Shown here: in pieces, positions 1-64,000 of the stretch
Layout: each line of letters starts with the position of its first letter
Position numbering within the stretch: the first letter of the stretch is position 1
Assembly: GCA_963770835.1 (NCBI GenBank)
Contig: CAVYRH010000010.1
Location: 1-64,000 of the forward strand
DNA length: 64,000 nucleotides
DNA from: an uncultured Pseudomonadota bacterium
Lineage (GTDB): Bacteria > Oederibacteriota > Muellerivitia > Muellerivitales > Muellerivitaceae
Reading direction: 5' to 3'
Position numbers and translations under genes: made by a program
Notes under the pieces: model-generated
Databases searched by the model: none
Told to the model about the DNA's origin: nothing
Seen by the model: only the letters and a program-made list of their open reading frames with translations

Positions 1-1
1 C

Positions 2-2608
2 AACAGCGGGACGAGCCAGGTATATGTGGCCGAATCGGGCATCAATCGCATCCAAGTATTTGATTACCATGGGGTTTTACAAAACGAATGGGGCGTAACT
101 GGGGCGGGGGGAAATGGAAAGTTTTACGGTTTAACGGATGTTGCTATCGACGCAAATGGCAATGTTTATGCCACGGACGACCTTACCGGATTGGTCCAGG
201 TCTTTTCGCCACAAGGCGGATTCATAAAGCAATGGGACGTTACAAATGGGACAAATCTTCTGACGGCGGAATTCGTCGCCGTGGACCCCATTGGACTTGT
301 ATACGTGTCCGATGGGTTTGGGGAAGTCGGGTTATTTGATACGTATGGATCATTGTTGGGTGCTGTCCCCATCGGCGAATCATCCACCAGCGGATCGGAA
401 GGAGTGGCTGTTGGGAATGGTGTTTGGTATGTAACGGACCCGGTAAATGACCTTGTGAATCAATACAACTTCTGCACCCTGCCTATTCCGACAGTCGCTG
501 TATCACCGACCCAGACTTCTACTTTTTCTCCTACGTCCACGCCAACATATGTTTCAACGTATACGCCGACCCAAACGCCAACATTTACTGTGACCAGCAG
601 TACAACCAACAGTCCCACAAACACACCTACAAATACTCCTACTGAAACAACGACAGATACGCCTACATCAACCCCGACAGCCACTCCGACCTCCACGGCA
701 ACCCTCACTGCAACGGATACGCCCACCAATACGGCAACGACCACAAACACCCCAACGGATACCGCCACAAACACGGCCACCAATACTCCAACGAATACAG
801 CAACCGCCACAGCCACTAACACCGCGACCGATACGGGAACGCCGACCCCCACCAATACGGCTACTTCTACTGCGACTTCGACGGCGACGGATACGGCCAC
901 TTCCACGGCCACCAACACTGCAACCTCCACTTCAACTTATACAGCCACGGATACGCCAACCTTAACAACTACTTCAACGCCAACACCTACCACCACCAAC
1001 ACGGCGACTGAAACGGCCACCAATACGGCTACGCCGACAACAACCAATACAGCTACGAATACGGCCACTCTGACAGCGACCTATACGGCCACGAATACAC
1101 CGACGAATACTCCTACCAACACGACAACCAATACAGCGACGAACACATTGACGGCTACGCCCTCAAGTACTCCTACGGGCACGTCTACGAATACGCCCAC
1201 CCTAACACCCACTCTTACAGCCACTTCAACGCCTACGTTTACTGCCACCAACACAGCGACTAACACAGCTACCAACACGGCTTCGCCGACAACAACCAAT
1301 ACCGCCACATCTACCGCTACGATGACGAACACGCAAACGCCGACTTACACGTTCACAAACACCAATACAGCGACTTTGACAGCCACCAAAACCGCCACGT
1401 TAACGCCCTCGAATACGCCCTCTCCGACGCCGACGAAAACTCCAACCAATATATTGACGGCGACGCCATCAAGTACTCCTACGGGTACCGCCACGAAAAC
1501 TGCCACCATTACTCCGACCTATACCAAAACTTCGACACCCACTCCGGTACTTTCCACCGCCACCAAGACTCCCACCCGCACCCCCACGGGCACGTTCACC
1601 AAGACCTTCACCCCGACCTTTACCTATACAAAGACCCTCACACCCACCATCACGCCAACGCCCAGCCCCACCACGGCCTGCGGGACCAACAACACCGCCC
1701 TAGCCCTCTTGGAGGAATACACCAGTTCCTGCGGCTCCAACTCGGTCTACCACCTCTTCGCCGTCGTCAATAACGGGGCCGCCGTCACCCTTTCGGACAT
1801 CACCATCAAATTCTGGCCCTATGACACCTCGGGGGTGAGCCTGGTGGGGCAGATCACCACGGGCGGGTGCGTTTGGAACCCCACCTGCTCCCACAACTTG
1901 ACGGGGGTGTCCATGTCGGCAATTAATTTCTCTCCAGCCTGCGGCCCAACCACTACCCAGATGGCGAACTGGGAAATGACCGTTTCCACGACTGATACGA
2001 CGGTCTTGAGCGGAGGGACCAGTTGGGTGGGCCTCCAAACCCTGGTCAACCGGTCCGACAGCCAGCCTTTCGTGCCGGGAACCTCCTATTGGTACAGCCC
2101 TTGTGTCCTGACCTCGACTTATTCCACCAACAGCCATTACGCCATTTATTTGAAAGGGAACCTGGTGACGGCCTCAGGCGGAGTGCCGCCTTCCTGCCGG
2201 CCTTTGCCGACTTGCACGCCGAAACCGGGTGGAGCCATGCCGATGCTCAAGGGCTCATCGCTGGAAGGCGGCTATACCCCGACGGAAACCCCGACGCCGG
2301 TTCCAACCCGTGGCGCCTTGTTGCAGTCCGTTGTGGCGGCCCCCAACCTTTCCACGAACGGCCAGCCCATCCGGTTCCTCGTGAACTTGAACGGACCCGC
2401 GCAAGTTAGGTTGAGCCTTTTCGCCCTCACCGGGGAACAGGTTTACAGTGCCCAAGCCGGGGGAAGCCAGGGATTGAACACGCTCGTTTGGAATCTCCAA
2501 AACAACGCCCGCCAGTCGACCGCCAGCGGTCTCTATGTCTATGTCCTGCGTGTCAATGACGATTCGTCCCAGGAAATGCGTGTGGGAAAAATCGTCGTCC
2601 TGCGATAG
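2..2608 (+). CDS. Large secreted protein (5'-partial): NHL repeats, about 400-aa Thr/Pro linker, CBM3-like domain, C-terminal FlgD-Ig/T9SS-CTD-like domain
   Basis: Frame is open from base 2. NHL-type repeats (DVAIDANGNVYATD...VQVFSPQGGFI); TPT/TAT linker; CBM3-like 'VVNNGAAVTLSDITIKFW'; tail 'AAPN...LVWN...ASGLYVY...GKIVVLR'. Confidence 0.85.
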   Translation, partial: NSGTSQVYVAESGINRIQVFDYHGVLQNEWGVTGAGGNGKFYGLTDVAIDANGNVYATDDLTGLVQVFSPQGGFIKQWDVTNGTNLLTAEFVAVDPIGLVYVSDGFGEVGLFDTYGSLLGAVPIGESSTSGSEGVAVGNGVWYVTDPVNDLVNQYNFCTLPIPTVAVSPTQTSTFSPTSTPTYVSTYTPTQTPTFTVTSSTTNSPTNTPTNTPTETTTDTPTSTPTATPTSTATLTATDTPTNTATTTNTPTDTATNTATNTPTNTATATATNTATDTGTPTPTNTATSTATSTATDTATSTATNTATSTSTYTATDTPTLTTTSTPTPTTTNTATETATNTATPTTTNTATNTATLTATYTATNTPTNTPTNTTTNTATNTLTATPSSTPTGTSTNTPTLTPTLTATSTPTFTATNTATNTATNTASPTTTNTATSTATMTNTQTPTYTFTNTNTATLTATKTATLTPSNTPSPTPTKTPTNILTATPSSTPTGTATKTATITPTYTKTSTPTPVLSTATKTPTRTPTGTFTKTFTPTFTYTKTLTPTITPTPSPTTACGTNNTALALLEEYTSSCGSNSVYHLFAVVNNGAAVTLSDITIKFWPYDTSGVSLVGQITTGGCVWNPTCSHNLTGVSMSAINFSPACGPTTTQMANWEMTVSTTDTTVLSGGTSWVGLQTLVNRSDSQPFVPGTSYWYSPCVLTSTYSTNSHYAIYLKGNLVTASGGVPPSCRPLPTCTPKPGGAMPMLKGSSLEGGYTPTETPTPVPTRGALLQSVVAAPNLSTNGQPIRFLVNLNGPAQVRLSLFALTGEQVYSAQAGGSQGLNTLVWNLQNNARQSTASGLYVYVLRVNDDSSQEMRVGKIVVLR

Positions 2609-3444
2609 GAAGGGGACCAACTGGCCACCCTCCGCCAGATGTATTCCGAAACGATAGTCAATTCCCGAAATACAAAGGGCCTTCGGCCCGAGTAGAATTT
2701 GGCACTAAGCTTTGCTTGCTTGAGGGCTGGGTACCATCCGGTTGGCGGCCACCGGCCCCACCACGGGGGCCAGCCGGACCCTGTTCCAGTACCAGTTCCC
2801 CCACTACACCACCCGGTTAAGCGACCTTCTGATAGCCAGGGTGTGCTATGCCCAAGAAGAACGGCCCGCTATGAATTCAAAGGAGAAAACGGGGCGGGAA
2901 ACACTCGTGAAATCATTTCAGCAAGGAATGGCAATGGTTTTGGCGATGCTCCATGGAAGTAAAACTTCCGCGCCATGGAAGTCCAAAAATAAAGTTTTCC
3001 CTTTGAATGGGCCTGTTTTTCCTCGCTCCGATGGCGAACCCCCCTATCTACGCATCAAGTGATGATGCTAGAAGCGATAGGGGGGTTCGCCCTCTCCGCG
3101 AGGAAAAACCTAAAAGTATCAAGGACAAGGACTTGATGCGTATTGAAGATTGGTAAGGACAGTAAAAAAGGCAAAAGCAAACATAGAAAACCGAAGTGGT
3201 AGGACGGTATGGAGGTGGCAGGGGTATTCGATGGGGTTCTAGGTAAAGCAAACCTTAGGTGGATTCGTGAGTGTTGGGTGGTGAGTGAAGGGGTTGGGTG
3301 GTAGGAGGAAACGGCGGGGTTGCTGGTGTAGGGTGCGGGTATGAGGAACCAACGGCAAAGACAAACCCTGGAAGTCCCTGGAACCAAGCTTCCTGGAAAA
3401 CCCCCAGGAAGCCTGGTTCCGGTCACCCGTGGGGAGTGTGTTTC

Positions 3445-3768
3445 TTAAACGGTTTTGACGGATAAAAGTAGGACCTCAAGAAGCAGGCAAAAAAACATCC
3501 CACCTAGCCCCAATACCAGGAATAGCCGGATGATTTTGGGACGGTTGGGATCGTTGACGGCGGCTTTACCTGAATACAAGACCCATAGCGAATAGTTGGT
3601 GGTCGGGAAAAGAACGGCCTGTAAACCAATGAGGTGGGGAAGAGTTATGGGGAAAAGGAAAGTGCCGGAAATACAGACGGTCAACACGCAAAAGAGGTTG
3701 GCCGCCAGGACCCTGTTTTTAAGAGGATTGAACATGGATTTAATATCCCCTTGGTTTTCCATACCCAA
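3445..3768 (-). CDS. Hypothetical small membrane protein
   Basis: 107-aa ORF with 2-3 hydrophobic segments; no family recognised. Confidence 0.35.
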   Translation of the reverse strand: MGMENQGDIKSMFNPLKNRVLAANLFCVLTVCISGTFLFPITLPHLIGLQAVLFPTTNYSLWVLYSGKAAVNDPNRPKIIRLFLVLGLGGMFFCLLLEVLLLSVKTV

Positions 3769-4711
3769 GGGAATTTAACACAAAGGGCGGAGGAAGATAA
3801 AAGAAAGTCATGTTTAAGGGGGGAACGCTCCAAGGAAAACCGCCTTGGAGCGTGGGCCTTCCCCCTGGGCCAAGCCGCCCGAAAATCACGGGCGTCCAGG
3901 CCCACCCCTTTCCTCGGGGACGTTGTCCCCAAACCCCGACAAGGGGGAAGTAACCCCCCTTGAACCTCCAAAACCTTCCTTGAAGCGATTGAGGTTTAGG
4001 GAGCCGCTTCCCATCCATTTGCCTTTGGGGACCCCGCCAAGCCGAAAATCCCCTCCCCGTCTTGCTTGCCAGCCAAACTAAGTTAGCCCTCCGGGGGATG
4101 GAATTTTAGAGGCGACAATCCGGGTCGGGGATTTCGGATTGGCACTCCCCAAAGGCGTCTCCCCGCCTGGGCCACGGACAAATGCGGCCCTGGCAGGTCG
4201 CCGGTAAATGGATGGGAGGTTTGAGTCCTCAGTAAGCGCTTTTCCCCCCGGCAAATTTCGGCGTGACATGACAAAACCGCCTCGGTTTGCCGTTGGGAAA
4301 AGCGCCTTCGGGTATCGGGGATTCGTTTGAACCTTCGTTGTGGATCTTAGGTGTAGTTCCTTCCTGAAGTTCAGTCGCAAACCCATAAAGCAGACATAGA
4401 GGTCCGGTAGTTGAGGACTTAGGACGATGGGTAGTTTCGGGAGTCCATCCCGAGGTGCAATAGGGCTTTGTCTCCATGAACCGGCCACCCTTGCAAGGGC
4501 AACTTTTGCGCCAGCCAAAGAAGGGCTGTCACAAAAGTCGAAGGGTGGCCTTTCTTTTCTTCCTTCCGGTTGGTTTCCGCTTTCTTCCAAGCACGGACTC
4601 CCAAAACTCCCGCTTTGCCTTCCCCCTCCCCCCTTGGCTTGTGAGGGGGGAGGGGGAAGGCGGTTTTTTAAAGGCGCAAAGCCTTCAAAAAAATAAAGGG
4701 GGTGATGGCGG

Positions 4712-4861
4712 ATGGAACAGGACACGAAACAGGAAGGGAACTTGGAGGGCTTGGAGCCCCAGGGACCGCCGATCAAGGGAATACAAGCCGGGGGCTGGAA
4801 GGTCACGGACGAGGAGATCGACTTGGTTCTCAAGAAGCTTGAGGAAGGTTGGGGGTTTTAA
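4712..4861 (+). CDS. Small hypothetical protein (49 aa, MEQDTKQEGN...VTDEEIDLVLKKLEEGWGF), absent from the ORF track
   Basis: Purine-rich RBS upstream; its TAA overlaps the AGGAGG RBS of the next gene. Confidence 0.45.
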   Translation: MEQDTKQEGNLEGLEPQGPPIKGIQAGGWKVTDEEIDLVLKKLEEGWGF

Positions 4862-4870
4862 GGAGGGGTT

Positions 4871-5101
4871 ATGGCGCATCCATCTTTTCGGGTCGGCAAG
4901 TTCAAGGTCTTGGGCCGGTATGAAATCCACTTTGGAAGGGAGGAAGGGTTCTTCTTTTACGAGATCGAGGACCTGGAAACCTTGGCCGTGGTGGACGTGA
5001 AGGACGGCTTGACTGAGGGCGAATTCTTGGAAGCGGTGGGATGCGCCATGAACCCGATGGAGTTTTTCGTTTTTCAAAAGCTTGTCCACTCAATCGCATA
5101 A
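4871..5101 (+). CDS. Small acidic hypothetical protein
   Basis: AGGAGG RBS; its stop abuts the RBS of ardC. Confidence 0.6.
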   Translation: MAHPSFRVGKFKVLGRYEIHFGREEGFFFYEIEDLETLAVVDVKDGLTEGEFLEAVGCAMNPMEFFVFQKLVHSIA

Positions 5102-5110
5102 GGAGGGTCT

Positions 5111-5371
5111 ATGAAGCGCAACATCGCCGAGGAAATCACCAGCCGGGTCTTGGAGGACTTGGAGAAGGGAGTCGCGCCCTGGGAGAAGCCCTGGAAGCAG
5201 GGGCGGGGGCTCCCCCTGCCGGTCAACGCCGCAACCAAAAAGCGGTACCGGGGAATTAATGTTTTTGTCCTTAATGCCGCGTCCCGGATTATGCCGCGTG
5301 GCTCCAGGATTCCCGTTGAAACGGGCCCCAAAGCCACGCAGTCATTCGGCATAAAACTTAGAGCTGCTTGA
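5111..5371 (+). pseudogene. ardC: ArdC/DUF1738 antirestriction ssDNA-binding protein, N-terminal fragment truncated after about 54 codons
   Basis: Typical ArdC start 'EEITSRVLEDLEKGVAPWEKPW...PVNAATKKRYRGINVFVL'; similarity stops at 5271, where a RIT-type end begins. Confidence 0.85.
5272..5354 (+). mobile_element. Orphan RIT-type terminal sequence
   Basis: TAATGCCG-N9-TTATGCCG (5272-5296) plus inverted CGGCATAA (5347-5354). Confidence 0.7.
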
Positions 5372-5464
5372 GGTGTAGACATGACCTCAGGGATTTGGTG
5401 GGCTTCCGCCGGGCCGTGTTATTTTTGCTCCTTTGCAGGAAATTCCATCGGGAGGAGCAATGAA

Positions 5465-5743
5465 ATGAGATCACTAGAAGCAGGCAGTGGGCAGGCTGAA
5501 AGAGGGACGATAAATGGTCCCCTTGGTAAAAGGAACGGTTATTTCGTGCCCCGCAAGGTGGAGGTTTTCAGCGACGTAAGGGGGCAGGTCAATCTTTGGG
5601 TTTTTTCGAGGCAGGTGGGCAAGACCGAGCCCATTTCCTTGAGGGTTTCTAGGCAGGACGCGGCCTCTCTTGGAAAGCAACTTCTTGACCTTGGAGGCAT
5701 CCGAAAGGTTTCAAGCTTTGAAAGGAGGAGCCCCCATGAATGA
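5465..5743 (+). CDS. Hypothetical protein
   Basis: GGAGGAG RBS upstream; overlaps the start of the next gene. Confidence 0.55.
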   Translation: MRSLEAGSGQAERGTINGPLGKRNGYFVPRKVEVFSDVRGQVNLWVFSRQVGKTEPISLRVSRQDAASLGKQLLDLGGIRKVSSFERRSPHE

Positions 5744-5993
5744 AACCGTTGAAATCCCCAAGATCAAGAAGGCCGTGCGGGAGGAGGTTTTTTCCCAAGG
5801 GTTCCAAAGGAGGGTCGTCACCAAGGTTTATTTCAGGGACGGCTCCACCCTCACCTTTTCGGGCCAGCTTTCCCGCAAGGAGATCGTCTTTAACGGGTAC
5901 TACCAGAAATGCCGGGACGCGGGGATGGGCGTTGAGGAAGCGGCCCTCTTCGCCGGAAGGGGGCGGGTAGAACCCTTGAAACAAAACTCTTGA
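5736..5993 (+). CDS. Hypothetical protein
   Basis: AAAGGAGG RBS before ATG 5736; followed by a strong hairpin. Confidence 0.6.
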   Translation: MNETVEIPKIKKAVREEVFSQGFQRRVVTKVYFRDGSTLTFSGQLSRKEIVFNGYYQKCRDAGMGVEEAALFAGRGRVEPLKQNS

Positions 5994-6005
5994 GGAAGGA
6001 ACCGG

Positions 6006-6048
6006 GGCTTACCGGCTGGGGGCCGACCCCAGCCGGTAAGCCTCTTTT
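6006..6048 (+). terminator. Probable intrinsic terminator
   Basis: 16-bp perfect stem GGCTTACCGGCTGGGG/CCCCAGCCGGTAAGCC followed by TCTTTT. Confidence 0.6.
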
Positions 6049-6101
6049 ACAAATCGCCGGGGCATTGGAAAGCCCCGGCCAACGTGGAAAGGAGATCAGG
6101 A

Positions 6102-6323
6102 ATGAAATTCACTTTTAACGCCACCCGGAAAAACAAAAGGGGCTTCCCCATTTTGATTCACCAGCTTTGCGATGAATTCAGGAATTTTTACCGGGCCAAA
6201 ACCTTCGCCATGGGCTTGGCAAAAAGGTGGGAATGGCCCGTTGAAATTTACTCAGAAGGGGTATTGTTGGAGGTCGTTGGAACCCAGCCGGATAAGCCCG
6301 CGGGGAACGAGGCCGGAAAATGA
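6102..6323 (+). CDS. Hypothetical protein
   Basis: AAAGGAG RBS; ATGA overlap with the next gene. Confidence 0.55.
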   Translation: MKFTFNATRKNKRGFPILIHQLCDEFRNFYRAKTFAMGLAKRWEWPVEIYSEGVLLEVVGTQPDKPAGNEAGK

Positions 6324-6514
6324 ATCCTTTAACGAATGAGGAGGAAAGGGAACTTGCCGCCGCCCAATTGGAGGCTTGCAAGAACATTCCCGACCAATTG
6401 GCGAAGATCAACGAGAGTTTGGGGCTGGTCAACACGAACCTGGAACGGCTGGCTTTGTGGTTTGAGAATTGGGCTCCCATGAGAGGTGCCGCCAAAAAAG
6501 TGAAGGGCCCATGA
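6320..6514 (+). CDS. Hypothetical protein (short coiled coil)
   Basis: ATGA translational coupling on both sides. Confidence 0.55.
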   Translation: MNPLTNEEERELAAAQLEACKNIPDQLAKINESLGLVNTNLERLALWFENWAPMRGAAKKVKGP

Positions 6515-6584
6515 AACCCGTTAAGCCTATCCCCAGGAAGGAGAGGCCCGGAAAGATGGGGTTTGATAACGACTACTTCTTCCA
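6511..6584 (+). pseudogene. 5' part of a small Cys-rich gene split by the RIT element (3' part at 14241-14370)
   Basis: ATGA-coupled start; joining 6584 to 14241 restores a 67-codon ORF. Confidence 0.65.
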
Positions 6585-6764
6585 TTATGTGAAGCTTCAC
6601 ATAACTAGTGTTATGTGGAGTGTTTAATTATGTGGAGTACGCTCCAAATTGCCTTCATTTCTTGTTAATCATCCAGGGATTCACCCTTTTTCACTTCACA
6701 TAATTCAAGTTGGTAGACTGCTTTTCCTCTTCAAATTTGAGAGAGGAGAAAAAGGAGCACTACC

Positions 6765-8012
6765 ATGCTTGAAACCTATTACAAAACAAAAAGGACATTG
6801 GCGGATTACCGCCGAGGGCCACTGGGTCCTCATTTCGATGGATTCGCGGCTTATCTCAAGGAAAGAGGTTATTGCACTTCATTGGCGATAGATACACTTA
6901 GCCGTTGTTGTGCCTTCAATTATTTTCTTATTGAGAAAAGAATTTCTTCGTGCCGGTTAATCCGATCATCACTCATCAAACCATTCCTGACCTACTATCT
7001 GCCGGACCCTCAAAACATCAGGAATGAGCGTCCGAAATATCTTGTGACGAGAGCAATTCAAAAATTATTCGCTTATTTGACCGATGAGGGGGTCGTAACT
7101 GAAAAACCAGTTATCAAACCATATAACTGGATGCTTGAACCCTATTTGAAAATTTTGAAGGAGGACTACGGGCGTACGGAACTTACCATTGAAAGAACGC
7201 GCAAAAGGCTTTCCCTTTTCTTGGAGGGTATAGGAAAAAAAGTTCGCCCAAAACGGATGAAATCCCTCAAAGCTATTGACATCGAAGATTACGTCAAAAA
7301 GCATTTGCATGAAAGTCCAAGCAACTTGAGGCAATTAGCAGGCACACTGCGTTGGTTCCTAAGGTTCTGCGCCCGTCAGAAGTACACTACTGACGATTTA
7401 TCCGGTGTGATTCCATCCATTCCATCCTACCGTTTAGCCAGCCTGCCACAAGGGATTGAGGAATCCAAGTTACAACGTATCCTCAATGTGGTTTCCCGTT
7501 CCACTCCAATTGGTTCCAGGGATTACGCCATTCTGTTGGCCATGATGGCTTACGGCGTCCGGGGAACCCAAGTTGTGGAATTGTTGTTGGAAGATATCAA
7601 CTGGGAACGATCCACCATCCGTATACGCGCAAGAAAAGGCGGCAAGGAAGTAGAGCTTCCCCTTTTGGAATCGGTGGGCGAAGCCATCTTGGCTTACTTG
7701 CGGCACCGTCCAAAAAGTCCATTCCGAAATGTATTTCTTTCAGTTACAGCCCCCCATGCCCCGTTGAATTGTCAAACCGTAAGTTACTTGGCACAAACCT
7801 ACATGGCTAAGGCCGGAGTGAAGATTCCCGGCGGGGGCGCAAGAACGTTCCGCCATTCACTAGCCATCCGGGCCTTAGCGCAAGATAGTCCGATGAAGGC
7901 TATCGCCGACATCCTTGGCCACAGGTATCTGAACACAACCTTTATTTATGCCAAAGCCGATCTCAAAACCCTTCGCCAAGTGACAATGCCGTGGGTGGGG
8001 GTGCAATCATGA
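6765..8012 (+). CDS. Tyrosine recombinase, RIT subunit A
   Basis: 'GPLGPHFDGFAAYL' N-terminus, 'GSRDYAILL', 'YGVR', 'FRHS', 'ILGH...TTFIYAK'. Confidence 0.92.
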   Translation: MLETYYKTKRTLADYRRGPLGPHFDGFAAYLKERGYCTSLAIDTLSRCCAFNYFLIEKRISSCRLIRSSLIKPFLTYYLPDPQNIRNERPKYLVTRAIQKLFAYLTDEGVVTEKPVIKPYNWMLEPYLKILKEDYGRTELTIERTRKRLSLFLEGIGKKVRPKRMKSLKAIDIEDYVKKHLHESPSNLRQLAGTLRWFLRFCARQKYTTDDLSGVIPSIPSYRLASLPQGIEESKLQRILNVVSRSTPIGSRDYAILLAMMAYGVRGTQVVELLLEDINWERSTIRIRARKGGKEVELPLLESVGEAILAYLRHRPKSPFRNVFLSVTAPHAPLNCQTVSYLAQTYMAKAGVKIPGGGARTFRHSLAIRALAQDSPMKAIADILGHRYLNTTFIYAKADLKTLRQVTMPWVGVQS

Positions 8013-9013
8013 AAACTTATATTTTTCACAGTCCGGTGGCCGCGAGGTTGCAAGCCTTTTTGGATATGCGTCGCGCATACGGATGGAAAGCAGTCGCGCT
8101 CCCCAAAAAACTTCAATATATCGACAAATTTCTTGCGACCGTACTTAAGCCAGGACAGACCATCACACATGAGATCGTGAATCGGTGGTTCAAAAGCATT
8201 GAGGGACTTGCCGTTAACACTCGAGCCGCCCGGATTACTGTTTTTCGGCAATTTTGTCGTTATCTCAAAAATTTCGAGCAGGGGACATTTCAGATCCCAT
8301 ATGGCCTTTCGCCTAAGCAGACACGACCGATTCCCTATATCTACACAAAGGGTCAAATCCGAACCATTTTGGCCTCGATAAAGCGAATTGGGCCCAAAGG
8401 TTCTTTCCGTCCTGTCGTGATCTCAACTCTCATCGGATTGCTTTACAACGCCGGGTTGCGTATTAGCGAAGGATTGAAGTTGACATTGGGGGATATTGAC
8501 CTCAAACGAAGGTTACTTTTGGTCCGGCAAACCAAGTTCAAAAAGTCACGCTTGGTACCGCTTTCCATTTCCACCGTTCGAGTTTTGCGTTCCTACCTAG
8601 GCCGACGGCGGGCGGCAGGATTTTCCACCAATAAAAGCTCACCGGTTTTTATCCATCCTACTCACGATGGCAATGGGAAGTCTTACGAGCAATGTTTCAT
8701 TCGACAAATTTTTCGAAGAATCACGCGTAAAAAGAAAATCCGAGGGTTGGCAGGAAGGTGGGAACCGAGGATTCACGACTTGCGACACAGCTTTGCCGTT
8801 CATCGTCTAGCCAAATGGTATCGGGAAGGAGCCACCATTTCGTCCAAGCTTCCCCTGCTGTCAACCTATTTGGGCCATTCCAGCCTTACCGGTACGGAAG
8901 TTTATCTACGTGCCACCGCTGAACTTCTTTCAGAGGCCAACAAGAGATTTTGGAACCATTGCGCTTTACCTTGCGTGACCGGAACTCGAAAGGAGGCTGC
9001 CCATGTCCACTAA
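8009..9013 (+). CDS. Tyrosine recombinase, RIT subunit B
   Basis: 'GLRISE', 'TKFKKSRLVPL', 'IHDLRHSFAV', 'LSTYLGH...TEVYL'; ATGA overlap with subunit A. Confidence 0.92.
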   Translation: MKTYIFHSPVAARLQAFLDMRRAYGWKAVALPKKLQYIDKFLATVLKPGQTITHEIVNRWFKSIEGLAVNTRAARITVFRQFCRYLKNFEQGTFQIPYGLSPKQTRPIPYIYTKGQIRTILASIKRIGPKGSFRPVVISTLIGLLYNAGLRISEGLKLTLGDIDLKRRLLLVRQTKFKKSRLVPLSISTVRVLRSYLGRRRAAGFSTNKSSPVFIHPTHDGNGKSYEQCFIRQIFRRITRKKKIRGLAGRWEPRIHDLRHSFAVHRLAKWYREGATISSKLPLLSTYLGHSSLTGTEVYLRATAELLSEANKRFWNHCALPCVTGTRKEAAHVH

Positions 9014-10013
9014 TGTTGCTGTTCCTATCCGTGATTTCTTCGAAAAATACATAACCAGCGAACGGGGTTTGAGTTCTCACACAATTTTGGCTTACCGGGA
9101 TACTTGGAAATTATTCCTCGGTTTTGCGGCGGAATATCATCGAAAACCATGTGTGGAACTACAAGTGGAAGATATTGCCGCTGATACCGTTCGTCAATTC
9201 TTACTTCACCTCGAAAAAAAGCGACAGAATGGAATCCGAACCCGTAACGCAAGGCTCGCGGCGATTCGTTCCTTTTTCCGCTACTTGACATCTTTAGACC
9301 CGCGATTACTTGCCATCTCCCAAGCAGTGTTAGGGATTCCATTCAAACGGGAAGCCCATTCGGTCATGGGATATTTGGATCGGGAAGAAGTGATCCATTT
9401 ACTCAACCACATAAATACCAGGACATCCCACGGCAAACGCAACGAGGCCATTCTGCGGATGATTTACAACACCGGCGCACGGGCTCAGGAACTGATTGAT
9501 TTAGACGTTCCTCAAATACGGTTCAACCGTCCCTACATGGTTCGAATACTTGGGAAAGGGCACAAAGAGCGGACATGTCCCCTTTGGCCCGAAACCGTGG
9601 ACGCGTTGAAAATCTATCTGGAAGAACGTGGTGTACGATTTTCGGAGCGTGTTCCTCTTTTCCTGAACGCCAAAGGGCAAAGACTTTCCCGTTTTGGTTT
9701 ACGGTATCTGATTATCCAATGGGTCGGCATGGCGGCCAAAACCGCTCCAACCCTTCTCGCTCGAAAGATTGGGCCACATACCTTTCGACACACGACAGCC
9801 ATGCATTTGCTTCAATCCGGCGTCGATCTCAATATGATCCGATCCTGGCTTGGCCATTCTTCCATCGAGACCACCCATGGTTACATTGAACTCGATATGG
9901 AAATGAAACGGAAAACGCTTCAGTCCTGTGAAAAATTTCTTCCGAAAGTTGGCAAACATGGGCCTTCGTGGCAAAGGGATAAAGGCATTCTGGAGTGGCT
10001 GTCACGCCTTTAG
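9003..10013 (+). CDS. Tyrosine recombinase, RIT subunit C
   Basis: 'RTRNARLAAIRSFF', 'TGARAQE', 'GKGHKERTCPL', 'PHTFRHTTAMHLL', 'WLGH...TTHGY'. Confidence 0.92.
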   Translation: MSTNVAVPIRDFFEKYITSERGLSSHTILAYRDTWKLFLGFAAEYHRKPCVELQVEDIAADTVRQFLLHLEKKRQNGIRTRNARLAAIRSFFRYLTSLDPRLLAISQAVLGIPFKREAHSVMGYLDREEVIHLLNHINTRTSHGKRNEAILRMIYNTGARAQELIDLDVPQIRFNRPYMVRILGKGHKERTCPLWPETVDALKIYLEERGVRFSERVPLFLNAKGQRLSRFGLRYLIIQWVGMAAKTAPTLLARKIGPHTFRHTTAMHLLQSGVDLNMIRSWLGHSSIETTHGYIELDMEMKRKTLQSCEKFLPKVGKHGPSWQRDKGILEWLSRL

Positions 10014-10249
10014 TTATGTGAAGTGAACTTGTTGGCACGGTTGTCGAGGCGTCCATCGGGCAAACTGGTTCATGTTAAAATCGCTGAAAACTTGCCCTGC
10101 CTAGGCTGGGAAACAGGGCGAGTGGGTCGTGCGAAACGCAAGAGAGGAAATCCAAAAAAATCTTAAGGAAGGGGCAATACCTGGGATATTTTTAATAAAA
10201 AAGATGATTACAACGGAAAATTGAAAACGTCTAAACATCTTTCCGGTTC

Positions 10250-13200
10250 TTAAAATGCCCAACTCATTCCACCTCCATAGGTGTTCAAGCTGAGAGCGTT
10301 GTTGTAATTTCCATTGAAGCCCACGAACAGATGGAAAACCTTTGAAAGCTGGAGATCAAGGCCGAGCCCTAAACCGTACAGAAAAGGATCCTCCGTCCCT
10401 CCTTGCATGGAGAATAACGCTCCAGGAGCCCCGGTGAAGCTTCCATGAATATTAGAAATATTGCCGGACATAACCGGGCCCGCTGTGGCTGAAAAAGAAG
10501 GTGTCAAGGAAGCATCCTTGCCGAGCGAAATATTACGAGCCATGTTGATTCCGACCTCGCCTCCCAGACAATCGACCGACCAGCTGTTTACCTGTAAATT
10601 AAGTGATCCGGCCCCGGTTTCGGTAAAGCCATTCATCCAAACCTTGTTATAGCGGAGGCCTGCGAAAGGCTTCATCGAAAAACCCGAGTCCTCATAATCG
10701 TAAGAGGCTTGCAAGGCCGCTGTCATCTCGTTTCCCGTGTTGGCGGCATTGGCTGTCGCCGTATCGGTGCCGATGCTGACGACTCTCTCGGTCTTCAACT
10801 GGTCCCATCCCCCATCGGCCAAGAGGGTGAAGTGAAATTTCCCTCTCCGAAAGTCACTGAAAATGCCGGCTTGGTAGCTGTCCACAGTGGTTTCCGAGTT
10901 TCCGCCATCGGTGGAAGTCAGGCCCGAGTGAAGATACGAGCCAGTCAAACCCATCTTGAGGTCTCCTGCCAGGGGAAAGTCGTAACCGCTTATATAGCTG
11001 TAGGAATTAACGGCGTATCCCACGAAATTATTGGAACCATAAACGGTGCCATAGGATCCTGAACTTTGCATCCAAAAACCCGGGAAGTCGTTAGGAGAGG
11101 AAGTCCCGCTGGACGCAGTCATGGGGACTTGAACGTCCGACATAATGGAATTGCTTGGAGACACCTGCCAGTTTTGTGGAAGAGACAAACCGATCCCCTG
11201 TTCCCTTGCCATCAATTGGTCGGCAGACTGGTTTAGCTGGCCTAACAGAACCAAGTTGATAGGGATATAGGAAGAACCGCTCATCTGGTTCATGGAGGCC
11301 TGCGCTTGGCTGGGGGAAAGGTTGTAAAGTTCGCCTAATTTGTCCACGAAATCATCGGTTCCGAGGTAAATCCCTTGATCCAAGGCCTGAGCCAATTGAA
11401 TTTGGTTTTGAGTCGAAGCCAGTGAATGGAAGTTGATGTCATTGCGGGTTAAAACCAGGGTGACCGAGTTGTTTCCGTAAAGAAGACTCGGCGTCAAATT
11501 GGTCAGACTGTCAGAAACGCTTGAAAAGGTGCCCGCCAAAGTTGAGGCGGCGGAAAGAACCAGATACTTGGTGCGAATACTATAAATACCCGGATCGGAG
11601 GTGACCGTCATTGCCCCGTTCAAGCTCGCGTTGAATGTAGCTAGTTCGGCCGAATTTCCGTTGCCTGGGGCGGTCTCCACCAGGAAAGTCCCGCCTGGAA
11701 GCTGGTCAAATTGAGCCACATTAAAACTACCGGAGGTTCCCTGGAGTTTTAATGTGCCGCTGTTGGTGACAACGCCAAAAACGGATCCGTAACCGGTTAA
11801 TTGGCCCCCGCTTGCGATGGAAACGGGACAATTGATTAGGGCTTCCGTGTTTCCGATGTCCCCCACTTCCAGCGTGCCGTTCAACACGGTCACCCCTAAA
11901 GCATTCGAGGCCGTGCCGTCCAGGGTGAGAATTCCCTGGCCTGTTTTGGTGAAGCCACCCGTACCGGTGATGTTCCCGGCCCAAGTGGAATCAAACCCGT
12001 TTGAATCGAAAATCCCGCCATTGGCAGTCACGAGGAGGTTATTCGAGAGGCTGACTCCCGAAGCGGCTTGAAGGGTGCCTGCGTCCAGCGTAAGGGTCGA
12101 TCCGGCGGCCCCTAAGGCGCCAATGGAACCTACTGCTAACAGGCTTCCAGAAACGGAAGTCCCACCGCTATAGGTGTTCGTGCCGGTCAAAGTCAAAGCC
12201 CCGGCCCCTGTTTTGACTAGTTCACCCGTGCCCGATATCACGCCGCCGAAAGAGCTACCCACCGCCCCGTCAAGAATTAAGGTCGCCGTTTCCATGGAAA
12301 CCGCCCCCGTGCCGGACAGGCTGCCTAGTGTCAGGTTATTCCCGTTCAAGTCCAGGGTACCCGCGCTCTCAATGGAAATAGCCGCGTCGTTCGGCACCAT
12401 CGTGTCCGCAAATACCAAAGAGCCCTGGCGGATGTCGATCTGTGTGGAACCGGGGCTGTAGCCGTAACTAGACCCATCCAAGGTCAGGGTTCCCGCGCCG
12501 GTCTTGATAAAAGGGGATAGCCACATGACTCCGCCCGTCCAAAGGACGTTGTAGCCATTGGTGTCGATGGTTCCCCCGCCCGTATCCAGGTAGAGGGTCT
12601 TGGTGAAGGTAACGGAGGCCCCGGCTTGGAGAGTCCCCCCTTCCATCCAAACATAGCCACCGGTCCCCAGGTTCTGGTTGGACGCAACATTAAGGATTCC
12701 CCCGCTGATGTAGGTGTACCCGCTGTAAGTATTTAAGCCAGCCAGAGTCAGGGTTCCAGCCCCCGATTTAAAAAGGTAACCAAGGTTGCCACTGATGACT
12801 CCCGAAAAGGTGGAATTGAAGCCGTCGGTGTTAATGGTTCCAATACCATCGGGCCCAAGGAGAATATTGCCTGTGAATGTCATGGCATCCAGGGTTTGAA
12901 GGGTGCCGCCGCTCAAGGCAAGGGGCCCCGTCCCCAAATTGTCTTCGTTGTATATGCTGAGGATTCCGGCGGCTAGCGTGGTGCCGCCGCTGTAGGTATT
13001 AACACCCGATAGGGTCATTGGATTATTGCTTGTTTTAGTCAGGCTTCCGGTGCCGGATAGGATGCCCTCGAAGTCGGTGAAGTCACAATCGAAGGTGGTG
13101 CTACCCGAAAGCACAAAATCGCGTGAAGTGGTAAGACCATAGGATGCGAAGGTCGCGTTGTTCACCGCCACGATTCCGGCCGGGTTTCCCAATGCGGCAT

Positions 13201-13966
13201 CGTTGGAGACATACAACTCGCCCCCATTGACGGTCGTTCCCCCGCCATAGCTGTTGGCCCCGTTCAATTCGAGGGTGCCGTTTCCGACTTTCGTCAGGCC
13301 GCCGGCCCCCTCAATCTCTCCATAAAGGATCAAGGTATAAGCGTTCGTGTCGAAGGCACCACCCTGGGATGTCAAACTCACCGGGCGATAACTGTAAATG
13401 TAATTGCCCCCAGCTTGCAGGGTGCCGCCATCCAGGGTCAACAGGCCTTGCGCCGTTCCCAGGTTATTGTCGCTCGTAATGTTTAAAACCGTTCCGCTTC
13501 CAACATAGGTTCCACCCGTATAACTGTTGGTGCCACTCAAGTTCAAGGCCCCTCCGGGAATGGAGGAAATCACCGACAAACCCCCGCTTCCTGTTACGGC
13601 TCCTCCCCAAGATGAATCAAACCCGTTCGTGTCGAAGGTACCATTGCCGCTTCCCAAAACCATGGTCCGGGTGGGGTCAAAGGAAATGCCCGCGGAAGTT
13701 TGCAATGTTCCATCGTCCAGGGTGAGGGTTGTTCCGGAAGCTCCCAGTCCGCTGTCGGCACTTACTGTCAGCGTTGCGCCTCCGCTAACAGTGGTCTGGG
13801 CATGAATGGGTAATTGGGCAAGTATAAAAAACACAATTCCAAAGCTGATTCGAAAAGTTTGAGAAGAAATTAAAAGAGCGGTTTTGTATTTAGAAGCAAG
13901 TTTTTTCATCATACAAGGTCCCAAAGGATTTGTTTTGGCATCATTATTCGCAAACCATCTTGGCAA
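10250..13966 (-). CDS. Type Va autotransporter with passenger-associated beta-strand (PATR) repeats
   Basis: Signal peptide ending '...IHA-Q' (true start probably MMKKLASK); many 'LTKxGxGTLTLxGxNTYSGGT' repeats; C-terminal beta-barrel ending in Phe. Confidence 0.92.
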   Translation of the reverse strand: MPRWFANNDAKTNPLGPCMMKKLASKYKTALLISSQTFRISFGIVFFILAQLPIHAQTTVSGGATLTVSADSGLGASGTTLTLDDGTLQTSAGISFDPTRTMVLGSGNGTFDTNGFDSSWGGAVTGSGGLSVISSIPGGALNLSGTNSYTGGTYVGSGTVLNITSDNNLGTAQGLLTLDGGTLQAGGNYIYSYRPVSLTSQGGAFDTNAYTLILYGEIEGAGGLTKVGNGTLELNGANSYGGGTTVNGGELYVSNDAALGNPAGIVAVNNATFASYGLTTSRDFVLSGSTTFDCDFTDFEGILSGTGSLTKTSNNPMTLSGVNTYSGGTTLAAGILSIYNEDNLGTGPLALSGGTLQTLDAMTFTGNILLGPDGIGTINTDGFNSTFSGVISGNLGYLFKSGAGTLTLAGLNTYSGYTYISGGILNVASNQNLGTGGYVWMEGGTLQAGASVTFTKTLYLDTGGGTIDTNGYNVLWTGGVMWLSPFIKTGAGTLTLDGSSYGYSPGSTQIDIRQGSLVFADTMVPNDAAISIESAGTLDLNGNNLTLGSLSGTGAVSMETATLILDGAVGSSFGGVISGTGELVKTGAGALTLTGTNTYSGGTSVSGSLLAVGSIGALGAAGSTLTLDAGTLQAASGVSLSNNLLVTANGGIFDSNGFDSTWAGNITGTGGFTKTGQGILTLDGTASNALGVTVLNGTLEVGDIGNTEALINCPVSIASGGQLTGYGSVFGVVTNSGTLKLQGTSGSFNVAQFDQLPGGTFLVETAPGNGNSAELATFNASLNGAMTVTSDPGIYSIRTKYLVLSAASTLAGTFSSVSDSLTNLTPSLLYGNNSVTLVLTRNDINFHSLASTQNQIQLAQALDQGIYLGTDDFVDKLGELYNLSPSQAQASMNQMSGSSYIPINLVLLGQLNQSADQLMAREQGIGLSLPQNWQVSPSNSIMSDVQVPMTASSGTSSPNDFPGFWMQSSGSYGTVYGSNNFVGYAVNSYSYISGYDFPLAGDLKMGLTGSYLHSGLTSTDGGNSETTVDSYQAGIFSDFRRGKFHFTLLADGGWDQLKTERVVSIGTDTATANAANTGNEMTAALQASYDYEDSGFSMKPFAGLRYNKVWMNGFTETGAGSLNLQVNSWSVDCLGGEVGINMARNISLGKDASLTPSFSATAGPVMSGNISNIHGSFTGAPGALFSMQGGTEDPFLYGLGLGLDLQLSKVFHLFVGFNGNYNNALSLNTYGGGMSWAF

Positions 13967-14240
13967 TCATTATCCCACATTTAATTGGCTTCATTTGAAA
14001 AAATGTTTTTCGAACGCTAATGACCGGGGATGCAGCAGAGGAAAGCTTTTAAGTTTTGGGGAATTTAATAACCTTGGAAATTCAAAAGGGATATAAATAC
14101 TTTTCTCATCTCCAAATCGGAAAAAGTATGTCAGTCCACCACGCTAAATTATGTGAAGTAAAAAGAGTGCGTTTCCGGCTATTCAAATAAAAATAAGAGT
14201 TAATCAGAAGTCACTCCACATAACTAGCTACTGCACATAA

Positions 14241-14370
14241 CATCATCAGCCGTTGCACTTGTTGCGGGGCGGTGATGGAGAAATGGAATTTTGAACTCTG
14301 GAAAAGCCGGTGTTCCGATTGCGCCCCGGAACTGTACCAGGACCAGGGGGAACCGGCATCCGGTGATTGA
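14241..14370 (+). pseudogene. 3' part of the RIT-split Cys-rich gene
   Basis: IISRCTCCGAVMEKWNFELWKSRCSDCAPE...GD*, in frame with 6511-6584. Confidence 0.65.
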
Positions 14371-14682
14371 ATGAAAGCCGTCCGCCACCTTTGCCGGTGT
14401 GGACTTCGTGACCAAAGGTGGCGACGCATTAAGATTAAGTATGGGAACGATCAAAGATGGACGATTTCGGGGTAGCTCCAAGGGCTGCCCCCTTTTGTTT
14501 GGGATTGGCCGCAAAGTCCCTCCGAAGCCGGGAAGCTTTTTTACGGGAACTTCCGGGAGGGCAGACAGTAAAACAACAAAAGTCTAATTTTGGGATTCAG
14601 GAGTTGGTGAAATTTCCATTACAACCACTTGTTTGCGGAAGTAAAATCCCTGAGCCCGCAATCCAAATTGAATGGAGTTTTT

Positions 14683-15705
14683 ATGAAATTGAGAAAGGCT
14701 TGTTTCCTGCTTTTTTCGATTTTCTTTCCCGCCTTTGCTTATTGCCAATCCACAACTGATGCTTCCCAAGCGGCCGTTTTTAACGGTTATAAGGGTTTCG
14801 CCTGGGGAACGACCTTCGATGATTTTTTGGCGAAGAAAAACTGTGGCAAAGGTAATTCGGATTGCGTCCTGAACGTGGATAAAAAGGACATTTGCAGTTT
14901 CCGTTACTCGGATATCGGGGATCCGACGGCGTATAAAAAACTGATGGCCTTGGGGATTGCCGTTAAGGATACCGCCCTTGGCAATTACCTGGGGAAAAAT
15001 TGCGAAGTTCAAGTGCAAGACAACGTAAACTTCAAATCGGCAGAACTGCCGTTGCCCGAAGTCTTCGATAGTGTTTTCATGAAATCGGAAGGGGTGGTTT
15101 ATTTTTTTATCAATAAGGAGCTTTCGGGCGCCTTTGCGATCATGGATTCCAAGGATGTCGAGGCGGGGAAACAACTCATGCAATCCAAGATGGACGCGGT
15201 TGAGAAAAGTCAAAACTTGATGATGCCGGCCCTGAAACCTCCGGTAGGGGGAAGTTTTGAGATCAAACGTTCAAAAACGCCTTCGTTCTTTTCGACGCAT
15301 GGCGGCCCACAGGTTGTAGAGGTGGCTGGCCTTGCGCCGGTGAAATTTGATTTTTACGGGGTGATGGATGGATTGACCTATCCCTTCAATGACGCGACCA
15401 CGGGTTGCGTTTTGAATATCCAGGAAGGCTACAAGAAATACGGGTACCTGAATACGGGCGTGCCCGCGGCGGGTGCCGCGCCGAAAGGAAACTATGTGGC
15501 CCTGAAGAATTTCATGGGCGGCTTGGCCTATTGGAACAATGTCCGGCTGAAGGGTTTTATGGATTCCCTTAATAAATCATTCGTGGACCAAAACAACGCC
15601 GTGAAAGCCAAGGAGCAGGAAAAGGAAAAAGAGCATACGGTACATATCAGTAAATTTTTGACATACAAACGATCACCACGATGTAGTGCCGTACTCAAAA
15701 AATAA
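14683..15705 (+). CDS. Secreted hypothetical protein; C-terminus probably truncated and fused near 15630
   Basis: GGAG RBS, signal peptide MKLRKACFLLFSIFFPAFAYC; last residues run antisense into the opposite gene. Confidence 0.65.
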   Translation: MKLRKACFLLFSIFFPAFAYCQSTTDASQAAVFNGYKGFAWGTTFDDFLAKKNCGKGNSDCVLNVDKKDICSFRYSDIGDPTAYKKLMALGIAVKDTALGNYLGKNCEVQVQDNVNFKSAELPLPEVFDSVFMKSEGVVYFFINKELSGAFAIMDSKDVEAGKQLMQSKMDAVEKSQNLMMPALKPPVGGSFEIKRSKTPSFFSTHGGPQVVEVAGLAPVKFDFYGVMDGLTYPFNDATTGCVLNIQEGYKKYGYLNTGVPAAGAAPKGNYVALKNFMGGLAYWNNVRLKGFMDSLNKSFVDQNNAVKAKEQEKEKEHTVHISKFLTYKRSPRCSAVLKK

Positions 15706-16382
15706 AGAAGCAATGGAGCAAGAACCAATACCGCCGTGAAAGGGCGGATAAGAAATGCAAAACCTGAAGCCATTCCCAATCCGACGGCCGACTCCAAGTT
15801 GAGTTCCGCCCCTATGAGAAAATAGGCAGCTAATGTCAAAAAAAGCAATCCGCTTGGGTGGGACATGAGGCAAGCTGAATTAAAAATGAAATAGGGGCAA
15901 AAAAGAGTCAGGGCCATCGCGATATTTGCCACTTGGGGCGAAACTAGATTTCGTGCCATGACGAATAAAAGTGCTAGGGTGAGGAGACTTAAAAAAGGAT
16001 TTACCCACCATTCCAGATTCAGGATCTTTCCCACAGCAAGCAAAAGAGGCCACCCCGGAGGGTATTTCCCATAATAGATTCCGTTGTTGACGATATTAGC
16101 CGTATCGAAAAAGGCGCGGGGTTCCGGTGATGGAACGGAAAGCCTTCCAGTTGAAAAGAGTCCGGCAGAAATCTGATACGAGTATTCGTCCGGTGAATAC
16201 GGAAATCCTTGAAATGTAACGTGGGTAGTGTAAAAAATCAGGCCACCGTTAACCAGAATCGCCACATAAAGCCAGGTGGGTCTTTTCGCCTTAAACCATT
16301 GACTTAATAAATCTTTACCGAGCATTTCTCGCACCCAGGGGTGGAAAACCCAAATTTTTAAATTCGGCCATTTATTCAGCAC
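15528..16382 (-). pseudogene. ArnT/PMT-like (GT-C) membrane glycosyltransferase, 3'-truncated
   Basis: 'SPDEYSYQISA', 'GKYPPGWPLLLA', 'FAFLIRP', multiple TM helices; only the N-terminal half is present. Confidence 0.7.
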
Positions 16383-16499
16383 TTTTGGACCTTAGCTTTT
16401 ATTTTTTACATGCACTCTTTAAAAATTGCAGTATTCTTTCTTCAGGCTAGTTTCTCCTACCGGGATGGTAAACATATAACTTAAAGGTGGGGTCAGCAC

Positions 16500-17552
16500 A
16501 TGAATAAACTATTTCGAAGTATTGTGATGTTCTGTAGTTTTACGGCTTTGGGTGCGGTTTTTATCTTGATTTTGACGTTATCACAAAGTTGCACCAACAA
16601 AACCATCAACAGCCCGCAAGTATCAAACCAAGCTAATTTGCACACAGCGAAAGCGAGTGATACTGGATGCAATGATTTTTGCGGTAACCCCATGCCATGT
16701 GATTGTTATTCCACTTACGATTCAACGGTATCTCCCATCGTTTGTACCATAATTTGTCCCTCGGTAACTCCAACCGTATCTCCATCTACGTCGCCGACCC
16801 CACCCGCTTCGGCGGTTGCAATCAGCGTGGATGCGAGCGACGAGAATAATACAAAAGTGAACTATCAGACTGTTGGAACGTTGACAAATGTTACTTTCAG
16901 CGCCCCGAGAGCTACAGCGAGCAATCCATCTGAAAACGGCTCGTTCTCTTTTACCTTTAACGAACACAACTTGGCCCTAGGGACTAATCAGATAATCCTT
17001 AATGCCAGTAATATGCAGTCTCCTATTATTGTCACCGCGACGCGAAATCAAGCACAGGCGCCACCTCTTGGACTCGAATCCACAATTGTTTTTTACCGGG
17101 TACCTGTTGAAGATGTTGGCCTTGTTCTTGTTGGACTCAATTATGAGATTTTGGAACAATACAATCTCATCAATTATTCAATCAACGTTTTGCCGGGAGG
17201 TAAAACAATATGGGTTGGTAATAGTTTTGTAAACCTCTATAGCCCAGAAAATCCAAATATTCCAAGCGAAATTTCTGGTTGGACGGAGGACCATTACTAT
17301 TTGGATTCTAACGGTGAACATTTGCTCCAGTCTATGGCTGACTATAATCCGGACCCAGCCTTCGTTCCTTCACTCAATTTTGAAAGTAAAAATTCCACAA
17401 ATAATAGTTTCTTTGCTCCTGGACTGATAGGCACATTTGAAGGAGTAGGTGAAATTAAAGTTTTAGCTTTTGATGATCCTGGCGGAGCCGTTATGGCTTT
17501 CCCTTCTGGATTCCCCGCAACCAATCCTGTTTTAGCAGTACCCATTCAATGA
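16500..17552 (+). CDS. Hypothetical lipoprotein
   Basis: Hydrophobic N-terminus ending LSQS-C, Cys/Pro-rich linker, AT-rich. Confidence 0.7.
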   Translation: MNKLFRSIVMFCSFTALGAVFILILTLSQSCTNKTINSPQVSNQANLHTAKASDTGCNDFCGNPMPCDCYSTYDSTVSPIVCTIICPSVTPTVSPSTSPTPPASAVAISVDASDENNTKVNYQTVGTLTNVTFSAPRATASNPSENGSFSFTFNEHNLALGTNQIILNASNMQSPIIVTATRNQAQAPPLGLESTIVFYRVPVEDVGLVLVGLNYEILEQYNLINYSINVLPGGKTIWVGNSFVNLYSPENPNIPSEISGWTEDHYYLDSNGEHLLQSMADYNPDPAFVPSLNFESKNSTNNSFFAPGLIGTFEGVGEIKVLAFDDPGGAVMAFPSGFPATNPVLAVPIQ

Positions 17553-17566
17553 TTCGGAGGAGAAAA

Positions 17567-18190
17567 ATGAAAAAGTCAAATCTTGCTGTTCTGCTTCTTT
17601 CTTTGTCTTTGTTTTCACTGGCGGGCAATTTGAAAGTAAATGCTCATGATGACGACGGCGATAGGCATGAGAAATCTGCCCTCGCTACCGTGAATGGTAT
17701 CGTTGTTACAAAAAATGATTTGAAAGCGAAACCGACTGATACCCAAACCATTTTGGACAAACGGCTTGGCTTAGCGATTCGGAAGATTATTTACAACGAA
17801 ACGGCAAAACAGTTCGACGTTCGGGTCACAAACGAGGAAATAAATGAAAAATGGGAAAAAATAAATAACAACTCTGGCGCGCCCATTGACAGCGGAGCAG
17901 AGTTTGGAATTGAAGCTATGCTTACAGAAGAAAAATTAAACGTCAAAATTGATGATGAAATTGCGGAAAGAAATCAGGACTTTGCAAAATATCTTTACCT
18001 AGTCAAAAACAATCCTAGCAGTCCTGAAATACAAAAAATTATTACTCGATTTGCGAACGAACATCACGCTACTGTCCTTGATTATGTTGAAGCACAAAGG
18101 GCTTTGTGGTGGACCGCTCGATACAAACACGCAGACATTGACATTATTGATCGTGACTATATCGGGGCTCTCGCTTATGTCAAACCTTAA
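17567..18190 (+). CDS. Secreted hypothetical protein, weak SurA/PrsA N-terminal-like motif
   Basis: GGAGG RBS, signal peptide, 'LATVNGIVVTKNDL...VTNEEINE'. Confidence 0.65.
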   Translation: MKKSNLAVLLLSLSLFSLAGNLKVNAHDDDGDRHEKSALATVNGIVVTKNDLKAKPTDTQTILDKRLGLAIRKIIYNETAKQFDVRVTNEEINEKWEKINNNSGAPIDSGAEFGIEAMLTEEKLNVKIDDEIAERNQDFAKYLYLVKNNPSSPEIQKIITRFANEHHATVLDYVEAQRALWWTARYKHADIDIIDRDYIGALAYVKP

Positions 18191-18253
18191 ACGGGAGAAA
18201 AATTCAATTTAGGTTCCCGGCAGATCGATTCAGGTGTCATATACGTGTCAAAC

Positions 18254-18302
18254 TCGACCGTCAAAATGGGGATTTGACCGTCACCAAGTGTCCTTGACCG
18301 CC
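18254..18302 (+). repeat. Putative integrase/excisionase arm-type repeats
   Basis: TCGACCGTC, TTGACCGTC, TTGACCGCC at 18254, 18274, 18294 (20-bp period). Confidence 0.6.
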
Positions 18303-18427
18303 ATTTCAAAAAAGAAGCCCTTGTCCTCTTGGGTCGTAAAACCGTTAAGGACAAAGGCTTTTAAAAGCGTGCTGGGGACTAGTTGAATTTTTGAAACAGC
18401 CCTCATGAAGCTGGAAAACTGCTGTCC

Positions 18428-18476
18428 CTGTTTCGTAAACAGCAGGTCGCCGGTTCAAACCCGGTCCCCAGCTCCA
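18428..18476 (+). other. attR-like site: 3' fragment of tRNA-Thr(CGT)
   Basis: Anticodon arm CTGT-TTCGTAA-ACAG, T arm GCCGG-TTCAAAC-CCGGT, acceptor 3' strand and CCA; no D arm upstream. Confidence 0.85.
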
Positions 18477-18881
18477 TTTTTAGCTTTGGTAAAGGACCTG
18501 GAAAAGAGTTTTTTTCAAGTATTTCCGTGGAGTTATAAGCGAAGTTTTTACCGAAATGGAAAAGGTTTTCAGCCCCTGATTCCAGCGTTAATTAATTCAC
18601 CTTCCAAAATTTAAAAAATTCAACTCAGGAACATTCATTGATCTTTTTGGAGGATAATTTGTATATCCGTAAGACCAATAAAAAATGAATTTGATATCGG
18701 ATCGGCCTTGCTCCGCCAAAAGTTTATGACCGTTAATCGCTTAACGAAAGTTTTTTGTAATAGTGAATCGCTACCATTTTTTTACCCAACTTTTTTGATT
18801 ATTCCTCGATAATCCAGCTCAATGGCTTTCAAAAGGCCTTCTAATTGATTTTGAGCTTTTAGTCCATTCCGAGGAATTTGC

Positions 18882-20696
18882 ATGCCAGCTTTAAAAACAA
18901 ACTGGGTTGACCAGGTTTTCCCCTATTACGGGCTTATTCGAATTCTGAATTTCTACCTGGATTTGGAATGCTGGATCATTTCCAAGGGCTCCCCTTTTCA
19001 ATGGAATCCGATTCGTTACCATAACCGGGAATCCTGGCCCATTGAGTTTGACGACATTTTCGGGAAAAGGGAAGAACGGCAGGCTTTCAACCGTATTTAT
19101 ATTCATAAAACCCTGCGCGACGGAAAAACTTATTGCGGAACGCAAAACGGGCTTTCAAGTTTTTTCGTTCCTATCGTTCGAGATGGAAAAGCTATCGGCG
19201 TCCTTCAATCCGGTGTTTTTCTAAAGAAAAGCCCCGACAAAGGCTCGCTTCTCAAGCAATGGGAAAAATTATCGGAAGCAAAACCTCAGGAATTCGAACC
19301 GGATTTTTCCAGGTATGTGACGGCTATTTTGAAGACACCCTTGGTGGAAGCGCCGGTTTATTCGGCCCTGAAGGAACTCCTGGAAATATACGCTAAAGTC
19401 ACTGCGGGGGAGTTTGACCGGGAAGAGGCCTGCCAACGGGCGGAGAGCCTAAAAAATGAAGTTTTCGCCAAATATCTCCCCCACCGGTTTTGGGTAGAAA
19501 CCGCAGTCAAGAATAACCGGGTCTATCCTCCTGTCTGGTGGAGTGAAAAAGAGAGGGCCGAGAAATGGCGCAAGGAAGAACAGGGCATTAACCGTGTTCC
19601 TACCACCATCATTGCCTTTCAAATGGAGGACCAAGGTAGGGAACATCAAGTGGAATTGGAATCCGCCCTCCGGAACCATCATTTCCAGAATGAGCTTCTT
19701 AAATTTTCCAGGTCTATCCCCAATACCATTTCCAGCCCCCTGGAGAACAACGGGGTTTTATACTTCACTTCTTCTGATTCGAACCAAAACGAAACCCAGG
19801 AGAAGCTTGAAATCCTCGACAAAATCGACCTGGTTTCGCGTTTTGTGGAACACCGGTTAAATGCAAAAGTACTGGCCGGTGTCAGCCGGTGCCAACATCC
19901 CTTCGGAAATCTTTCCAAGGTTTTCCAACAAGCCGTCTCGTCTTTGAATTATTGCAGGCCGCTCAGAAGGCCCATTCTTTTTTATGAAGACATTCGTACG
20001 AACCCCACCATCCCGGAACCGACGAACTTCTACGCCCTTTCCAAAGCCGTTATTGAGGCCTATACCCAAGGCCGGACGGGCGAGATTGAGGCGGCGAGGA
20101 ACCAATACACCAAGCAAATACTCGCTTTTTCAGCAGGAAGAGTGGAGAACGTAAAGGTTCATTTCCTTTATACCTTTGGGAATATGGTCGATATTCTGCG
20201 GAGGCGATTGCCCGCACAAGATGGGGATCTTCAATCCTTATTCGAGTCTTTTGAAAAGCGGTTAAACACGTCAGGAACTATCGCGGATCTCATATCTATT
20301 TTCCTGGAATCGCTTCAACGACTTTTGGCGTTGAGTTTAAAGCCCGCGCAAACGTCCCAAACATTTCGGTTTGAGATGGTCCGAAAATATATCAACCAGA
20401 ATTTTAGCCAGGATCTCAAGTTGGAGAATGTCGCCCGGGAAAACGGATTTTCCATTTCGGTGCTCGGAAGAGGGTTCAAAAAAATCACCGGAATGGGTTT
20501 TTCGGCTTATTTGAGGAAAGTAAGAATTGAAAAGGCCGGGGAGTTATTAAGTTCAACCGCCCTTCCCATCGCCCAAGTCAGCCAGGAATGTGGTTTTAAC
20601 AACCTTCAGTATTTTTTCGATGTTTTTAAAAGGTCGACGGGAAAAACACCCCAGGAATTCCGGAACGCCCCGAAGGCTGCAAGCCTTTCACATTAA
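18882..20696 (+). CDS. AraC-family transcriptional regulator with long N-terminal (PocR-like) sensory region
   Basis: C-terminal double HTH 'YINQNFSQDLKLENVA...FKKITG...CGFNNLQYFFDVFKRSTGKTPQEFR'; 'GLSSFFVPIVRDGKAIGVL' is PocR-like. Confidence 0.88.
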   Translation: MPALKTNWVDQVFPYYGLIRILNFYLDLECWIISKGSPFQWNPIRYHNRESWPIEFDDIFGKREERQAFNRIYIHKTLRDGKTYCGTQNGLSSFFVPIVRDGKAIGVLQSGVFLKKSPDKGSLLKQWEKLSEAKPQEFEPDFSRYVTAILKTPLVEAPVYSALKELLEIYAKVTAGEFDREEACQRAESLKNEVFAKYLPHRFWVETAVKNNRVYPPVWWSEKERAEKWRKEEQGINRVPTTIIAFQMEDQGREHQVELESALRNHHFQNELLKFSRSIPNTISSPLENNGVLYFTSSDSNQNETQEKLEILDKIDLVSRFVEHRLNAKVLAGVSRCQHPFGNLSKVFQQAVSSLNYCRPLRRPILFYEDIRTNPTIPEPTNFYALSKAVIEAYTQGRTGEIEAARNQYTKQILAFSAGRVENVKVHFLYTFGNMVDILRRRLPAQDGDLQSLFESFEKRLNTSGTIADLISIFLESLQRLLALSLKPAQTSQTFRFEMVRKYINQNFSQDLKLENVARENGFSISVLGRGFKKITGMGFSAYLRKVRIEKAGELLSSTALPIAQVSQECGFNNLQYFFDVFKRSTGKTPQEFRNAPKAASLSH

Positions 20697-20832
20697 AACA
20701 CAACTGAACCTTTTGCATTAGCCCGAGAAGACGAACTTGGCTCCTTTACCGAATCTTTATTAGCCAAAAATCCCGTTTACCCTAATTCTATAAGGATGCC
20801 TTCAACGGCAATAAGGATTAAGATAAAGACCT

Positions 20833-22185
20833 GTGGAAGGGAGTCAATCCTATTCCATCCGGAGAATCGTGGTTATGGGGATTCGGGATTTCAAATATGT
20901 ATTCCTTTGCTTTCTTTTGTTTTTTGGCGTTTTTTCTGCGAATGCCCAATGCCCGGTTCCCACGCTGACGCCCGTGAGTTGGGGCGGCGGTTCCGTAACC
21001 TTGAGTTCCGGCTCGGGTTCCATCACGCTGATCGGTACAGGAAACTATCAATCAGTAACCCAAACATTCGAAAATGCCGGGGCGGCTTATGTCACCCTCG
21101 CCGGGAATGACCAGGTACAGGCTCAACTGGAAAGTGTGACCGGCTCCGTGGGAGTCAGTACTGTGGCCGGAATCTTCATCCGTGGGGGAACCGCTTCCGG
21201 GGGCGATGGGGGGTTATTGTGGGCCCGTGGGCCTTCCCTTACCACCTCCCAGTTCGCCGATAGGACCCTTGACGGTCCGTTGACCGTGTTAGAGTCCGCC
21301 AGTGTTACCATACCCTACTGGTTGCGGCTGCAAAACAGTGACTACGTCCTTTACCCTTCGGTCTCAACGGATGGAGCCAACTGGACCCCCCTACCGACGC
21401 CTTCCTACGACCTGAGTAGCGATCCTTTTTTTGTCGGCAACACTATTATTTACGGACTTATCGTTTGGAGCGGGTCTAACAGCTCGCCCACGACGGCCGT
21501 TTTCGGCAATGTTTGTATCAGTTCTCTCCCCACTTTTACCCAAACCCCCTCCTCGACCCCCACTCTCACCCCGACTCCGACCCATACCTTCACCCCCACC
21601 TTCAGCCCAACTTCCACTCCAACTTTAACCGTCACCTCTACTCTAACTTCCACGGACACTCTCACCCTAACCTCAACCCCCACTCTTACCCAGTCTCGAA
21701 CATTTACTTCGACTCCTACCCCTACATTTACCCCCACCTTCACCCCTACTCCGACTTCCACGAGCACCCTAACCTCGACCCCAACCATCACCCCAACCCT
21801 GACTTCCACCAGCACTCCTACCATTACGGCCACCCCCTCCAACACCCTCAGTCCTATCTCAACCTTTACTCCTACCAGCACTTTGATCTTCACCTCAACC
21901 CCCACACCCCCGCCCGGCATACTGGTCTGGCCCAACCCTTTTACTCCCCAGCTTCCCACCAACAATACCACCCACTTCACTCTTCCTTTGGGCCACGGGG
22001 CGGGGCGCATCCTAATCGCGGACCTGAGGAGAAGAAAAATCCGGTCCTTGGATTTCTCCCCGGGCCATGATGTTCAATGGGACGGCCATGATGACGGCGG
22101 CAATATCGTTTCTTCCGGTGTCTATCTCTATTTATTGGAATCGAACGGGACGGTGCGCCGCGGAACCGTTACCGTGTTGCGATGA
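20833..22185 (+). CDS. Secreted protein: beta-sandwich domain, Thr/Pro linker, T9SS type-B-like/FlgD-Ig C-terminal domain
   Basis: Signal peptide '...FSANA-Q' (start may be 20875); tail 'WPNPFTP...WDG...SSGVYLYL...RGTVTVLR'. Confidence 0.85.
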   Translation: MEGSQSYSIRRIVVMGIRDFKYVFLCFLLFFGVFSANAQCPVPTLTPVSWGGGSVTLSSGSGSITLIGTGNYQSVTQTFENAGAAYVTLAGNDQVQAQLESVTGSVGVSTVAGIFIRGGTASGGDGGLLWARGPSLTTSQFADRTLDGPLTVLESASVTIPYWLRLQNSDYVLYPSVSTDGANWTPLPTPSYDLSSDPFFVGNTIIYGLIVWSGSNSSPTTAVFGNVCISSLPTFTQTPSSTPTLTPTPTHTFTPTFSPTSTPTLTVTSTLTSTDTLTLTSTPTLTQSRTFTSTPTPTFTPTFTPTPTSTSTLTSTPTITPTLTSTSTPTITATPSNTLSPISTFTPTSTLIFTSTPTPPPGILVWPNPFTPQLPTNNTTHFTLPLGHGAGRILIADLRRRKIRSLDFSPGHDVQWDGHDDGGNIVSSGVYLYLLESNGTVRRGTVTVLR

Positions 22186-23957
22186 TCCGGGTTTTTCTTT
22201 GGGGACTGGTGATCTTCCTGGCCGCCCCAATCGGGCTCAGGGCGGCTTTCCTGGATTTCAGTGTTCCTCCGCGGGAAGCCGCCTTGGGGGGGAACGGAGT
22301 GGCTTTGCCCGAAGGGACCTCCAGCTTGGCCTTCAACCCGGCCGGCCTGGGAGATGAAGAACAATGGATAGCCACGGCGCGTTACGAAAATCTTTTTTCC
22401 GGTATTGGGGGGGACAGCCTATCCACGGGAAATTTATCGGCGGTTATTCCCTTGGGTTCGGGCGATGGCTTGGGTTTTTCCCTGGACCATTTCGGCGCAA
22501 ATACCCTCCAGCAAGACAGGCTTCAAGCCGCCTTCGGCAAGAGTTTTGACGAAGGCTCCTTTCTTCATCCCCTGCGCCTGGGGTTCAGCCTATCTTTCTT
22601 GCGCCAGCAATTCACCCTCCTGGCCCCCTTGGCGGGGGTAAACCCCTCGGACGTTTCGGCAAGCGCCTTTTCAGTGGGGGCGGGGGCCCTTTACGATCCA
22701 TTTCCCTGGGTCGGCCTGGGGGTTTCCGCTGAGGATTTAAACCAGCCCAACCTGGGAGTGGTGGGTACGGATCTTGTGCCCTTGTTGCTGCGTTATGGTT
22801 TGGCCGTCCGTCCTTCCGTGGGCGAGGACAAGCTGATCCTCACCCTTTGCCAGGAGTTAAGCGGAGGAGTCTTAACCACACAAGGCGGAGCTGAATGGGC
22901 CTTTATCCCTTGGGGGGTGGCCCTTCGGGCCGGAGGGGACGCCGATACGGGCACCATCGGCTTCGGGTGGAAAACCACTGGATTAACGATTGATTATGCC
23001 TACCAGTTTTCCTGGAACCAATCGCCCACGCTTAACGGCGTCGGATTGCCAGGGAGCCACCTTTTGGAAGTGGGATTTACCTGGGATACTACTTCACGGG
23101 AGTCGCGGGTTTTCAACGGGTTGTTGTTGAAGGGGCAGGAAGCCACTAAGGCCCAAAAGTGGAAGGAAGCCTTCTGGTATTACCAACAAGCTTACCTTCT
23201 CAAACCTTCTGATCCCACGGTTTTGCAGGGCCGGGCGGAATCCCTGAATCGGTATAACCTCCAGAGGGCGGAAGGTTATTTCCTGGATGGAAGCAAGGCA
23301 GAAAAACAGGGGTATTATCTGGATGCCCAACGCGACTACGAATGGGCTCTTTCCTTGTCCCCTGATGAGGGACGTTACGCGGCGGCTCGGGATCGGATCA
23401 AAAAAAATCTAGCCCAGGGGGCCTTGGGTGATGCCCGGATAAGGGATCTGCTGGAGAAATCAGTCCAATTGCTAAGGGAAGGGGAAAAAACGCTGGCGCT
23501 GAAAAAAATAAAGAAGGCCCGCGAGCTTTATCCCGATGACACCTTCCTCCAATATGTAGCCCGGACCTTCTCCCAGAAGGCCGGCACACCGATGGAAAAA
23601 GAGGACCGGAAAATGCAACAACTGGCCGTGGAGGCGGAAATTTTCCGCAGCAAAGGACGCCTTGATCTGGCACGTCAGACCTGGAAAGAAATAATAGCGA
23701 CCGATCCAAGCAACGCCCTGGCCCAGGAAAACCTGGCGGAGAACCAGGAGGGGGCCGGCTCGGTTACCCAGCTGACCGAAACTCAGCAGATGAGGATCCA
23801 AAAGCTTTTGCAGGCAGGTTTAAAGGCCTATGCCGGGGGGGATTCGCAGGCGGCCCTAGCGGATTGGCAGGAAGTGCTCCAGGTCGATCCCCTCAATGTG
23901 AACGCCCTAAACAATATTACCCGCGTCAAGATGGAGGAAGGGACGGAAAAGAAATGA
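22182..23957 (+). CDS. PorP/PorV-like outer-membrane beta-barrel fused to C-terminal TPR repeats
   Basis: 'REAALGG...LAFNPAGL', 'DLNQPN', 'IDYAYQF...GSHLLEVGF', then TPR helices. Confidence 0.75.
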   Translation: MIRVFLWGLVIFLAAPIGLRAAFLDFSVPPREAALGGNGVALPEGTSSLAFNPAGLGDEEQWIATARYENLFSGIGGDSLSTGNLSAVIPLGSGDGLGFSLDHFGANTLQQDRLQAAFGKSFDEGSFLHPLRLGFSLSFLRQQFTLLAPLAGVNPSDVSASAFSVGAGALYDPFPWVGLGVSAEDLNQPNLGVVGTDLVPLLLRYGLAVRPSVGEDKLILTLCQELSGGVLTTQGGAEWAFIPWGVALRAGGDADTGTIGFGWKTTGLTIDYAYQFSWNQSPTLNGVGLPGSHLLEVGFTWDTTSRESRVFNGLLLKGQEATKAQKWKEAFWYYQQAYLLKPSDPTVLQGRAESLNRYNLQRAEGYFLDGSKAEKQGYYLDAQRDYEWALSLSPDEGRYAAARDRIKKNLAQGALGDARIRDLLEKSVQLLREGEKTLALKKIKKARELYPDDTFLQYVARTFSQKAGTPMEKEDRKMQQLAVEAEIFRSKGRLDLARQTWKEIIATDPSNALAQENLAENQEGAGSVTQLTETQQMRIQKLLQAGLKAYAGGDSQAALADWQEVLQVDPLNVNALNNITRVKMEEGTEKK

Positions 23958-25366
23958 GGCTTGGCACGCGCTTTTCCATCAGCCACAGCGGTGTAGTGGT
24001 GCTATCCCTTTTCATCAGTTTCTTCCTCATTTACGAGGGCGCGCTGCGGCTCTACCAGCGGCAGGCGAGGCTGGGCCAGATGCAAGAAATTACCGATTTT
24101 GCGCTGGCGGCGAAAGAATCGATGATCCAACACGAGGATGTCGCCGTCCTTAGCTTTATGAGGTCGGCCTTAAGGAATTCCGCCGTGGCCTATGCCGCCT
24201 ACTTCAACCCTTCCACCGGGGTCCACATTGTTTTGCCTGAGAACCTTCAAAAGGAAGTCTTTCCTTCCGGCGACGCAGCGATGGGCTCTCCCGATTCTCC
24301 CGCTGCTCGTCACCTTTCCAACGGCCTGGAGGTGGCACAGTGGACGGCACCGGTTGCGGTGGGGAATGGGGCCCCCGGGCAGGTTTGGCTGGGTTATTCA
24401 CGAGCCGCCCTGGAAAAGGATCTGGGCGAACAAACGGGAAAATGGATGCGGTTGGAATGGGAGGCGGGGGCCATAGCCTTGTTGATCGGCTTGCTGGTTT
24501 CCCTGGGTTTGGGGCGCCAAATGGCGGCACCGCTCGGGAAAATCCGGAATGGGACCCACTTGGTGCGTTCCGGGAAACTGGACTCGCTGGTGGAGGTGCA
24601 CCGGAAGGATGAAATCGGTGACTTGGCGCGGGATTTCAATTCCATGGTGTCTCAGCTTAAGGAATTGGACGAAATGAAACGGGATTTCACATCGGGGGTT
24701 ACCCACGACCTGGGAACACCGCTGCATGCCATCCGCAGCGCTATCAATTATCTCCAGGCGGGGGACGCAGGCCCCCTGACGGAAAAGCAGTCCGAGTACC
24801 TCCTGATGGTTTCCAACAGCACTTCCAACCTGACGGCCTTCATCAACAATCTCCTGACCACGGCCCGCATCGAAGCCGCCAAGGTTGACCCTTATCCCGA
24901 ACCCGTTGATGTTTTCGCCCACGTCAAGGAACTGGTGGACCTCTACCAACCGCAGGCTGAAGAAAAAGGAGTGAAGCTTACCCTGACCCGGAAAAGCAGC
25001 TACCTTTCCCTTGTCGCGGACGTGACCATGTTTCGGCAGATGGTGCTGAACCTCCTCTCTAATGCGCTCAAGTTCACACCCAAAGGGGAGGTTGAAATCC
25101 TCTTGTCCGAGGAGGATGGTAATTTCATCCTGGAAGTCCGGGACACGGGCATCGGCATCGACCTCCAATACCACCGGTTAATTTTCGAGAAGTTTTACCG
25201 TATCCACCAGCCAGTCGGGTCACCGGCCCGCCAAGGAAGTGGATTGGGATTAACCATTGTCAAAGGATTGGCGGAAGCCCACGGGGGACGGGTGACGGTT
25301 GAAAGCGCCCTGGGTACAGGCAGTACTTTCAAAGTAGCGCTGCCCAAACAACCGGCCCGGTTTTAA
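23954..25366 (+). CDS. HAMP-domain sensor histidine kinase
   Basis: Two TMs, HAMP 'DEIGDLARDFNSM', H box 'THDLGTPL', 'NLLSNALKF', 'DTGIGI', 'GSGLGL'; ATGA overlap at 23954. Confidence 0.95.
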   Translation: MRLGTRFSISHSGVVVLSLFISFFLIYEGALRLYQRQARLGQMQEITDFALAAKESMIQHEDVAVLSFMRSALRNSAVAYAAYFNPSTGVHIVLPENLQKEVFPSGDAAMGSPDSPAARHLSNGLEVAQWTAPVAVGNGAPGQVWLGYSRAALEKDLGEQTGKWMRLEWEAGAIALLIGLLVSLGLGRQMAAPLGKIRNGTHLVRSGKLDSLVEVHRKDEIGDLARDFNSMVSQLKELDEMKRDFTSGVTHDLGTPLHAIRSAINYLQAGDAGPLTEKQSEYLLMVSNSTSNLTAFINNLLTTARIEAAKVDPYPEPVDVFAHVKELVDLYQPQAEEKGVKLTLTRKSSYLSLVADVTMFRQMVLNLLSNALKFTPKGEVEILLSEEDGNFILEVRDTGIGIDLQYHRLIFEKFYRIHQPVGSPARQGSGLGLTIVKGLAEAHGGRVTVESALGTGSTFKVALPKQPARF

Positions 25367-25398
25367 AAATTGATTCCCAAGAGACCTCGGAGGAAAAA

Positions 25399-26091
25399 AT
25401 GAATAAGATGTCCATCCTTGTCGTTGAGGACGACCCGGCGGTATCCATAATCACGCGCGACCTCTTCTTGAAGGAAGGCTATGCCGTCACCACTGTTTCA
25501 AACGGGACCGACGCCCTTAAAGTCGTTAAAACGAACGACTTTGACCTTTTGGTCCTGGACCTTGAACTACCGGATATCGACGGGATCAATATTTGCAGGA
25601 TGGTTAAAGAGGATTATCCTGACCGCAAACTGCCCATCTTCATCTTGACCGCCCGTGGTTCCTCCGAGGACATCGTCAAAGGCTTGGAGGCGGGAGCCGA
25701 AGATTACCTCCCCAAACCATTCAACGAAAGGGAATTCCTGGCCCGTGCAAGGGCTATCTTGAGGCGCAAGGAACCCCTTTTGCCCAAAGACGAGCAAATC
25801 ATCTCGGGCCGGATCAAATTATCCCCTTCTTCACACGAAGCCTGGTGTGCCGACAAGCCAGTTTCCCTTACTCTCAGGGAATTTGACCTACTGCGGGTTT
25901 TTCTTGCCAATTCGGGGAAGGCCCTCACCCGGGAAGAGATCGTGAAAATGGCTTGGGGGCCATCGACCGCCATCGTGCCCAAGGTCGTGGACGTTCATAT
26001 TGGCCACTTGAGGGTGAAACTAGGCCCCGAAGGGAAAAGAATCGAAACCGTTCCGCAAGTCGGTTATAAACTGGCCCCGCCCAAAAAGTAG
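25399..26091 (+). CDS. OmpR/PhoB-family response regulator
   Basis: 'ILVVEDD', 'LDLELPDIDG', 'KPF', winged helix 'LTLREFDLL...VDVHIGHLRVKL...VGYK'. Confidence 0.95.
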   Translation: MNKMSILVVEDDPAVSIITRDLFLKEGYAVTTVSNGTDALKVVKTNDFDLLVLDLELPDIDGINICRMVKEDYPDRKLPIFILTARGSSEDIVKGLEAGAEDYLPKPFNEREFLARARAILRRKEPLLPKDEQIISGRIKLSPSSHEAWCADKPVSLTLREFDLLRVFLANSGKALTREEIVKMAWGPSTAIVPKVVDVHIGHLRVKLGPEGKRIETVPQVGYKLAPPKK

Positions 26092-26108
26092 CCGTTCAAT
26101 CTTCCGCC

Positions 26109-26147
26109 TTATACGATTTCTTTACCGGTTTTATACCGTCTTTTTAC
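26109..26147 (+). promoter_or_regulatory. Putative OmpR-type binding boxes
   Basis: TTATAC/CTTTAC/TTATAC/TTTTAC at 26109, 26120, 26131, 26142 (11-bp period). Confidence 0.5.
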
Positions 26148-26549
26148 CCTGAAATCCCATTGGAGAGATTATTGTCACTGTCACATAGAAAGTATGTTGT
26201 TTTCGATGGAGAAGCGAATGGAAGGACCGACGGGAAAAAAGGAAGAGCTGACACCTATTTGGAATGAGGAACAATGGGAAAAATGGATATATTCCTTCGC
26301 AGCTGAGGTTGAAGGCGGGGAATCCAGAACTCTTTTTTCCCCGTTAACACCGCCAGAAGAAAAACCCTGATTGATCTACGTTATGAGGGTCTAAAAATTC
26401 GGTTGTTTCCTTCAAACTGAAAAAGTGAATTTTATAAAAACGAGTTTTTTGGGGCCGCTTCATAACCTCAACATCTACAGGCCTAGGTTTTTTTGAGATC
26501 TTCATCCAACACAAGTTCATTTTAAATTAGTTAACTAGTCGTTTACCTC

Positions 26550-26604
26550 AATTGCGGCATGATATCGTTTTCACCCTAATTGAAAACGATATCATGCCGC
26601 AATT
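26550..26604. repeat. Perfect 24-bp inverted repeat with 7-nt loop
   Basis: AATTGCGGCATGATATCGTTTTCA-CCCTAAT-TGAAAACGATATCATGCCGCAATT. Confidence 0.9.
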
Positions 26605-26751
26605 TCCAATTTTCCCGTCTTTACTCCTTCTTTACCAAATCCATAAAGAAGTACGAGGTAAGATTTAGTTACGCAAAAAAGATTTTTATCCGGCCCGATT
26701 TTGCCAGGTCAAGGAAGACGAAAACCGATTGAGGTCGGTTGAGGTATTTGG

Positions 26752-29700
26752 ATGACTGTCGTAAAGAAGAATTTGAATTTTCCTTTTGTCAAAGAAAAAT
26801 TCCCCCAAAATTTTATGTCCCGACGATTCATCCTTCCCTCGGAATGGAGTTGGGACTCACTGTGCCCCCCACCCTCGTTTAAAAACATTAAACGATTTTT
26901 AATAAACTTTTCGTTTCTAACCTTATTTGGAATGATCAGCGTTCAGACCGCGCTGGCCCAGGTGTGGCCGAATGGTTGCTTTACCAACGGGCTGACAAAC
27001 TGGTCGTCGGTCGTTAACGCCGGTTCTTCGGCCACCGCCGGCGGGGTCAATGGCGCCGGAGGGAATGGCGATTGCGTCGGACAGGTCCTTCAAGTGACCA
27101 ACGGAACCGTCTATCCCGGCCAAACCGCGCCCGGCCGGGCTCCCAACTCAAACGGGTTGTTGAGCATGGTGCCGCCCGGCCAAACCACCGCCGTCCAGCT
27201 TTTTTCGGGCCACGGGGATAACGACCACAACGACTGGGCTCGGGTTTGCCAGACCACCACGGTGCCTACCAACGGCAATACTTGTCTTTCTTTTTTGCTC
27301 GCCGGGGTCTTCGAAAACTACCACTATTTAAACACTCCAAACGACGTCAATGGTGACGGCTACTTGGAGGTCCGGGTTCTATTGGGGGCGGCTAATTGTG
27401 CAAATGCCAATCCAGGAAACGCAGTCATTTACGACGTCCTCCTTAATTGGGAATACCTTATCGGTTCAGGGCTAGTAACCTTAGACGGATTGGTGGGTAA
27501 CAACGCGGGGACTTATGGCTATGACACCCAGACTCCGCCCGGGTCGGGTACCAACGGTTGTGAGGTCAACCCCGGAAACGGCACGAATTGGGGGATTTTT
27601 CCCTGGACACCTTATACCCTCAACCTCTGCCAATACGCGGGCCAACAAATCACCATCGAAGTCACCGCTTACGACTGCAATGAGGGCGGCCATTATATTT
27701 GGGGTTATTTCGACTGCCCGACCTGGAGCGCCTGCGCCCCTGCTTCCGTTACCCTGACGAAGGCCAACAATCCAACGGGGCAAGTCGATGCGGGCCAAAC
27801 CATCACCTATACCTTGAACTATAAAAACACCAGCAACACGAATTACGACGATGGGGTGGTGGTTTTCGATACGATTCCCACAGGAACCGGGTTTGTATCC
27901 AATTCGCAAACCAGCAATCCCTATATGCCGGTGACTTTTGCTACGGGCAACACAGTGGGATGGGATATTGGATATTTAAACCCAGGAGCCTCGGGAACCC
28001 TTTCGTTTTCAGTAACGGTCAACGATTTGCATAACGGATCCTGCGCTGAAACCATTGTGAACCAAGCCAGTGAAAAGGATTTTGAAACCTGCTACCTTAC
28101 ACCAGCTCTTTTGACCTCCAACGCCGTCACGAATATTTTGGGATATACCTGCACGCCCACATTTACATACACTGCCACAAAGACTCCAACTCCCAGCCCC
28201 ACAGTGACCCCGACAAAAACCGCCACCTTTACATCCACCCTGACTTCCACGAGTACCACGACCAATACGCCGACCCTGACTCCAACTCCTACGCCGACCA
28301 ATAGCTCCACACAGACGCCCACTGTTACCAGCACTCATACGCCAAGCGACACACCCACATCGACGCGAACGAGTACCGCTAGTTCAACTGCTACGGCCAG
28401 CTTTACGGCGACTGCTACCAGCACAACGACCGCCACCCATACCGCAAGCTCCACGGCCACGAATAGTGCCACAAGCACCGCTACCGCCACCGTGACAAAT
28501 ACCTTTGTAAATACTGCAACTGAAACCGCAACCCAAACGGCGTCATCGACGGCCACCCTTACTGCTACATCCACTGCCACATCTACTTCGACGTCTACCG
28601 CCACTTCTACCAATACATTCACTTCCACTTCAACCTTAACTGTAACCCGTACCCCGACCCAAACTTACACGGCCACGGCTACTTCAACGGCCACCCTCAC
28701 TGCAACGTCTACCGCTACTTTAACTGCGACCTCGACCCCGACCCGAACCGACACGGCCACCGATACCTCAACGCCCACCCTTACTGCAACGTCGACCGCG
28801 ACTTTTACCGCGACATTTACTCCCACAACTACTCCCACATTTACTCCCACTTCCACTTTAACAACCACTGCCACTTTCACCACAACCAATACGGCGACTG
28901 CCACACCCACCGTAACCTCTACTGCGGGGATCTCACTGGTAAAACAAGTTTCCTCGAGCCTGACTGAATCGGGAAAAACCCTGACTTACACCCTCTCCGT
29001 TAATGTTATCGGGAACACGGCCTTTGGAATGATCTTGACCGATACTCTGCCTGCCCAAATGACCTATGTGGGTCCGGCCGCTAATAACCCGCCATCCCTT
29101 CCAGCCCCCGTCAGCAATCCGTCGCTTAACCAGCTCGTCTGGACGTTACCGGCTCTCTCCCCTGGGTCCTACCAGCTTTCCTACCAAGCCCAGGTGAACA
29201 ACCTTGTCCCCGGGGGGACGGTGCTTACCAACTCCGCGGTATTAACCTGTCCCGGTTCCCAGCCAGTGACCGCGAGCGCCCAGGTGGTTGTAACGGCGGA
29301 CTACACCTTGAAGATAGGCGTCTATAATGAAGCCGGGGAATTGGTTGACGTTTTCACCACCCAGCAAATTTCCGAACCCATCCCCGCTATTACGCTTCAA
29401 ACCAACACCATCACGGAACTTACGGGACCGGGCGGTGCGGTTACGGTTTATTTCGACGGAGCTATACTGGGAATTTGGAACGGGACCAGCGGAAATGGAA
29501 CACCGGTGTCAAACGGCACCTATATCATCAAGGCGGACAACATCGACAGTTCCGGGAACGTGACCACCATTTCCCAGCAGGTGACTGTAAGCCGGCCCTA
29601 TGCCACCGTGGAAGCAGACATTTATAACGAAGCTGGGGAACTTATCCGCCATCTCTATACCCAAGCGGCTAACACCGGGGGATCTCAAATAACGGCCGTC

Positions 29701-30207
29701 AATTTGAGCTCCAACACCATTTCCCCCGGAACCAGCCCCTCCGCTCCTTTTTCAAGCGTCCAAATTTTCATCCAAACTTCCGGAAGTCCGGTGACCTTGG
29801 TATGGGATGGAACCAATGATTCGGGCACGAAGGTCACTGACGGAGTTTATGAAGTCCAGGTCCATTGGAACAGCGGACAAGGGGAGCAAACGGATATTAC
29901 CCGGGAGATCACGGTGACGGGGGGCGGGCATTTGAACACCGTCATAGCCGTACCCAATATTTTGACGCCCGCGAGTTCAACGGCTTATTTCATAGTCCAA
30001 TCCGCCTCTTCCTACACCTTAAAGGCGAGGATCTATACGGTCGCGGGGGAACTCGTGAAGATGGTGACGGGTGGTAGTGGTGCCAACCAGGTATCCTGGG
30101 ATTCCAACGGACTTTCCAGCGGGCTTTATATCGCGGTGGTCGAATTAATTACCCCACAAGGCGGCCTATCCGGAAGACAAATCCTGAAGATTTCCGTCAT
30201 CCATTAG
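26752..30207 (+). CDS. Large secreted protein: DUF11-like domains, Thr-rich linker, tandem FlgD-Ig-like C-terminal domains
   Basis: Signal-like '...VQTALA-Q' (true start probably downstream of 26752); 'GQTITYTLNY...DTIP', 'GKTLTYTL...LTDTLP'; three 'YNEAGELV/IYTVAGELV' units. Confidence 0.85.
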   Translation: MTVVKKNLNFPFVKEKFPQNFMSRRFILPSEWSWDSLCPPPSFKNIKRFLINFSFLTLFGMISVQTALAQVWPNGCFTNGLTNWSSVVNAGSSATAGGVNGAGGNGDCVGQVLQVTNGTVYPGQTAPGRAPNSNGLLSMVPPGQTTAVQLFSGHGDNDHNDWARVCQTTTVPTNGNTCLSFLLAGVFENYHYLNTPNDVNGDGYLEVRVLLGAANCANANPGNAVIYDVLLNWEYLIGSGLVTLDGLVGNNAGTYGYDTQTPPGSGTNGCEVNPGNGTNWGIFPWTPYTLNLCQYAGQQITIEVTAYDCNEGGHYIWGYFDCPTWSACAPASVTLTKANNPTGQVDAGQTITYTLNYKNTSNTNYDDGVVVFDTIPTGTGFVSNSQTSNPYMPVTFATGNTVGWDIGYLNPGASGTLSFSVTVNDLHNGSCAETIVNQASEKDFETCYLTPALLTSNAVTNILGYTCTPTFTYTATKTPTPSPTVTPTKTATFTSTLTSTSTTTNTPTLTPTPTPTNSSTQTPTVTSTHTPSDTPTSTRTSTASSTATASFTATATSTTTATHTASSTATNSATSTATATVTNTFVNTATETATQTASSTATLTATSTATSTSTSTATSTNTFTSTSTLTVTRTPTQTYTATATSTATLTATSTATLTATSTPTRTDTATDTSTPTLTATSTATFTATFTPTTTPTFTPTSTLTTTATFTTTNTATATPTVTSTAGISLVKQVSSSLTESGKTLTYTLSVNVIGNTAFGMILTDTLPAQMTYVGPAANNPPSLPAPVSNPSLNQLVWTLPALSPGSYQLSYQAQVNNLVPGGTVLTNSAVLTCPGSQPVTASAQVVVTADYTLKIGVYNEAGELVDVFTTQQISEPIPAITLQTNTITELTGPGGAVTVYFDGAILGIWNGTSGNGTPVSNGTYIIKADNIDSSGNVTTISQQVTVSRPYATVEADIYNEAGELIRHLYTQAANTGGSQITAVNLSSNTISPGTSPSAPFSSVQIFIQTSGSPVTLVWDGTNDSGTKVTDGVYEVQVHWNSGQGEQTDITREITVTGGGHLNTVIAVPNILTPASSTAYFIVQSASSYTLKARIYTVAGELVKMVTGGSGANQVSWDSNGLSSGLYIAVVELITPQGGLSGRQILKISVIH

Positions 30208-30238
30208 GCCAGGATCCACTGCCTTTCGGCCTATTTCC

Positions 30239-30267
30239 TTGACAAAGGAAGGGGGTGTTTTTAAAAT
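30239..30267 (+). promoter_or_regulatory. Sigma70-type promoter of the rpsP operon
   Basis: TTGACA-N17-TAAAAT. Confidence 0.75.
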
Positions 30268-30369
30268 CCTTTCCCCTTCACCCTTCTTGGGCGAAGAAGG
30301 TTTGGGCCCTCTGGGACCCTCATCAAACTGCATAAATAAAATACGTTGAGCCTGTTTTGAGGAGGACTT

Positions 30370-30624
30370 GTGTCCGTCAAGATTCGTTTAAAGCGCATTG
30401 GAAGCAATAAAAAAGCCTGTTACCGCATTGTAGTTTTGGATTCTACCATGTCCGGCAAGGGACGCCGGGTACAAGACCTGGGGACCTATAACCCCCGGGC
30501 CAAGGAAGAAAACCAAGTTTTGAACCTTAACAAAGAAGCCATCGTGGGATGGGTGAAAAAGGGTGCTATTGCTTCCGATACCGTACTTGGAATCCTGAAA
30601 AAGGCTGGCGTTCAAATCGGCTGA
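30370..30624 (+). CDS. rpsP: 30S ribosomal protein S16
   Basis: 'VKIRLKRIG...YRIVV...LGTYNP'; GGAGG RBS; operon context. Confidence 0.96.
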   Translation: MSVKIRLKRIGSNKKACYRIVVLDSTMSGKGRRVQDLGTYNPRAKEENQVLNLNKEAIVGWVKKGAIASDTVLGILKKAGVQIG

Positions 30625-30690
30625 CTGCCCGCGGTGAAGGAAGGAAATCCCTTGGCCGCCTATTCCAGACCGATGTGAAGAAAGGGCAAC

Positions 30691-30921
30691 ATGAAAGAAC
30701 TTATCGAATACGTGGCCAAATCGCTGGTAGACAAACCCGAAAGCGTGGCGATCCAGCAAAGGCTTGAAGGCAACCTTACGGTGTTGGAACTGCGGGTCTC
30801 CAAAGACGATTACGGCAAAGTGATCGGAAAGCAAGGGCGTACCATCAAGGCGCTGCGGACCCTGGTTTCCGCTTCCTGCGCGAAGCATGGGTTGAAATAC
30901 TCCCTGGAAGTCGTTGAGTAA
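30691..30921 (+). CDS. khpA: KH-domain RNA-binding protein
   Basis: 'MKELIEYVAKSLVDKP...GKVIGKQGRT' between rpsP and rimM. Confidence 0.92.
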   Translation: MKELIEYVAKSLVDKPESVAIQQRLEGNLTVLELRVSKDDYGKVIGKQGRTIKALRTLVSASCAKHGLKYSLEVVE

Positions 30922-31474
30922 TCCCGAAAGCCCGGCATCCCAAACCCCGTCCAACGGTTTTATCGTCCTTGCCACCATCGTCCGGCCCCATGGCCTAAAG
31001 GGCGAGGTGAAGCTGTCCTTGTCCTGTTCGGGGCTGGACCGCCTGCTTACCTGTAAACCCCTTCGGCTGATGAAGGATGGCCGGGAACTAAAGGAAGTGA
31101 CCATCATCCGGTCTTTCCAGCATCCTGATGGGGACGCGGTAGTGCGTTTAAAGGAAGTGGTGGGCGTCGACGAAGCGGAAGCATTGAGGGGCGCCTATCT
31201 CGCGGTTTTGGACGGGGAACAGCCGGTCCTTCCGCCCGACAACTTTTACCTGCATGAACTGGTGGGTTTGGCCGTTTTCACTACCACCGGTGAGGATTTG
31301 GGCCGGATCGAGGAAGTCATGAACGGCCTGGCGAACGGGGTTTGCGTGGTCCGGAAGGGTGAAAAAGAAACCCTTGTTCCGGCCCTGAAGTCCGTGGTCC
31401 GGGAAGTGGACCTAAAGGCCCGGCGGATGACCGTCGAGTTGCCGGAAGAGATCGATGCGGACACCGCGGATTGA
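30914..31474 (+). CDS. rimM: 16S rRNA processing protein RimM
   Basis: 'PHGLKGEV', 'FYLHELVGL', PRC barrel; operon context. Confidence 0.93.
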   Translation: MSNPESPASQTPSNGFIVLATIVRPHGLKGEVKLSLSCSGLDRLLTCKPLRLMKDGRELKEVTIIRSFQHPDGDAVVRLKEVVGVDEAEALRGAYLAVLDGEQPVLPPDNFYLHELVGLAVFTTTGEDLGRIEEVMNGLANGVCVVRKGEKETLVPALKSVVREVDLKARRMTVELPEEIDADTAD

Positions 31475-32204
31475 CATCCTGACGCTTTTCCCCGACTACT
31501 TCGCGGGGCCCTTCACCGTGAGCATGGTGAAACGGGCGGTCGTCAAGAAGGCGGTGGACATCCGTCTGCATGACTTAAGGAAATACGCCACCGACAAGCA
31601 CCACACTGCCGACGACGTCCCTTACGGAGGCGGCGCGGGCATGGTAATGAAACCAGAACCCCTTGCGCGGGCCTTATCCGCGATCAAGCGGGGGCGGAAG
31701 AACGTCAAGACGCTTTTGATGTCGCCCCAAGGCCGGCGGTTCGACCACGCCATGGCGATGGAGTTGTCCGGCAAAAAATCCCTTCTTTTGGTCTGCGGGC
31801 ATTACGAGGGCATCGACGAGCGGGCCATGAGGGGAATCGACGGCGAGGTGAGCATGGGCGATTACGTTTTAACCGGGGGGGAGCCGGCGGCTGCGGTCCT
31901 TGTGGACGCCCTGGTGCGGTTCCTACCGGGAGTTGTGGGGGATCGGCAGTCGGTAGAAAAGGACAGCTTTTTTAATGGATTATTGGATTATCCGCACTAT
32001 ACTCGTCCCCGCTTCTTTAAGGGGATGAAAGTGCCGGAGGTCCTATTGTCGGGCAACCATGCCCAGATCGACCGGTGGAGAAAAAAAGAGTCCCTGAAGA
32101 ATACTTTGGCCAAGCGTCCCGACCTTTTGGACCGGGTCGTCCTCGCCGAAGAAGACCTTAAACTCTTAAAGGAAGCGCAAAAAGAATTGGAAGCGGGCGG
32201 CTAA
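31455..32204 (+). CDS. trmD: tRNA (guanine-37-N1)-methyltransferase
   Basis: 'DDVPYGGGAGMVMK', 'CGHYEGIDER', 'SMGDYVLTGGE'. Confidence 0.97.
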   Translation: MRTPRIDILTLFPDYFAGPFTVSMVKRAVVKKAVDIRLHDLRKYATDKHHTADDVPYGGGAGMVMKPEPLARALSAIKRGRKNVKTLLMSPQGRRFDHAMAMELSGKKSLLLVCGHYEGIDERAMRGIDGEVSMGDYVLTGGEPAAAVLVDALVRFLPGVVGDRQSVEKDSFFNGLLDYPHYTRPRFFKGMKVPEVLLSGNHAQIDRWRKKESLKNTLAKRPDLLDRVVLAEEDLKLLKEAQKELEAGG

Positions 32205-32243
32205 ACCGCCCCGTTTTTGAGGATAAAGAAGGAGCAGGCAGCC

Positions 32244-32720
32244 ATGAACTTGACGATTCGAAAAATCGAGGAGAGCCAGGTTATCCGGAAAACCGTGCCC
32301 TTCAAGGTGGGTGACACGGTGAAGGTTTCCTTGAGGATCAAGGAAGGCGAGAAGGAACGCATCCAGGTTTACGAAGGTTTGGTCATCGGAATCCAAGGCG
32401 CGGGCGGCAAGATGAAGTTCACGGTCCGCAAGATTTCCTACGGCGTCGGCGTGGAAAAAACCTTTTACTACCAGTCGCCCATGATCAAGGACGTCAAGGT
32501 GAGCCGTTCAGGCAAGGTGCGCCGCGGCAAATTGTTCTACCTGCGGGGCAAACTGAATAAGAAGGACGCCCGCATCCAGGAAGGCAAAAAAGTCCTAGTG
32601 CATAGCGAAGGTGCCGCGGAAACGGTTTCGGCCACCAACGTCGAATCCGCCCCTGTGGAATCGGTCGAAGCCCCCAAAACGGAAGCAGCCCCGGAGAAAC
32701 CCAAAACCGAAAAGGCTTGA
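32244..32720 (+). CDS. rplS: 50S ribosomal protein L19 with acidic C-terminal extension
   Basis: 'FKVGDTVKV...EGEKERIQVYEG...FTVRKISYGVGVE'; AAGGAG RBS before ATG 32244. Confidence 0.96.
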   Translation: MNLTIRKIEESQVIRKTVPFKVGDTVKVSLRIKEGEKERIQVYEGLVIGIQGAGGKMKFTVRKISYGVGVEKTFYYQSPMIKDVKVSRSGKVRRGKLFYLRGKLNKKDARIQEGKKVLVHSEGAAETVSATNVESAPVESVEAPKTEAAPEKPKTEKA

Positions 32721-32740
32721 TCCACCTAACGTTTTTTCAA

Positions 32741-32771
32741 AACCGTCTCGGAAAACCGGGGCGGTTTTTTT
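32741..32771 (+). terminator. Probable intrinsic terminator after rplS
   Basis: AACCGTCTCGG-AAAA-CCGGGGCGGTT followed by a T run. Confidence 0.65.
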
Positions 32772-32823
32772 GTTTGGGGACCCCAGCTTGAACCCTTCGC
32801 CATTCGCGGGTAGGATAGCCGCC

Positions 32824-34554
32824 ATGAAAAAAACATTAGGCCTGCTTTTCCTTTTGCTTTCCTTGGGGTTTGAAATCGGCTGCACCGGCAGCGGCGCGGT
32901 GAGCCCGCTCACCCCCGCCAAGGCCTCCCAACCGGACCCGTCCACGGCCGCCGCCGAGGACTCGGACGTGGTTTATTGGACTTCCTTTCCCGTGACCTAC
33001 ACGTTGACCGACCCATTGAACGGTATCTGCCTCATCAACAAAAAGCTCGGCTGGGCCTGCGGCAACAACGGCCAAATGCTCAAGTGGGACGGCGACACAT
33101 GGTCGAAGGTGGACACGGGGCTGGCTAAAAACGAGAATCTGATGGCGGTGGTTTTCGCCGATGAACACGAGGGCTGGGCCATGGGAACCCACGGCGTCAT
33201 CCTGCATTACAACAACGGCACCTGGAACCTGGACAACTCCCCCACCCAGGAGCTCCTCTACAGCGCGGTGGTGACCCCCTCCCGCAACGTATGGGCCGTA
33301 GGCTCCAACGGGGCGATTCTCACCTATAACGGTATCTCCTGGGGAATGGTCACCGCGGTTTCCCAGTCCGGCGGCTCTTCGGTGACGGTGACGGACGATA
33401 TTTACGGCGTCGGGCTATACGGCCAGAACAACGGCTGGGCGGTGGGCAACCGCGGGCTCATCTTGGGCTTTGACGGCCAAAAGTGGACGCCTTATACGGC
33501 CAGCCCCACCACCGAAAGGCTCAATTCCGTTTCGGTGATCAACGAAGTGCAGGCCTGGATCGTGGGGGCCTTCGGCACTATCCTGCGTTATAACGGCACC
33601 ACCTGGACCAAGATCGCCAATGCTTTTTCCGGCTTCGACCTTTACCAAGTCCACATGAAGAGCGACGACGACGGCTGGGGCATCGGCCAGGACGGGACCA
33701 TCATTTATTACGACGGAAGCCGCTGGATTTCCCACCAGAAACCGGAAGGAAAGCCCTCCCTCAACGCCATTGCTTTTTACAAGGACGAGGGGTTTATGGT
33801 CGGTCAAAACGGGGCCATCCTGAGGTTCCAACCCAACGGGGAAATGGCCAAGTTCACTTTCTTGTTCAAGGGGGCCGTTTCCAAACAGCCGACGAAAGAA
33901 AATCCTTACTGGACCCTTACCTATACCCTCATGAACCAAAGCCCCAAGGCTTCGCCCTTGGCCACCTTTGAGCTGCCGATTCCCAAGGGTTTGAGCCCTT
34001 ACCAGCCCAAGCCTACCCCGACCCCCGAGCCGGGCGGGGCCGCCACCCCTGGGGCTTCTTCACCGGCCTCCCTGGTGACATCGACCCCGACCTCCTCCCC
34101 GACTCCCACGCCCGCCGGTCCAAAGCCCTCACCCCAAACCGGCTCCGGTCCCGCCAGCCAATCCGGGAAGTCCGCCAGTACCGCCTCCGCGGTCACGGGC
34201 AACTGGACCATGAAGGATAATAACTTGGAGTGGGAAATTGGAAACATTTCTTCCTCGGAAATCAAAACAATTACCGTTTTACTCCAGGATAAGAAAGGCG
34301 AACAAAAAGAATATCCCGTCCTCCTGAAAGCCGTATTAAAATCAACCGATAAGGTGATCGCGGAGGCGGTTCCGGTGACTTTGATCGCTTCGGAACCGAA
34401 ACCGGTGATACAAGCGGCTCGCGCGATAACAACTCCCGCTACGACCACGGTTTCTACAGCTCCGGCGAAGCCTGCGGCCACCCCCGGGAACGCGGATGAC
34501 TCCGAAGAAGGCGGTGCCCCCAATGTCCAACCCACTCCCGCTCCCCGAAATTGA
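32824..34554 (+). CDS. Lipoprotein with YCF48/BNR-like beta-propeller and C-terminal DUF11-like domain
   Basis: Lipobox-like 'EIG-C'; about 7 'GWAVGxxGxILxYDGxxW' repeats. Confidence 0.8.
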   Translation: MKKTLGLLFLLLSLGFEIGCTGSGAVSPLTPAKASQPDPSTAAAEDSDVVYWTSFPVTYTLTDPLNGICLINKKLGWACGNNGQMLKWDGDTWSKVDTGLAKNENLMAVVFADEHEGWAMGTHGVILHYNNGTWNLDNSPTQELLYSAVVTPSRNVWAVGSNGAILTYNGISWGMVTAVSQSGGSSVTVTDDIYGVGLYGQNNGWAVGNRGLILGFDGQKWTPYTASPTTERLNSVSVINEVQAWIVGAFGTILRYNGTTWTKIANAFSGFDLYQVHMKSDDDGWGIGQDGTIIYYDGSRWISHQKPEGKPSLNAIAFYKDEGFMVGQNGAILRFQPNGEMAKFTFLFKGAVSKQPTKENPYWTLTYTLMNQSPKASPLATFELPIPKGLSPYQPKPTPTPEPGGAATPGASSPASLVTSTPTSSPTPTPAGPKPSPQTGSGPASQSGKSASTASAVTGNWTMKDNNLEWEIGNISSSEIKTITVLLQDKKGEQKEYPVLLKAVLKSTDKVIAEAVPVTLIASEPKPVIQAARAITTPATTTVSTAPAKPAATPGNADDSEEGGAPNVQPTPAPRN

Positions 34555-35521
34555 AGCCGAAGCCTTAAAAGATAAGTCGCCCACCCAATCCCTGGATTAT
34601 TTGAAGAACCACTTGAAGGACGACGTCCGGACCGGCGCCAAGCGACTGTTGGAGAAATTTAAGAAAGCCGTCCAAAGGGAAGAAAAAGAACAAAAACGGC
34701 TGGAATCCCTCTGGAAATACGAGCAAGAGGCACGGGAAAAAGGATTCCTCAAAGTGGCGGGCATCGATGAGGCGGGGCGCGGCCCGCTCGCGGGTCCCGT
34801 GGTGGCCGCCGCGGTCATCCTGCCGTCCGAGGGAATACCCGCCGGCATTGATGATTCTAAGAAACTCACCGCCAAGAAGCGGGAAGAGCTTTTCGGGAAG
34901 ATCCGGGCAATAGCCTTGGGTGTGGGGGTGGGCCAGGCCGATGTGCGGGAGATCGACGAATTGAACATCTACCGGGCGGCCCAATTAGCCATGGAAAGGG
35001 CCGTCGGCGCCTTAGGGGTGAAGCCCGATTATCTCCTGACCGACGCCATGCCCCTTCCCGCGTTGAAGTCCATACCCCAAAAACCCCTCGTGCATGGGGA
35101 CGCCCTATCCCTCAGTATCGCGGCGGCCTCCATCATCGCCAAGGTAACGCGGGACCGGTTGATGGGCGAGATGCACCGGCAATACCCGGTTTACGGGTTT
35201 GAGGGACACAAGGGATACGGAACAGAAGAACATATGAGGGCCTTGGAAGCCCACGGCCCCTGCCCGGAGCACCGCCTGAGTTTTGGTCCCGTTATGGAGA
35301 CACTGGCCCGGAAATCGCCCGGGGGGCCCCTGGGTTATTGGAAGGAAAAGCTCAACCAGTCCCAAAATCCCAAGGAACTGCGGCAAGTGGGGGTTCAAAT
35401 CAAACGGATCGCCATGGAACACTTGACCGAAGGGGATTTGAAAATACTCCGGGACCTCTTTCGAAGCAAGAGAAACGAATTTAACGTCAGTTCGCAGCCG
35501 GCGGTTCGCAGTCCGCAGTGA
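34523..35521 (+). CDS. rnhB: Ribonuclease HII
   Basis: 'GIDEAGRGPLAGPVVAAA', 'DSKKL', 'IAAASIIAKVTRD', 'HKGYGT'. Confidence 0.96.
   Translation: MSNPLPLPEIEAEALKDKSPTQSLDYLKNHLKDDVRTGAKRLLEKFKKAVQREEKEQKRLESLWKYEQEAREKGFLKVAGIDEAGRGPLAGPVVAAAVILPSEGIPAGIDDSKKLTAKKREELFGKIRAIALGVGVGQADVREIDELNIYRAAQLAMERAVGALGVKPDYLLTDAMPLPALKSIPQKPLVHGDALSLSIAAASIIAKVTRDRLMGEMHRQYPVYGFEGHKGYGTEEHMRALEAHGPCPEHRLSFGPVMETLARKSPGGPLGYWKEKLNQSQNPKELRQVGVQIKRIAMEHLTEGDLKILRDLFRSKRNEFNVSSQPAVRSPQ
35488..35520 (+). repeat. Heptamer tandem repeat (CAGTTCG-like)
   Basis: CAGTTCG CAGCCGG CGGTTCG CAGTCCG CAGTG, forming the last codons of rnhB. Confidence 0.65.
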
Positions 35522-35572
35522 GAAACTTAAAACTTCGAACTCGGATTCTTTTACTATCAAAAGAGAGTATGA

Positions 35573-35974
35573 ATGAAGAAAAAGAATCTGGTAAGCACCC
35601 ACCAAAAAGGAAAATGGGGGGAGGAGAGGGCGGCCGTTTTTTTACGGTTGAAGGGGTACAGTATCCTAGAGAAAAATTACCGCGTTCCCCAGGGTGAGAT
35701 CGACCTGATCGCCTGGAAGAACGGAACACTGGTTTTCGTGGAGGTAAAGGCCCGCAGGGGGCTCGCCCAGGGGACGCCCCTGGAGGCGGTTTCAACGCAC
35801 AAGGTCCGGCGTTTGTCGGCCGCGGCGGCGGTTTACCTGTCCTACCGTAAGGACCCGCCGGCCAACTGCCGGTTCGACGTGGTGACTTTGGGCCCTGAAA
35901 AGAATTGGATGGGCTTGGCCCGGATCCGGCATTTCGAGAATGCCTTTCCGGCCAGCGGTAACTTCAATATTTAA
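35573..35974 (+). CDS. yraN: YraN (UPF0102) family endonuclease
   Basis: 'GKWGEERAA...GEIDLIA...LVFVEVKAR...RFDVV'. Confidence 0.92.
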   Translation: MKKKNLVSTHQKGKWGEERAAVFLRLKGYSILEKNYRVPQGEIDLIAWKNGTLVFVEVKARRGLAQGTPLEAVSTHKVRRLSAAAAVYLSYRKDPPANCRFDVVTLGPEKNWMGLARIRHFENAFPASGNFNI

Positions 35975-35993
35975 ATTAAACTAAGGAAAAAAC

Positions 35994-37259
35994 ATGAAAA
36001 CTTTTCCATTCAACATCCCGGCGAAAACCTTAGGCCTTCTCAAGAAAATCGGCCAGTTGGCCGACGAGCGGGGGGAAACGGCCTACGCCGTGGGCGGCTT
36101 CGTGCGGGATCTCTTCCTCCATCGCCCGGGCGTGGACATCGACATCACGGTGGAAGGAGACGGCCTTAGCTTCGCCGAGAAACTGGCCAAATTGACCCAT
36201 TCGGAGGTCGAAGCCTTCACCCGATTTGGGACCTCTATCGTGGTGGTACCCGGCTTCGGCAAGGTGGATATCGCCACGGCCAGGACCGAGAGCTATGAAA
36301 ATCCGGGCGCCTTGCCTTCGGTCAAAAAAAGCGGGATCGTTCAGGACCTTTACCGGAGGGATTTCACCATCAACGCCATGGCCTTGAGCCTCTCGCCGGG
36401 CTATTTCCTGAAGCTCCTGGATCCTTTCGGGGGGCAAGACGACCTCAAAAAAGGCCGAGTGCGGGCGCTTCACGGGAAGAGTTTCATTGACGATCCCACC
36501 CGCATCTTCCGGGCGGTGCGGTTTGAACAAAGGTTTAAAAAGCGGATCGAGGAAAAAACGCAGAAATGGCTTTTAGAAGCCGTCAAGGGCGGTTATATCC
36601 AGAGGGTTTCGGGGGAGAGGCTGCGCAACGAGTTGCGGCTGATCTTCCAGGAGCCCCACCCCGAAAGGGCGGTGAAAAGGCTGGAAGAGCTGGGGGTTTT
36701 GCCCCATATCCATCCCGCGCTGGGGGTTTCGGCGAAAGCGAAAAAGGCCTTGCCCCATATCGCCGCCGCCATGGTCTTTTTCCACCGGAACAAGATCGCC
36801 TTGGAGGAAGAAACAATGGTCTGGTTCCAGGCCCTCCTCGCCAGCCCCACGGAAAAAGAAGCGGAAGCCCTTTCCAAGCGCCTGATGCTGTCCCGGCCAG
36901 AGCAAAAAATCGTCACCCAGTCCGCCAAGGCCCACCCGGCCCTCTATAAAGATCTATCCCGCAAGGACGCGACGGTGAGCCGCATGTACAAGCTCCTTTG
37001 CCCCTTGCGGCCGGAAGTGCAGTGTTATTTGATGGCGGCCGCGCCGTCGCCCAGCTTGCGCGGGAAACTCGCGGGGTATTTCTCGAAGATCCAAAAGTCG
37101 AAGCCCTGGATTAGGGGCCGGGACCTCCAGGCCATCGGTATCGCGCCGGGGTTCCGTTATTCGTTCATTTTGCTGGAGGCCCTCAACGCCCAGTTGGACG
37201 GAAAATTCAGGAACCGAGGGGAAGCGCTGAACTGGGTGAAAAAAACATTCGTTACTTGA
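35994..37259 (+). CDS. cca: CCA-adding/poly(A) polymerase-family tRNA nucleotidyltransferase
   Basis: 'AVGGFVRD...DIDI', 'RRDFTINAMA', 'DDPTRIFRAVRF', 'SGER'. Confidence 0.88.
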   Translation: MKTFPFNIPAKTLGLLKKIGQLADERGETAYAVGGFVRDLFLHRPGVDIDITVEGDGLSFAEKLAKLTHSEVEAFTRFGTSIVVVPGFGKVDIATARTESYENPGALPSVKKSGIVQDLYRRDFTINAMALSLSPGYFLKLLDPFGGQDDLKKGRVRALHGKSFIDDPTRIFRAVRFEQRFKKRIEEKTQKWLLEAVKGGYIQRVSGERLRNELRLIFQEPHPERAVKRLEELGVLPHIHPALGVSAKAKKALPHIAAAMVFFHRNKIALEEETMVWFQALLASPTEKEAEALSKRLMLSRPEQKIVTQSAKAHPALYKDLSRKDATVSRMYKLLCPLRPEVQCYLMAAAPSPSLRGKLAGYFSKIQKSKPWIRGRDLQAIGIAPGFRYSFILLEALNAQLDGKFRNRGEALNWVKKTFVT

Positions 37260-37386
37260 TCACTTTCCCTATGCTCCCGATACTCAGTGTGGGCACAGGG
37301 TCGGGATTTTTTTGTTTTTTAAGGCCGCTGAATCCGCTAAAGTTAATCCGAATCACGCAAATCCCCGACAAAATTCAGGTGAAAAA

Positions 37387-37986
37387 ATGGATGAAGCCAG
37401 ATTAGTTAACGCCGTGATGAAGCTGGGGGTGCTGGTCTTCTCCCTCTGTCTTCACGAATTCGGCCATGCCTACGCGGCCTACCGCTTGGGGGACCCGACG
37501 GCCAAGATGGTGGGGCGCATGACCATCGATCCCCGGGTCCACGTGGACCCCATCGGGACCATTCTTTTTCCCTTGATGATGTTTCTTTTTCCCGGCCTTT
37601 TCCTGTTCGGGTGGGCGAAACCCGTTCCCGTTACCGTTGAAAATTTGAGAAATCCCCGCCGTGACGGAGCCCTAGTGGCCCTGGCGGGCCCGGCCATGAA
37701 CATCCTTTTGGCCCTTATCTCCCTCGGAGTCCTGGTTTTGTTGGGGACTTTTTCCTTTTTAGGAATGGATGACAGCATGGCGGGAACTGTCCTGCAGTTT
37801 GTCCAATTCTTCCTTTTAATGAATATCGGGCTGGCGGTATTTAATTTAGTACCCATTTATCCCCTGGATGGTTCGTGGATCTTAAAATCCATTCTTCCAC
37901 CCAGATGGGCCTACCAGGTTTCGCGGTTCGACCGTTACGGTTTTATGGTGCTTTTTGGGATTTTCATTTTGCTCCGTTATCTCTGA
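37387..37986 (+). CDS. Site-2 protease (peptidase M50)
   Basis: 'HEFGH', 'GWAKPVP', 'AGPAMN', 'FNLVPIYPLDG'. Confidence 0.94.
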   Translation: MDEARLVNAVMKLGVLVFSLCLHEFGHAYAAYRLGDPTAKMVGRMTIDPRVHVDPIGTILFPLMMFLFPGLFLFGWAKPVPVTVENLRNPRRDGALVALAGPAMNILLALISLGVLVLLGTFSFLGMDDSMAGTVLQFVQFFLLMNIGLAVFNLVPIYPLDGSWILKSILPPRWAYQVSRFDRYGFMVLFGIFILLRYL

Positions 37987-38009
37987 CGTTTTTTAGGAAA
38001 AGGGGTCTT

Positions 38010-39038
38010 TTGGCGCCTGAACCCGTGAAAAAACCAATCCGTTATTTGTCCGGCGTCCAATCCAGCGGTCGGCTCCACCTGGGCAATTACTACGGGGCCA
38101 TTCGCAACCATATCCGGCTCCAGGACGAGGGGGAATGCTTTTATTTCATCGCCAACTATCATGCCCTTAACACCGTCCAGGACGCGGACGCGCTTAGAAG
38201 ATTCACCTTTATGGTAGCCGCCGATTATTTAGCCTTGGGTCTGGACCCCGCCAAGGCCCTGCTTTTTCGGCAAAGCGATGTCCCGGAAGTCACCGAATTG
38301 GCTTGGCTTTTAAGCACGGTTACTGGGATGGGGCTTATGGAGCGGGCCCATTCCTACAAGGACAAAATAGCCCGGGGGATCGCCCCCAACCTCGGCTTGT
38401 TCAACTATCCCGCCCTCATGGCGGCGGATATCCTCATCTACCAAAGCGACAAGGTGCCGGTGGGCCAGGACCAGATCCAGCACATTGAAATGTGCCGCGA
38501 CATGGCGGGTTATTTCAATCACACGTTTAAGAAAGACTTGTTCAAGCTTCCGGAAGCTGTTTTAAGCGATGCCCCCAAAGTGATGGGCTTGACCGGGGGC
38601 AAGATGAGCAAAAGCGACGAGGCAAGCGTCGTTCCCATTTTCGGGGAACCGGCGGAAATCAAAAAGAAAGTGATGGGCATCTTGACCGATTCCAAGGGCG
38701 TCCAGGACCCCAAGGACCCGGATCAAAACGTGATTTACCTTTTATACCGTCTCGTGGCCCCGCCGGAGGAAGCGGCCCAAATGGAAAAGGGTTTCCGCCA
38801 AGGCGGGTTGGGTTATGGGGACGCGAAAAAACTCCTGGTTACCAAATTGGAGCAGGTTTTCGGCGGCGAGAGGCGGGAGAAGCGGAAAAAGATGGAGGAA
38901 AACCCCGACATGGTAGAGGATGTCCTGATCGCCGGCGCCCACAAGGCTCGCCAAGCGGCGGCATCCACCATGGAAAAGGCCTATGAGGCCGTGGGAATCC
39001 CCGCTTCCAAGATTAAAAAGGCGATGTTGAGCATTTAG
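38010..39038 (+). CDS. trpS: Tryptophanyl-tRNA synthetase
   Basis: 'SGVQSSGRLHLGNY', 'YPALMAADIL', 'VPVGQDQ', 'KMSKS'; start codon uncertain (38010 or 38025). Confidence 0.96.
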   Translation: MAPEPVKKPIRYLSGVQSSGRLHLGNYYGAIRNHIRLQDEGECFYFIANYHALNTVQDADALRRFTFMVAADYLALGLDPAKALLFRQSDVPEVTELAWLLSTVTGMGLMERAHSYKDKIARGIAPNLGLFNYPALMAADILIYQSDKVPVGQDQIQHIEMCRDMAGYFNHTFKKDLFKLPEAVLSDAPKVMGLTGGKMSKSDEASVVPIFGEPAEIKKKVMGILTDSKGVQDPKDPDQNVIYLLYRLVAPPEEAAQMEKGFRQGGLGYGDAKKLLVTKLEQVFGGERREKRKKMEENPDMVEDVLIAGAHKARQAAASTMEKAYEAVGIPASKIKKAMLSI

Positions 39039-39064
39039 AGAAACCGATTTAAACCTAACTTGAG

Positions 39065-39928
39065 GTGTTTGTGAGCGAGACGGAATCCCAAGACAAGTCG
39101 ACGAATGGCCCGGTGGAAATCACCCTTTCCAATTCGGTGATGAGCGTCGTCATCAAGGAAATCATCAACCAGGAGGACCAAAGGCCCACCTATCAAATTA
39201 CCTTTCCTTCCTTCGACGGGCCCATGGACCTTTTGCTCCACCTCATCAAAGAACACGAACTGGACATTTATGACATCCCGATCTCCAAAATCACCCGGGA
39301 GTACTTGGATTACCTGGAGCTGATGCGCACCCTCAACCTGGAAATCGCCGGGGATTTCCTGGTTATGGCCGCCACGCTCATGCAGATCAAGAGCCGTATG
39401 CTGCTGCCGGTGGATCCCACGCCGGACGAGCCGCAGGAGGACCCGCGGCTGGAGCTGATGCGGCGCCTGGTTGAGTACAAGAAGTTCAAGGACGCCGCCG
39501 AGCAACTGGGTGGACTGGAGAAAAACCAGACCCAGCTTTTGTCCCGCAACATTCCCGACGACCTGAAACAAGTGGGGGAGGAGGAACACCTGGAAGAAGT
39601 CACCCTTTTCGGCCTTTTGGCCGCCTTCAAGGACGTCTTGATCCATACGCAGGAGGATGTGACGGCGGAGCTGTCGCGGCCGGAGATCACCGTCAGCCAG
39701 AAGATCAACGACCTGATGGACGTCCTCCAGGCGCAGCAAAAAATCGTGTTCCGGCCTATTTTGACCGCCTGCCGGACCAAGATCGAGAAAATCGTGGCTT
39801 TGCTGGCCCTGCTGGAACTGATCCGCTTGAAACTGGTGAAGGTCTTCCAGGACAAGGTATTTGGGGAAATCGAGGTTCATTTGCTCTCCAATATCGCTCC
39901 GGGCAACGCGCCGGAGGCGGCTGGATAA
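39065..39928 (+). CDS. scpA: Segregation/condensation protein A
   Basis: 'FDGPMDLLLHLI...LDIYDIPI', 'IKSRMLLP', 'LALLEL'. Confidence 0.94.
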   Translation: MFVSETESQDKSTNGPVEITLSNSVMSVVIKEIINQEDQRPTYQITFPSFDGPMDLLLHLIKEHELDIYDIPISKITREYLDYLELMRTLNLEIAGDFLVMAATLMQIKSRMLLPVDPTPDEPQEDPRLELMRRLVEYKKFKDAAEQLGGLEKNQTQLLSRNIPDDLKQVGEEEHLEEVTLFGLLAAFKDVLIHTQEDVTAELSRPEITVSQKINDLMDVLQAQQKIVFRPILTACRTKIEKIVALLALLELIRLKLVKVFQDKVFGEIEVHLLSNIAPGNAPEAAG

Positions 39929-39990
39929 AGATTTGACCGCGGATGTACCCTGGGGCCGTCATTACCTATTAAGAAAGAGGGACTTGGATA

Positions 39991-40674
39991 GTGGAAACCG
40001 ACAAACTTAAAAAAATCCTGGAGAGCCTGCTGTTCGTCAGTGAAACCCCCCTGTCACCCAAGCGGGTCGCTTCGTTCGTCAAGGACGCCACGGCGGAGGA
40101 GGTCCAGAAGGCCCTAGCGGCCCTGCGGGAGGAAATCAACCAAATGGACCGGAGCTTCCAGGTGCTCGAGATCGCCGAGGGGTACCAACTGGTTACCCGC
40201 CCCGAATACCACAAGTGGGCCAAGGAACTTTATAAGGTCATTTCCAAGACCCGCCTTTCCAAGGCTTCCATGGAAGCCCTGGCCATCATCGCCTACAAAC
40301 AGCCGGTGACCCGCGCCGAGGTGGAGGCTATCCGGGGTGTGGAGGTCAGCAACCTCATCCAGTCCCTGTTGGAAAAAAAGATGGTCCGCATCCTGGGCCG
40401 CGCCGAAACCCCCGGCCGCCCCCTGCTTTACGGCACCACCCATGAGTTCCTCATCCATTTCGGGCTTCGGGACCTTTCGGACCTGCCCAAAGTTTCTGAA
40501 ATCCAAGAGCTGGCGGGGGACAGGCCCTCGCCGGAGTTCCTCAAAGAGATGGAAGGGGAACTACGCCGTCGGGAAACCAAGCTGGGCTTGGGCCCTGCCA
40601 CCGAGGAAGAAACGGCCCCGGGCATCCCCGAACCGCCTACCTCCCCCGACTCGGTTTCCGAAACGCCCTCTTAA
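39991..40674 (+). CDS. scpB: Segregation/condensation protein B
   Basis: 'LSKASMEALAIIAYKQPVTR...IRGV', 'PGRPLLYGTT'. Confidence 0.95.
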   Translation: METDKLKKILESLLFVSETPLSPKRVASFVKDATAEEVQKALAALREEINQMDRSFQVLEIAEGYQLVTRPEYHKWAKELYKVISKTRLSKASMEALAIIAYKQPVTRAEVEAIRGVEVSNLIQSLLEKKMVRILGRAETPGRPLLYGTTHEFLIHFGLRDLSDLPKVSEIQELAGDRPSPEFLKEMEGELRRRETKLGLGPATEEETAPGIPEPPTSPDSVSETPS

Positions 40675-40685
40675 TCCCGTTAGGT

Positions 40686-40714
40686 TTGACACCCCCAAAA
40701 CGCTTGATTATAGT
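40686..40714 (+). promoter_or_regulatory. Sigma70-type promoter
   Basis: TTGACA-N17-TATAGT upstream of the cyclase gene. Confidence 0.7.
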
Positions 40715-40764
40715 AGGCCCTGCCGTTTCATTTCTTTGTCCAAATCTGACGACGGGAGCCGTTC

Positions 40765-42401
40765 TTGAGCAAGTCCACCGCCCCTTCCTCACCCCCCGCA
40801 GGGACCAAACCCGTCCGTAAACACCATCTTTTTTCCCTCCGGGTCAAGTTCATCCTGGTTCTCACCTCCCTGATTTGCGTGGTCATGGGGGCGGTCACCT
40901 GGCTGGTCCTGGACCAAATGCGCCAAACCCTCATCCAACAGGTTATCGAGCGTGGAGAATCCCAGGCCCGAAGCTTGTCCTTCAACAGCGCGGATTCACT
41001 GTTGAAGGAGTTGTCCCCCGCCCAGACCGGGGGCGAAGACCCCACCTTGGCGATGATGCAACTCGTTTCGGATGCCATGAAGGTGGAATCCACCGCCGCC
41101 AAACGGAATATCCCCTCGGGGCTGACTCCTTTCCAGGAATCCCTCATGGGTTATACCAACACGTTGGATGCAATGGCCCGGAAGTTTATTTGGCCCGATG
41201 AGAACATCTTGAAAAACGCGGGAGATATGGAATACGCCTTGATTATTGATAAGAACGACAAGGTCGTAGCCGACAATGCCATTGCGGATATCACCAAGTC
41301 GGCCTCCGAGGTGCTTCCCCCCGGGATTCAGCCAATGGGAGATGTGAAGGAAAATACCACTTTCACCCAGGCCTGCCGCGCCAAGGACGGACGGGATATT
41401 TACGACATCGCCGCGCCCATCCTCACCTCCACGGTGGACGCCAGCGGCCAGACCACCGCCCTGAAGATCGGCGAAGTGCATATCGGCATGAACCAGAACA
41501 CCATCACCAAGGCGGTGCGGTACGTGGCCATCGCCATCATCCTGACAACCGTTGCGGTCCTGCTCCTGGGCATTATCTTCATGATGGTTTTCGTGACCGT
41601 CATGATCAAGCCCATCCGGCTCCTGGTCAACGGCGTGTCGGCCATCGCGGCTGGGAATTTCGACCAAAAGATCAACATCAAGCGGGCCGACGAGCTGGGC
41701 GACCTCACCAGCGCCTTCAACGAGATGGCCAAGAGCCTCAAGGAAAAGGAAGTCATGCGGGGCGCCTTCTCCAAGGTGGTCACCAAGAGCGTCATGGACC
41801 ACCTGATCCAGCATCCGGACGGCCTCAAGCTGGGGGGGAAAAAAGAGTGGTCACAGTCTTTTTTTCTGACATCCGGGGCTTCACTCCGATGTCCGAGGCC
41901 CTCTCAGCCGAGCAAGTCGTGCACATTCTTAATGAGTATTTCACGGCCATGACGTCCATCATCTTCAAGTACCAGGGCACCCTGGACAAGTACATGGGGG
42001 ACGCCATCATGGCCATCTGGGGGGCCCCTATCGAGATACCCGACCACGCCGAGCGGGCGGTTTTGGCCGCCGTCGAGATGGGCGAGAAAATGAAGGAACT
42101 GCAGGCCAAGTGGCGCATGGAGGGAAAGCGGGAAGTCAACATCGGCATCGGCATCAACAGCGGCGAGGTGGTCGTGGGCAATATCGGTTCCAACGAAAGG
42201 TTGGAATATACGGCCATCGGTGATAACGTCAACTTGACCCAGCGGCTGGAATCGGTGGCCGAAAAGGGCCAGATCCTGATCTCGGCGGCCACTTATGAGC
42301 GTGTGAAGCACAAGGTGAACGCCGTCATGCTGGACCCCATCAAGGTCAAAGGCAAGGCCGAAAAAGTCATGGCTTACAGCGTCCAAGGGTTGCTAACCTG
42401 A
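40765..42401 (+). pseudogene. Membrane-bound HAMP class III adenylate/guanylate cyclase, frameshifted at a G7 run (41832-41838)
   Basis: 2 TM + HAMP in one frame; 'FSDIRGFT...DKYMGDAIM...GIGINSG...YTAIGDNVN' in the -1 frame. One extra G gives the canonical 'LGGEKRVVTVFFSDIRGF'. Confidence 0.85.
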
Positions 42402-42500
42402 AGTGTGCCTTACTTCCCAAAATACTCCCTTCTTGCCCGGTGTTCTCAAATTGCTTCCAGTCCGCAGGGCGCGCGTTTAAAACCGGGGAAATGAGCCGAT

Positions 42501-43757
42501 ATGGACGAAGATAAAACGATGATCGTCAAGATGGCTTTCCTCTACGTGCAAAGCGAGGAATGGTACAAGGCCATCGAGGAATACAAAAAACTCCTCCGGA
42601 TGGACCCCTATGACCCCCACCTCTACAACATCATGGGCGACGCCTACGCCAAGAAAAAGGATGATAAGGATGCCTTCGAGGCCTACCAGGAGGCCCGCGA
42701 GCTTTACGCCAAACTGGGAAACATGAACAAGGTGGCCGCCATCGACAAGAAGGTGGCCAAACTTTCCCCGGACCGGATGGACCTCCCACAAAAGCGCCTT
42801 TTTATTTCCATCACCAAAACCCAGGAAGCGGAGCGGCTGGCCGCCGAGGGGAACTTCGAAGAGGCGGTGGCTTATTTCCAACAGCTTATCGCAGCCGAGC
42901 CCATCAATTTCTCCTACCGGGATAAACTAGCCAACCTTTTCCTGGAAAACGCCCATGTTTCGGAAGCCGTGGCCCAATTGAAGGCCGTGGCCGATATCCA
43001 CCTGTCCGAGGGCCGGTTGGATGCCGCCCTGGCCTATGCGGGCAAGATTTCCCTCATCGACCCGGAGGGAATTGACACCGTCCGGTTGATGGCCGTCCTG
43101 GCCAAGAAAAAAGGGGATATGGAAGGGGTGGCCAAGCATTACGGAAAGCTGGCCCAGTTGGCTTTCGACGCGGGACACTACGAGGAAGTCTGCAGCGCCA
43201 TCGAGGAAGCCCTGCCGGCGGGAAGGATGGATTTGAAACCCCTTCTGGCGAAAGTTCTCCTGGCCTTGAAAAAACACGCCGAGGCCAAACAACACCTGGA
43301 AGCCCTGTTGAAGGAATTCCCCGGGGACGAGGCCCTCCTGGAACAATTGCTGGCCATTTCTGAGGAAACCAAGGATTGGAACGGCGCCCACACCCATATC
43401 CTGGCCTTGCTGCAAATAAGGCCGGACAACCCCAAGCTCCAACCGCGCCTGGCCCGCGTTCTCTTACAAGTGGGCAAGCGGCCGGAAGCCCTGCAGATTT
43501 ACATGAACCTGGCCCTGGCCGCCCTGAAGGAAAACAAGGTGGAGGTGGCCTTCACTTATTTCGACTCCATCCTAGCCCTGGATCCGGACAACGTCGAAGT
43601 GCTCAAGAAAAAGGCGGAGTTTTACCTGAAGCTGGGCAAGAAGCAGGAAGTCATCGATACGTATAAAAAATTGCAGGCCGTCTTCACCCAGAAAAAAATG
43701 ACTGAGGAAGCCAAAAGGGTGGGGATGATCCTCACCAAGCTCGCTGGCTTGAAATAA
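42501..43757 (+). CDS. Tetratricopeptide repeat protein
   Basis: Repeated TPR-type helices ('AIEEYKKLLRMDP', 'ILALDPDN'). Confidence 0.88.
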   Translation: MDEDKTMIVKMAFLYVQSEEWYKAIEEYKKLLRMDPYDPHLYNIMGDAYAKKKDDKDAFEAYQEARELYAKLGNMNKVAAIDKKVAKLSPDRMDLPQKRLFISITKTQEAERLAAEGNFEEAVAYFQQLIAAEPINFSYRDKLANLFLENAHVSEAVAQLKAVADIHLSEGRLDAALAYAGKISLIDPEGIDTVRLMAVLAKKKGDMEGVAKHYGKLAQLAFDAGHYEEVCSAIEEALPAGRMDLKPLLAKVLLALKKHAEAKQHLEALLKEFPGDEALLEQLLAISEETKDWNGAHTHILALLQIRPDNPKLQPRLARVLLQVGKRPEALQIYMNLALAALKENKVEVAFTYFDSILALDPDNVEVLKKKAEFYLKLGKKQEVIDTYKKLQAVFTQKKMTEEAKRVGMILTKLAGLK

Positions 43758-43761
43758 CCCC

Positions 43762-44061
43762 ATGGCGGCCGAAGCCCCCCTCATCCGTTATCCCAAGAAC
43801 CTTGACGTCAAATGCCTGCGCTGCGGGGCCATGAACATCCCCGAGAATAAAATCTGCGGCCGCTGCGGCGCCAGCCTTCCCCTAGTTTACGACGAGGAAG
43901 GGAAGGTGTTCGATTGGAAGGAAGACCCCTACTACCAGGCCCTCCTCAAAAAACGCGACCGGAACCGGTCCCCCAATCCCGACCAAACGCGGTGGCTTCT
44001 GCGATTTATCATTCTTTTGGCGGCTTTCCTGTTCGCGTTGTATATCATGAGGCACCACTGA
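43762..44061 (+). CDS. Zinc-ribbon protein with C-terminal membrane anchor
   Basis: CxxC...CxxC ('CLRCGAMN...CGRCGASL') plus a TM helix. Confidence 0.8.
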   Translation: MAAEAPLIRYPKNLDVKCLRCGAMNIPENKICGRCGASLPLVYDEEGKVFDWKEDPYYQALLKKRDRNRSPNPDQTRWLLRFIILLAAFLFALYIMRHH

Positions 44062-44065
44062 AAGG

Positions 44066-44147
44066 CAGCTCACAGTTCACAGTAACGGCCTCAAATCATG
44101 GCTTCTTCCGTCTTGCTGAGGACTGTGAACCGCCGACTGTCGACTTC
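44066..44147. repeat. Heptamer-unit inverted-repeat element
   Basis: CAGCTCA CAGTTCA CAGT ... GCTGAGG ACTGTGA ACCGCCG ACTGTCG ACT. Confidence 0.6.
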
Positions 44148-44216
44148 CTGATGTTGCCTCAGGGCCCAAAACAAACTAAAATCTCTCTCCATTTCAATAA
44201 GATAGGCATTTCCCCC

Positions 44217-45572
44217 ATGGAATCTTTGTCCCTTCAAACAAACGAAAAAAAGGTATTTCTCGAGACCTTCGGGTGTCAGTCCAACGTGCTCGAATCAGAC
44301 CATTTGGCCACCCTCCTCCTGAAGGATAACTTCGCCCTTACCCCAAAACCCGAGGAAGCCGACGTCATCCTTTTCAACACTTGCTCTATCCGCGAGCACG
44401 CGGAACATAAGGTCTTCTCCCGGCTTGGGCAATTGGCCGAATGGAAAAGGGAGCGGGAAGGCCGCGTCATCGGCGTCCTGGGCTGCATGGCCACCAGCTA
44501 CAAGGACCATTTAATGGAGCGGGCGCCGCACCTGGACATGGTGGTGGGCCCCGACCAGTACCTGAAAGTCCCGGAGACGATCCGGCGGGCCTCGGGCACG
44601 GGCCAAAGCCAGGTTTTGGCCGACTTCGACCCCATCTATTTCCCCGAAAACGACCCCAGCCGGCTTGCCCAGCCCCACAAGGCCTTCCTGGAAGTCATGA
44701 AGGGTTGCGATAAGTTCTGCACCTTTTGCGTGGTGCCTTTCACCCGGGGCCGGGAGGTCTCCCGTCCGGCGGAAAGCATCCTGGAGGAAACAGCCCGGCT
44801 CGCGGGGGCCGGGGTGAAGGAAGTGATGCTCCTGGGCCAGAACGTCAATTCCTATGGTTTGGGGCTCAAGTCGAGGGGCAAAACCCTCACCTTCGCGCAA
44901 CTCTTAAAAGAGGTGGGCCGGGTGCCGGGCATCGAGCGGGTGCGCTTCATGACTTCCCATCCCTTGGACCTGTCCGACGAACTTGTGGAAACCATGTCGG
45001 CGGTACCGGCGGTCTGCGAGTCCTTCCACCTTCCCGTCCAGTGCGGCTCGGACCAGGTGTTGAAGCGCATGGGCCGAAAATACGACATCGCCCATTACCT
45101 GGAGCGGGTGCAAAAGCTCCGCTCCGCCGTCAAGGACCTGTTCATTACCACCGACCTCATCGTGGGTTTCCCCGGCGAGACCGAAGAGGACTTCCAAGGC
45201 ACGTTGGACCTGCTGGATAAGGTCCGCTACGACGCCGTTTACAGCTTCAGGTATTCCCCCCGCCTCGGCACCCCGGCGGCCCGCATGTTGAACCAGGTGC
45301 CGGAGGAAATAAAGGACGAGCGGCTGGCCCGGCTCAACGAGAAGGCCTGGAAACACGCGTCCGAAGCCTGCGAAACCCGCCTGGGAAAGGTGGAAGAAGT
45401 GCTGGTGGACGGCCCCGCGGACAAGACCCCCGGCGCTTTTTACGGCAAGAGCCGGCAGAACCGGACGGTGGTTTTTCCAGGGACGGGTTACCAAGCGGGG
45501 GACAAAGTGAAGGTGAGGATCGAAAGCCACAAAGTCGCGAATCTTTACGGCTCACCGGTCAGCAACGGATAA
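44217..45572 (+). CDS. miaB: tRNA-2-methylthio-N6-dimethylallyladenosine synthase
   Basis: 'TFGCQ', 'NTCSIREHAE', 'GCDKFCTFCVVP', 'TSHP', TRAM domain. Confidence 0.95.
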   Translation: MESLSLQTNEKKVFLETFGCQSNVLESDHLATLLLKDNFALTPKPEEADVILFNTCSIREHAEHKVFSRLGQLAEWKREREGRVIGVLGCMATSYKDHLMERAPHLDMVVGPDQYLKVPETIRRASGTGQSQVLADFDPIYFPENDPSRLAQPHKAFLEVMKGCDKFCTFCVVPFTRGREVSRPAESILEETARLAGAGVKEVMLLGQNVNSYGLGLKSRGKTLTFAQLLKEVGRVPGIERVRFMTSHPLDLSDELVETMSAVPAVCESFHLPVQCGSDQVLKRMGRKYDIAHYLERVQKLRSAVKDLFITTDLIVGFPGETEEDFQGTLDLLDKVRYDAVYSFRYSPRLGTPAARMLNQVPEEIKDERLARLNEKAWKHASEACETRLGKVEEVLVDGPADKTPGAFYGKSRQNRTVVFPGTGYQAGDKVKVRIESHKVANLYGSPVSNG

Positions 45573-45586
45573 AAGCAGAATCTTTT

Positions 45587-45706
45587 AGCCGCAGATGGAC
45601 ACAGATAAACACTGATAAGGAAAAGACAAATTAATGGGTAAAAATTCAAAAAAATTAAAAGTTCTTTGGTTGATGTATCTGTGTTTATCTGTGTTCATCT
45701 GTGGTT
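45587..45706. repeat. 30-bp imperfect inverted repeat of 10-bp units (ACACAGATRA), MITE-like
   Basis: AGCCGCAGATGGACACAGATAAACACTGAT ... ATCTGTGTTTATCTGTGTTCATCTGTGGTT (26/30 complementary). Confidence 0.85.
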
Positions 45707-46833
45707 CCCTCATGCCGTTGACTTTGTTTGCTTCCCAAGCAACCCCTGTTGCAGATGACGGCCAATCCCTCTTCGACAGCGCCTTGAAACTCTTCCAGGA
45801 AAAAAACTATAAGAAGGCCAAGGACGAACTGAACCAGCTGGTGGCCAAGTATCCGATGGGGAATTTCGTCCCCGCGGCCCGATTGCTTTTGGCCAATTTG
45901 CAGGAGGATTTCGCCGCTTCCACCGCCCAATTCAAGGAATTGGCTGGCGAATACAGCGACCGCCCGGAGGGAGCGGAAGCCCAGAAGGATTTGGGCGCAC
46001 GATATTACCTCGCGGATAAATATGACGATGCGGCCAATAGCTACAAAGAATACCTGGACAATTACCCCAAGAGCCCCGAAATACCGGAGGTTCGCTATTG
46101 GTACGCTTCCTCGCTTTTGGCTTTGGAGGATGACAAGGGCGCGCTGGAACAATACAAGAAAGTCCTCGACGGCGCCCAAGACAGTCCCTGGGCCCCCAAG
46201 GCATTGCTGGGGATGGGCAACTGTTACTTGAAAATGAAAAAGTTCGGGGACGCCCAGAACCAGTATTTGAGAATCCTGGACCAATACCACCTTTACGACG
46301 AGCTGAACCTGGTCTACCTCAAACTGGGCCAAACCTATGAGGCCGAGAAAAAGTGGAAGGAAGCCCATGCGGCCTACCAGAGCCTGATCCAGCAGTATCC
46401 CCAGGCATTCGAGGTTTCGGAAGCCAGGGACCGGCTGCAGGAACTGGAAAACCAGCGCGCGGATTTGCCCAAAGTGCCCGAAGCCCAGTCCCCGGAGCCC
46501 ACCGCGACCCCGGTTGCCGTGGCGGCTCAACCGACGGTGACCCCCATGCCGGAAGAGACCACGGAGGAATCCAGCTCAACGGCGGGGTCCATTTCCAAGC
46601 CCTTCCACGTGCAGGTAGGGGTTTATTCCAAGAAGTTCAACGTGGACAAGACCCGCAAGGCCATCCAGAAGGCGGGTTACACCTCCTTTGTGGTGACGGT
46701 CCAGCAGGAAGGCGTGCCCTATACCTTTTACAAGGTCCGGGTGGGGAACTTCGCCGACCGGGCCGAGGCGGAGAGGGTGGCCAAGGAACTGGCGCGCAAG
46801 GTGAAGGAAAAAGCCATCGTCGTCGAAGATTGA
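45634..46833 (+). CDS. Periplasmic TPR (CpoB/BamD-like) protein with C-terminal SPOR domain
   Basis: Signal peptide, TPR repeats 'YKEYLDNYPKSP', SPOR 'FHVQVGVY...YKVRVGNF'. Confidence 0.88.
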   Translation: MGKNSKKLKVLWLMYLCLSVFICGSLMPLTLFASQATPVADDGQSLFDSALKLFQEKNYKKAKDELNQLVAKYPMGNFVPAARLLLANLQEDFAASTAQFKELAGEYSDRPEGAEAQKDLGARYYLADKYDDAANSYKEYLDNYPKSPEIPEVRYWYASSLLALEDDKGALEQYKKVLDGAQDSPWAPKALLGMGNCYLKMKKFGDAQNQYLRILDQYHLYDELNLVYLKLGQTYEAEKKWKEAHAAYQSLIQQYPQAFEVSEARDRLQELENQRADLPKVPEAQSPEPTATPVAVAAQPTVTPMPEETTEESSSTAGSISKPFHVQVGVYSKKFNVDKTRKAIQKAGYTSFVVTVQQEGVPYTFYKVRVGNFADRAEAERVAKELARKVKEKAIVVED

Positions 46834-47300
46834 ACCACAGAGTACACGGAGTACACAGAGTTAAAGATTATGGGAAAACAATATGCGCCGATTCCGGAGG
46901 AAATTAACAAAATCACCGGGGAGATCATTGGGGCGGCTATGGCGGTTCACACTGAACTAGGTCCAGGATTGTTAGAAAGTGTCTACGAGATTTGTTTAAC
47001 TAAAGAACTCCAACTAAAAGGTTTAAGAGTAGAAAGACAACTTCCAGTCCCTGTTACGTATCGTGCTGAGCAACTTGAAGTCGGATTTAGAGTCGATCTT
47101 TTGGAGGAAGGCAAAGTGGTTGTCGAACTGAAAGCGGTTGAAAAAATATTACCAATTCACGAAGCTCAAGTTTTGACTTATTTAAAGCTGACGAATCAGC
47201 GGCTTGGACTTCTTTTGAATTTCAACGTCGTTTCGATGCAAGATGGAATCAAAAGAGTGGTTTTGTGATTTACTCTGTGAACTCTGTGTACTCTGTGGTT
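46833..47300 (+). mobile_element. GxxExxY cassette bounded by 29-bp inverted repeats of 9-bp units
   Basis: AACCACAGAGTACACGGAGTACACAGAGT ... ACTCTGTGAACTCTGTGTACTCTGTGGTT (27/29 complementary); AT-richer than its neighbours. Confidence 0.65.
46870..47268 (+). CDS. GxxExxY protein (PD-(D/E)XK nuclease superfamily)
   Basis: 'LGPGLLESVYE', 'FRVDLL...VELKAV', 'AQVLTYLK...GLLLNF'. Confidence 0.95.
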   Translation: MGKQYAPIPEEINKITGEIIGAAMAVHTELGPGLLESVYEICLTKELQLKGLRVERQLPVPVTYRAEQLEVGFRVDLLEEGKVVVELKAVEKILPIHEAQVLTYLKLTNQRLGLLLNFNVVSMQDGIKRVVL

Positions 47301-47316
47301 TAAGAGGTTCGGTGTA

Positions 47317-49944
47317 ATGGATGATCTGACGCCCATGATGAAGCAGTACCTGGACCTGAAGAGGATCCATAAAGATGAAATCCTCTTTTTCCGCCTGGGC
47401 GATTTCTACGAGATGTTCTTCGACGACGCCAAGACGGCCGCCCGCGTCCTCCACCTGACCTTGACCGCCCGGGCCGGGGGCAACAACCAGAAAGTCCCCA
47501 TGGCGGGCATCCCCTACCACGCGGCGGAAAACTACATTTCCAAGCTGGTCAAGAACGGCTATTCCATCGCCATCTGCGAGCAAGCCGAGGACCCGGCCAC
47601 CGCCAAGGGGCTGGTCAAACGCGAGATCGCCCGGGTCATCACTCCGGGCACCATCCTTTCCGCGGCCATGCTGGAGGAGAAAGCCAACAACTACCTAGCG
47701 GCCCTCGTCAGCTCCACCCAAAGCCTGGGGCTGGCCGTGGTGGACGTCACCACCGGCGAGTTCAAGGCCTGCGAACTGAGCGGCCCCGAGCGTTTTTCCA
47801 CCGCCGCCAACGAGCTTTCCAAGTTCAACCCCTCCGAAATCCTGATGCCCCTCACCCAGCCCACCGACGAGCCTTGGGCCCAGCTGTTGAGGTCGGCCAA
47901 CGGGGCCAAACGGTCCCACATGGAGGATTGGAAATTCTCCGCCGACGAGGGCAAGGAAGTCCTGCAGGAGCACTTCCAAGTGAAGTCCCTGGACGGCTTC
48001 GGGCTTTCGGGCCAGGACCAGGCGGTTCGGGCGGCCGGGGCAATTTTACAGTATCTCAAGGAAACCACCCACAGCGTGCTCTCCCACCTAGTCACTCTTT
48101 CCACTTTCCAGGTGGGGGAAGGCATGGTGCTGGACGCCACCACCCAGAGAAACTTGGAAATCATCAAACCCATGCGCGACGACGCCAAGGAAGGTACGCT
48201 TCTTTCGGTGCTGGACGAAACCGTAACTTCCATGGGGGGGCGCCTCCTGAGGCAATGGCTGGTGACGCCGCTGACTTCGGTGTCGCAAATCAAGCGCCGC
48301 CAGGACGCGGTGGAGGAACTTTTGTCCCGGAAAGACGACCGGGAGACCCTCCGGGATTTCTTCAGGGAAGTGTCGGACCTGGAGCGGCTCTCAGGCCGTA
48401 TCGGTTGCGGCACGGCCAATGCCCGGGATATGGTGGCGCTGCGGACCACCCTTGCCCTCCTTCCCAAAATCCACCATCTCCTTTCCGGCTTCAAGGCCCA
48501 GGCCATCAAGGAAAGGGTGGAAGTCTGGGACAACCTGAAGGAAGTCCACCACCTGCTGGAAAAGTCCATCCACGACGAACCGCCCCTGGCCCTCAAGGAA
48601 GGGGGCCTTATCAAGGCCAGTTATAACAAGGAATTGGACGAGCTCAAAAGCGCCTCGCTGGAAGGAAAGAGCTGGATCGCCCAACTGGAGGAAAAAGAAA
48701 AGGCCCGCACCGGCATCGGTTCCCTAAAGGTGCGTTACACCTCCGTCTTCGGCTATTACATCGAGGTCTCCAAGGCCAACCTGGACAAAGTACCCGCCGA
48801 CTACCACCGCAAACAGACGCTCGTGAACGCCGAGCGCTTCATCACGCCCGAACTCAAGGAGATGGAAGGGAAGGTCTTGGGCGCCCAGGACAAGGCCGAC
48901 CGGATGGAATACGAACTTTTCGACGGCATCCGAAACCAGGTGGGCAAGGAACTCTCGCGGCTCCAAAGGGTGGCCCGCACCATCGCTGAACTGGACGTTT
49001 TTTCCTGCATGGCCGCGGTGGCCGACCGGGGGCGCTATGTGCGGCCCGAGGTGGACGACTCCACCGGACTTTCCATCGTGGACGGGCGGCACCCGGTTTT
49101 GGACCGCATCCTCTCCTCCGACCAGTTCGTGCCCAACGACAGCCATTTGGGCGTGGAAGGAGTGGAGATCATCATCCTGACCGGCCCCAACATGGCAGGC
49201 AAGAGTACCTATATCCGGCAGGTGGCATTGTTGGCCCTCATGGCCCAGGTGGGTTTTTACGTGCCCGCCAAGGAAATGAAGGCGGGCATCGTGGACCGCA
49301 TCTTCTCCCGCGTGGGGGCCTCCGACGCCCTCACCCAGGGACAGAGCACCTTCATGGTGGAAATGGTGGAAACCGCCAATATCCTCAACCACGCCACGGC
49401 CAAAAGCCTCCTCATCCTGGATGAGGTTGGGCGGGGAACCTCCACCTTCGACGGGGTTTCCATCGCCTGGGCGGTGGTGGAATATATCGCCCAAAAGCTC
49501 AAGGCCCGCACCCTCTTCGCTACGCACTACCACGAATTGACCCGCCTATCAAACACCTTCCCGAACGTGAAGAACTTCAACATCGCGGTTCGTGAATGGA
49601 ACGAGCAGATCCTTTTCCTGCGCAAGATCGTGGAAGGCGGCACGGACAAAAGCTATGGCATCCAAGTGGCGCGCCTGGCGGGCGTGCCAAAGGAAGTGGT
49701 GGCCCGGGCAAAGAAAATATTGGCGGGCCTAGAAACCGGAACCTTCCTGGGTAAGACCGTCGAGGCCCAGCCTTCCCCCCAACCCGAAACGCCTGAAGAA
49801 GGAACCCTCCCCCAACTCTCCTTCTTCGGCACTGGCGCCAGCCATCCCATTTTGGAGGAGTTGAAGGGATTGGATGTGGACGGTCTGACTCCGAGGGACG
49901 CGTTGAATTTGTTGGGAGAGTGGAAGAAAAAGGTCGAAGAGTAA
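47317..49944 (+). CDS. mutS: DNA mismatch repair protein MutS
   Basis: 'TPMMKQY...GDFYEMF', 'TGPNMAGKST', 'STFMVEM', 'DEVGRGTST', 'SYGIQVA'. Confidence 0.98.
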   Translation: MDDLTPMMKQYLDLKRIHKDEILFFRLGDFYEMFFDDAKTAARVLHLTLTARAGGNNQKVPMAGIPYHAAENYISKLVKNGYSIAICEQAEDPATAKGLVKREIARVITPGTILSAAMLEEKANNYLAALVSSTQSLGLAVVDVTTGEFKACELSGPERFSTAANELSKFNPSEILMPLTQPTDEPWAQLLRSANGAKRSHMEDWKFSADEGKEVLQEHFQVKSLDGFGLSGQDQAVRAAGAILQYLKETTHSVLSHLVTLSTFQVGEGMVLDATTQRNLEIIKPMRDDAKEGTLLSVLDETVTSMGGRLLRQWLVTPLTSVSQIKRRQDAVEELLSRKDDRETLRDFFREVSDLERLSGRIGCGTANARDMVALRTTLALLPKIHHLLSGFKAQAIKERVEVWDNLKEVHHLLEKSIHDEPPLALKEGGLIKASYNKELDELKSASLEGKSWIAQLEEKEKARTGIGSLKVRYTSVFGYYIEVSKANLDKVPADYHRKQTLVNAERFITPELKEMEGKVLGAQDKADRMEYELFDGIRNQVGKELSRLQRVARTIAELDVFSCMAAVADRGRYVRPEVDDSTGLSIVDGRHPVLDRILSSDQFVPNDSHLGVEGVEIIILTGPNMAGKSTYIRQVALLALMAQVGFYVPAKEMKAGIVDRIFSRVGASDALTQGQSTFMVEMVETANILNHATAKSLLILDEVGRGTSTFDGVSIAWAVVEYIAQKLKARTLFATHYHELTRLSNTFPNVKNFNIAVREWNEQILFLRKIVEGGTDKSYGIQVARLAGVPKEVVARAKKILAGLETGTFLGKTVEAQPSPQPETPEEGTLPQLSFFGTGASHPILEELKGLDVDGLTPRDALNLLGEWKKKVEE

Positions 49945-52104
49945 TTATGAAAAAAATAATATTTTTTATGGTTGCGATTAGTTTTATTTCAAAAACTTTC
50001 CCTTCTGCCTTACCTGCCTTAATTATTACTGTCACTCCAACAGCTGATAAAGAAGTCGGGCTGTCACAAACAGATAAAAGTTGGTTATTGGTTACTAATA
50101 CGAATTTTTCAAAACGTGAAAATCAAACATCTACGGTTTTCAATAATTCAATTTGGACTATTGGCGGGCAAGATTCTAACAAGTCCCTCCTTCCTGAAGT
50201 TTGGAATTCTATTGATGGTTTGCAATGGCGTTTGGCTGTCGAAAATGTACCTTTTGGTGGTAGAGAAGGCCAAGCCGCTGTTAGTTTCCAAGGAAAATTA
50301 TGGATCATCGGTGGATTGACAAGCAGTGGGTTTTCTAACGACGTTTGGAATTCAAGCGATGGTTTAGTTTGGAAACAAATCGTTTCGAAAGCGCCATTTA
50401 CTCCTAGGGCTTTTCACCAAGTGACTATCTTCTCTGATCAAATTTTTGTTATAGGTGGGGAGACAAGGGAAGGGCCCACAAATGATATTTGGTGTTCAAC
50501 GGATGGGCTCAATTGGTCACAAAAGAGTACTGGTAAATTTCCAGCTCGTGAAAAATTCGCATGTGTAACTACTTATTATAAAAAGGCAAGGCATACAAAA
50601 CTTATTGCCCCCCCACAGCAACTTCGACCACCTGAAATGAAATATACTCTTTATGTTTTGGGCGGATTGACAACGAATGAAAAGATTTTAGGAGATATTT
50701 GGGCTTCTGAGGATGGCATAGAATGGAATGAAATTACAACGGAAGCTAATTTTGGTCCACGCTTTGATTTTTCTGCAATTTTTGATGGGTTATCAAATAT
50801 TTTTGTAATCGGTGGTACCGGATCTGATGGACTTCCCCAAAACGATGTTTGGTTTTCTCATTATGCGGATTCATGGTGCAAGCTCACTGATAAGGCCACT
50901 TTTAGCGCCCGAAGCGGTGCAAATTCCTTGTTTTATAAAAACGAAATGTGGTTATTGGGTGGGGGGACTGATGAAGCAAATAATGGCAATGTTTGGTACC
51001 GCAATGGAGGTGGTTTAGGGTCATGTGTTCAACCCACTGCAACATCCGACACATTAGTCTATCGGATTAAAATGCCAAGACCTCAGGAAATTAATTTTTT
51101 TGCTTCAGATAATGTTAATTCTTCTAAAGTGATTTTGGGTTCTATTGAAAAACAAAAAGACGGAAGTTTTATTGTTGATTATCCAGGTTCAGGTGTTAAG
51201 AGCGTTAAACAAGGTATAAATGATACGGACCATCTAGAATTGGTTTCCGAATTTAATAACGACGGAAAATTAATAAAACGGTATGAACGAGGTGTTACTT
51301 CCGAAGGCGAAAAATATTTTTACGGTTTTGTAGAGGAAAATTATGAAAATGGAAATTCGAAGTACAAAGGGTATTTGGTTCAACACCCATCCAATTTAAC
51401 AAACAATGTTCCCTCTCCGGCGGTTAAAGACGGAGAATGGGCGTGTTGGTATGAAAATGGTCAACTGGCGGTAAAGGGTATTTATACAAATGGGGTTCCC
51501 AATGGTATTTGGTCATATTGGTATCCGAATGGAAATTTAATGGACCGTTATGAACGAGAAATTGGAAAGAACATCTCAACCTTGGAACTTTGGTATGAAA
51601 ACGGCCAAGAATTGTTTAAGGGAAGTTTTGATGAAAATAACCATTATTTCCATTCAGTTAAAGACTCTTTTGATGTGTGGGATCAGATGGGGCATTTAAT
51701 GGCAAATGGCGTAAAAGACAAATATGATCAATATGTAAAATATGAATTGATCTGGCCTAATGGAAAAACAGCGATGGAACTTTCCAGCAACAATTCGGCA
51801 TGTGATGGTTTTGACGTTGCTTTTTATATGCCCGATGGACAATGGATTGTGAAAGGCAATCGAGAAATGGTCGGAGATGGAAATTCTTCCCATTGCGATG
51901 GAGATTACAGTGTCAACAAAGATATACAACTTGGCTCTGTCTTGGATATTCTGAAATCATGGATTGGAATTGAAAATTATTCAAAGCTTGATTCATCCGA
52001 AATCGACGGGGATGAAATCATTTTAAAGTTTCCTGATTGGATTGAAAGTTTTGATGCTGATAAACCCGATGAGTTAGTGGATTCACTTCAAGGATATATA
52101 AGTT

Positions 52105-53275
52105 GTAACCTCTGAAAAACTCCTTCGTCTAAATGCTGAAATATAATAGCAGCATTCCAGACGGAGGGATTCCATGCAAATCAGCTTCGGGATGTACGAG
52201 GACAAGAACCGGCGACTCAAAAAGACCATGCTAGAGGAAGTGGATAAGGTTCTGGACTTTCCGAAGATCGAGAAATTGCTGATGGAAATGTACCGGGGCA
52301 ACACGGGGAGACCTCCCATCCCGCCTTTGATCTTGTTTAAATGCCTTTTGCTGGAATCCTGGTACGGCCTGTCGGATGTGGAAGTAGTCCAAGAAATCCA
52401 CGACCGGCGCAGTTTTGAGCGGTTCGTGGGTGAAGGGGTCCGGGAGTACCACGTCGACGACACCACTTTGGTGAAGTTTCGGGAAAGACTTCGGGAAGCC
52501 GGTTTGATAGACCGGGTTTGGGGGGCAGTGCAACAGGGTTTGGACCGGAAGGGCCTTTTGGTCAAGAAAGGGGCCATTGTGGACTCCACCCTGGTGGAAG
52601 GAGCCTGTAAACCGGAATCCAAGGATCAAGAGGGAAAGCCGGTGGATGAAGATGTTCATTACACCTCCCGGCAAGGAAAAGCCGTGGATGGGATGAAGGT
52701 TCATGTGGGTCAGGACGAGAAAAGCGGCCTGATTCGAAAGATGGATCTAAGTCATATTGAGGAACACGATCACGAACATTTCAAAGACATGGTTCCTCGC
52801 GGGGTAGAACAGGCATTTGCTGACAAGGCTTACCGGTCGGCGCAACACGATGAATATTTGGAGGAACGAGGGATTCGGAATCGAGTGTTACATCGTGTTT
52901 GGCGGGGACAGAAGCTGACCCAGAGGCAATTAAAGCAAAACAAGGTTTGGGGCCGTGTGAGGTGCGGGATCGAGGCGACAATGAGTACCTTGAAGCGGTG
53001 GTGTTCGATGGGACGAATGAGGTACTACGGGATGGCCCGAAACAAGATTTGGGTGTTGATCTGTGGCATCGCATTTAATGGGAAAAGAGCCGTAAAGTTG
53101 GCGGCGGCCTGAGCTAAGGGGAGTTTTTTCAGAGGCAGATGACGCAAGAAGGGTCGAAAAAGGAGTTCTAGGAGTAAGTGCAACACCTTTGGAGAAACAA
53201 AAACATCTCCAAGCGGGGTTGAAAACCCTGGTGAGAAGAGTTTCAAACCAAAACAGGGAGTTTTTCAGAGGTTAC
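52105..53275 (+). mobile_element. IS5-family insertion sequence, 1171 bp
   Basis: 19-bp perfect TIR GTAACCTCTGAAAAACTCC; 5-bp target duplication AAGTT (52100-52104, 53276-53280). Confidence 0.93.
52174..53112 (+). CDS. IS5-family DDE transposase
   Basis: 'GRPPIP...WYGLSD', 'DDTTLVKFR', 'IVDST', 'GMKVH', 'ADKAY', 'RCGIE'. Confidence 0.93.
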   Translation: MQISFGMYEDKNRRLKKTMLEEVDKVLDFPKIEKLLMEMYRGNTGRPPIPPLILFKCLLLESWYGLSDVEVVQEIHDRRSFERFVGEGVREYHVDDTTLVKFRERLREAGLIDRVWGAVQQGLDRKGLLVKKGAIVDSTLVEGACKPESKDQEGKPVDEDVHYTSRQGKAVDGMKVHVGQDEKSGLIRKMDLSHIEEHDHEHFKDMVPRGVEQAFADKAYRSAQHDEYLEERGIRNRVLHRVWRGQKLTQRQLKQNKVWGRVRCGIEATMSTLKRWCSMGRMRYYGMARNKIWVLICGIAFNGKRAVKLAAA

Positions 53276-53666
53276 AAGTTATAAACCATCGACAAAAGAA
53301 ACATCGGGGAAATTAACTGCGAAAGCCCCTATGGAAGTTCCTTTTAGTTTTAGTTGTGGCTTCAATCACTTTAAACTTGACGGCTTATTTACTTTAGAAT
53401 TTCCCGATATTGATGCCAAAGTAGAATATAGAAATGGAACAATTAAAAAAGGCAGTTGGCCTGAAGTGAATCACAATTTTAATGACCCCGGTTCGGGTTC
53501 TTAAGCCTATCAGTGAAAACCCAATAACCTTCTCTTCGTTGGCTAATTTAGCCTTTTTTCAGGTTGATAATGTTACTGTCAACCCCCGCCCGTTTGATTA
53601 AAATACCCATCCTGACTCCAATTCCGCGAACGACGCTTTCCAACCCCGATTGAACCCAGGTGGGCC

Positions 53667-56600
53667 TTGCTGAGAAAAGACGACAAAATCCAAAAAAAGG
53701 TATTCCCCTACGAGTTCCCGGTGGAGCTCGAAACCCGGGCCCATGGCAACGTGGTGGCCCGCTGCCCGCTTTTACCCGGCTGCCAGGCCCAGGGCAAGAC
53801 CCCCAAGGAAGCTCTCGAACAGCTTAAGAATGCCCTGGACCTCTACTTCACCTCGGCCACGCCCGCCTTTTTTGAAAGCCTGGAACAATTCAAGGACATT
53901 CCCAACCTCTATGACCTGACGGAGTTCCGGGGAATCCTCTACGCCGCCACGGGGCAGGACTCGGTCCTCAAATCCTCAAGCGGCGCGCCGGGGTCCTGGA
54001 AAAAGGTTCCCGTCACCAGCAATCCCACCAAATTCTTCACCCCCGGGGCCAAGGGCAAGGAAGCCTCGGGGGATTACACCACGCAGGTTTACTGCCTCTG
54101 CTCCTACGCCCCGCCGGGCAAGGAAGCCATCCTTTTCGCCGGAACCAACCTGAACGGCGCGGTTTACCAGACGACGGACGGGGAAACCTGGCGCGACGCT
54201 TTTTCCACCGGGGAGGACCGCATCCACGCCCTTTGCGAGTTCAAGGGCCGCCTTTACGCGGGCACCAGCTCCCAGGGCAAGGTTTACGCCTATGACGGGG
54301 TCCAGTGGAACAATGTGGGGTCGCTTAGCGAAGTGGCGGTGACCTGCCTGGGGGTCTTCAACGGCCGACTCTACGCGGGCACCTATCCCAGCGGGCTCCT
54401 CTTCTCCACCCCCGACGGGTTGAACTGGGAGGAAGTGAGCGCCACGGGCCAGAACTTCATCCAGTGCCTCCAGGAATTCAACGGCGCCTTCTACGCCGGC
54501 ACCTCCAGCCCCAAGGGCGTCAAGGTCTTCCGTACGGAAAACGGCGTGGACTGGGCCCTGGCCTACGAAACCACCCGGGAGCTCAACCTCTACTGCATGG
54601 AAGTTTTCGAGAACGCCCTTTACGCCGGGACGGGCAACTCAGGGCGCATCCTCAAGACCCTGGACGGCGTGGATTGGTCCACCGCCTACGCGGGCGACCA
54701 GGAGGGGGTTCGGGCCTTCACGATCTTCGGGGACTACCTTTACGCCGGCACCGAGAACAACGGGGCCATCCTGCGCTCCACCTTCGACATGGCCCGCATG
54801 CCCGCGCTCTCGGACCTGAGGGTGGAAAAGCTCACTTCCAGCAGCGCGCTCATCACCTGGACCACGGACATCTCGGCCACCTCCGAGGTGCATTACGGCG
54901 CCAAGGGCCAGGGGACCGAACTGGCGAAGGTGGTGATGGACAAGAGCTTGGAGCTTTACCACCGCCTGCACCTGACCGACCTGGTATCCGAGACCGAGTA
55001 CGAGTTCAAGGTGGTGAGCGCCTACCGTACTTCCTCCCTCGCGGTCAGCGGCACCTCTTCCTTCCAAACCCCGGCGGTCCCGCCCCCGGCCATCACTTCC
55101 CCCAGCCACCCCCAACCGGGAAAGTGGGAAAAATCCAGCGACATCGAGATCCTGCTGCATCCAACCGTCCCCCTGGCGGGCTACCACTATCTTTTGAACC
55201 ACTACCCCGAAACCGTCCCGGCCCCGCCCGAGGCCTCCTTCACGCAGGATAAGCGCATCGCCTTCTCGGGGACGGCCCAGGGAACCTGGTATTTCCACGT
55301 GGTGGGCGAGGATGAGGCGGGCAACATCGGAAGCGAAGCCTCCCATTACAAAATTCTTTTGGATACCGAAGCCGCCCCGCCCCAGCGCCCGCAAAGCCCG
55401 ACCCACCCGGACCCGGAAAAATGGGTGGCCGACCCCACGCCCGTCCTCGCCTGGGAAGCGCCCAAGGACCTATCCGGCGTGAAGGGCTACTATGTCAAAG
55501 CCGACCACGAGCCCAACACGGTGCCCGGCCCGGGCACGGGAGAATTCACCCAGGAAACGCGCCTCACCCTGGGCCCCCTGGAGGACGGGCTTTGGTACGT
55601 CCACGTGTCCACCCTGGACGAGGCGGGGAACGCCGGCCAGGAAGCCGCCCATTACCCCCTGCGCATTGACACCAAAGCCCTGGCGCCGGCCCTTTCCTCG
55701 CCCAGCCATCCCCAGGGCGAACAGTGGTATTCCAATAAGAAGGTCGAAGTGGCCTTCCTCCCTCCCCACGACCTCTCGGGAATCGAAGGCTATTACTACT
55801 GCATCGACCACGAACCCATGACCCTCCCGGACCCGGATTCGGCCCTCTTTACCGACAAGCCCCAGGCGGTCTTCGAGGAAGTGGAGGACGGCCAATGGTT
55901 CGTCCACGCGCGCACCAAGGACAAGGCGGAAAACCTCTCGCCGCAGGCGGGCCACTTGAAGGTCTGCGTCGACACGCTGGTCTCGCCGCCGAAGGTTTCC
56001 TCACCCAGCCATCCGGTTGAGACAACCTTTGCGGGTTCGGCCGATTCACCACAGGGCGCCCCGGTTCCGTCCGGCCGCTGGTACCGCAACCGCCGGGTGG
56101 TCATCCAATGGGAGGACCCCTTCGAGCACTCGGGCATCGAGGGCTATTACTACAACATCGACCGCAAGGCCGACACGGTGCCCAACGCAGAAAACTCACT
56201 TTTCACCCGCGAGCGCAGCGTTTCCTTCGAGCTCACCGACGACGGCCTGTGGTATTTCCACATCACCACCAAGGACAAGGCGGGCAACGTGGATTGGAAG
56301 GCCGTCCACTACCCCCTGCGCGTGGATACGGTCGCGGCCAGGCCCTTTCTCTCCTCCCCCAGCCATCCGGACCAGGAGCAGTGGTATTCAACCCCCAAGG
56401 CCGTCTTCAAGCTCGCGGCGCCGGACGATCTTTCGGGCATCACGGGCTTCTATTACAACTTCTCCGAGGACCCGAAAGCCGCGCCCGATCCCAAGACCTC
56501 CACCTTCACCGCCCAAAACGAAATCACCCTGGACATCCCCCGTGACGGGGTCCACACCCTCTCCGTCATCTGCCAGGACGCGGCAGGCAACACCTCCAAG

Positions 56601-59300
56601 GAAACAGCCCTCTTCAAGGTGCGCCTGGACACCACGGTGGAAACCCCCATAGTGGTTTCGCCCAGCCACCCGAACCCGCAAGCCTGGTACGCCTCGCGCC
56701 GCGTGGAACTGACCTGGAAGGATCCGGCGGACCTCTCCGGCATCGACGGCTATTACTACCTCTTAAACGCCGAGGAACATTGGAAGGCGGAATTAAAGGA
56801 AATGGCCTGGACGACCGCCCGGGGCACGGTTTTGACGCTTCCCGAGGACGGGATCTGGTTTTTCCACCTTCTGGCCAAGGACCACGCCGGCAACACCGGC
56901 GCCTGCGCGGACTTCAAGATCCAAGTGGATTCCAAGGCCGTGGCCCCGGAAGTGAAAAGCCCCACCCATCCCCCCCGGCAATGGGTCAAACTCTCCACGC
57001 CCAAATTCATGTGGGACGCGCCCAGCGAATCCGCCGGGGTGGAAGGCTACTACGTAGCCTTGGACAGCAAGCCCCACACCATCCCCGGGCCGGGCAACGG
57101 CAAGTGGATCACCGAAACTTCCTTAACCGCCCCCTCCTTGAAAGACGGCAAGTGGTTCTTCCACGTCACCACCAAGGACCTGGTGGGGAACCTCAGCAAG
57201 GAAGCGGCCCATTACCCCGTCTTGATCGACACCCAGCCCCCGAAGTCCCAGGTGAAGCCCATGGCCCCGCTCCTGGACAAGACCCAGGTTTACGTGGAAT
57301 GGAGCGCCTCCGACCCGAACGCCGAAATCGCCGGGTACGACGTGCAGGTGAAGACCGACAACGGGCCCTGGGGCGACTGGCTTTCCAACACCTCCGCCAC
57401 CTCGGGGGTTTTCCCCGGGGCCGACGGCAAGCGTTACGCCTTCCGCGTGAGGGCCAAGGACAGCGCGGACAACGTGGAAAATTACCCCGAGGGGGAGATG
57501 GCCTACACCACGGTGGATATCGGGCCGCCGCCTTCCGTGAACCAGCTCAAGGCGACCCCCAAGGCGCTCGGGGACATCGAGCTCAAGTGGAACCCGGTGG
57601 AAGACCGGGTCTCGGGCACGGACTATTACCGCGTCTACCGCTGGCTGGAGAACGAACCGAAGGCCAAGATCTCCGCCGACGGAGAAGTGAAAAAGACGGA
57701 ATTCCTCGACAAGGGCGCGGGGCTCAAGGAAAACACGGTTTATTACTATTGCGTCCAGGCCGTGGACAAGATGGGCAACGAACAGCACGAGGGAAACACC
57801 ACCGCCGCCGCCCTCTCGGACCACGGCGTGGGCACGCCGGTGGTCACCAGCCCCACCCATTCCAGCGACGACTGGAGCTCGAGGAACGCGGCCATTCTCA
57901 CCTGGGACGCCCCGGCGGATTCCACCGGCATCGCCGGCTACTATTACCTTTTGGACCAAAGCCCCAATTCCCGGCCCACGCCGGAAAACGGCACCTTCGT
58001 GGACAACCGCCGGGTGGAACTCTCCGGGCTCGAAAGCGGCATCTGGTATTTCCACCTGACCGCCAAGGACCGGGCGGAAAACTTGAGCGAGCCCGCGGCC
58101 CATTACCGCCTGAGGATCGACGTTTCCAGGCCCGCCGCGCCCCAGGTCACCTCCCCCAGCCACCCCGATTCCCAAAGGTGGTACGACTCGGCCAAGCCCG
58201 AGTTCCACCTGTCGCCGGCCGCCAAGCTCTCGGGCGTGGAGGCCTTCTATTACGTTTTCGACCGCAACCCCGACACCGTCCCGGTCCCCAACGAGGCGCT
58301 GCGCACCAACGAGGAGTCGGTGGCTTTGAAGGCCTCCGATCCCGGCGCCTGGTTCTTCCACGCGGTAGTGAAGGATAGGGCGGGCAATTTTTCCGAGCCC
58401 ACCCACTTCACGGTTTTGATCGCCGCCGGGGAAATGCCCCCGCCGGTGCTCTCCAGCCCCAGCCATCCCATGGAAGACGAGTGGGTGAGCAACCACGACC
58501 CCCTCTTCACCTGGGAGGACCGCCACGACGGCAGCTTTAAGCCCGCGGGCTATGTCTACAAGTTGAGCCCCAACCCGGTGGAAACCCTGACCTCTGAAGA
58601 TAACTTCACCGCCGAAAAATCCGTACAACTCAAGGAAGTGGGCGACGGGGTTTGGTATTTCCACATCGCGGCGGTCGGGAAGAAGGGGACCCCCGGCCCC
58701 TTGAGTTCCCGCCGGAAGCTGGCCATCCAGCGACTGGGCAAGGTTTACGGCTCTTTCGTCCGTAAGGACGGGTTGACCGCGATTTCCGGGACCAAGGTGG
58801 AAATGGCCAAGGGGGACAAGGTGGTGGCCACGGCTGTGACCGACTCCAAGGGCTTTTTCAATTTCTCCAGCCTGCCCGAGGGCCGCTATGAGGTGCGGCT
58901 CCATAGCGACCAGTACCCGGTTTTGCGCCTTAAGGATATCGCCATCACCCAGGAAGAAGGCCTGGCGGGGGTTACCTTCACGGAGGACATGGGCCTCTTC
59001 CCGGCGCCCCCCGTGTCCGGGCCACTGCGCTTTTACTATTTCCTGAAGGAAGACTGCAACGTGACGCTGGAGGTTTTCGACTCCACCGGCGCCCTGACGG
59101 GCAAGGTGGAGGAAAAGCGGGAAGGCGGGGCCTACGCGGTGACCATCTGGGACGCGGCGGGCAAGGCGGAAGGGGAGTACCTCTACAAGCTTTCGGCCAA
59201 GAGCATTACCAAGAACACCATGTCGCGGTTCGCGGTGAAGAAGTTCCGCATCCAGAAGAGTTCCAAAGAAGCTGCCCCCCAGCCCCAGCCGGTTTCTTAA
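53667..59300 (+). CDS. 1877-aa multidomain protein: HicB-like N-terminus, beta-propeller, FN3, ten about-100-aa 'SP(S/T)H' Ig-like repeats, carboxypeptidase-regulatory-like and FlgD-like C-terminal domains
   Basis: 'VARCPLLPGCQAQGKTPKEALEQLKNAL'; 'FxGxLYAGT' blades; repeated 'SPSHP...W...SGIxGYYY...WYFH...DxAGN'; strong GC3 coding bias. Confidence 0.88.
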   Translation: MLRKDDKIQKKVFPYEFPVELETRAHGNVVARCPLLPGCQAQGKTPKEALEQLKNALDLYFTSATPAFFESLEQFKDIPNLYDLTEFRGILYAATGQDSVLKSSSGAPGSWKKVPVTSNPTKFFTPGAKGKEASGDYTTQVYCLCSYAPPGKEAILFAGTNLNGAVYQTTDGETWRDAFSTGEDRIHALCEFKGRLYAGTSSQGKVYAYDGVQWNNVGSLSEVAVTCLGVFNGRLYAGTYPSGLLFSTPDGLNWEEVSATGQNFIQCLQEFNGAFYAGTSSPKGVKVFRTENGVDWALAYETTRELNLYCMEVFENALYAGTGNSGRILKTLDGVDWSTAYAGDQEGVRAFTIFGDYLYAGTENNGAILRSTFDMARMPALSDLRVEKLTSSSALITWTTDISATSEVHYGAKGQGTELAKVVMDKSLELYHRLHLTDLVSETEYEFKVVSAYRTSSLAVSGTSSFQTPAVPPPAITSPSHPQPGKWEKSSDIEILLHPTVPLAGYHYLLNHYPETVPAPPEASFTQDKRIAFSGTAQGTWYFHVVGEDEAGNIGSEASHYKILLDTEAAPPQRPQSPTHPDPEKWVADPTPVLAWEAPKDLSGVKGYYVKADHEPNTVPGPGTGEFTQETRLTLGPLEDGLWYVHVSTLDEAGNAGQEAAHYPLRIDTKALAPALSSPSHPQGEQWYSNKKVEVAFLPPHDLSGIEGYYYCIDHEPMTLPDPDSALFTDKPQAVFEEVEDGQWFVHARTKDKAENLSPQAGHLKVCVDTLVSPPKVSSPSHPVETTFAGSADSPQGAPVPSGRWYRNRRVVIQWEDPFEHSGIEGYYYNIDRKADTVPNAENSLFTRERSVSFELTDDGLWYFHITTKDKAGNVDWKAVHYPLRVDTVAARPFLSSPSHPDQEQWYSTPKAVFKLAAPDDLSGITGFYYNFSEDPKAAPDPKTSTFTAQNEITLDIPRDGVHTLSVICQDAAGNTSKETALFKVRLDTTVETPIVVSPSHPNPQAWYASRRVELTWKDPADLSGIDGYYYLLNAEEHWKAELKEMAWTTARGTVLTLPEDGIWFFHLLAKDHAGNTGACADFKIQVDSKAVAPEVKSPTHPPRQWVKLSTPKFMWDAPSESAGVEGYYVALDSKPHTIPGPGNGKWITETSLTAPSLKDGKWFFHVTTKDLVGNLSKEAAHYPVLIDTQPPKSQVKPMAPLLDKTQVYVEWSASDPNAEIAGYDVQVKTDNGPWGDWLSNTSATSGVFPGADGKRYAFRVRAKDSADNVENYPEGEMAYTTVDIGPPPSVNQLKATPKALGDIELKWNPVEDRVSGTDYYRVYRWLENEPKAKISADGEVKKTEFLDKGAGLKENTVYYYCVQAVDKMGNEQHEGNTTAAALSDHGVGTPVVTSPTHSSDDWSSRNAAILTWDAPADSTGIAGYYYLLDQSPNSRPTPENGTFVDNRRVELSGLESGIWYFHLTAKDRAENLSEPAAHYRLRIDVSRPAAPQVTSPSHPDSQRWYDSAKPEFHLSPAAKLSGVEAFYYVFDRNPDTVPVPNEALRTNEESVALKASDPGAWFFHAVVKDRAGNFSEPTHFTVLIAAGEMPPPVLSSPSHPMEDEWVSNHDPLFTWEDRHDGSFKPAGYVYKLSPNPVETLTSEDNFTAEKSVQLKEVGDGVWYFHIAAVGKKGTPGPLSSRRKLAIQRLGKVYGSFVRKDGLTAISGTKVEMAKGDKVVATAVTDSKGFFNFSSLPEGRYEVRLHSDQYPVLRLKDIAITQEEGLAGVTFTEDMGLFPAPPVSGPLRFYYFLKEDCNVTLEVFDSTGALTGKVEEKREGGAYAVTIWDAAGKAEGEYLYKLSAKSITKNTMSRFAVKKFRIQKSSKEAAPQPQPVS

Positions 59301-59303
59301 AAG

Positions 59304-59380
59304 CAGTTCGCAGTCGGCAGTCTGCGGCTGGCAGTTAAGGCTTAAAATAAGTACCTGCGAACAGCGAACCGCCGGCTGCA
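59304..59380. repeat. Heptamer-unit inverted-repeat element
   Basis: CAGTTCG CAGTCGG CAGTCTG CGGCTGG CAGTT ... CTGCGA ACAGCGA ACCGCCG GCTGCA. Confidence 0.7.
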
Positions 59381-59393
59381 ACCTGTCTTTACC

Positions 59394-59422
59394 TTGACTA
59401 AATAAGTTTGCCTCGGTACCAT
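59394..59422 (+). promoter_or_regulatory. Sigma70-type promoter of tRNA-Asp
   Basis: TTGACT-N17-TACCAT. Confidence 0.6.
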
Positions 59423-59514
59423 ACGTCCTCGTTTCGCTTCCCTTAAAGGGGGCCCCGCAAGGGGTTCGTGACAAAGCGAAGGAAGTTCCTTCCTGCTTTT
59501 TCCATTTCCTGCGA

Positions 59515-59592
59515 GGGGTTGTAGCTCAGTTTGGTTAGAGCGCCTGCCTGTCACGCAGGAGGTCGCGGGTTCGAGCCCCGTCAACCCCGCCA
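59515..59592 (+). tRNA. tRNA-Asp(GTC)
   Basis: Full cloverleaf: GGGGTTG/CAACCCC, anticodon arm CCTGC-CTGTCAC-GCAGG, TTCGAG T loop, encoded CCA. Confidence 0.97.
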
Positions 59593-59680
59593 TTTTAAAT
59601 TTCATTGTCACCAGCGCATTTCAAATGCCTTTGCCTGTAAGGGTTTCACAACCCGGAAGGCAAAGGCATTTTTTTTGATG

Positions 59681-59750
59681 GGACGGTCAAGGATGGTCAA
59701 CGGCGGTCAAAAACGGTCAAAGATGGTCGAATAGGACTCCAATAGGACAC
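59681..59750 (+). repeat. Tandem 10-bp arm-type repeats
   Basis: GGACGGTCAA GGATGGTCAA CGGCGGTCAA AAACGGTCAA AGATGGTCGA, then two AATAGGAC (inverted copies at 59896-59914). Confidence 0.8.
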
Positions 59751-59962
59751 TGGAAAAAATCCTAGAAACCGCCAAACTTCCCAAAACCTCCTACCGCTTC
59801 GGCATGAGGTCGTGGGCAAAAGTTTTTTCATAACCTCCTGACTTTTTAGAGGTTGGCCGCAAAAAGAGGCCTTTTTCGATACAAACCCCTTTGAAGTCCT
59901 ATTCGTGTCCTATTTAGCCGGGTTGCCGGGCCGATAGCGATGGCTCAATTAAAACTAAACCT

Positions 59963-62310
59963 TCAATGGGCCGAATCCATCATCCCCAACGACCGGTAGG
60001 TTTTCTGCCTGCGCCAAGCCATTTTTTTGAGGACTGGCACGAAATCGTCCAAATAGTCATAAACCACGGCGTTCATTTTTCCCTCATGAGCCCGCTGGAT
60101 TCTTCCCAAGTATTGGATAAGTTTTCCCTTGAAGGAAATGGGAAACGACAAGAAAAGGGTATCCAGCTTAGGACAGTCGAAACCTTCCCCCAGGTATTGG
60201 CCGGTGGCCACCAGCAGGATTTCGGCGTCAGGCGGCGCTTCCATAACCCCTTGGATAATGGCCGCCCGTTCTTTTTTTCCAATATCGCCGGTTAAAAGCT
60301 TAGGTGATTTCCCGGTTTCTTTCAGCAGCTCCGCCAACCTATGGCAGTGCTCCTTGCGCTGGCTCAACACCAAACATTTCCGGCCTTCCGCGAGGGCCTG
60401 CACCACATCCTCAACAATCATCCGGTTTCGGGCCTCATCCTGGGCTAAAGCCTGAAAAATCCCTTGGATGGAAAATTCCTCGTTGGCTTGTTCAAACCGA
60501 AAGTTAGTGGGCCGGATTTTGAGAGCGGTTTGCAAGCCCTCTTTAGTTTCGGCCATTCGATATCGCAGGGGGCCGCATTGCATGAAAATCAAGTCTTGAA
60601 GCCCGTCACGGCGGATGGGGGTGGCGGTTAGCCCCAACACATACCGAACCGGGGCTTGTTTGACGTACTGCTCGAAGGATACGGCGGGCAAAACATGGCA
60701 CTCGTCCACAAGGATGAAGCCATATCGCGAGAAGAATTCCCTCAAGTCCTCCATCCGTTTAAGACTCTGGATCATGGCTAAATCGATGGTTCCGGTTTGA
60801 GCGTTTCCTGCCCCCACCGACTTGGCCGATTTGACGTGGTTTCAACCCCAACATTTTTTTCAATTGGGCGCGCCACTGGTCCAGGATGGGTTTGCGGTGG
60901 GAAAGGATAAGGGTGGGCTGGTTGCGGCGGGACACGGCATAACAACCCATTACGGTCTTACCGGCTCCCGGAGGCGCGACCAATACCCCCGTTTCATGGC
61001 GCAATACCTCACGCATGGCCTTTTCCTGGTTGGAGGTCAATTCACCCTGGAACTTCAACTTCAAGGGATCATGGGCCAGCCGGGTATCTTTTATCTCCAC
61101 TGAACTCCCGGCCTCTTCCAATATCTTCCTCAAATCCTCCAAAGTGCCGCGTGGGAAATGGAGATAAGCCGCGTCTTCCCCATAGCACCGAATGAATCGT
61201 GGAATTCCATAAGTGGAGAAGCGCATATTTTGCCGCTCATAAAAAACGGGATTGTGTAGGGAAGCCAAATGCTTGAGTTGGGATAACAGCCAGGGTGGTA
61301 TACCGGATTTTTCAACGCCGAGGGAAGCGTCCAAGACACAGCGGATTAAGGATGGCGCGGGATACTTTTTCTTGAGAACCGGGGAAACGGTCTTTGCTGT
61401 TGTTTGTGCGCCTACTTCAATGGGCGGAATCTTTTCCAACAGGGCTGATAATTGAGCGGCGTTTAACCGCCTGACAGAACTTAAGAACGCCCACTGATCG
61501 GGATAAGGGGTTCAAATCCGTACTTCCCGAATTCAGGAATTCCGTGCAACCCATTTCACGGCGCTGTTTTTGGAGTGGAAGGGCGATCAAGTTTCCAAAA
61601 CCGCCCCTGGGCATGAAATCCTGATTTGGAAAAAACCTGTCGTAACTGGCTAAATCCACCTCGGCCCTTTTTTCCATGGTGTCCCGCAGGAGGCGCAGGC
61701 CCAGTTGCCGGGCGGAAACGGCTTGGACAGGCGTGGAAAAGAAAACCCAAGCGTGCCCGCCATTCCCTGAACGGGATTTTTCTAGGTAGGCCGGAATGCC
61801 GTAGGAAGCGCAGGATTGCAGGTAGGCCAGTGAGTCCAATTCCCAACCGGCTTTGTCGAAATCGCAGGCAAGGAACCAACAGGTGTTTTCCTTGAGTAGC
61901 GGATAAACACCGATGGTTTTCTTTCCGGACAAATGGTCTTGAACCACTTGGTCGGTCAAAGGCAGGTACTTCTTGGGCTTTCCCTTTCCTGCCCAGGGGT
62001 TCTCACAGGCCGGGGAATAGCCTTTCTTGCCGGTTGTCTGGTTCATCCACAAAAGCGGATACACATCATCCCGTCCCTTAAAGAGAATGCGAAACAGGCT
62101 TATCTTGTTCTGGTTGGAAGAATGGGAATCCACTTTCGGTAAAGGCTCGGTCTGCAAAGGAGGGGGTGGAGGCGCTTCATCGGTATACTCAGCGGGAGAT
62201 TCTTGGGCGGCAAGCACAGGTCCTTGGGGTAAGCCCAGACGGTTCTTTAGCTCCGCATTTTCCAGGCGTAATCGTTCTATTTCCTTGAGGGCTTCTTCCA
62301 ATTCGGACAC
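59963..62310 (-). pseudogene. Archaeo-eukaryotic primase-like (TOTE-type) + SF2 DEAD/DEAH helicase fusion, split by two +1 frameshifts
   Basis: 'LFKGRDDVY...IGVYPL...CWFLACDFD...EKSRSGNGGHAW...GNLIALPLQ'; 'APPGAGKT', 'DECH', 'TATP', 'GEGFDCP', 'GRIQR' spread over three ORFs. Confidence 0.85.
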
Positions 62311-62322
62311 AGCAACCTCATT

Positions 62323-63111
62323 TCACAAAAGCGCCAAAAGCCGCTCCGAAACTATTTTGTCCGCTTGAGCCGCATCGTAATCGGAGGCGGGAGCCAGCAG
62401 CGGCCTCAAATCATTGTGGAACAGGTCCATTTCCATTTTGGATTCCAGGTTCCTTTTAAACATGGCACCGGTGATTTTGGCTTCCTCATAATCCATGTAG
62501 CGTTTGAAAGCTTTGACGATCTTACTGGCATCCGTTCCTTTCATTTCCAGGCCCATCCACAGGTCGAATAGGTCGCGGCCCTTCCGGCGCTGATAAAGGG
62601 CCCGGAGCTTTGTCCCCAGGAGTTCTTCCAGCGTATAAGTTTTGATATTGGCCTCCCCATCAAACCAGCCCGATTTGACACCGAATTTCCTCTCAATGAC
62701 CCCAAACACATCGAAATGCTCCCGGCTGTTGATCTCCACCTTTAGCTTGAGAGGCGTTACCGGAGGGTTTTCCGACTGCATGCGGTACAGCAGGGTCACG
62801 GTTCCAGGGTTCCTTTCCCGGCGGGGCTTGCCTAACAAGGGGTCCAAACGGTCGCGCAACCCGTCCAGGATGGGGCCGATAGGGCCTTCCGTATGCTGAA
62901 CCAGGTCAATGTCTTCCGAATAACGAAAGGGCTTGTCCGCGTAAAGCTTGTGAAGCGCCGTGCCGCCCCTTAAGACCAAGCTATTGGAAACCCTGTCATC
63001 CCGGAATATCTCCACCAAGGCACGGCTAAGGATTAAATCCTGCTCCACTTGGGAGTCCAGGAACCAGGGGGCGGCATTCCGCCAATCTAAAATGAAATTT
63101 TGTTGGATCAT
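62323..63111 (-). CDS. AbiEii/AbiGii-family nucleotidyltransferase toxin (type IV TA)
   Basis: 'QVEQDL', 'LRGGTALHK', 'RYSEDIDL', 'TKLRALYQRRKGRDLFD'. Confidence 0.93.
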   Translation of the reverse strand: MIQQNFILDWRNAAPWFLDSQVEQDLILSRALVEIFRDDRVSNSLVLRGGTALHKLYADKPFRYSEDIDLVQHTEGPIGPILDGLRDRLDPLLGKPRRERNPGTVTLLYRMQSENPPVTPLKLKVEINSREHFDVFGVIERKFGVKSGWFDGEANIKTYTLEELLGTKLRALYQRRKGRDLFDLWMGLEMKGTDASKIVKAFKRYMDYEEAKITGAMFKRNLESKMEMDLFHNDLRPLLAPASDYDAAQADKIVSERLLALL

Positions 63112-63914
63112 GCTTCGGGCTCAAGTTTGGCGTTGACCAGCAAACGCCATTTTTGACTTTCCCGCGCTTGTTTCACCGGAAAGGCGGGGTGAAGCGGGCG
63201 GAATGGCGGGTCTTTCTTTCCAACCCAATCCGCCAATCCAATGCAAAGGTTTTTACCCCCGACTCGTTCCAGCAGCCATCCCAGGCGTTGCGCCGTGAGG
63301 ATGTCGTTGTGCCTTTTGACGGTGGCCAACAGTTTTTTGGCGTCCAGCCTTTCCGAGAGTTCTGAAAGCACCGTTATGACATTATCAAGCCCGCCAGCCC
63401 CCTTGGGATACCGGGCCAAATCCCAAGCGGTCGTTTCGGGGGTTGAGACTTTCTCGTATCCGGTGGGAGTCTTCATGTCGGTCGTTTCGGAGCAATCGAA
63501 GGGGCCTTTCCCGAAAAAACGGATTCGGAAATTTCCGATTTTAATGGGCCTCACCGACCGCGTGGGAACCATCACCTGGAATTCCTGCGGCTGGTGGTGG
63601 GCCGCGCCATAAAGCTGGGCCGCCGAGAGGAGCCCCACATAATAGGGCTTGCCCAGGTCTTTCATGAGATCATGAATGAACCATTCCGGGGGCAAGGCGC
63701 CCATGGAACGGTGCTGCGGGTCCACGATCACGTAAAAACCGGACCGGGGCATGATGAGGCGACCGGCCTTGACCAGACGATGAAGGGCCATATAGGTAGT
63801 CATGGGGGCTGTCATAAGGCGCTGTTGGGCTTCTTCCCGATGAAACGTATAGCGCCCATGCCCCAATAGGTCTTCGATATATCGTCCCGCCGAGGGTGAT
63901 TTTTTTGTTTTCAT
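63108..63914 (-). CDS. AbiEi-family type IV antitoxin
   Basis: 'GFYVIV', 'YYVGLLSAAQLYGAAH', 'VSTPETTAWDL'; ATGA overlap with the toxin. Confidence 0.92.
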   Translation of the reverse strand: MKTKKSPSAGRYIEDLLGHGRYTFHREEAQQRLMTAPMTTYMALHRLVKAGRLIMPRSGFYVIVDPQHRSMGALPPEWFIHDLMKDLGKPYYVGLLSAAQLYGAAHHQPQEFQVMVPTRSVRPIKIGNFRIRFFGKGPFDCSETTDMKTPTGYEKVSTPETTAWDLARYPKGAGGLDNVITVLSELSERLDAKKLLATVKRHNDILTAQRLGWLLERVGGKNLCIGLADWVGKKDPPFRPLHPAFPVKQARESQKWRLLVNAKLEPEA

Positions 63915-64000
63915 TTCGGTTGCGGATTATAACGAAAAGTGTAAGGAATTGCGACCGGTTTATAGAACGATTTTTGCCGGAGGTCCATGACCAAATTAAC

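Follow-up and report, generated by a model that had tools for sequence, protein, structure and literature searches.

A 7.66-kb RIT-bounded insertion that includes an autotransporter gene, possibly derived from two related RIT elements

RITs, i.e. recombinases in trio with the gene order ritA-ritB-ritC, are treated in the relevant sections of a published survey as 3.5-kb three-gene elements whose movement is not demonstrated and whose mechanism is not settled (Van Houdt 2012, PMC3414803). The same survey reports complex RIT clusters on pHG1 and on plasmid 2 of A. aromaticum EbN1, in which other mobile elements lie between the ends, and its passages on these clusters describe neither an empty site nor host cargo. 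GInts, strand-biased circularising elements (SE) and Tn554, as portrayed in parts of two further papers (PMC10214605, PMC5385486), rely on an additional fourth or helper gene (GinD, Srap, TnpC), and a large recombinase is among their proteins. Our literature search, which covered some of the key RIT papers, returned no paper on composite RITs. In the composite transposons Tn10 and Tn5, the cargo lies between inverted flanking elements, one of which is defective.

Within the window, i.e. the whole 64-kb stretch of DNA analysed, a small gene that is intact in relatives is interrupted by a 7.66-kb block, which holds three recombinase genes and the gene for a large surface protein (Table 1). This target gene is uninterrupted in three related genomes (G017, G002 and G004), all of which lack the insert; it is whole in G017 (55 aa, no Pfam match) and in G004, and the G002 copy carries a 1-nt frameshift. 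The 3' half in the window shares 64-66% identity with the uninterrupted genes of G017 and G002. Two of the three empty sites are in exact register and one is 1 nt short, the anchor-to-anchor distances being 42, 41 and 42 nt versus 48 - 6 = 42 nt in the window, and the palindrome of the left boundary is absent from them. Both outermost ends form junctions with the target gene, and the bases after the far junction (CAGCC here versus CA(T/C)CC in 10 of 13 relatives) represent the usual target half. Because the gene is free of the insert in three relatives, the whole of 6585-14240, autotransporter included, is inserted DNA, which bears out an earlier, sequence-only reading of a RIT-bounded 7.66-kb unit containing that gene; an autotransporter at this place in relatives without the RIT, which would have spoken against it, was seen at none of the three empty sites. 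The target-gene search also gave five weak matches (E 0.02-0.09). The unit was not found at another site in its own genome or in a sample of 40 relatives. It is present in the own genome as a single copy, with no second insertion, circle or empty site found there; a paralogous island on another contig (C2) was considered as an empty site and rejected, as the target gene is missing from it.

Table 1. Positions of the inserted block, its components and the two halves of the target gene in the window
Feature	Position	Strand	Remarks
Target gene, 5' half	6511..6584	+	small Cys-rich ORF, zinc-ribbon-like (our own label)
6-bp crossover spacer S1	6579-6584	+	last 6 bp of the target 5' half
Perfect 20-bp palindrome	6585..6604	.	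two back-to-back TTATGTG sites; inserted DNA; outside the left pair
6-bp spacer S2	6605..6610	+	between palindrome and left arm
Own left arm	6611..6703	+	outer pair 6611-6637, 56-nt spacer, inverted inner site 6694-6703
ritA leader	6704..6764	+	predicted promoter and ribosome-binding site; putative function
ritA	6765..8012	+	415 aa tyrosine recombinase; PF00589; intact
ritB	8009..9013	+	334 aa; intact; ATGA overlap with ritA
ritC	9003..10013	+	336 aa; intact; 82% identical to L016/L017
Orphan right inner site	10014..10025	+	abuts the ritC stop; hairpin and outer pair of relatives missing
Cargo segment	10026..14100	.	no own terminal repeats or target duplication seen
Hairpin followed by UUUU	10090..10123	-	downstream of the autotransporter; z -2.16; possible terminator, weak
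Autotransporter	10250..13909	-	1219 aa, intact; Pfam PF03797 and PF12951; PATR passenger repeats, beta-barrel
ritA-type leader remnant	14101..14148	-	ends at ribosome-binding site; no ritA after it
Far arm, inverted left-type	14149..14240	-	inner site 14149-14158, 55-nt spacer, outer pair 14214-14240
6-bp spacer S3 and target gene, 3' half	14241..14370	+	S3 = 14241-14246

Apart from the autotransporter and the three Rit ORFs, no ORF between the ends was judged a credible gene. The Rit ORFs are of RitA, RitB and RitC type, adjacent and in the order that defines a RIT, and overlap by 4 bp (ritA/ritB) and 11 bp (ritB/ritC), compared with the 4-8 bp given in the corresponding section of PMC3414803. 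Each protein best matches the same-position protein of the pHG1 and S. herbicidovorans trios (identities of 30-32% for A, 34-38% for B and 37-45% for C), and the catalytic residues R160, R262-H263, H285 and Y294 (RitC numbering), which do not vary among 10 sequences, are in place in all three. No RIT model in NCBIfam scored above the cut-off. Measured against the elements in the sections of PMC3414803 that concern gene order, ends and targets, the locus is alike in its three overlapping tyrosine recombinase genes in A-B-C order, its terminal inverted repeats, one of them beside a palindrome, and its insertion into a gene of a mobile island; it differs in its size (7.66 kb versus about 3.5 kb), the host gene aboard, the loss of its own right arm and a far end of left type. 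The compact norm of about 3.5 kb, on which the sequence-only reading relied, holds for 16 of 18 relatives (core length 3,447-3,525 bp) and not for this core of 7,630 bp with its passenger gene.

TTATGTG occurs 12 times in the window (4.0 +/- 2.2 expected; 0 of 100 shuffles reach 12), with 10 copies inside the block, one of these (9408) within ritC, and the 4.58-Mb genome holds only two TTATGTG pairs with a 17-bp period, at 6611 (+) and 14217 (-). Inspection and search recovered these sites, the inner sites and an 11-mer where they had been reported; the described end geometry, i.e. paired TTATGTG plus an inverted inner site, also stood, with the spacing of the 7-mers corrected from 9 to 10 nt and the distance from outer pair to 10-bp inner site from 57-58 nt to 56 nt (left) and 55 nt (far end). 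Likewise, the mirror symmetry of the ends is real and more extensive than claimed, covering 144 bp at 70% (6609-6752 versus 14101-14242) and continuing about 48 bp inside the inner site. The palindrome lies at the same position beside an outer pair in 15 of 18 tabulated relatives, and the ritA leader is 80-86% identical over 50 nt to those of the five closest left ends.

At the other side of the recombinase genes the arrangement is different: the terminal inverted repeat flanks ritA directly, whereas after ritC only the inner site is left and the partner repeat is 4.2 kb away. No degenerate outer pair was found in 10025-14140, where the highest-scoring pair reached 6.4; the true pairs score 30.7 and 32.3, and each of the 28 distinct training pairs scores 25.5 or more. 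There is thus no right end near 10.08 kb, whose presence the sequence-only reading had named as contrary to its proposal, and no residual right arm. The approximately 240 bp after ritC gave no informative match in 30 other family genomes, and a 14-bp match to an arm of the G014:C16 locus was discarded as chance (E about 1, out of register). In a second, more distant RIT type, the right end directly follows ritC in 6 of 6 loci.

The far end had been taken for the right terminal repeat of this RIT, displaced by 4.2 kb. Judged by its sequence, it is instead an inverted left-type end: it matches the five closest of 15 left ends (z 3.1-6.0 for the spacer, 5.6-8.5 for the inside 50 nt), whereas the 23 right ends give no match (z not above 2.6 and 1.2, respectively). 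It has no right-end hairpin, and a ritA-type leader adjoins its inner site on the cargo side. It likely comes from a second RIT. Its outer pair is identical at 26 of 27 positions to the left pairs of L004, L016 and L019 and at 22 of 27 to the own left pair, whereas the two pairs agree at 26-27 of 27 in the six closest relatives with both ends; overall, it shows 60% identity to the own left end and 65-72% to the left ends of four other elements. A clade of the two window ends was weakly rejected (AU p 0.029) in a left-end tree that rests on 143 columns and does not resolve the relevant node. No DNA match to the far end was found in plasmids. The 11-mer TTATGTGAAGT, present at 10014 and 14149 and equal to the inner site as had been noted, is no more than this conserved binding site: it is the left inner site in 6 of 15 relatives and the right one in 17 of 23. 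Since both ends normally have it as their inner site, an inverted left end will always give rise to such a 'direct repeat'. The three spacers S1, S2 and S3 are discordant, with 3, 3 and 5 mismatches, whereas the best spacer pair differs by at most 2 in all 15 relatives with the palindrome, which fits a multi-step history.

The cargo itself is likely an adhesin-type surface protein; 22 of 30 other family genomes encode relatives (36-37% at best), and the best database match is 38%; its donor locus was not found in these 30 genomes or by the database search. The hairpin downstream of the gene was not called by the terminator scan, and the sigma-70 and terminator scan as a whole was at background level.

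Since the site is empty in relatives, the right arm is lost, the far end is of left type and all three recombinases are intact, we suggest, with a probability of about 0.5, that 6585-14240 is a composite transposon of two related RITs that were originally inverted relative to each other on either side of a host autotransporter gene. RitA, RitB and RitC would bind the two outermost arms, and recombination at the 6-bp spacers that lie beyond the palindrome on one side and beyond the far pair on the other would release palindrome, ritABC and cargo as one unit, probably a circle, which would integrate at a 6-bp spacer in the target gene and leave one spacer at each end. Before or after this move, deletions would have removed the first element's inner right arm as well as the second element's genes and right end, and the loss of these inner parts would have tied the cargo to the recombinases. 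What flanks the cargo today is one rit gene set and a 140-bp left end of another element, whose genes are thus presumed. As in Tn10 and Tn5, two related elements would flank the cargo, the outer ends be used and one element supply the enzymes; in contrast to these DDE-transposase elements with target duplication, the locus has tyrosine recombinases and 6-bp spacers, and the second element is cut down to its end. With GInts, SE and Tn554, as far as the cited parts of the papers describe them, it shares several tyrosine recombinases, cargo, target preference and a 6-bp junction spacer, but it has only three Rit proteins of 334-415 aa and no helper gene among the credible ORFs. Counting against the composite are the two deletions needed, neither of which left a trace, as well as the single copy, the missing donor locus, the discordant spacers and the left-end tree.

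RITs in inverted pairs, truncated or nested, are also a feature of the pHG1 and EbN1 clusters. On pHG1, two RITs of 94% identity lie inverted about 0.8 kb apart, so that the geometry of a precursor exists. On EbN1 plasmid 2, the RIT ends have spread apart after insertion around a 9,560-bp core with nested elements, and RITs are stacked beside or inside one another there and in G014:C16. The latter locus has two identical right-type arms, a copy of one having taken the place of the other, with a break at the inner site; therefore, the arm type at an end is not fixed, and inner sites may be exchange points. A parallel case, i.e. a second composite, comes from another genome (G604:C193, L101): a 6.47-kb insertion splits a DUF932 gene, has the same 6 bp at both ends and runs from the palindrome through the left end and decayed ritA stub of one RIT, ilvD and lysR to a second RIT with a degenerate left arm of its own and an intact right end. 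Its orientation is direct rather than inverted, and an element with two left ends was therefore not found a second time. Among viral contigs, a RitC search gave nothing and a pattern scan one compact RIT and one unrelated contig. In a further pattern search, 10 of 12 regions examined had no Rit match above 30% identity.

The same features could also have arisen by nesting in two steps, a rather unlikely history in our view: a second RIT, stripped of its genes and consisting of left end, autotransporter and right end, would have inserted first, reversed and moved in trans, the ritABC element would have docked at its palindrome junction, and one deletion would have removed the two adjacent inverted right ends. 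The cargo would still have travelled between RIT ends, but at no time along with these three genes. The discordant spacers, the position of the autotransporter downstream of the far end's leader in the place of ritA, the closer resemblance of the far outer pair to relatives than that of the own left pair, and the stacked RITs elsewhere all fit such nesting, and a single deletion at a near-palindromic junction would take out both right ends. Nevertheless, 10025-14140 holds neither a second right arm nor a second palindrome remnant, the loci examined include no gene-less cargo derivative, and an unexplained gene replacement would still be required.

Capture of the autotransporter late and by non-RIT means is unlikely. 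One or two RITs would already have occupied the site, and the autotransporter segment would have replaced the middle by illegitimate or homology-assisted recombination, the block never having moved as a unit. This agrees with a cargo that lacks ends of its own and has a host-like G+C content (0.536, against 0.545 in the host and 0.479 in the RIT genes), with the single copy and with the spread ends on EbN1 plasmid 2, but neither flanking homology nor a carrier element is seen, and the G604 insertion, with a clean 6-bp match at either junction, has host genes enclosed by RIT ends.

The cassette-like capture proposed in the sequence-only reading, i.e. integration of the cargo at the right inner site with duplication of the 11-bp site and outward displacement of the right end, mostly fails and is improbable. 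Beyond the second copy of the 11-mer lies a left arm without hairpin, with a left-type leader on its cargo side, the 11-mer is an ordinary inner site, and the different genes expected between duplicated inner sites of related RITs were found in 0 of 24 relatives; pointing the other way are the ritC-side junction exactly at the inner site, the inner-site break of the G014:C16 arm swap and about 200 extra bp between ritC and the right pair in L047. A chimeric assembly of two loci is highly improbable: no read or contig of three DNA runs (searched as contigs) bridges either junction (10025, 14100), but the flanks are halves of one gene in register, which is not expected of a chimera, the contig spans 215 kb, and run X1, which may be the source sample, contains parts of the flanks, the rit genes and the autotransporter as identical fragments of comparable depth.

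Returning to the composite transposon, it is tempting to speculate, at roughly even odds, that RIT arms are interchangeable and that any two compatible arms bound a mobile unit, i.e. left and left here, left and right of different elements in G604, and right and right in G014. Neighbouring RITs would then form tyrosine-recombinase composites that capture host genes and subsequently shed their inner ends, a general route of gene capture for a family described as cargo-free. The weight of this locus is limited by its single copy and the lack of any sign of current activity. Two left ends without a right arm predict that RITs can do without the hairpin and spacer of the right end, the site geometry alone being important, i.e. 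the palindrome, the 6-bp spacer, the paired outer sites and the inner site. If true, RIT boundaries would be under-called wherever annotation stops at ritC, and RITs would spread host genes, such as those for surface proteins and metabolic enzymes.

Comparison with empty sites shows that the block at 6585-14240 has been inserted. To the right of its far end, a stretch of 42 encoded residues matches genes in the family relatives G017 (64 %), G002 (66 %) and G004 (41 %), where the target gene runs on upstream into a match to the window's left flank within the same ArdC-type island; nine of the 31 family genomes, own genome counted, match these residues at E ≤0.1, five of them weakly. The anchor-to-anchor distance is 42, 41 and 42 nt in the three empty sites vs 48 - 6 = 42 nt in the window, i.e. 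one 6-bp spacer in the target and one at each end once inserted. No autotransporter was found at these three sites (the G017 contig spans just 4.5 kb, and the G002 site lies close to a contig end). Right of the far junction, CAGCC resembles the CA(T/C)CC of 10 of 13 relatives, setting aside L021 and L023, which have a palindrome at both RIT (recombinase in trio, ritA-ritB-ritC) ends rather than one. The junction spacers are discordant (3, 3 and 5 mismatches vs a best pair of ≤2 in 15/15 relatives), the main sign that the block may have a more complex history.

The surroundings (4600-6584 and 14371-14500) belong to the leading region of a mobile island, and in several genomes of the family such islands carry two types of RIT. 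In G017, the left end and palindrome of a different RIT type (L070, G017:C202 2340-2389) lie downstream of the empty target gene at a distance of about 370 bp; the right end of that RIT is probably on C444. Window 2401-5271 has a 97 % identical copy in the same genome (G000:C9:1-2871) and a 78 % paralogue at C2:190.6-191.8 kb, and large Thr/Pro-repeat proteins with strong strand skew (26-2608 and 20833-22185) adjoin the island.

Features of the RIT-derived block and its flanks (window coordinates)
Feature	Coordinates	Strand	Remarks
Three tyrosine recombinase genes	6765-10013	+	Intact, overlapping; within 6585-14240
Orphan inner site	10014-10025		All that is left 3' of ritC
Autotransporter, 1219 aa	13909-10250	Opposite to rit genes	Intact; within 6585-14240
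ardC	5111-5371		Truncated; PF08401; 332 aa in G002; island leading region, with small ORFs
Conserved stem-loop	~14382-14425		Common to G000:C2, G017, G002 and G004

The recombinases are RitA, RitB and RitC, each having its best match in the same-position protein of the pHG1 and Sphingobium herbicidovorans MH trios, and their catalytic residues (R, R-H, H and Y) are invariant in an alignment of 10 sequences. Ten of the 12 TTATGTG sites in the window lie inside the block (expectation for the whole window 4.0), and the site pair with a 17-bp period occurs just twice in the 4.58-Mb genome, once per block end.

Relatives collected from the host family, metagenomes and genomes define the usual anatomy, in which each arm comprises an outer pair of TTATGTG sites, a spacer and an inverted inner site. 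Among 24 loci at >55 % identity in which the ritC end is complete, which include several near-duplicates and are not 24 independent events, the inner site always lies ≤2 nt past the ritC stop, and the outer pair follows 47-80 nt further on in 23; in the exception, L047, the right outer pair is separated from the ritC hairpin by ~200 extra bp that include a short ORF (4893-5213). Core length is 3,447-3,525 bp in 16 of the 18 relatives with both ends placeable, the others being L047 (3,725 bp) and the TTATGTG-type RIT of EbN1 plasmid 2 (L096, NC_006824.1 7462-17048; 9,560 bp owing to nested RIT genes and IS1634). On one side of the core, which may be either, a 20-bp palindrome lies 6 bp beyond the outer pair, and the junctions are marked by spacers of 6 bp. 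The insertion site of many relatives is radC (PF04002 confirmed for L018), and radC insertions also figure in PMC2864759. Because its size and right end depart from this anatomy, the block is not a canonical RIT.

A functional right end near 10.08 kb, on whose absence the sequence-only reading hinged, did not turn up: a matrix built from relatives' sites gave no outer pair in 10025-14140 (best 6.4 vs 30.7 and 32.3 for the true pairs), and the right-end hairpin has no counterpart after the window's ritC (z -0.7 vs -2.3 in the relative L016). Read inwards, the far end resembles the five closest left ends (z 3.1-6.0 for the spacer, 5.6-8.5 for the 50 nt inside the inner site), vs -1.1 to 3.2 and 0.8 to 3.3 for the other ten, more distant left ends, and at most 2.6 and 1.2 for all 23 right ends. 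This likeness reaches the ribosome-binding site of the ritA leader (~14101) and then stops, with no ritA beyond that leader remnant. By these scores the far end is a left end. Its identity to the left end that the window's RIT itself has is 60 %, vs 65-72 % to L016, L019, L002 and L004, and a single clade for the two window ends is weakly rejected (AU p 0.029; relevant node unresolved; 15 rows and 143 columns, with L003, L023 and L031 dropped as near-duplicates and L071 added). The most likely source of the far end is therefore another, related RIT.

At the level of sequence, we regard as established an insertion that has lost its right arm and ends in a left-type arm, its enzymes intact. The block is a genuine insertion that derives from RIT sequence and carries cargo, and its most likely nature is that of a two-RIT composite. 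Of the cargo-mobilising RIT proposed earlier, what stands is that the insertion includes the autotransporter; a single element with its own right end does not, the far end being left-type and the right arm lost. The history we favour, with a probability of about 0.5, is that two inverted RITs flanked the gene and later lost their inner parts. Alternatively, the block may have arisen by two-step nesting, which we consider a good deal less probable, or the gene may have been captured late by a non-RIT route, which is somewhat more doubtful again.

It is improbable that the autotransporter, bracketed by an 11-bp direct repeat (10014-10024 and 14149-14159), was integrated cassette-like at the inner site and displaced the right end. 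The repeat is the inner binding site itself, the same 11-mer forming 6/15 left and 17/23 right inner sites of relatives. A cassette integrated there would leave the element's right arm after the second copy, where a left arm was found instead, with a left-type leader on the cargo side. Exchange at inner sites may still occur: the ritC-side cargo junction falls exactly at the inner site, and another RIT (L071, G014:C16 4262-7773) has two identical right-type arms with a switch at that site. Immediately inward of the switch its sequence is left-type leader again, suggesting that an arm was replaced at the inner site. Directly upstream of that RIT lies a second, distant trio (683-3362). A misassembly is highly improbable.

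Going by tyrosine-recombinase chemistry and the spacer pattern, the composite would recombine at two 6-bp spacers, one lying beyond the palindrome and the other beyond the far pair, forming a circle that would then integrate at a 6-bp spacer of the target.

The cargo combines PATR repeats with a beta-barrel and has relatives in 22 of the 30 other family genomes (identity up to 37 %; best database match 38 %), although no donor locus was found in those genomes or by database search. Its G+C of 0.536 is host-like, the rit genes having 0.479. The autotransporter gene appears to be chromosomal in origin and to stem from a related host.

RITs have been described as units of about 3,500 bp with a 28-29 bp repeat and a palindrome, forming complex clusters on pHG1 and EbN1 (PMC3414803). 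Their intermediates are exonuclease-resistant and their mechanism unknown (PMC5737581), subfamilies are treated in PMC8138268 and 10.1101/542381, and their movement was not tested according to PMC10214605. They are called 'involved in metal resistance' in 10.1101/2024.06.12.598671, citing Ricker 2013 and Mahbub 2023; the available part of PMC13593802 has no RIT content. No description of cargo-bearing or composite RITs was found in the literature searched; Ricker 2013, Van Houdt 2009, Mahbub 2023 and the PMC3414803 supplements (RIT lists) lie outside that search and may bear on it.

Pattern searches were extended to two further phyla (401 and 135 genomes) and returned three convergent pairs on one contig. 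Two of these are compact, and the third (L101, G604:C193 610-7115) measures 6,474 bp. L101 splits a DUF932 gene, with identical 6 bp at both junctions; PF06067 lies on the 5' part, and the short 3' part, alone without a Pfam match, is in frame by translation. Its interior holds a palindrome, a left end whose ritA is reduced to a decayed stub, the genes ilvD and lysR, and a second RIT, with ritABC and an intact right end; this second RIT has a degenerate left arm of its own (65 % over 266 columns relative to the first left end). L101 is by its sequence a second composite RIT, i.e. a direct-orientation version of the window's architecture. The two tail-to-tail RITs of pHG1, 94 % identical over 3,379 bp, show the precursor arrangement of the inverted version.

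What the first reader, a model, noticed from the sequence alone, without database searches (positions are those of the whole stretch)
46833..47300. GxxExxY nuclease gene as a transposase-free mobile cassette with tandem-unit terminal inverted repeats
Seen: a 468-bp unit holding only an AT-rich PD-(D/E)XK-type GxxExxY gene, bounded by 29-bp inverted repeats of three 9-bp units. It begins in the stop codon of the upstream gene and ends 16 bp before mutS, so neither neighbour is disrupted; no clear target duplication; an empty relative sits at 45587-45706. Established: GxxExxY proteins are a widespread family of unknown function. Inference: an autonomous/non-autonomous pair of an uncharacterised mobile class. 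The repeats may be nuclease or recombination sites, or may form an RNA stem that loops the cassette out of the operon transcript like an intervening sequence.
Basis: partly seen in the sequence, partly recalled or inferred. Interest (0 to 1): 0.8.

Follow-up and report, generated by a model that had tools for sequence, protein, structure and literature searches.

The report
Nuclease gene inside its own hairpin
A small, uncharacterised nuclease-type gene sits between mirror-image triple copies of a 7-base DNA word, and about 60 gene-less hairpins built from this and related words lie between genes across the genome; the enzyme likely recognises its word and helps these hairpins spread, which would give a large protein family of unknown function a testable target.

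Summary
An intact GxxExxY gene (TIGR04256, predicted Cas4/RecB-like fold) lies between inverted arms of 3 x 9-nt units (word CACRGAG). The link is general: such arms flank 29 of 31 kin loci and 60 of 78 distant loci, against 0 of 204 control windows. The genome holds three full-length GxxExxY genes and one stump, each with a different word, and 62 arm pairs (59 word-matched, 61 gene-less). Gene-less units were copied: homologous interiors lie at unrelated sites, in both orientations. The SPOR-mutS junction is a hot spot: 2 of 22 relatives carry the cassette, others carry hairpins of other words, another gene or nothing. Corrections: the 45587 hairpin has another paralogue's word and overlaps the SPOR gene's start. 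No recent move of the gene-bearing form was seen, and descent at this site is not excluded (70/74 support). There is no target duplication and no sign of RNA-stem selection. Best reading: a REPIN/RAYT-like or Ssn-like nuclease-plus-repeat system built on an unrelated nuclease. Activity is untested. I found no description in the searchable literature; this scan noted it before on other DNA (70 findings).

The parts
46830..46864 (+). Left arm: outer TTGAAC (overlapping the SPOR stop codon 46831-46833), then three 9-nt units CACAGAGTA, CACGGAGTA, CACAGAGTT (46836-46862)
   Evidence: the outer TT at -6/-5 is the commonest letter pair in 122 arms of the genome
46870..47268 (+). GxxExxY gene, 132 aa; PD-(D/E)XK fold with E36, D76, E86-x-K88 and H97-x-x-Q100-x-x-x-Y104 intact
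   Evidence: TIGR04256 148.9 bits; PF13366; invariant columns in 60 sequences; model pLDDT 91; fold matches
47269..47309 (-). Right arm: three 9-nt units (47271-47297) plus the outer end consensus, which holds the AAGAGG ribosome-binding site (47302-47307) 9 nt before the mutS start; the outer limit is inferred
   Evidence: one contig of a sequencing run lacks one 9-nt unit here
45589..45704 (.). Gene-less hairpin of a different word class (CRCRGAT, the word of the C19 paralogue); its interior and right arm lie in the first codons of the TPR-SPOR frame
45634..46833 (+). Upstream neighbour: TPR-SPOR protein (CpoB/YbgF-like); host gene, not part of the element
47317..49944 (+).

Best explanation
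The cassette is the gene-bearing form of a family of intergenic hairpins, and its small nuclease likely binds the repeated 7-base word in both arms and likely cuts near the outer ends, which would let host repair copy word-bounded units, mostly gene-less ones, to new gene junctions. Shown: the anatomy, the gene-word association, word-matched arm pairs, copying of gene-less units, patchy presence, purifying selection and intact catalytic motifs. Inferred: binding, cutting, the substrate state (single strand, hairpin or cruciform is my guess, from the Cas4/RecB-like fold), action in trans, and the insertion step. The gene-bearing form seems to move rarely, over genus-to-family time, and then decays in place (frameshift, stump, gene-less hairpin, single arm, loss), as RAYT genes do relative to REPINs.
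For: Arms flank 29 of 31 kin and 60 of 78 distant loci (score 30 or more), against a maximum of 29 in 204 shifted control windows. All three full-length genes of the genome and a stump have arms, each with its own word. 59 of 62 arm pairs are word-matched against 15 on shuffling. Words split with protein clades: 96/89 for the AT-ending words, 96/94 for CACCAAG-type against CACAGAG-type. Arm mismatches fall on the spacer (35 of 44 at unit positions 8-9), as expected of binding sites rather than a plain stem. Three gene-less hairpins of this genome share their interior at unrelated sites in both orientations, and nine 309-335-bp gene-less units in G038 are 61-76% alike inside with unrelated flanks. 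Close proteins sit at different junctions (92% for L149/L151, 80% for L022/L030), and one junction holds two lineages with different words. dN is 0.05-0.27 with dS at or near saturation in 10 pairs. None of the genome's 11 Y1 transposase loci has these words nearby. Arrays of two tested words reach 5 or more hits in 22 of 26 genomes with the gene and 1 of 15 without (kin are not independent).
Against: No activity data. No recent copy of a gene-bearing cassette was found, and no excised form in four DNA runs. The two cassettes at SPOR-mutS are sisters in the best tree (70/74, not starred), and 13 junctions are filled in two or more genomes (my reading), so long persistence at a site is real. 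Protein and word would co-vary by linkage alone. The residue test is only a lead (R129: 2 of 3 independent changes, not significant). Both four-helix-bundle genes of the genome, which have no known catalytic role (recalled), show the same gene-in-inverted-array layout with 7-nt units, so the layout does not by itself prove that the enclosed protein is the mover. Some genomes have many arrays of a word with no intact matching gene found (G003, G007; 84% and 80% complete). A hydrolytic PD-(D/E)XK enzyme has no known way to join strands (established knowledge, recalled).
Confidence: 0.5

Rival explanations
1. Ssn-like domesticated partner: the nuclease recognises its word but serves the cell or protects the repeats (cutting incoming single-stranded DNA, or resolving hairpins), and the hairpins spread by other means.
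For: Strong purifying selection without recent copies; long persistence at sites; precedent of NTS-ssnA-NTS, which cuts ssDNA and modulates transformation (PMC11893778, abstract and Discussion).
Against: Frequent decay: 13 of 72 kin loci failed my intactness rule. The gene is found at dozens of different junctions and is missing from 15 of 41 genomes. A host function would not need 1-6 word-specific paralogues per genome.
Confidence: 0.22
2. Passenger: another enzyme or a host process moves the hairpins, and small genes (GxxExxY, four-helix bundle) are cargo whose history is merely linked to their arms.
For: An unrelated four-helix-bundle gene occupies the same kind of inverted array, even at a junction where a relative has GxxExxY. 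Linkage alone explains tree-word agreement.
Against: Cargo would not be so exclusive: the longer gene-less units fetched held no GxxExxY relic, and each gene family keeps its own unit length (8-10 nt for GxxExxY, 7 nt for the bundle). Y1 transposases show no link to the words. Catalytic residues are invariant in 60 of 60 aligned homologues.
Confidence: 0.15
3. RNA loop-out: the arms pair in the operon transcript and the cassette is cut out like an intervening sequence.
For: The arms pair in the predicted RNA fold (z -4.6), as any inverted repeat would. 48 of 62 arm pairs lie between co-oriented genes (background 64%), 38 of these within 35 nt of a stop codon (crude gene calls).
Against: No excess of sense-strand G:U pairs (97 against 81 in 106 arm pairs, p=0.26). 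Copies of one gene-less unit lie in both orientations to transcription. It would not explain copying in DNA.
Confidence: 0.07
4. At this locus only: the cassette is an old insertion inherited vertically and lost or replaced in most relatives. This is compatible with any of the above.
For: Same junction and same word in G015; sisters in the best tree, 70/74. CACAGAG-like relics at this junction in G019, G023 and G024.
Against: G000 nests (100 and 97 support) among five genomes that carry a Sel1-like gene and no cassette there. Its protein is 63% identical to G015's but 66-67% to proteins at other junctions.
Confidence: 0.4

Closest known systems
REPIN / RAYT (REPtrons; TIRtrons with TIRYT) - PMC3116915 (passages), PMC3733652 (passages)
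   Same: Gene-less inverted doublets in extragenic space; a single-copy, non-duplicating enzyme gene flanked by its own repeat class; several distinct gene-repeat pairs per genome.
   Different: The enzyme is a 132-aa PD-(D/E)XK protein, not an HUH/Y1 tyrosine transposase. The arms are tandem arrays of a non-palindromic 7-nt word, not GTAG/CGTC-tagged palindromes. No excision intermediate was seen here.
Ssn nucleases with NTS/SRM repeats - Chenal et al. 2025, PMC11893778 (abstract and Discussion read)
   Same: Small single-domain nuclease flanked by inverted copies of a dispersed repeat; family-wide pairs of enzyme and repeat.
   Different: Ssn is GIY-YIG. Each SRM is itself a hairpin, whereas here a hairpin forms only between two arms. 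Activity is shown for Ssn and untested here.
GxxExxY / PDDEXK_3 family (TIGR04256, PF13366)
   Same: The protein is a plain member. The 2012 superfamily survey lists the family as function unknown with multiple transfers (PMC3424549, passage).
   Different: The word arrays and gene-less hairpins were not found described in the searches made.
Cas4 / lambda exonuclease / RecB-type nucleases
   Same: Best Foldseek rows: Cas4 Pcal_0546 (E 9e-3), lambda exonuclease, SSO0001; VIA Z 7.4 to SSO0001. QxxxY-type motif present (motif name recalled).
   Different: Only middling scores, tied with restriction-like folds (best Z 7.8). One invariant cysteine only, so no four-cysteine Fe-S set (recalled feature of Cas4). 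No CRISPR context in the ORFs listed around the gene.
IS / MITE pairs with DDE transposases
   Same: Terminal inverted repeats, with full and gene-less forms.
   Different: No transposase family matched, no target duplication, fuzzy ends, no recent identical copies.
Four-helix-bundle genes (TIGR02436) and 23S rRNA intervening sequences
   Same: Small gene inside inverted tandem arrays, at the same kinds of junction.
   Different: Unrelated protein, 7-nt units. The link of this family to rRNA intervening sequences is recalled, not read here.

Membership tests
GxxExxY (TIGR04256 / PF13366) | Score above the curated cut-off over the full model | tested here: met
   148.9 bits against 35, model 2-116 of 116; 146.6 against 22
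PD-(D/E)XK nuclease | Core fold with D and E-x-K catalytic residues | tested here: met
   D76, E86, K88 invariant in 60 sequences; fold matches are restriction-like or Cas4-like
PD-(D/E)XK nuclease | Nuclease activity | not testable with these tools
   needs purified protein
REPIN/RAYT | HUH/Y1 tyrosine transposase gene | tested here: not met
   The only Pfam match is PF13366; the genome's 11 Y1 loci lack the words
REPIN/RAYT | Gene-less inverted doublets in extragenic space that match the enzyme gene's flanking repeat | tested here: met
   62 pairs, 59 word-matched, none wholly inside a crude ORF call
REPIN/RAYT | Each repeat is itself a short palindrome with a GTAG/CGTC tag | tested here: not met
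   Arms are tandem non-palindromic words
REPIN/RAYT | Excision events in population reads | tested here: inconclusive
   Only low-depth contigs; the joints seen are short-sided, and those whose middle letters I traced are other hairpin copies
Ssn/SRM | GIY-YIG domain | tested here: not met
Ssn/SRM | Small nuclease gene flanked by inverted cognate repeats across taxa | tested here: met
Ssn/SRM | Site-specific cutting of single-stranded DNA | not testable with these tools
   needs an assay
IS/MITE (DDE type) | Transposase gene in the full element | tested here: not met
IS/MITE (DDE type) | Target-site duplication | tested here: not met
   Longest direct repeat across flanks 4.51 against 4.51 shuffled, 61 pairs; old copies and a 2-3 nt duplication would escape this test
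Cas4 | Fe-S cysteines and CRISPR-cas neighbourhood | tested here: not met
   One invariant Cys; neighbours are miaB-like, TPR-SPOR and mutS
Intervening sequence removed from RNA | Stem selected on the sense RNA and cut from the transcript | tested here: inconclusive
   No G:U bias; transcripts could not be examined

The most novel reading that the evidence does not exclude
A widespread class of bacterial selfish DNA that moves without a transposase: a 130-residue Cas4/RecB-like nuclease reads a 7-base word arrayed in both arms, each clade with its own word and a readable residue-to-base code (R129 for the third base), and drives copying of itself and of dozens of gene-less hairpins into gene junctions, bringing a ribosome-binding site so that operons stay intact.
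Probability: 0.35. Interest if true: 0.9.

Novelty: new variant of a known kind. Interest (0 to 1): 0.68.

Why it matters
GxxExxY is a large family with no known function, and this gives each member a candidate DNA target written beside its own gene, testable with one small protein and short oligonucleotides. If it cuts, it is a third independent nuclease-plus-repeat system after RAYT/REPIN and Ssn/NTS, a natural library of very small word-specific nucleases, and an explanation for dozens of intergenic hairpins per genome in several phyla. If it also mobilises, it is a route of movement without a transposase.

Tried and rejected
Excision in reads: four DNA runs, contigs only. The cassette is present unchanged across its junctions in three runs of two studies. 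The joints that skip the gene have short sides, and the three middle stretches I traced match other hairpins of the genome, so I rejected them as excision. No RNA holder was listed. Target duplication: none. RNA-stem selection: none. Rfam: only weak miRNA-precursor hits far below gathering scores, on the 45589 hairpin and one place in mutS. PDB by sequence: nothing better than E 0.07; no Foldseek match at E 0.001 or better. Y1 transposases as movers: no words near 11 loci. GxxExxY relics inside gene-less hairpins: a profile search of the genome found only the three genes and, at E 30, the stump; none in 18 longer units of G038 and G032. AT-richness as a sign of recent arrival: rejected. Residue-word covariation: R129 is a lead only; columns tied to the last base of the word mark one clade. 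My automatic word labels were often wrong, so I read the words from the printed arms. Protein searches of the large databases and complex prediction were not used. Literature: ten searches found no description of the link; most subscription papers are not searched, and no supplements were read.

Full report
OBSERVATION. The arms at 46830-46864 and 47269-47303 are 89% complementary over 35 nt and each holds three 9-nt units with the word CACRGAG. Between them lies one 132-aa ORF, a full-length GxxExxY protein (TIGR04256, 148.9 bits; PF13366), with GC 0.416 against 0.55-0.60 for its neighbours. The genome has 61 arms of this word against 0.2 expected.

THE PROTEIN. In 60 aligned homologues H27, G31, G33, E36, Y39, D76, E86, K88, H97 and Q100 are invariant and Y104 nearly so (these are close homologues picked by similarity, with copies holding stops left out). 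The model is confident (pLDDT 91). Its best structural neighbours are Cas4, lambda exonuclease and restriction-like folds, all at middling scores (Foldseek E 9e-3; VIA Z up to 7.8). Ten kin pairs give dN 0.05-0.27 with silent sites at or near saturation. It looks like an active, selected nuclease; activity is inferred.

GENE AND ARMS GO TOGETHER. I scored the best inverted match between 250 nt on each side of the gene. It reached 30 or more in 29 of 31 kin loci (the window included) and 60 of 78 loci from many phyla; three loci with short flanks were dropped. The maximum in 204 same-geometry control windows was 29, and I set the cut-off after seeing it. At 36, the counts are 75 of 109 against 0 of 204, and 1 of 398 random ORFs of the genome. 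The distant set is the best 80 of 114 hits of a capped scan. Units are 8-10 nt with related words (CACAGAG, CACCAAG, CGCGAAG, CACAGAT, CATAAAA and others). The genome's other two full-length genes have arms with the words CACRGAT and CGCCGA; the C19 copy reads ELR in place of ELK. A stump of 30-odd codons with a CACCAAG arm lies on C4 at a junction where four relatives have a whole gene. Words follow the protein tree: a 21-row clade (96/89) holds AT-ending words, with one CGCCGA exception (59 intact of 72 loci), and CACCAAG-type splits from CACAGAG-type at 96/94 in an 18-row subset that I chose. Linkage alone could give this. Arm mismatches fall mostly on the two spacer bases (35 of 44 in 14 period-9 pairs), which suits binding sites. 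R129 is Arg in all 99 loci scored as C at word position 3, and Thr or Ser in 11 of 14 scored as T. This rests on two lineages, a third keeps Arg, five rows could not be scored, and it is not significant.

GENE-LESS FORMS. The genome has 62 arm pairs, 61 of them without the gene, in five word classes; 59 are word-matched against 15 on shuffling. None lies wholly inside a crude ORF call; 48 lie between co-oriented genes, 38 of these within 35 nt of a stop codon. Most interiors are short, AT-rich and unrelated. Three CACCAAG hairpins share their interior (best score 65 against 25 in controls) at unrelated sites and in both orientations to transcription. In G038, nine units of 309-335 bp are 61-76% alike inside, lie in both orientations and have unrelated flanks; invariance stops 1-3 nt outside the arrays, with weak likeness for about ten more. 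So gene-less units have been copied as DNA. In the genome's 122 paired arms the outer flank prefers TT at -6/-5 and A at -14 to -11, and no target duplication shows. In the window this zone holds the ribosome-binding site of mutS. An SD-like motif lies downstream of 26 of 48 co-oriented hairpins, against 4 in mirror position upstream; whether the element brings it or the host keeps it is not settled. Two tested words give 5 or more hits in 22 of 26 genomes with the gene and 1 of 15 without, but both traits follow two families, and some genomes have many arrays without a matching intact gene.

THIS SITE. Of 22 readable SPOR-mutS junctions, 2 carry the full cassette (G000, G015), 5 a Sel1-like gene (named by eye), 5 a gene-less hairpin of another word, 1 nested hairpins, 1 a single arm, 6 a 7-nt-type hairpin (judged by eye) and 2 nothing. 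G000 nests among the Sel1 carriers in a MutS tree, which favours a separate gain. Against that, the G000 and G015 proteins are sisters in the best tree at 70/74 support, although G000's is closer by identity to proteins at other junctions. The history of this one copy is unresolved. Across the family, 13 junctions are filled in two or more genomes and 26 loci were not assigned to a shared junction. Close proteins occur at different junctions (92%, 80%, 77%), one junction holds two lineages, and G000 has tight junctions with no room for a relic where kin have cassettes. Movement has therefore happened, but slowly: even the 92% pair has dS about 2.5. Reads from three runs of two studies show the cassette in place and no excision; one contig lacks one unit of the right arm.

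THE 'EMPTY RELATIVE'. The hairpin at 45589-45704 has the word of the C19 paralogue. It overlaps the start of the TPR-SPOR frame, and its right arm reads YLCLSVFICG in what looks like a signal peptide (my reading, not a prediction run). G005 and G021 show the same, G011 a decayed form, and other kin have plain short leaders.

MECHANISM. Best reading (0.5): the nuclease binds the word arrays and cuts near the outer ends, probably on unpaired or hairpin DNA, and host repair copies the unit to another gene junction; it acts mostly in trans on gene-less units. Binding, cutting and insertion are all inferred. Rivals: an Ssn-like enzyme that recognises the word without moving it (0.22); cargo of another mover (0.15), kept alive by the two four-helix-bundle genes that show the same layout with 7-nt units; RNA loop-out (0.07), for which the G:U test was flat (97 against 81). 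The Y1 transposases of the genome show no link to the words.

WHAT IS KNOWN. It works like REPIN/RAYT (PMC3116915 and PMC3733652, passages) and Ssn/NTS (PMC11893778, abstract and Discussion), but it fails membership of both on the enzyme and on the build of the repeat. A search for GxxExxY listed two papers; the one I opened mentions it only as a domain call, and the other I saw as a listing. PMC3424549 lists the family as of unknown function (passage). PMC3184786 (passages) does not hold the word. Searches for TIGR04256, PF13366, a repeat string and term sets found no description; subscription papers and supplements were not seen. The scan's notes hold 70 earlier findings with the same key words in at least 68 genomes; they gave me the Ssn and TIRtron papers as leads and are not evidence.

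VERDICT. Real and general; a new variant of the nuclease-plus-repeat kind of element. Mobility of gene-less units is shown from homologous copies; self-mobility and activity are not shown. Interest 0.68.

Noticed in passing
window 45589-45712: The gene-less hairpin overlaps the start of the TPR-SPOR gene and seems to supply its hydrophobic leader; the same in G005 and G021, decayed in G011. Possible recruitment of repeat DNA as a signal peptide.
   Followed up: partly
L227 (G000:C4 506.5 kb) and L228 (G000:C3 121.6 kb): Both four-helix-bundle genes (TIGR02436) lie inside inverted arrays of 7-nt units; a gene-less version lies at C4 161.8 kb, and such hairpins alternate with GxxExxY cassettes at the same junctions.
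   Followed up: partly
L190-L200 (G038), L201-L207 (G032): Families of 306-500-bp gene-less units with CACCAAG arms, a conserved self-complementary interior and an inner CACCAAG hairpin; no Rfam match for the three tested.
   Followed up: partly
L189 (G000:C4 405.0-405.2 kb); L014; L210-L212: Small GC hairpins are inserted inside or between arm units without destroying the array; in L014 every spacer of both arms is such a mini-hairpin.
   Followed up: no
L032-L035, L176: A Sel1-like repeat gene (named by eye) sits between SPOR and mutS in the five closest relatives and is absent from this junction in the window's genome.
   Followed up: partly
L020 (G001:C15): A perfect 106-nt inverted repeat around a GxxExxY gene, running to the contig end; a recent inverted duplication or an assembly artefact.
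   Followed up: no
window 52174-53112: IS5-family transposase (NF033581, 192.9 bits) directly behind a Kelch/MORN-repeat gene (49947-52115).
   Followed up: no
L229-L237: Nine Y1 (IS200-like) transposase matches in two sets with identical scores and a short 16-17-nt inverted repeat around the gene: probably recently active elements.
   Followed up: no
window 53667-59300: A 1877-aa ORF with an N-terminal HicB-like stretch, a propeller-like region and many fibronectin/Ig-like repeats (read by eye; not scanned).
   Followed up: no
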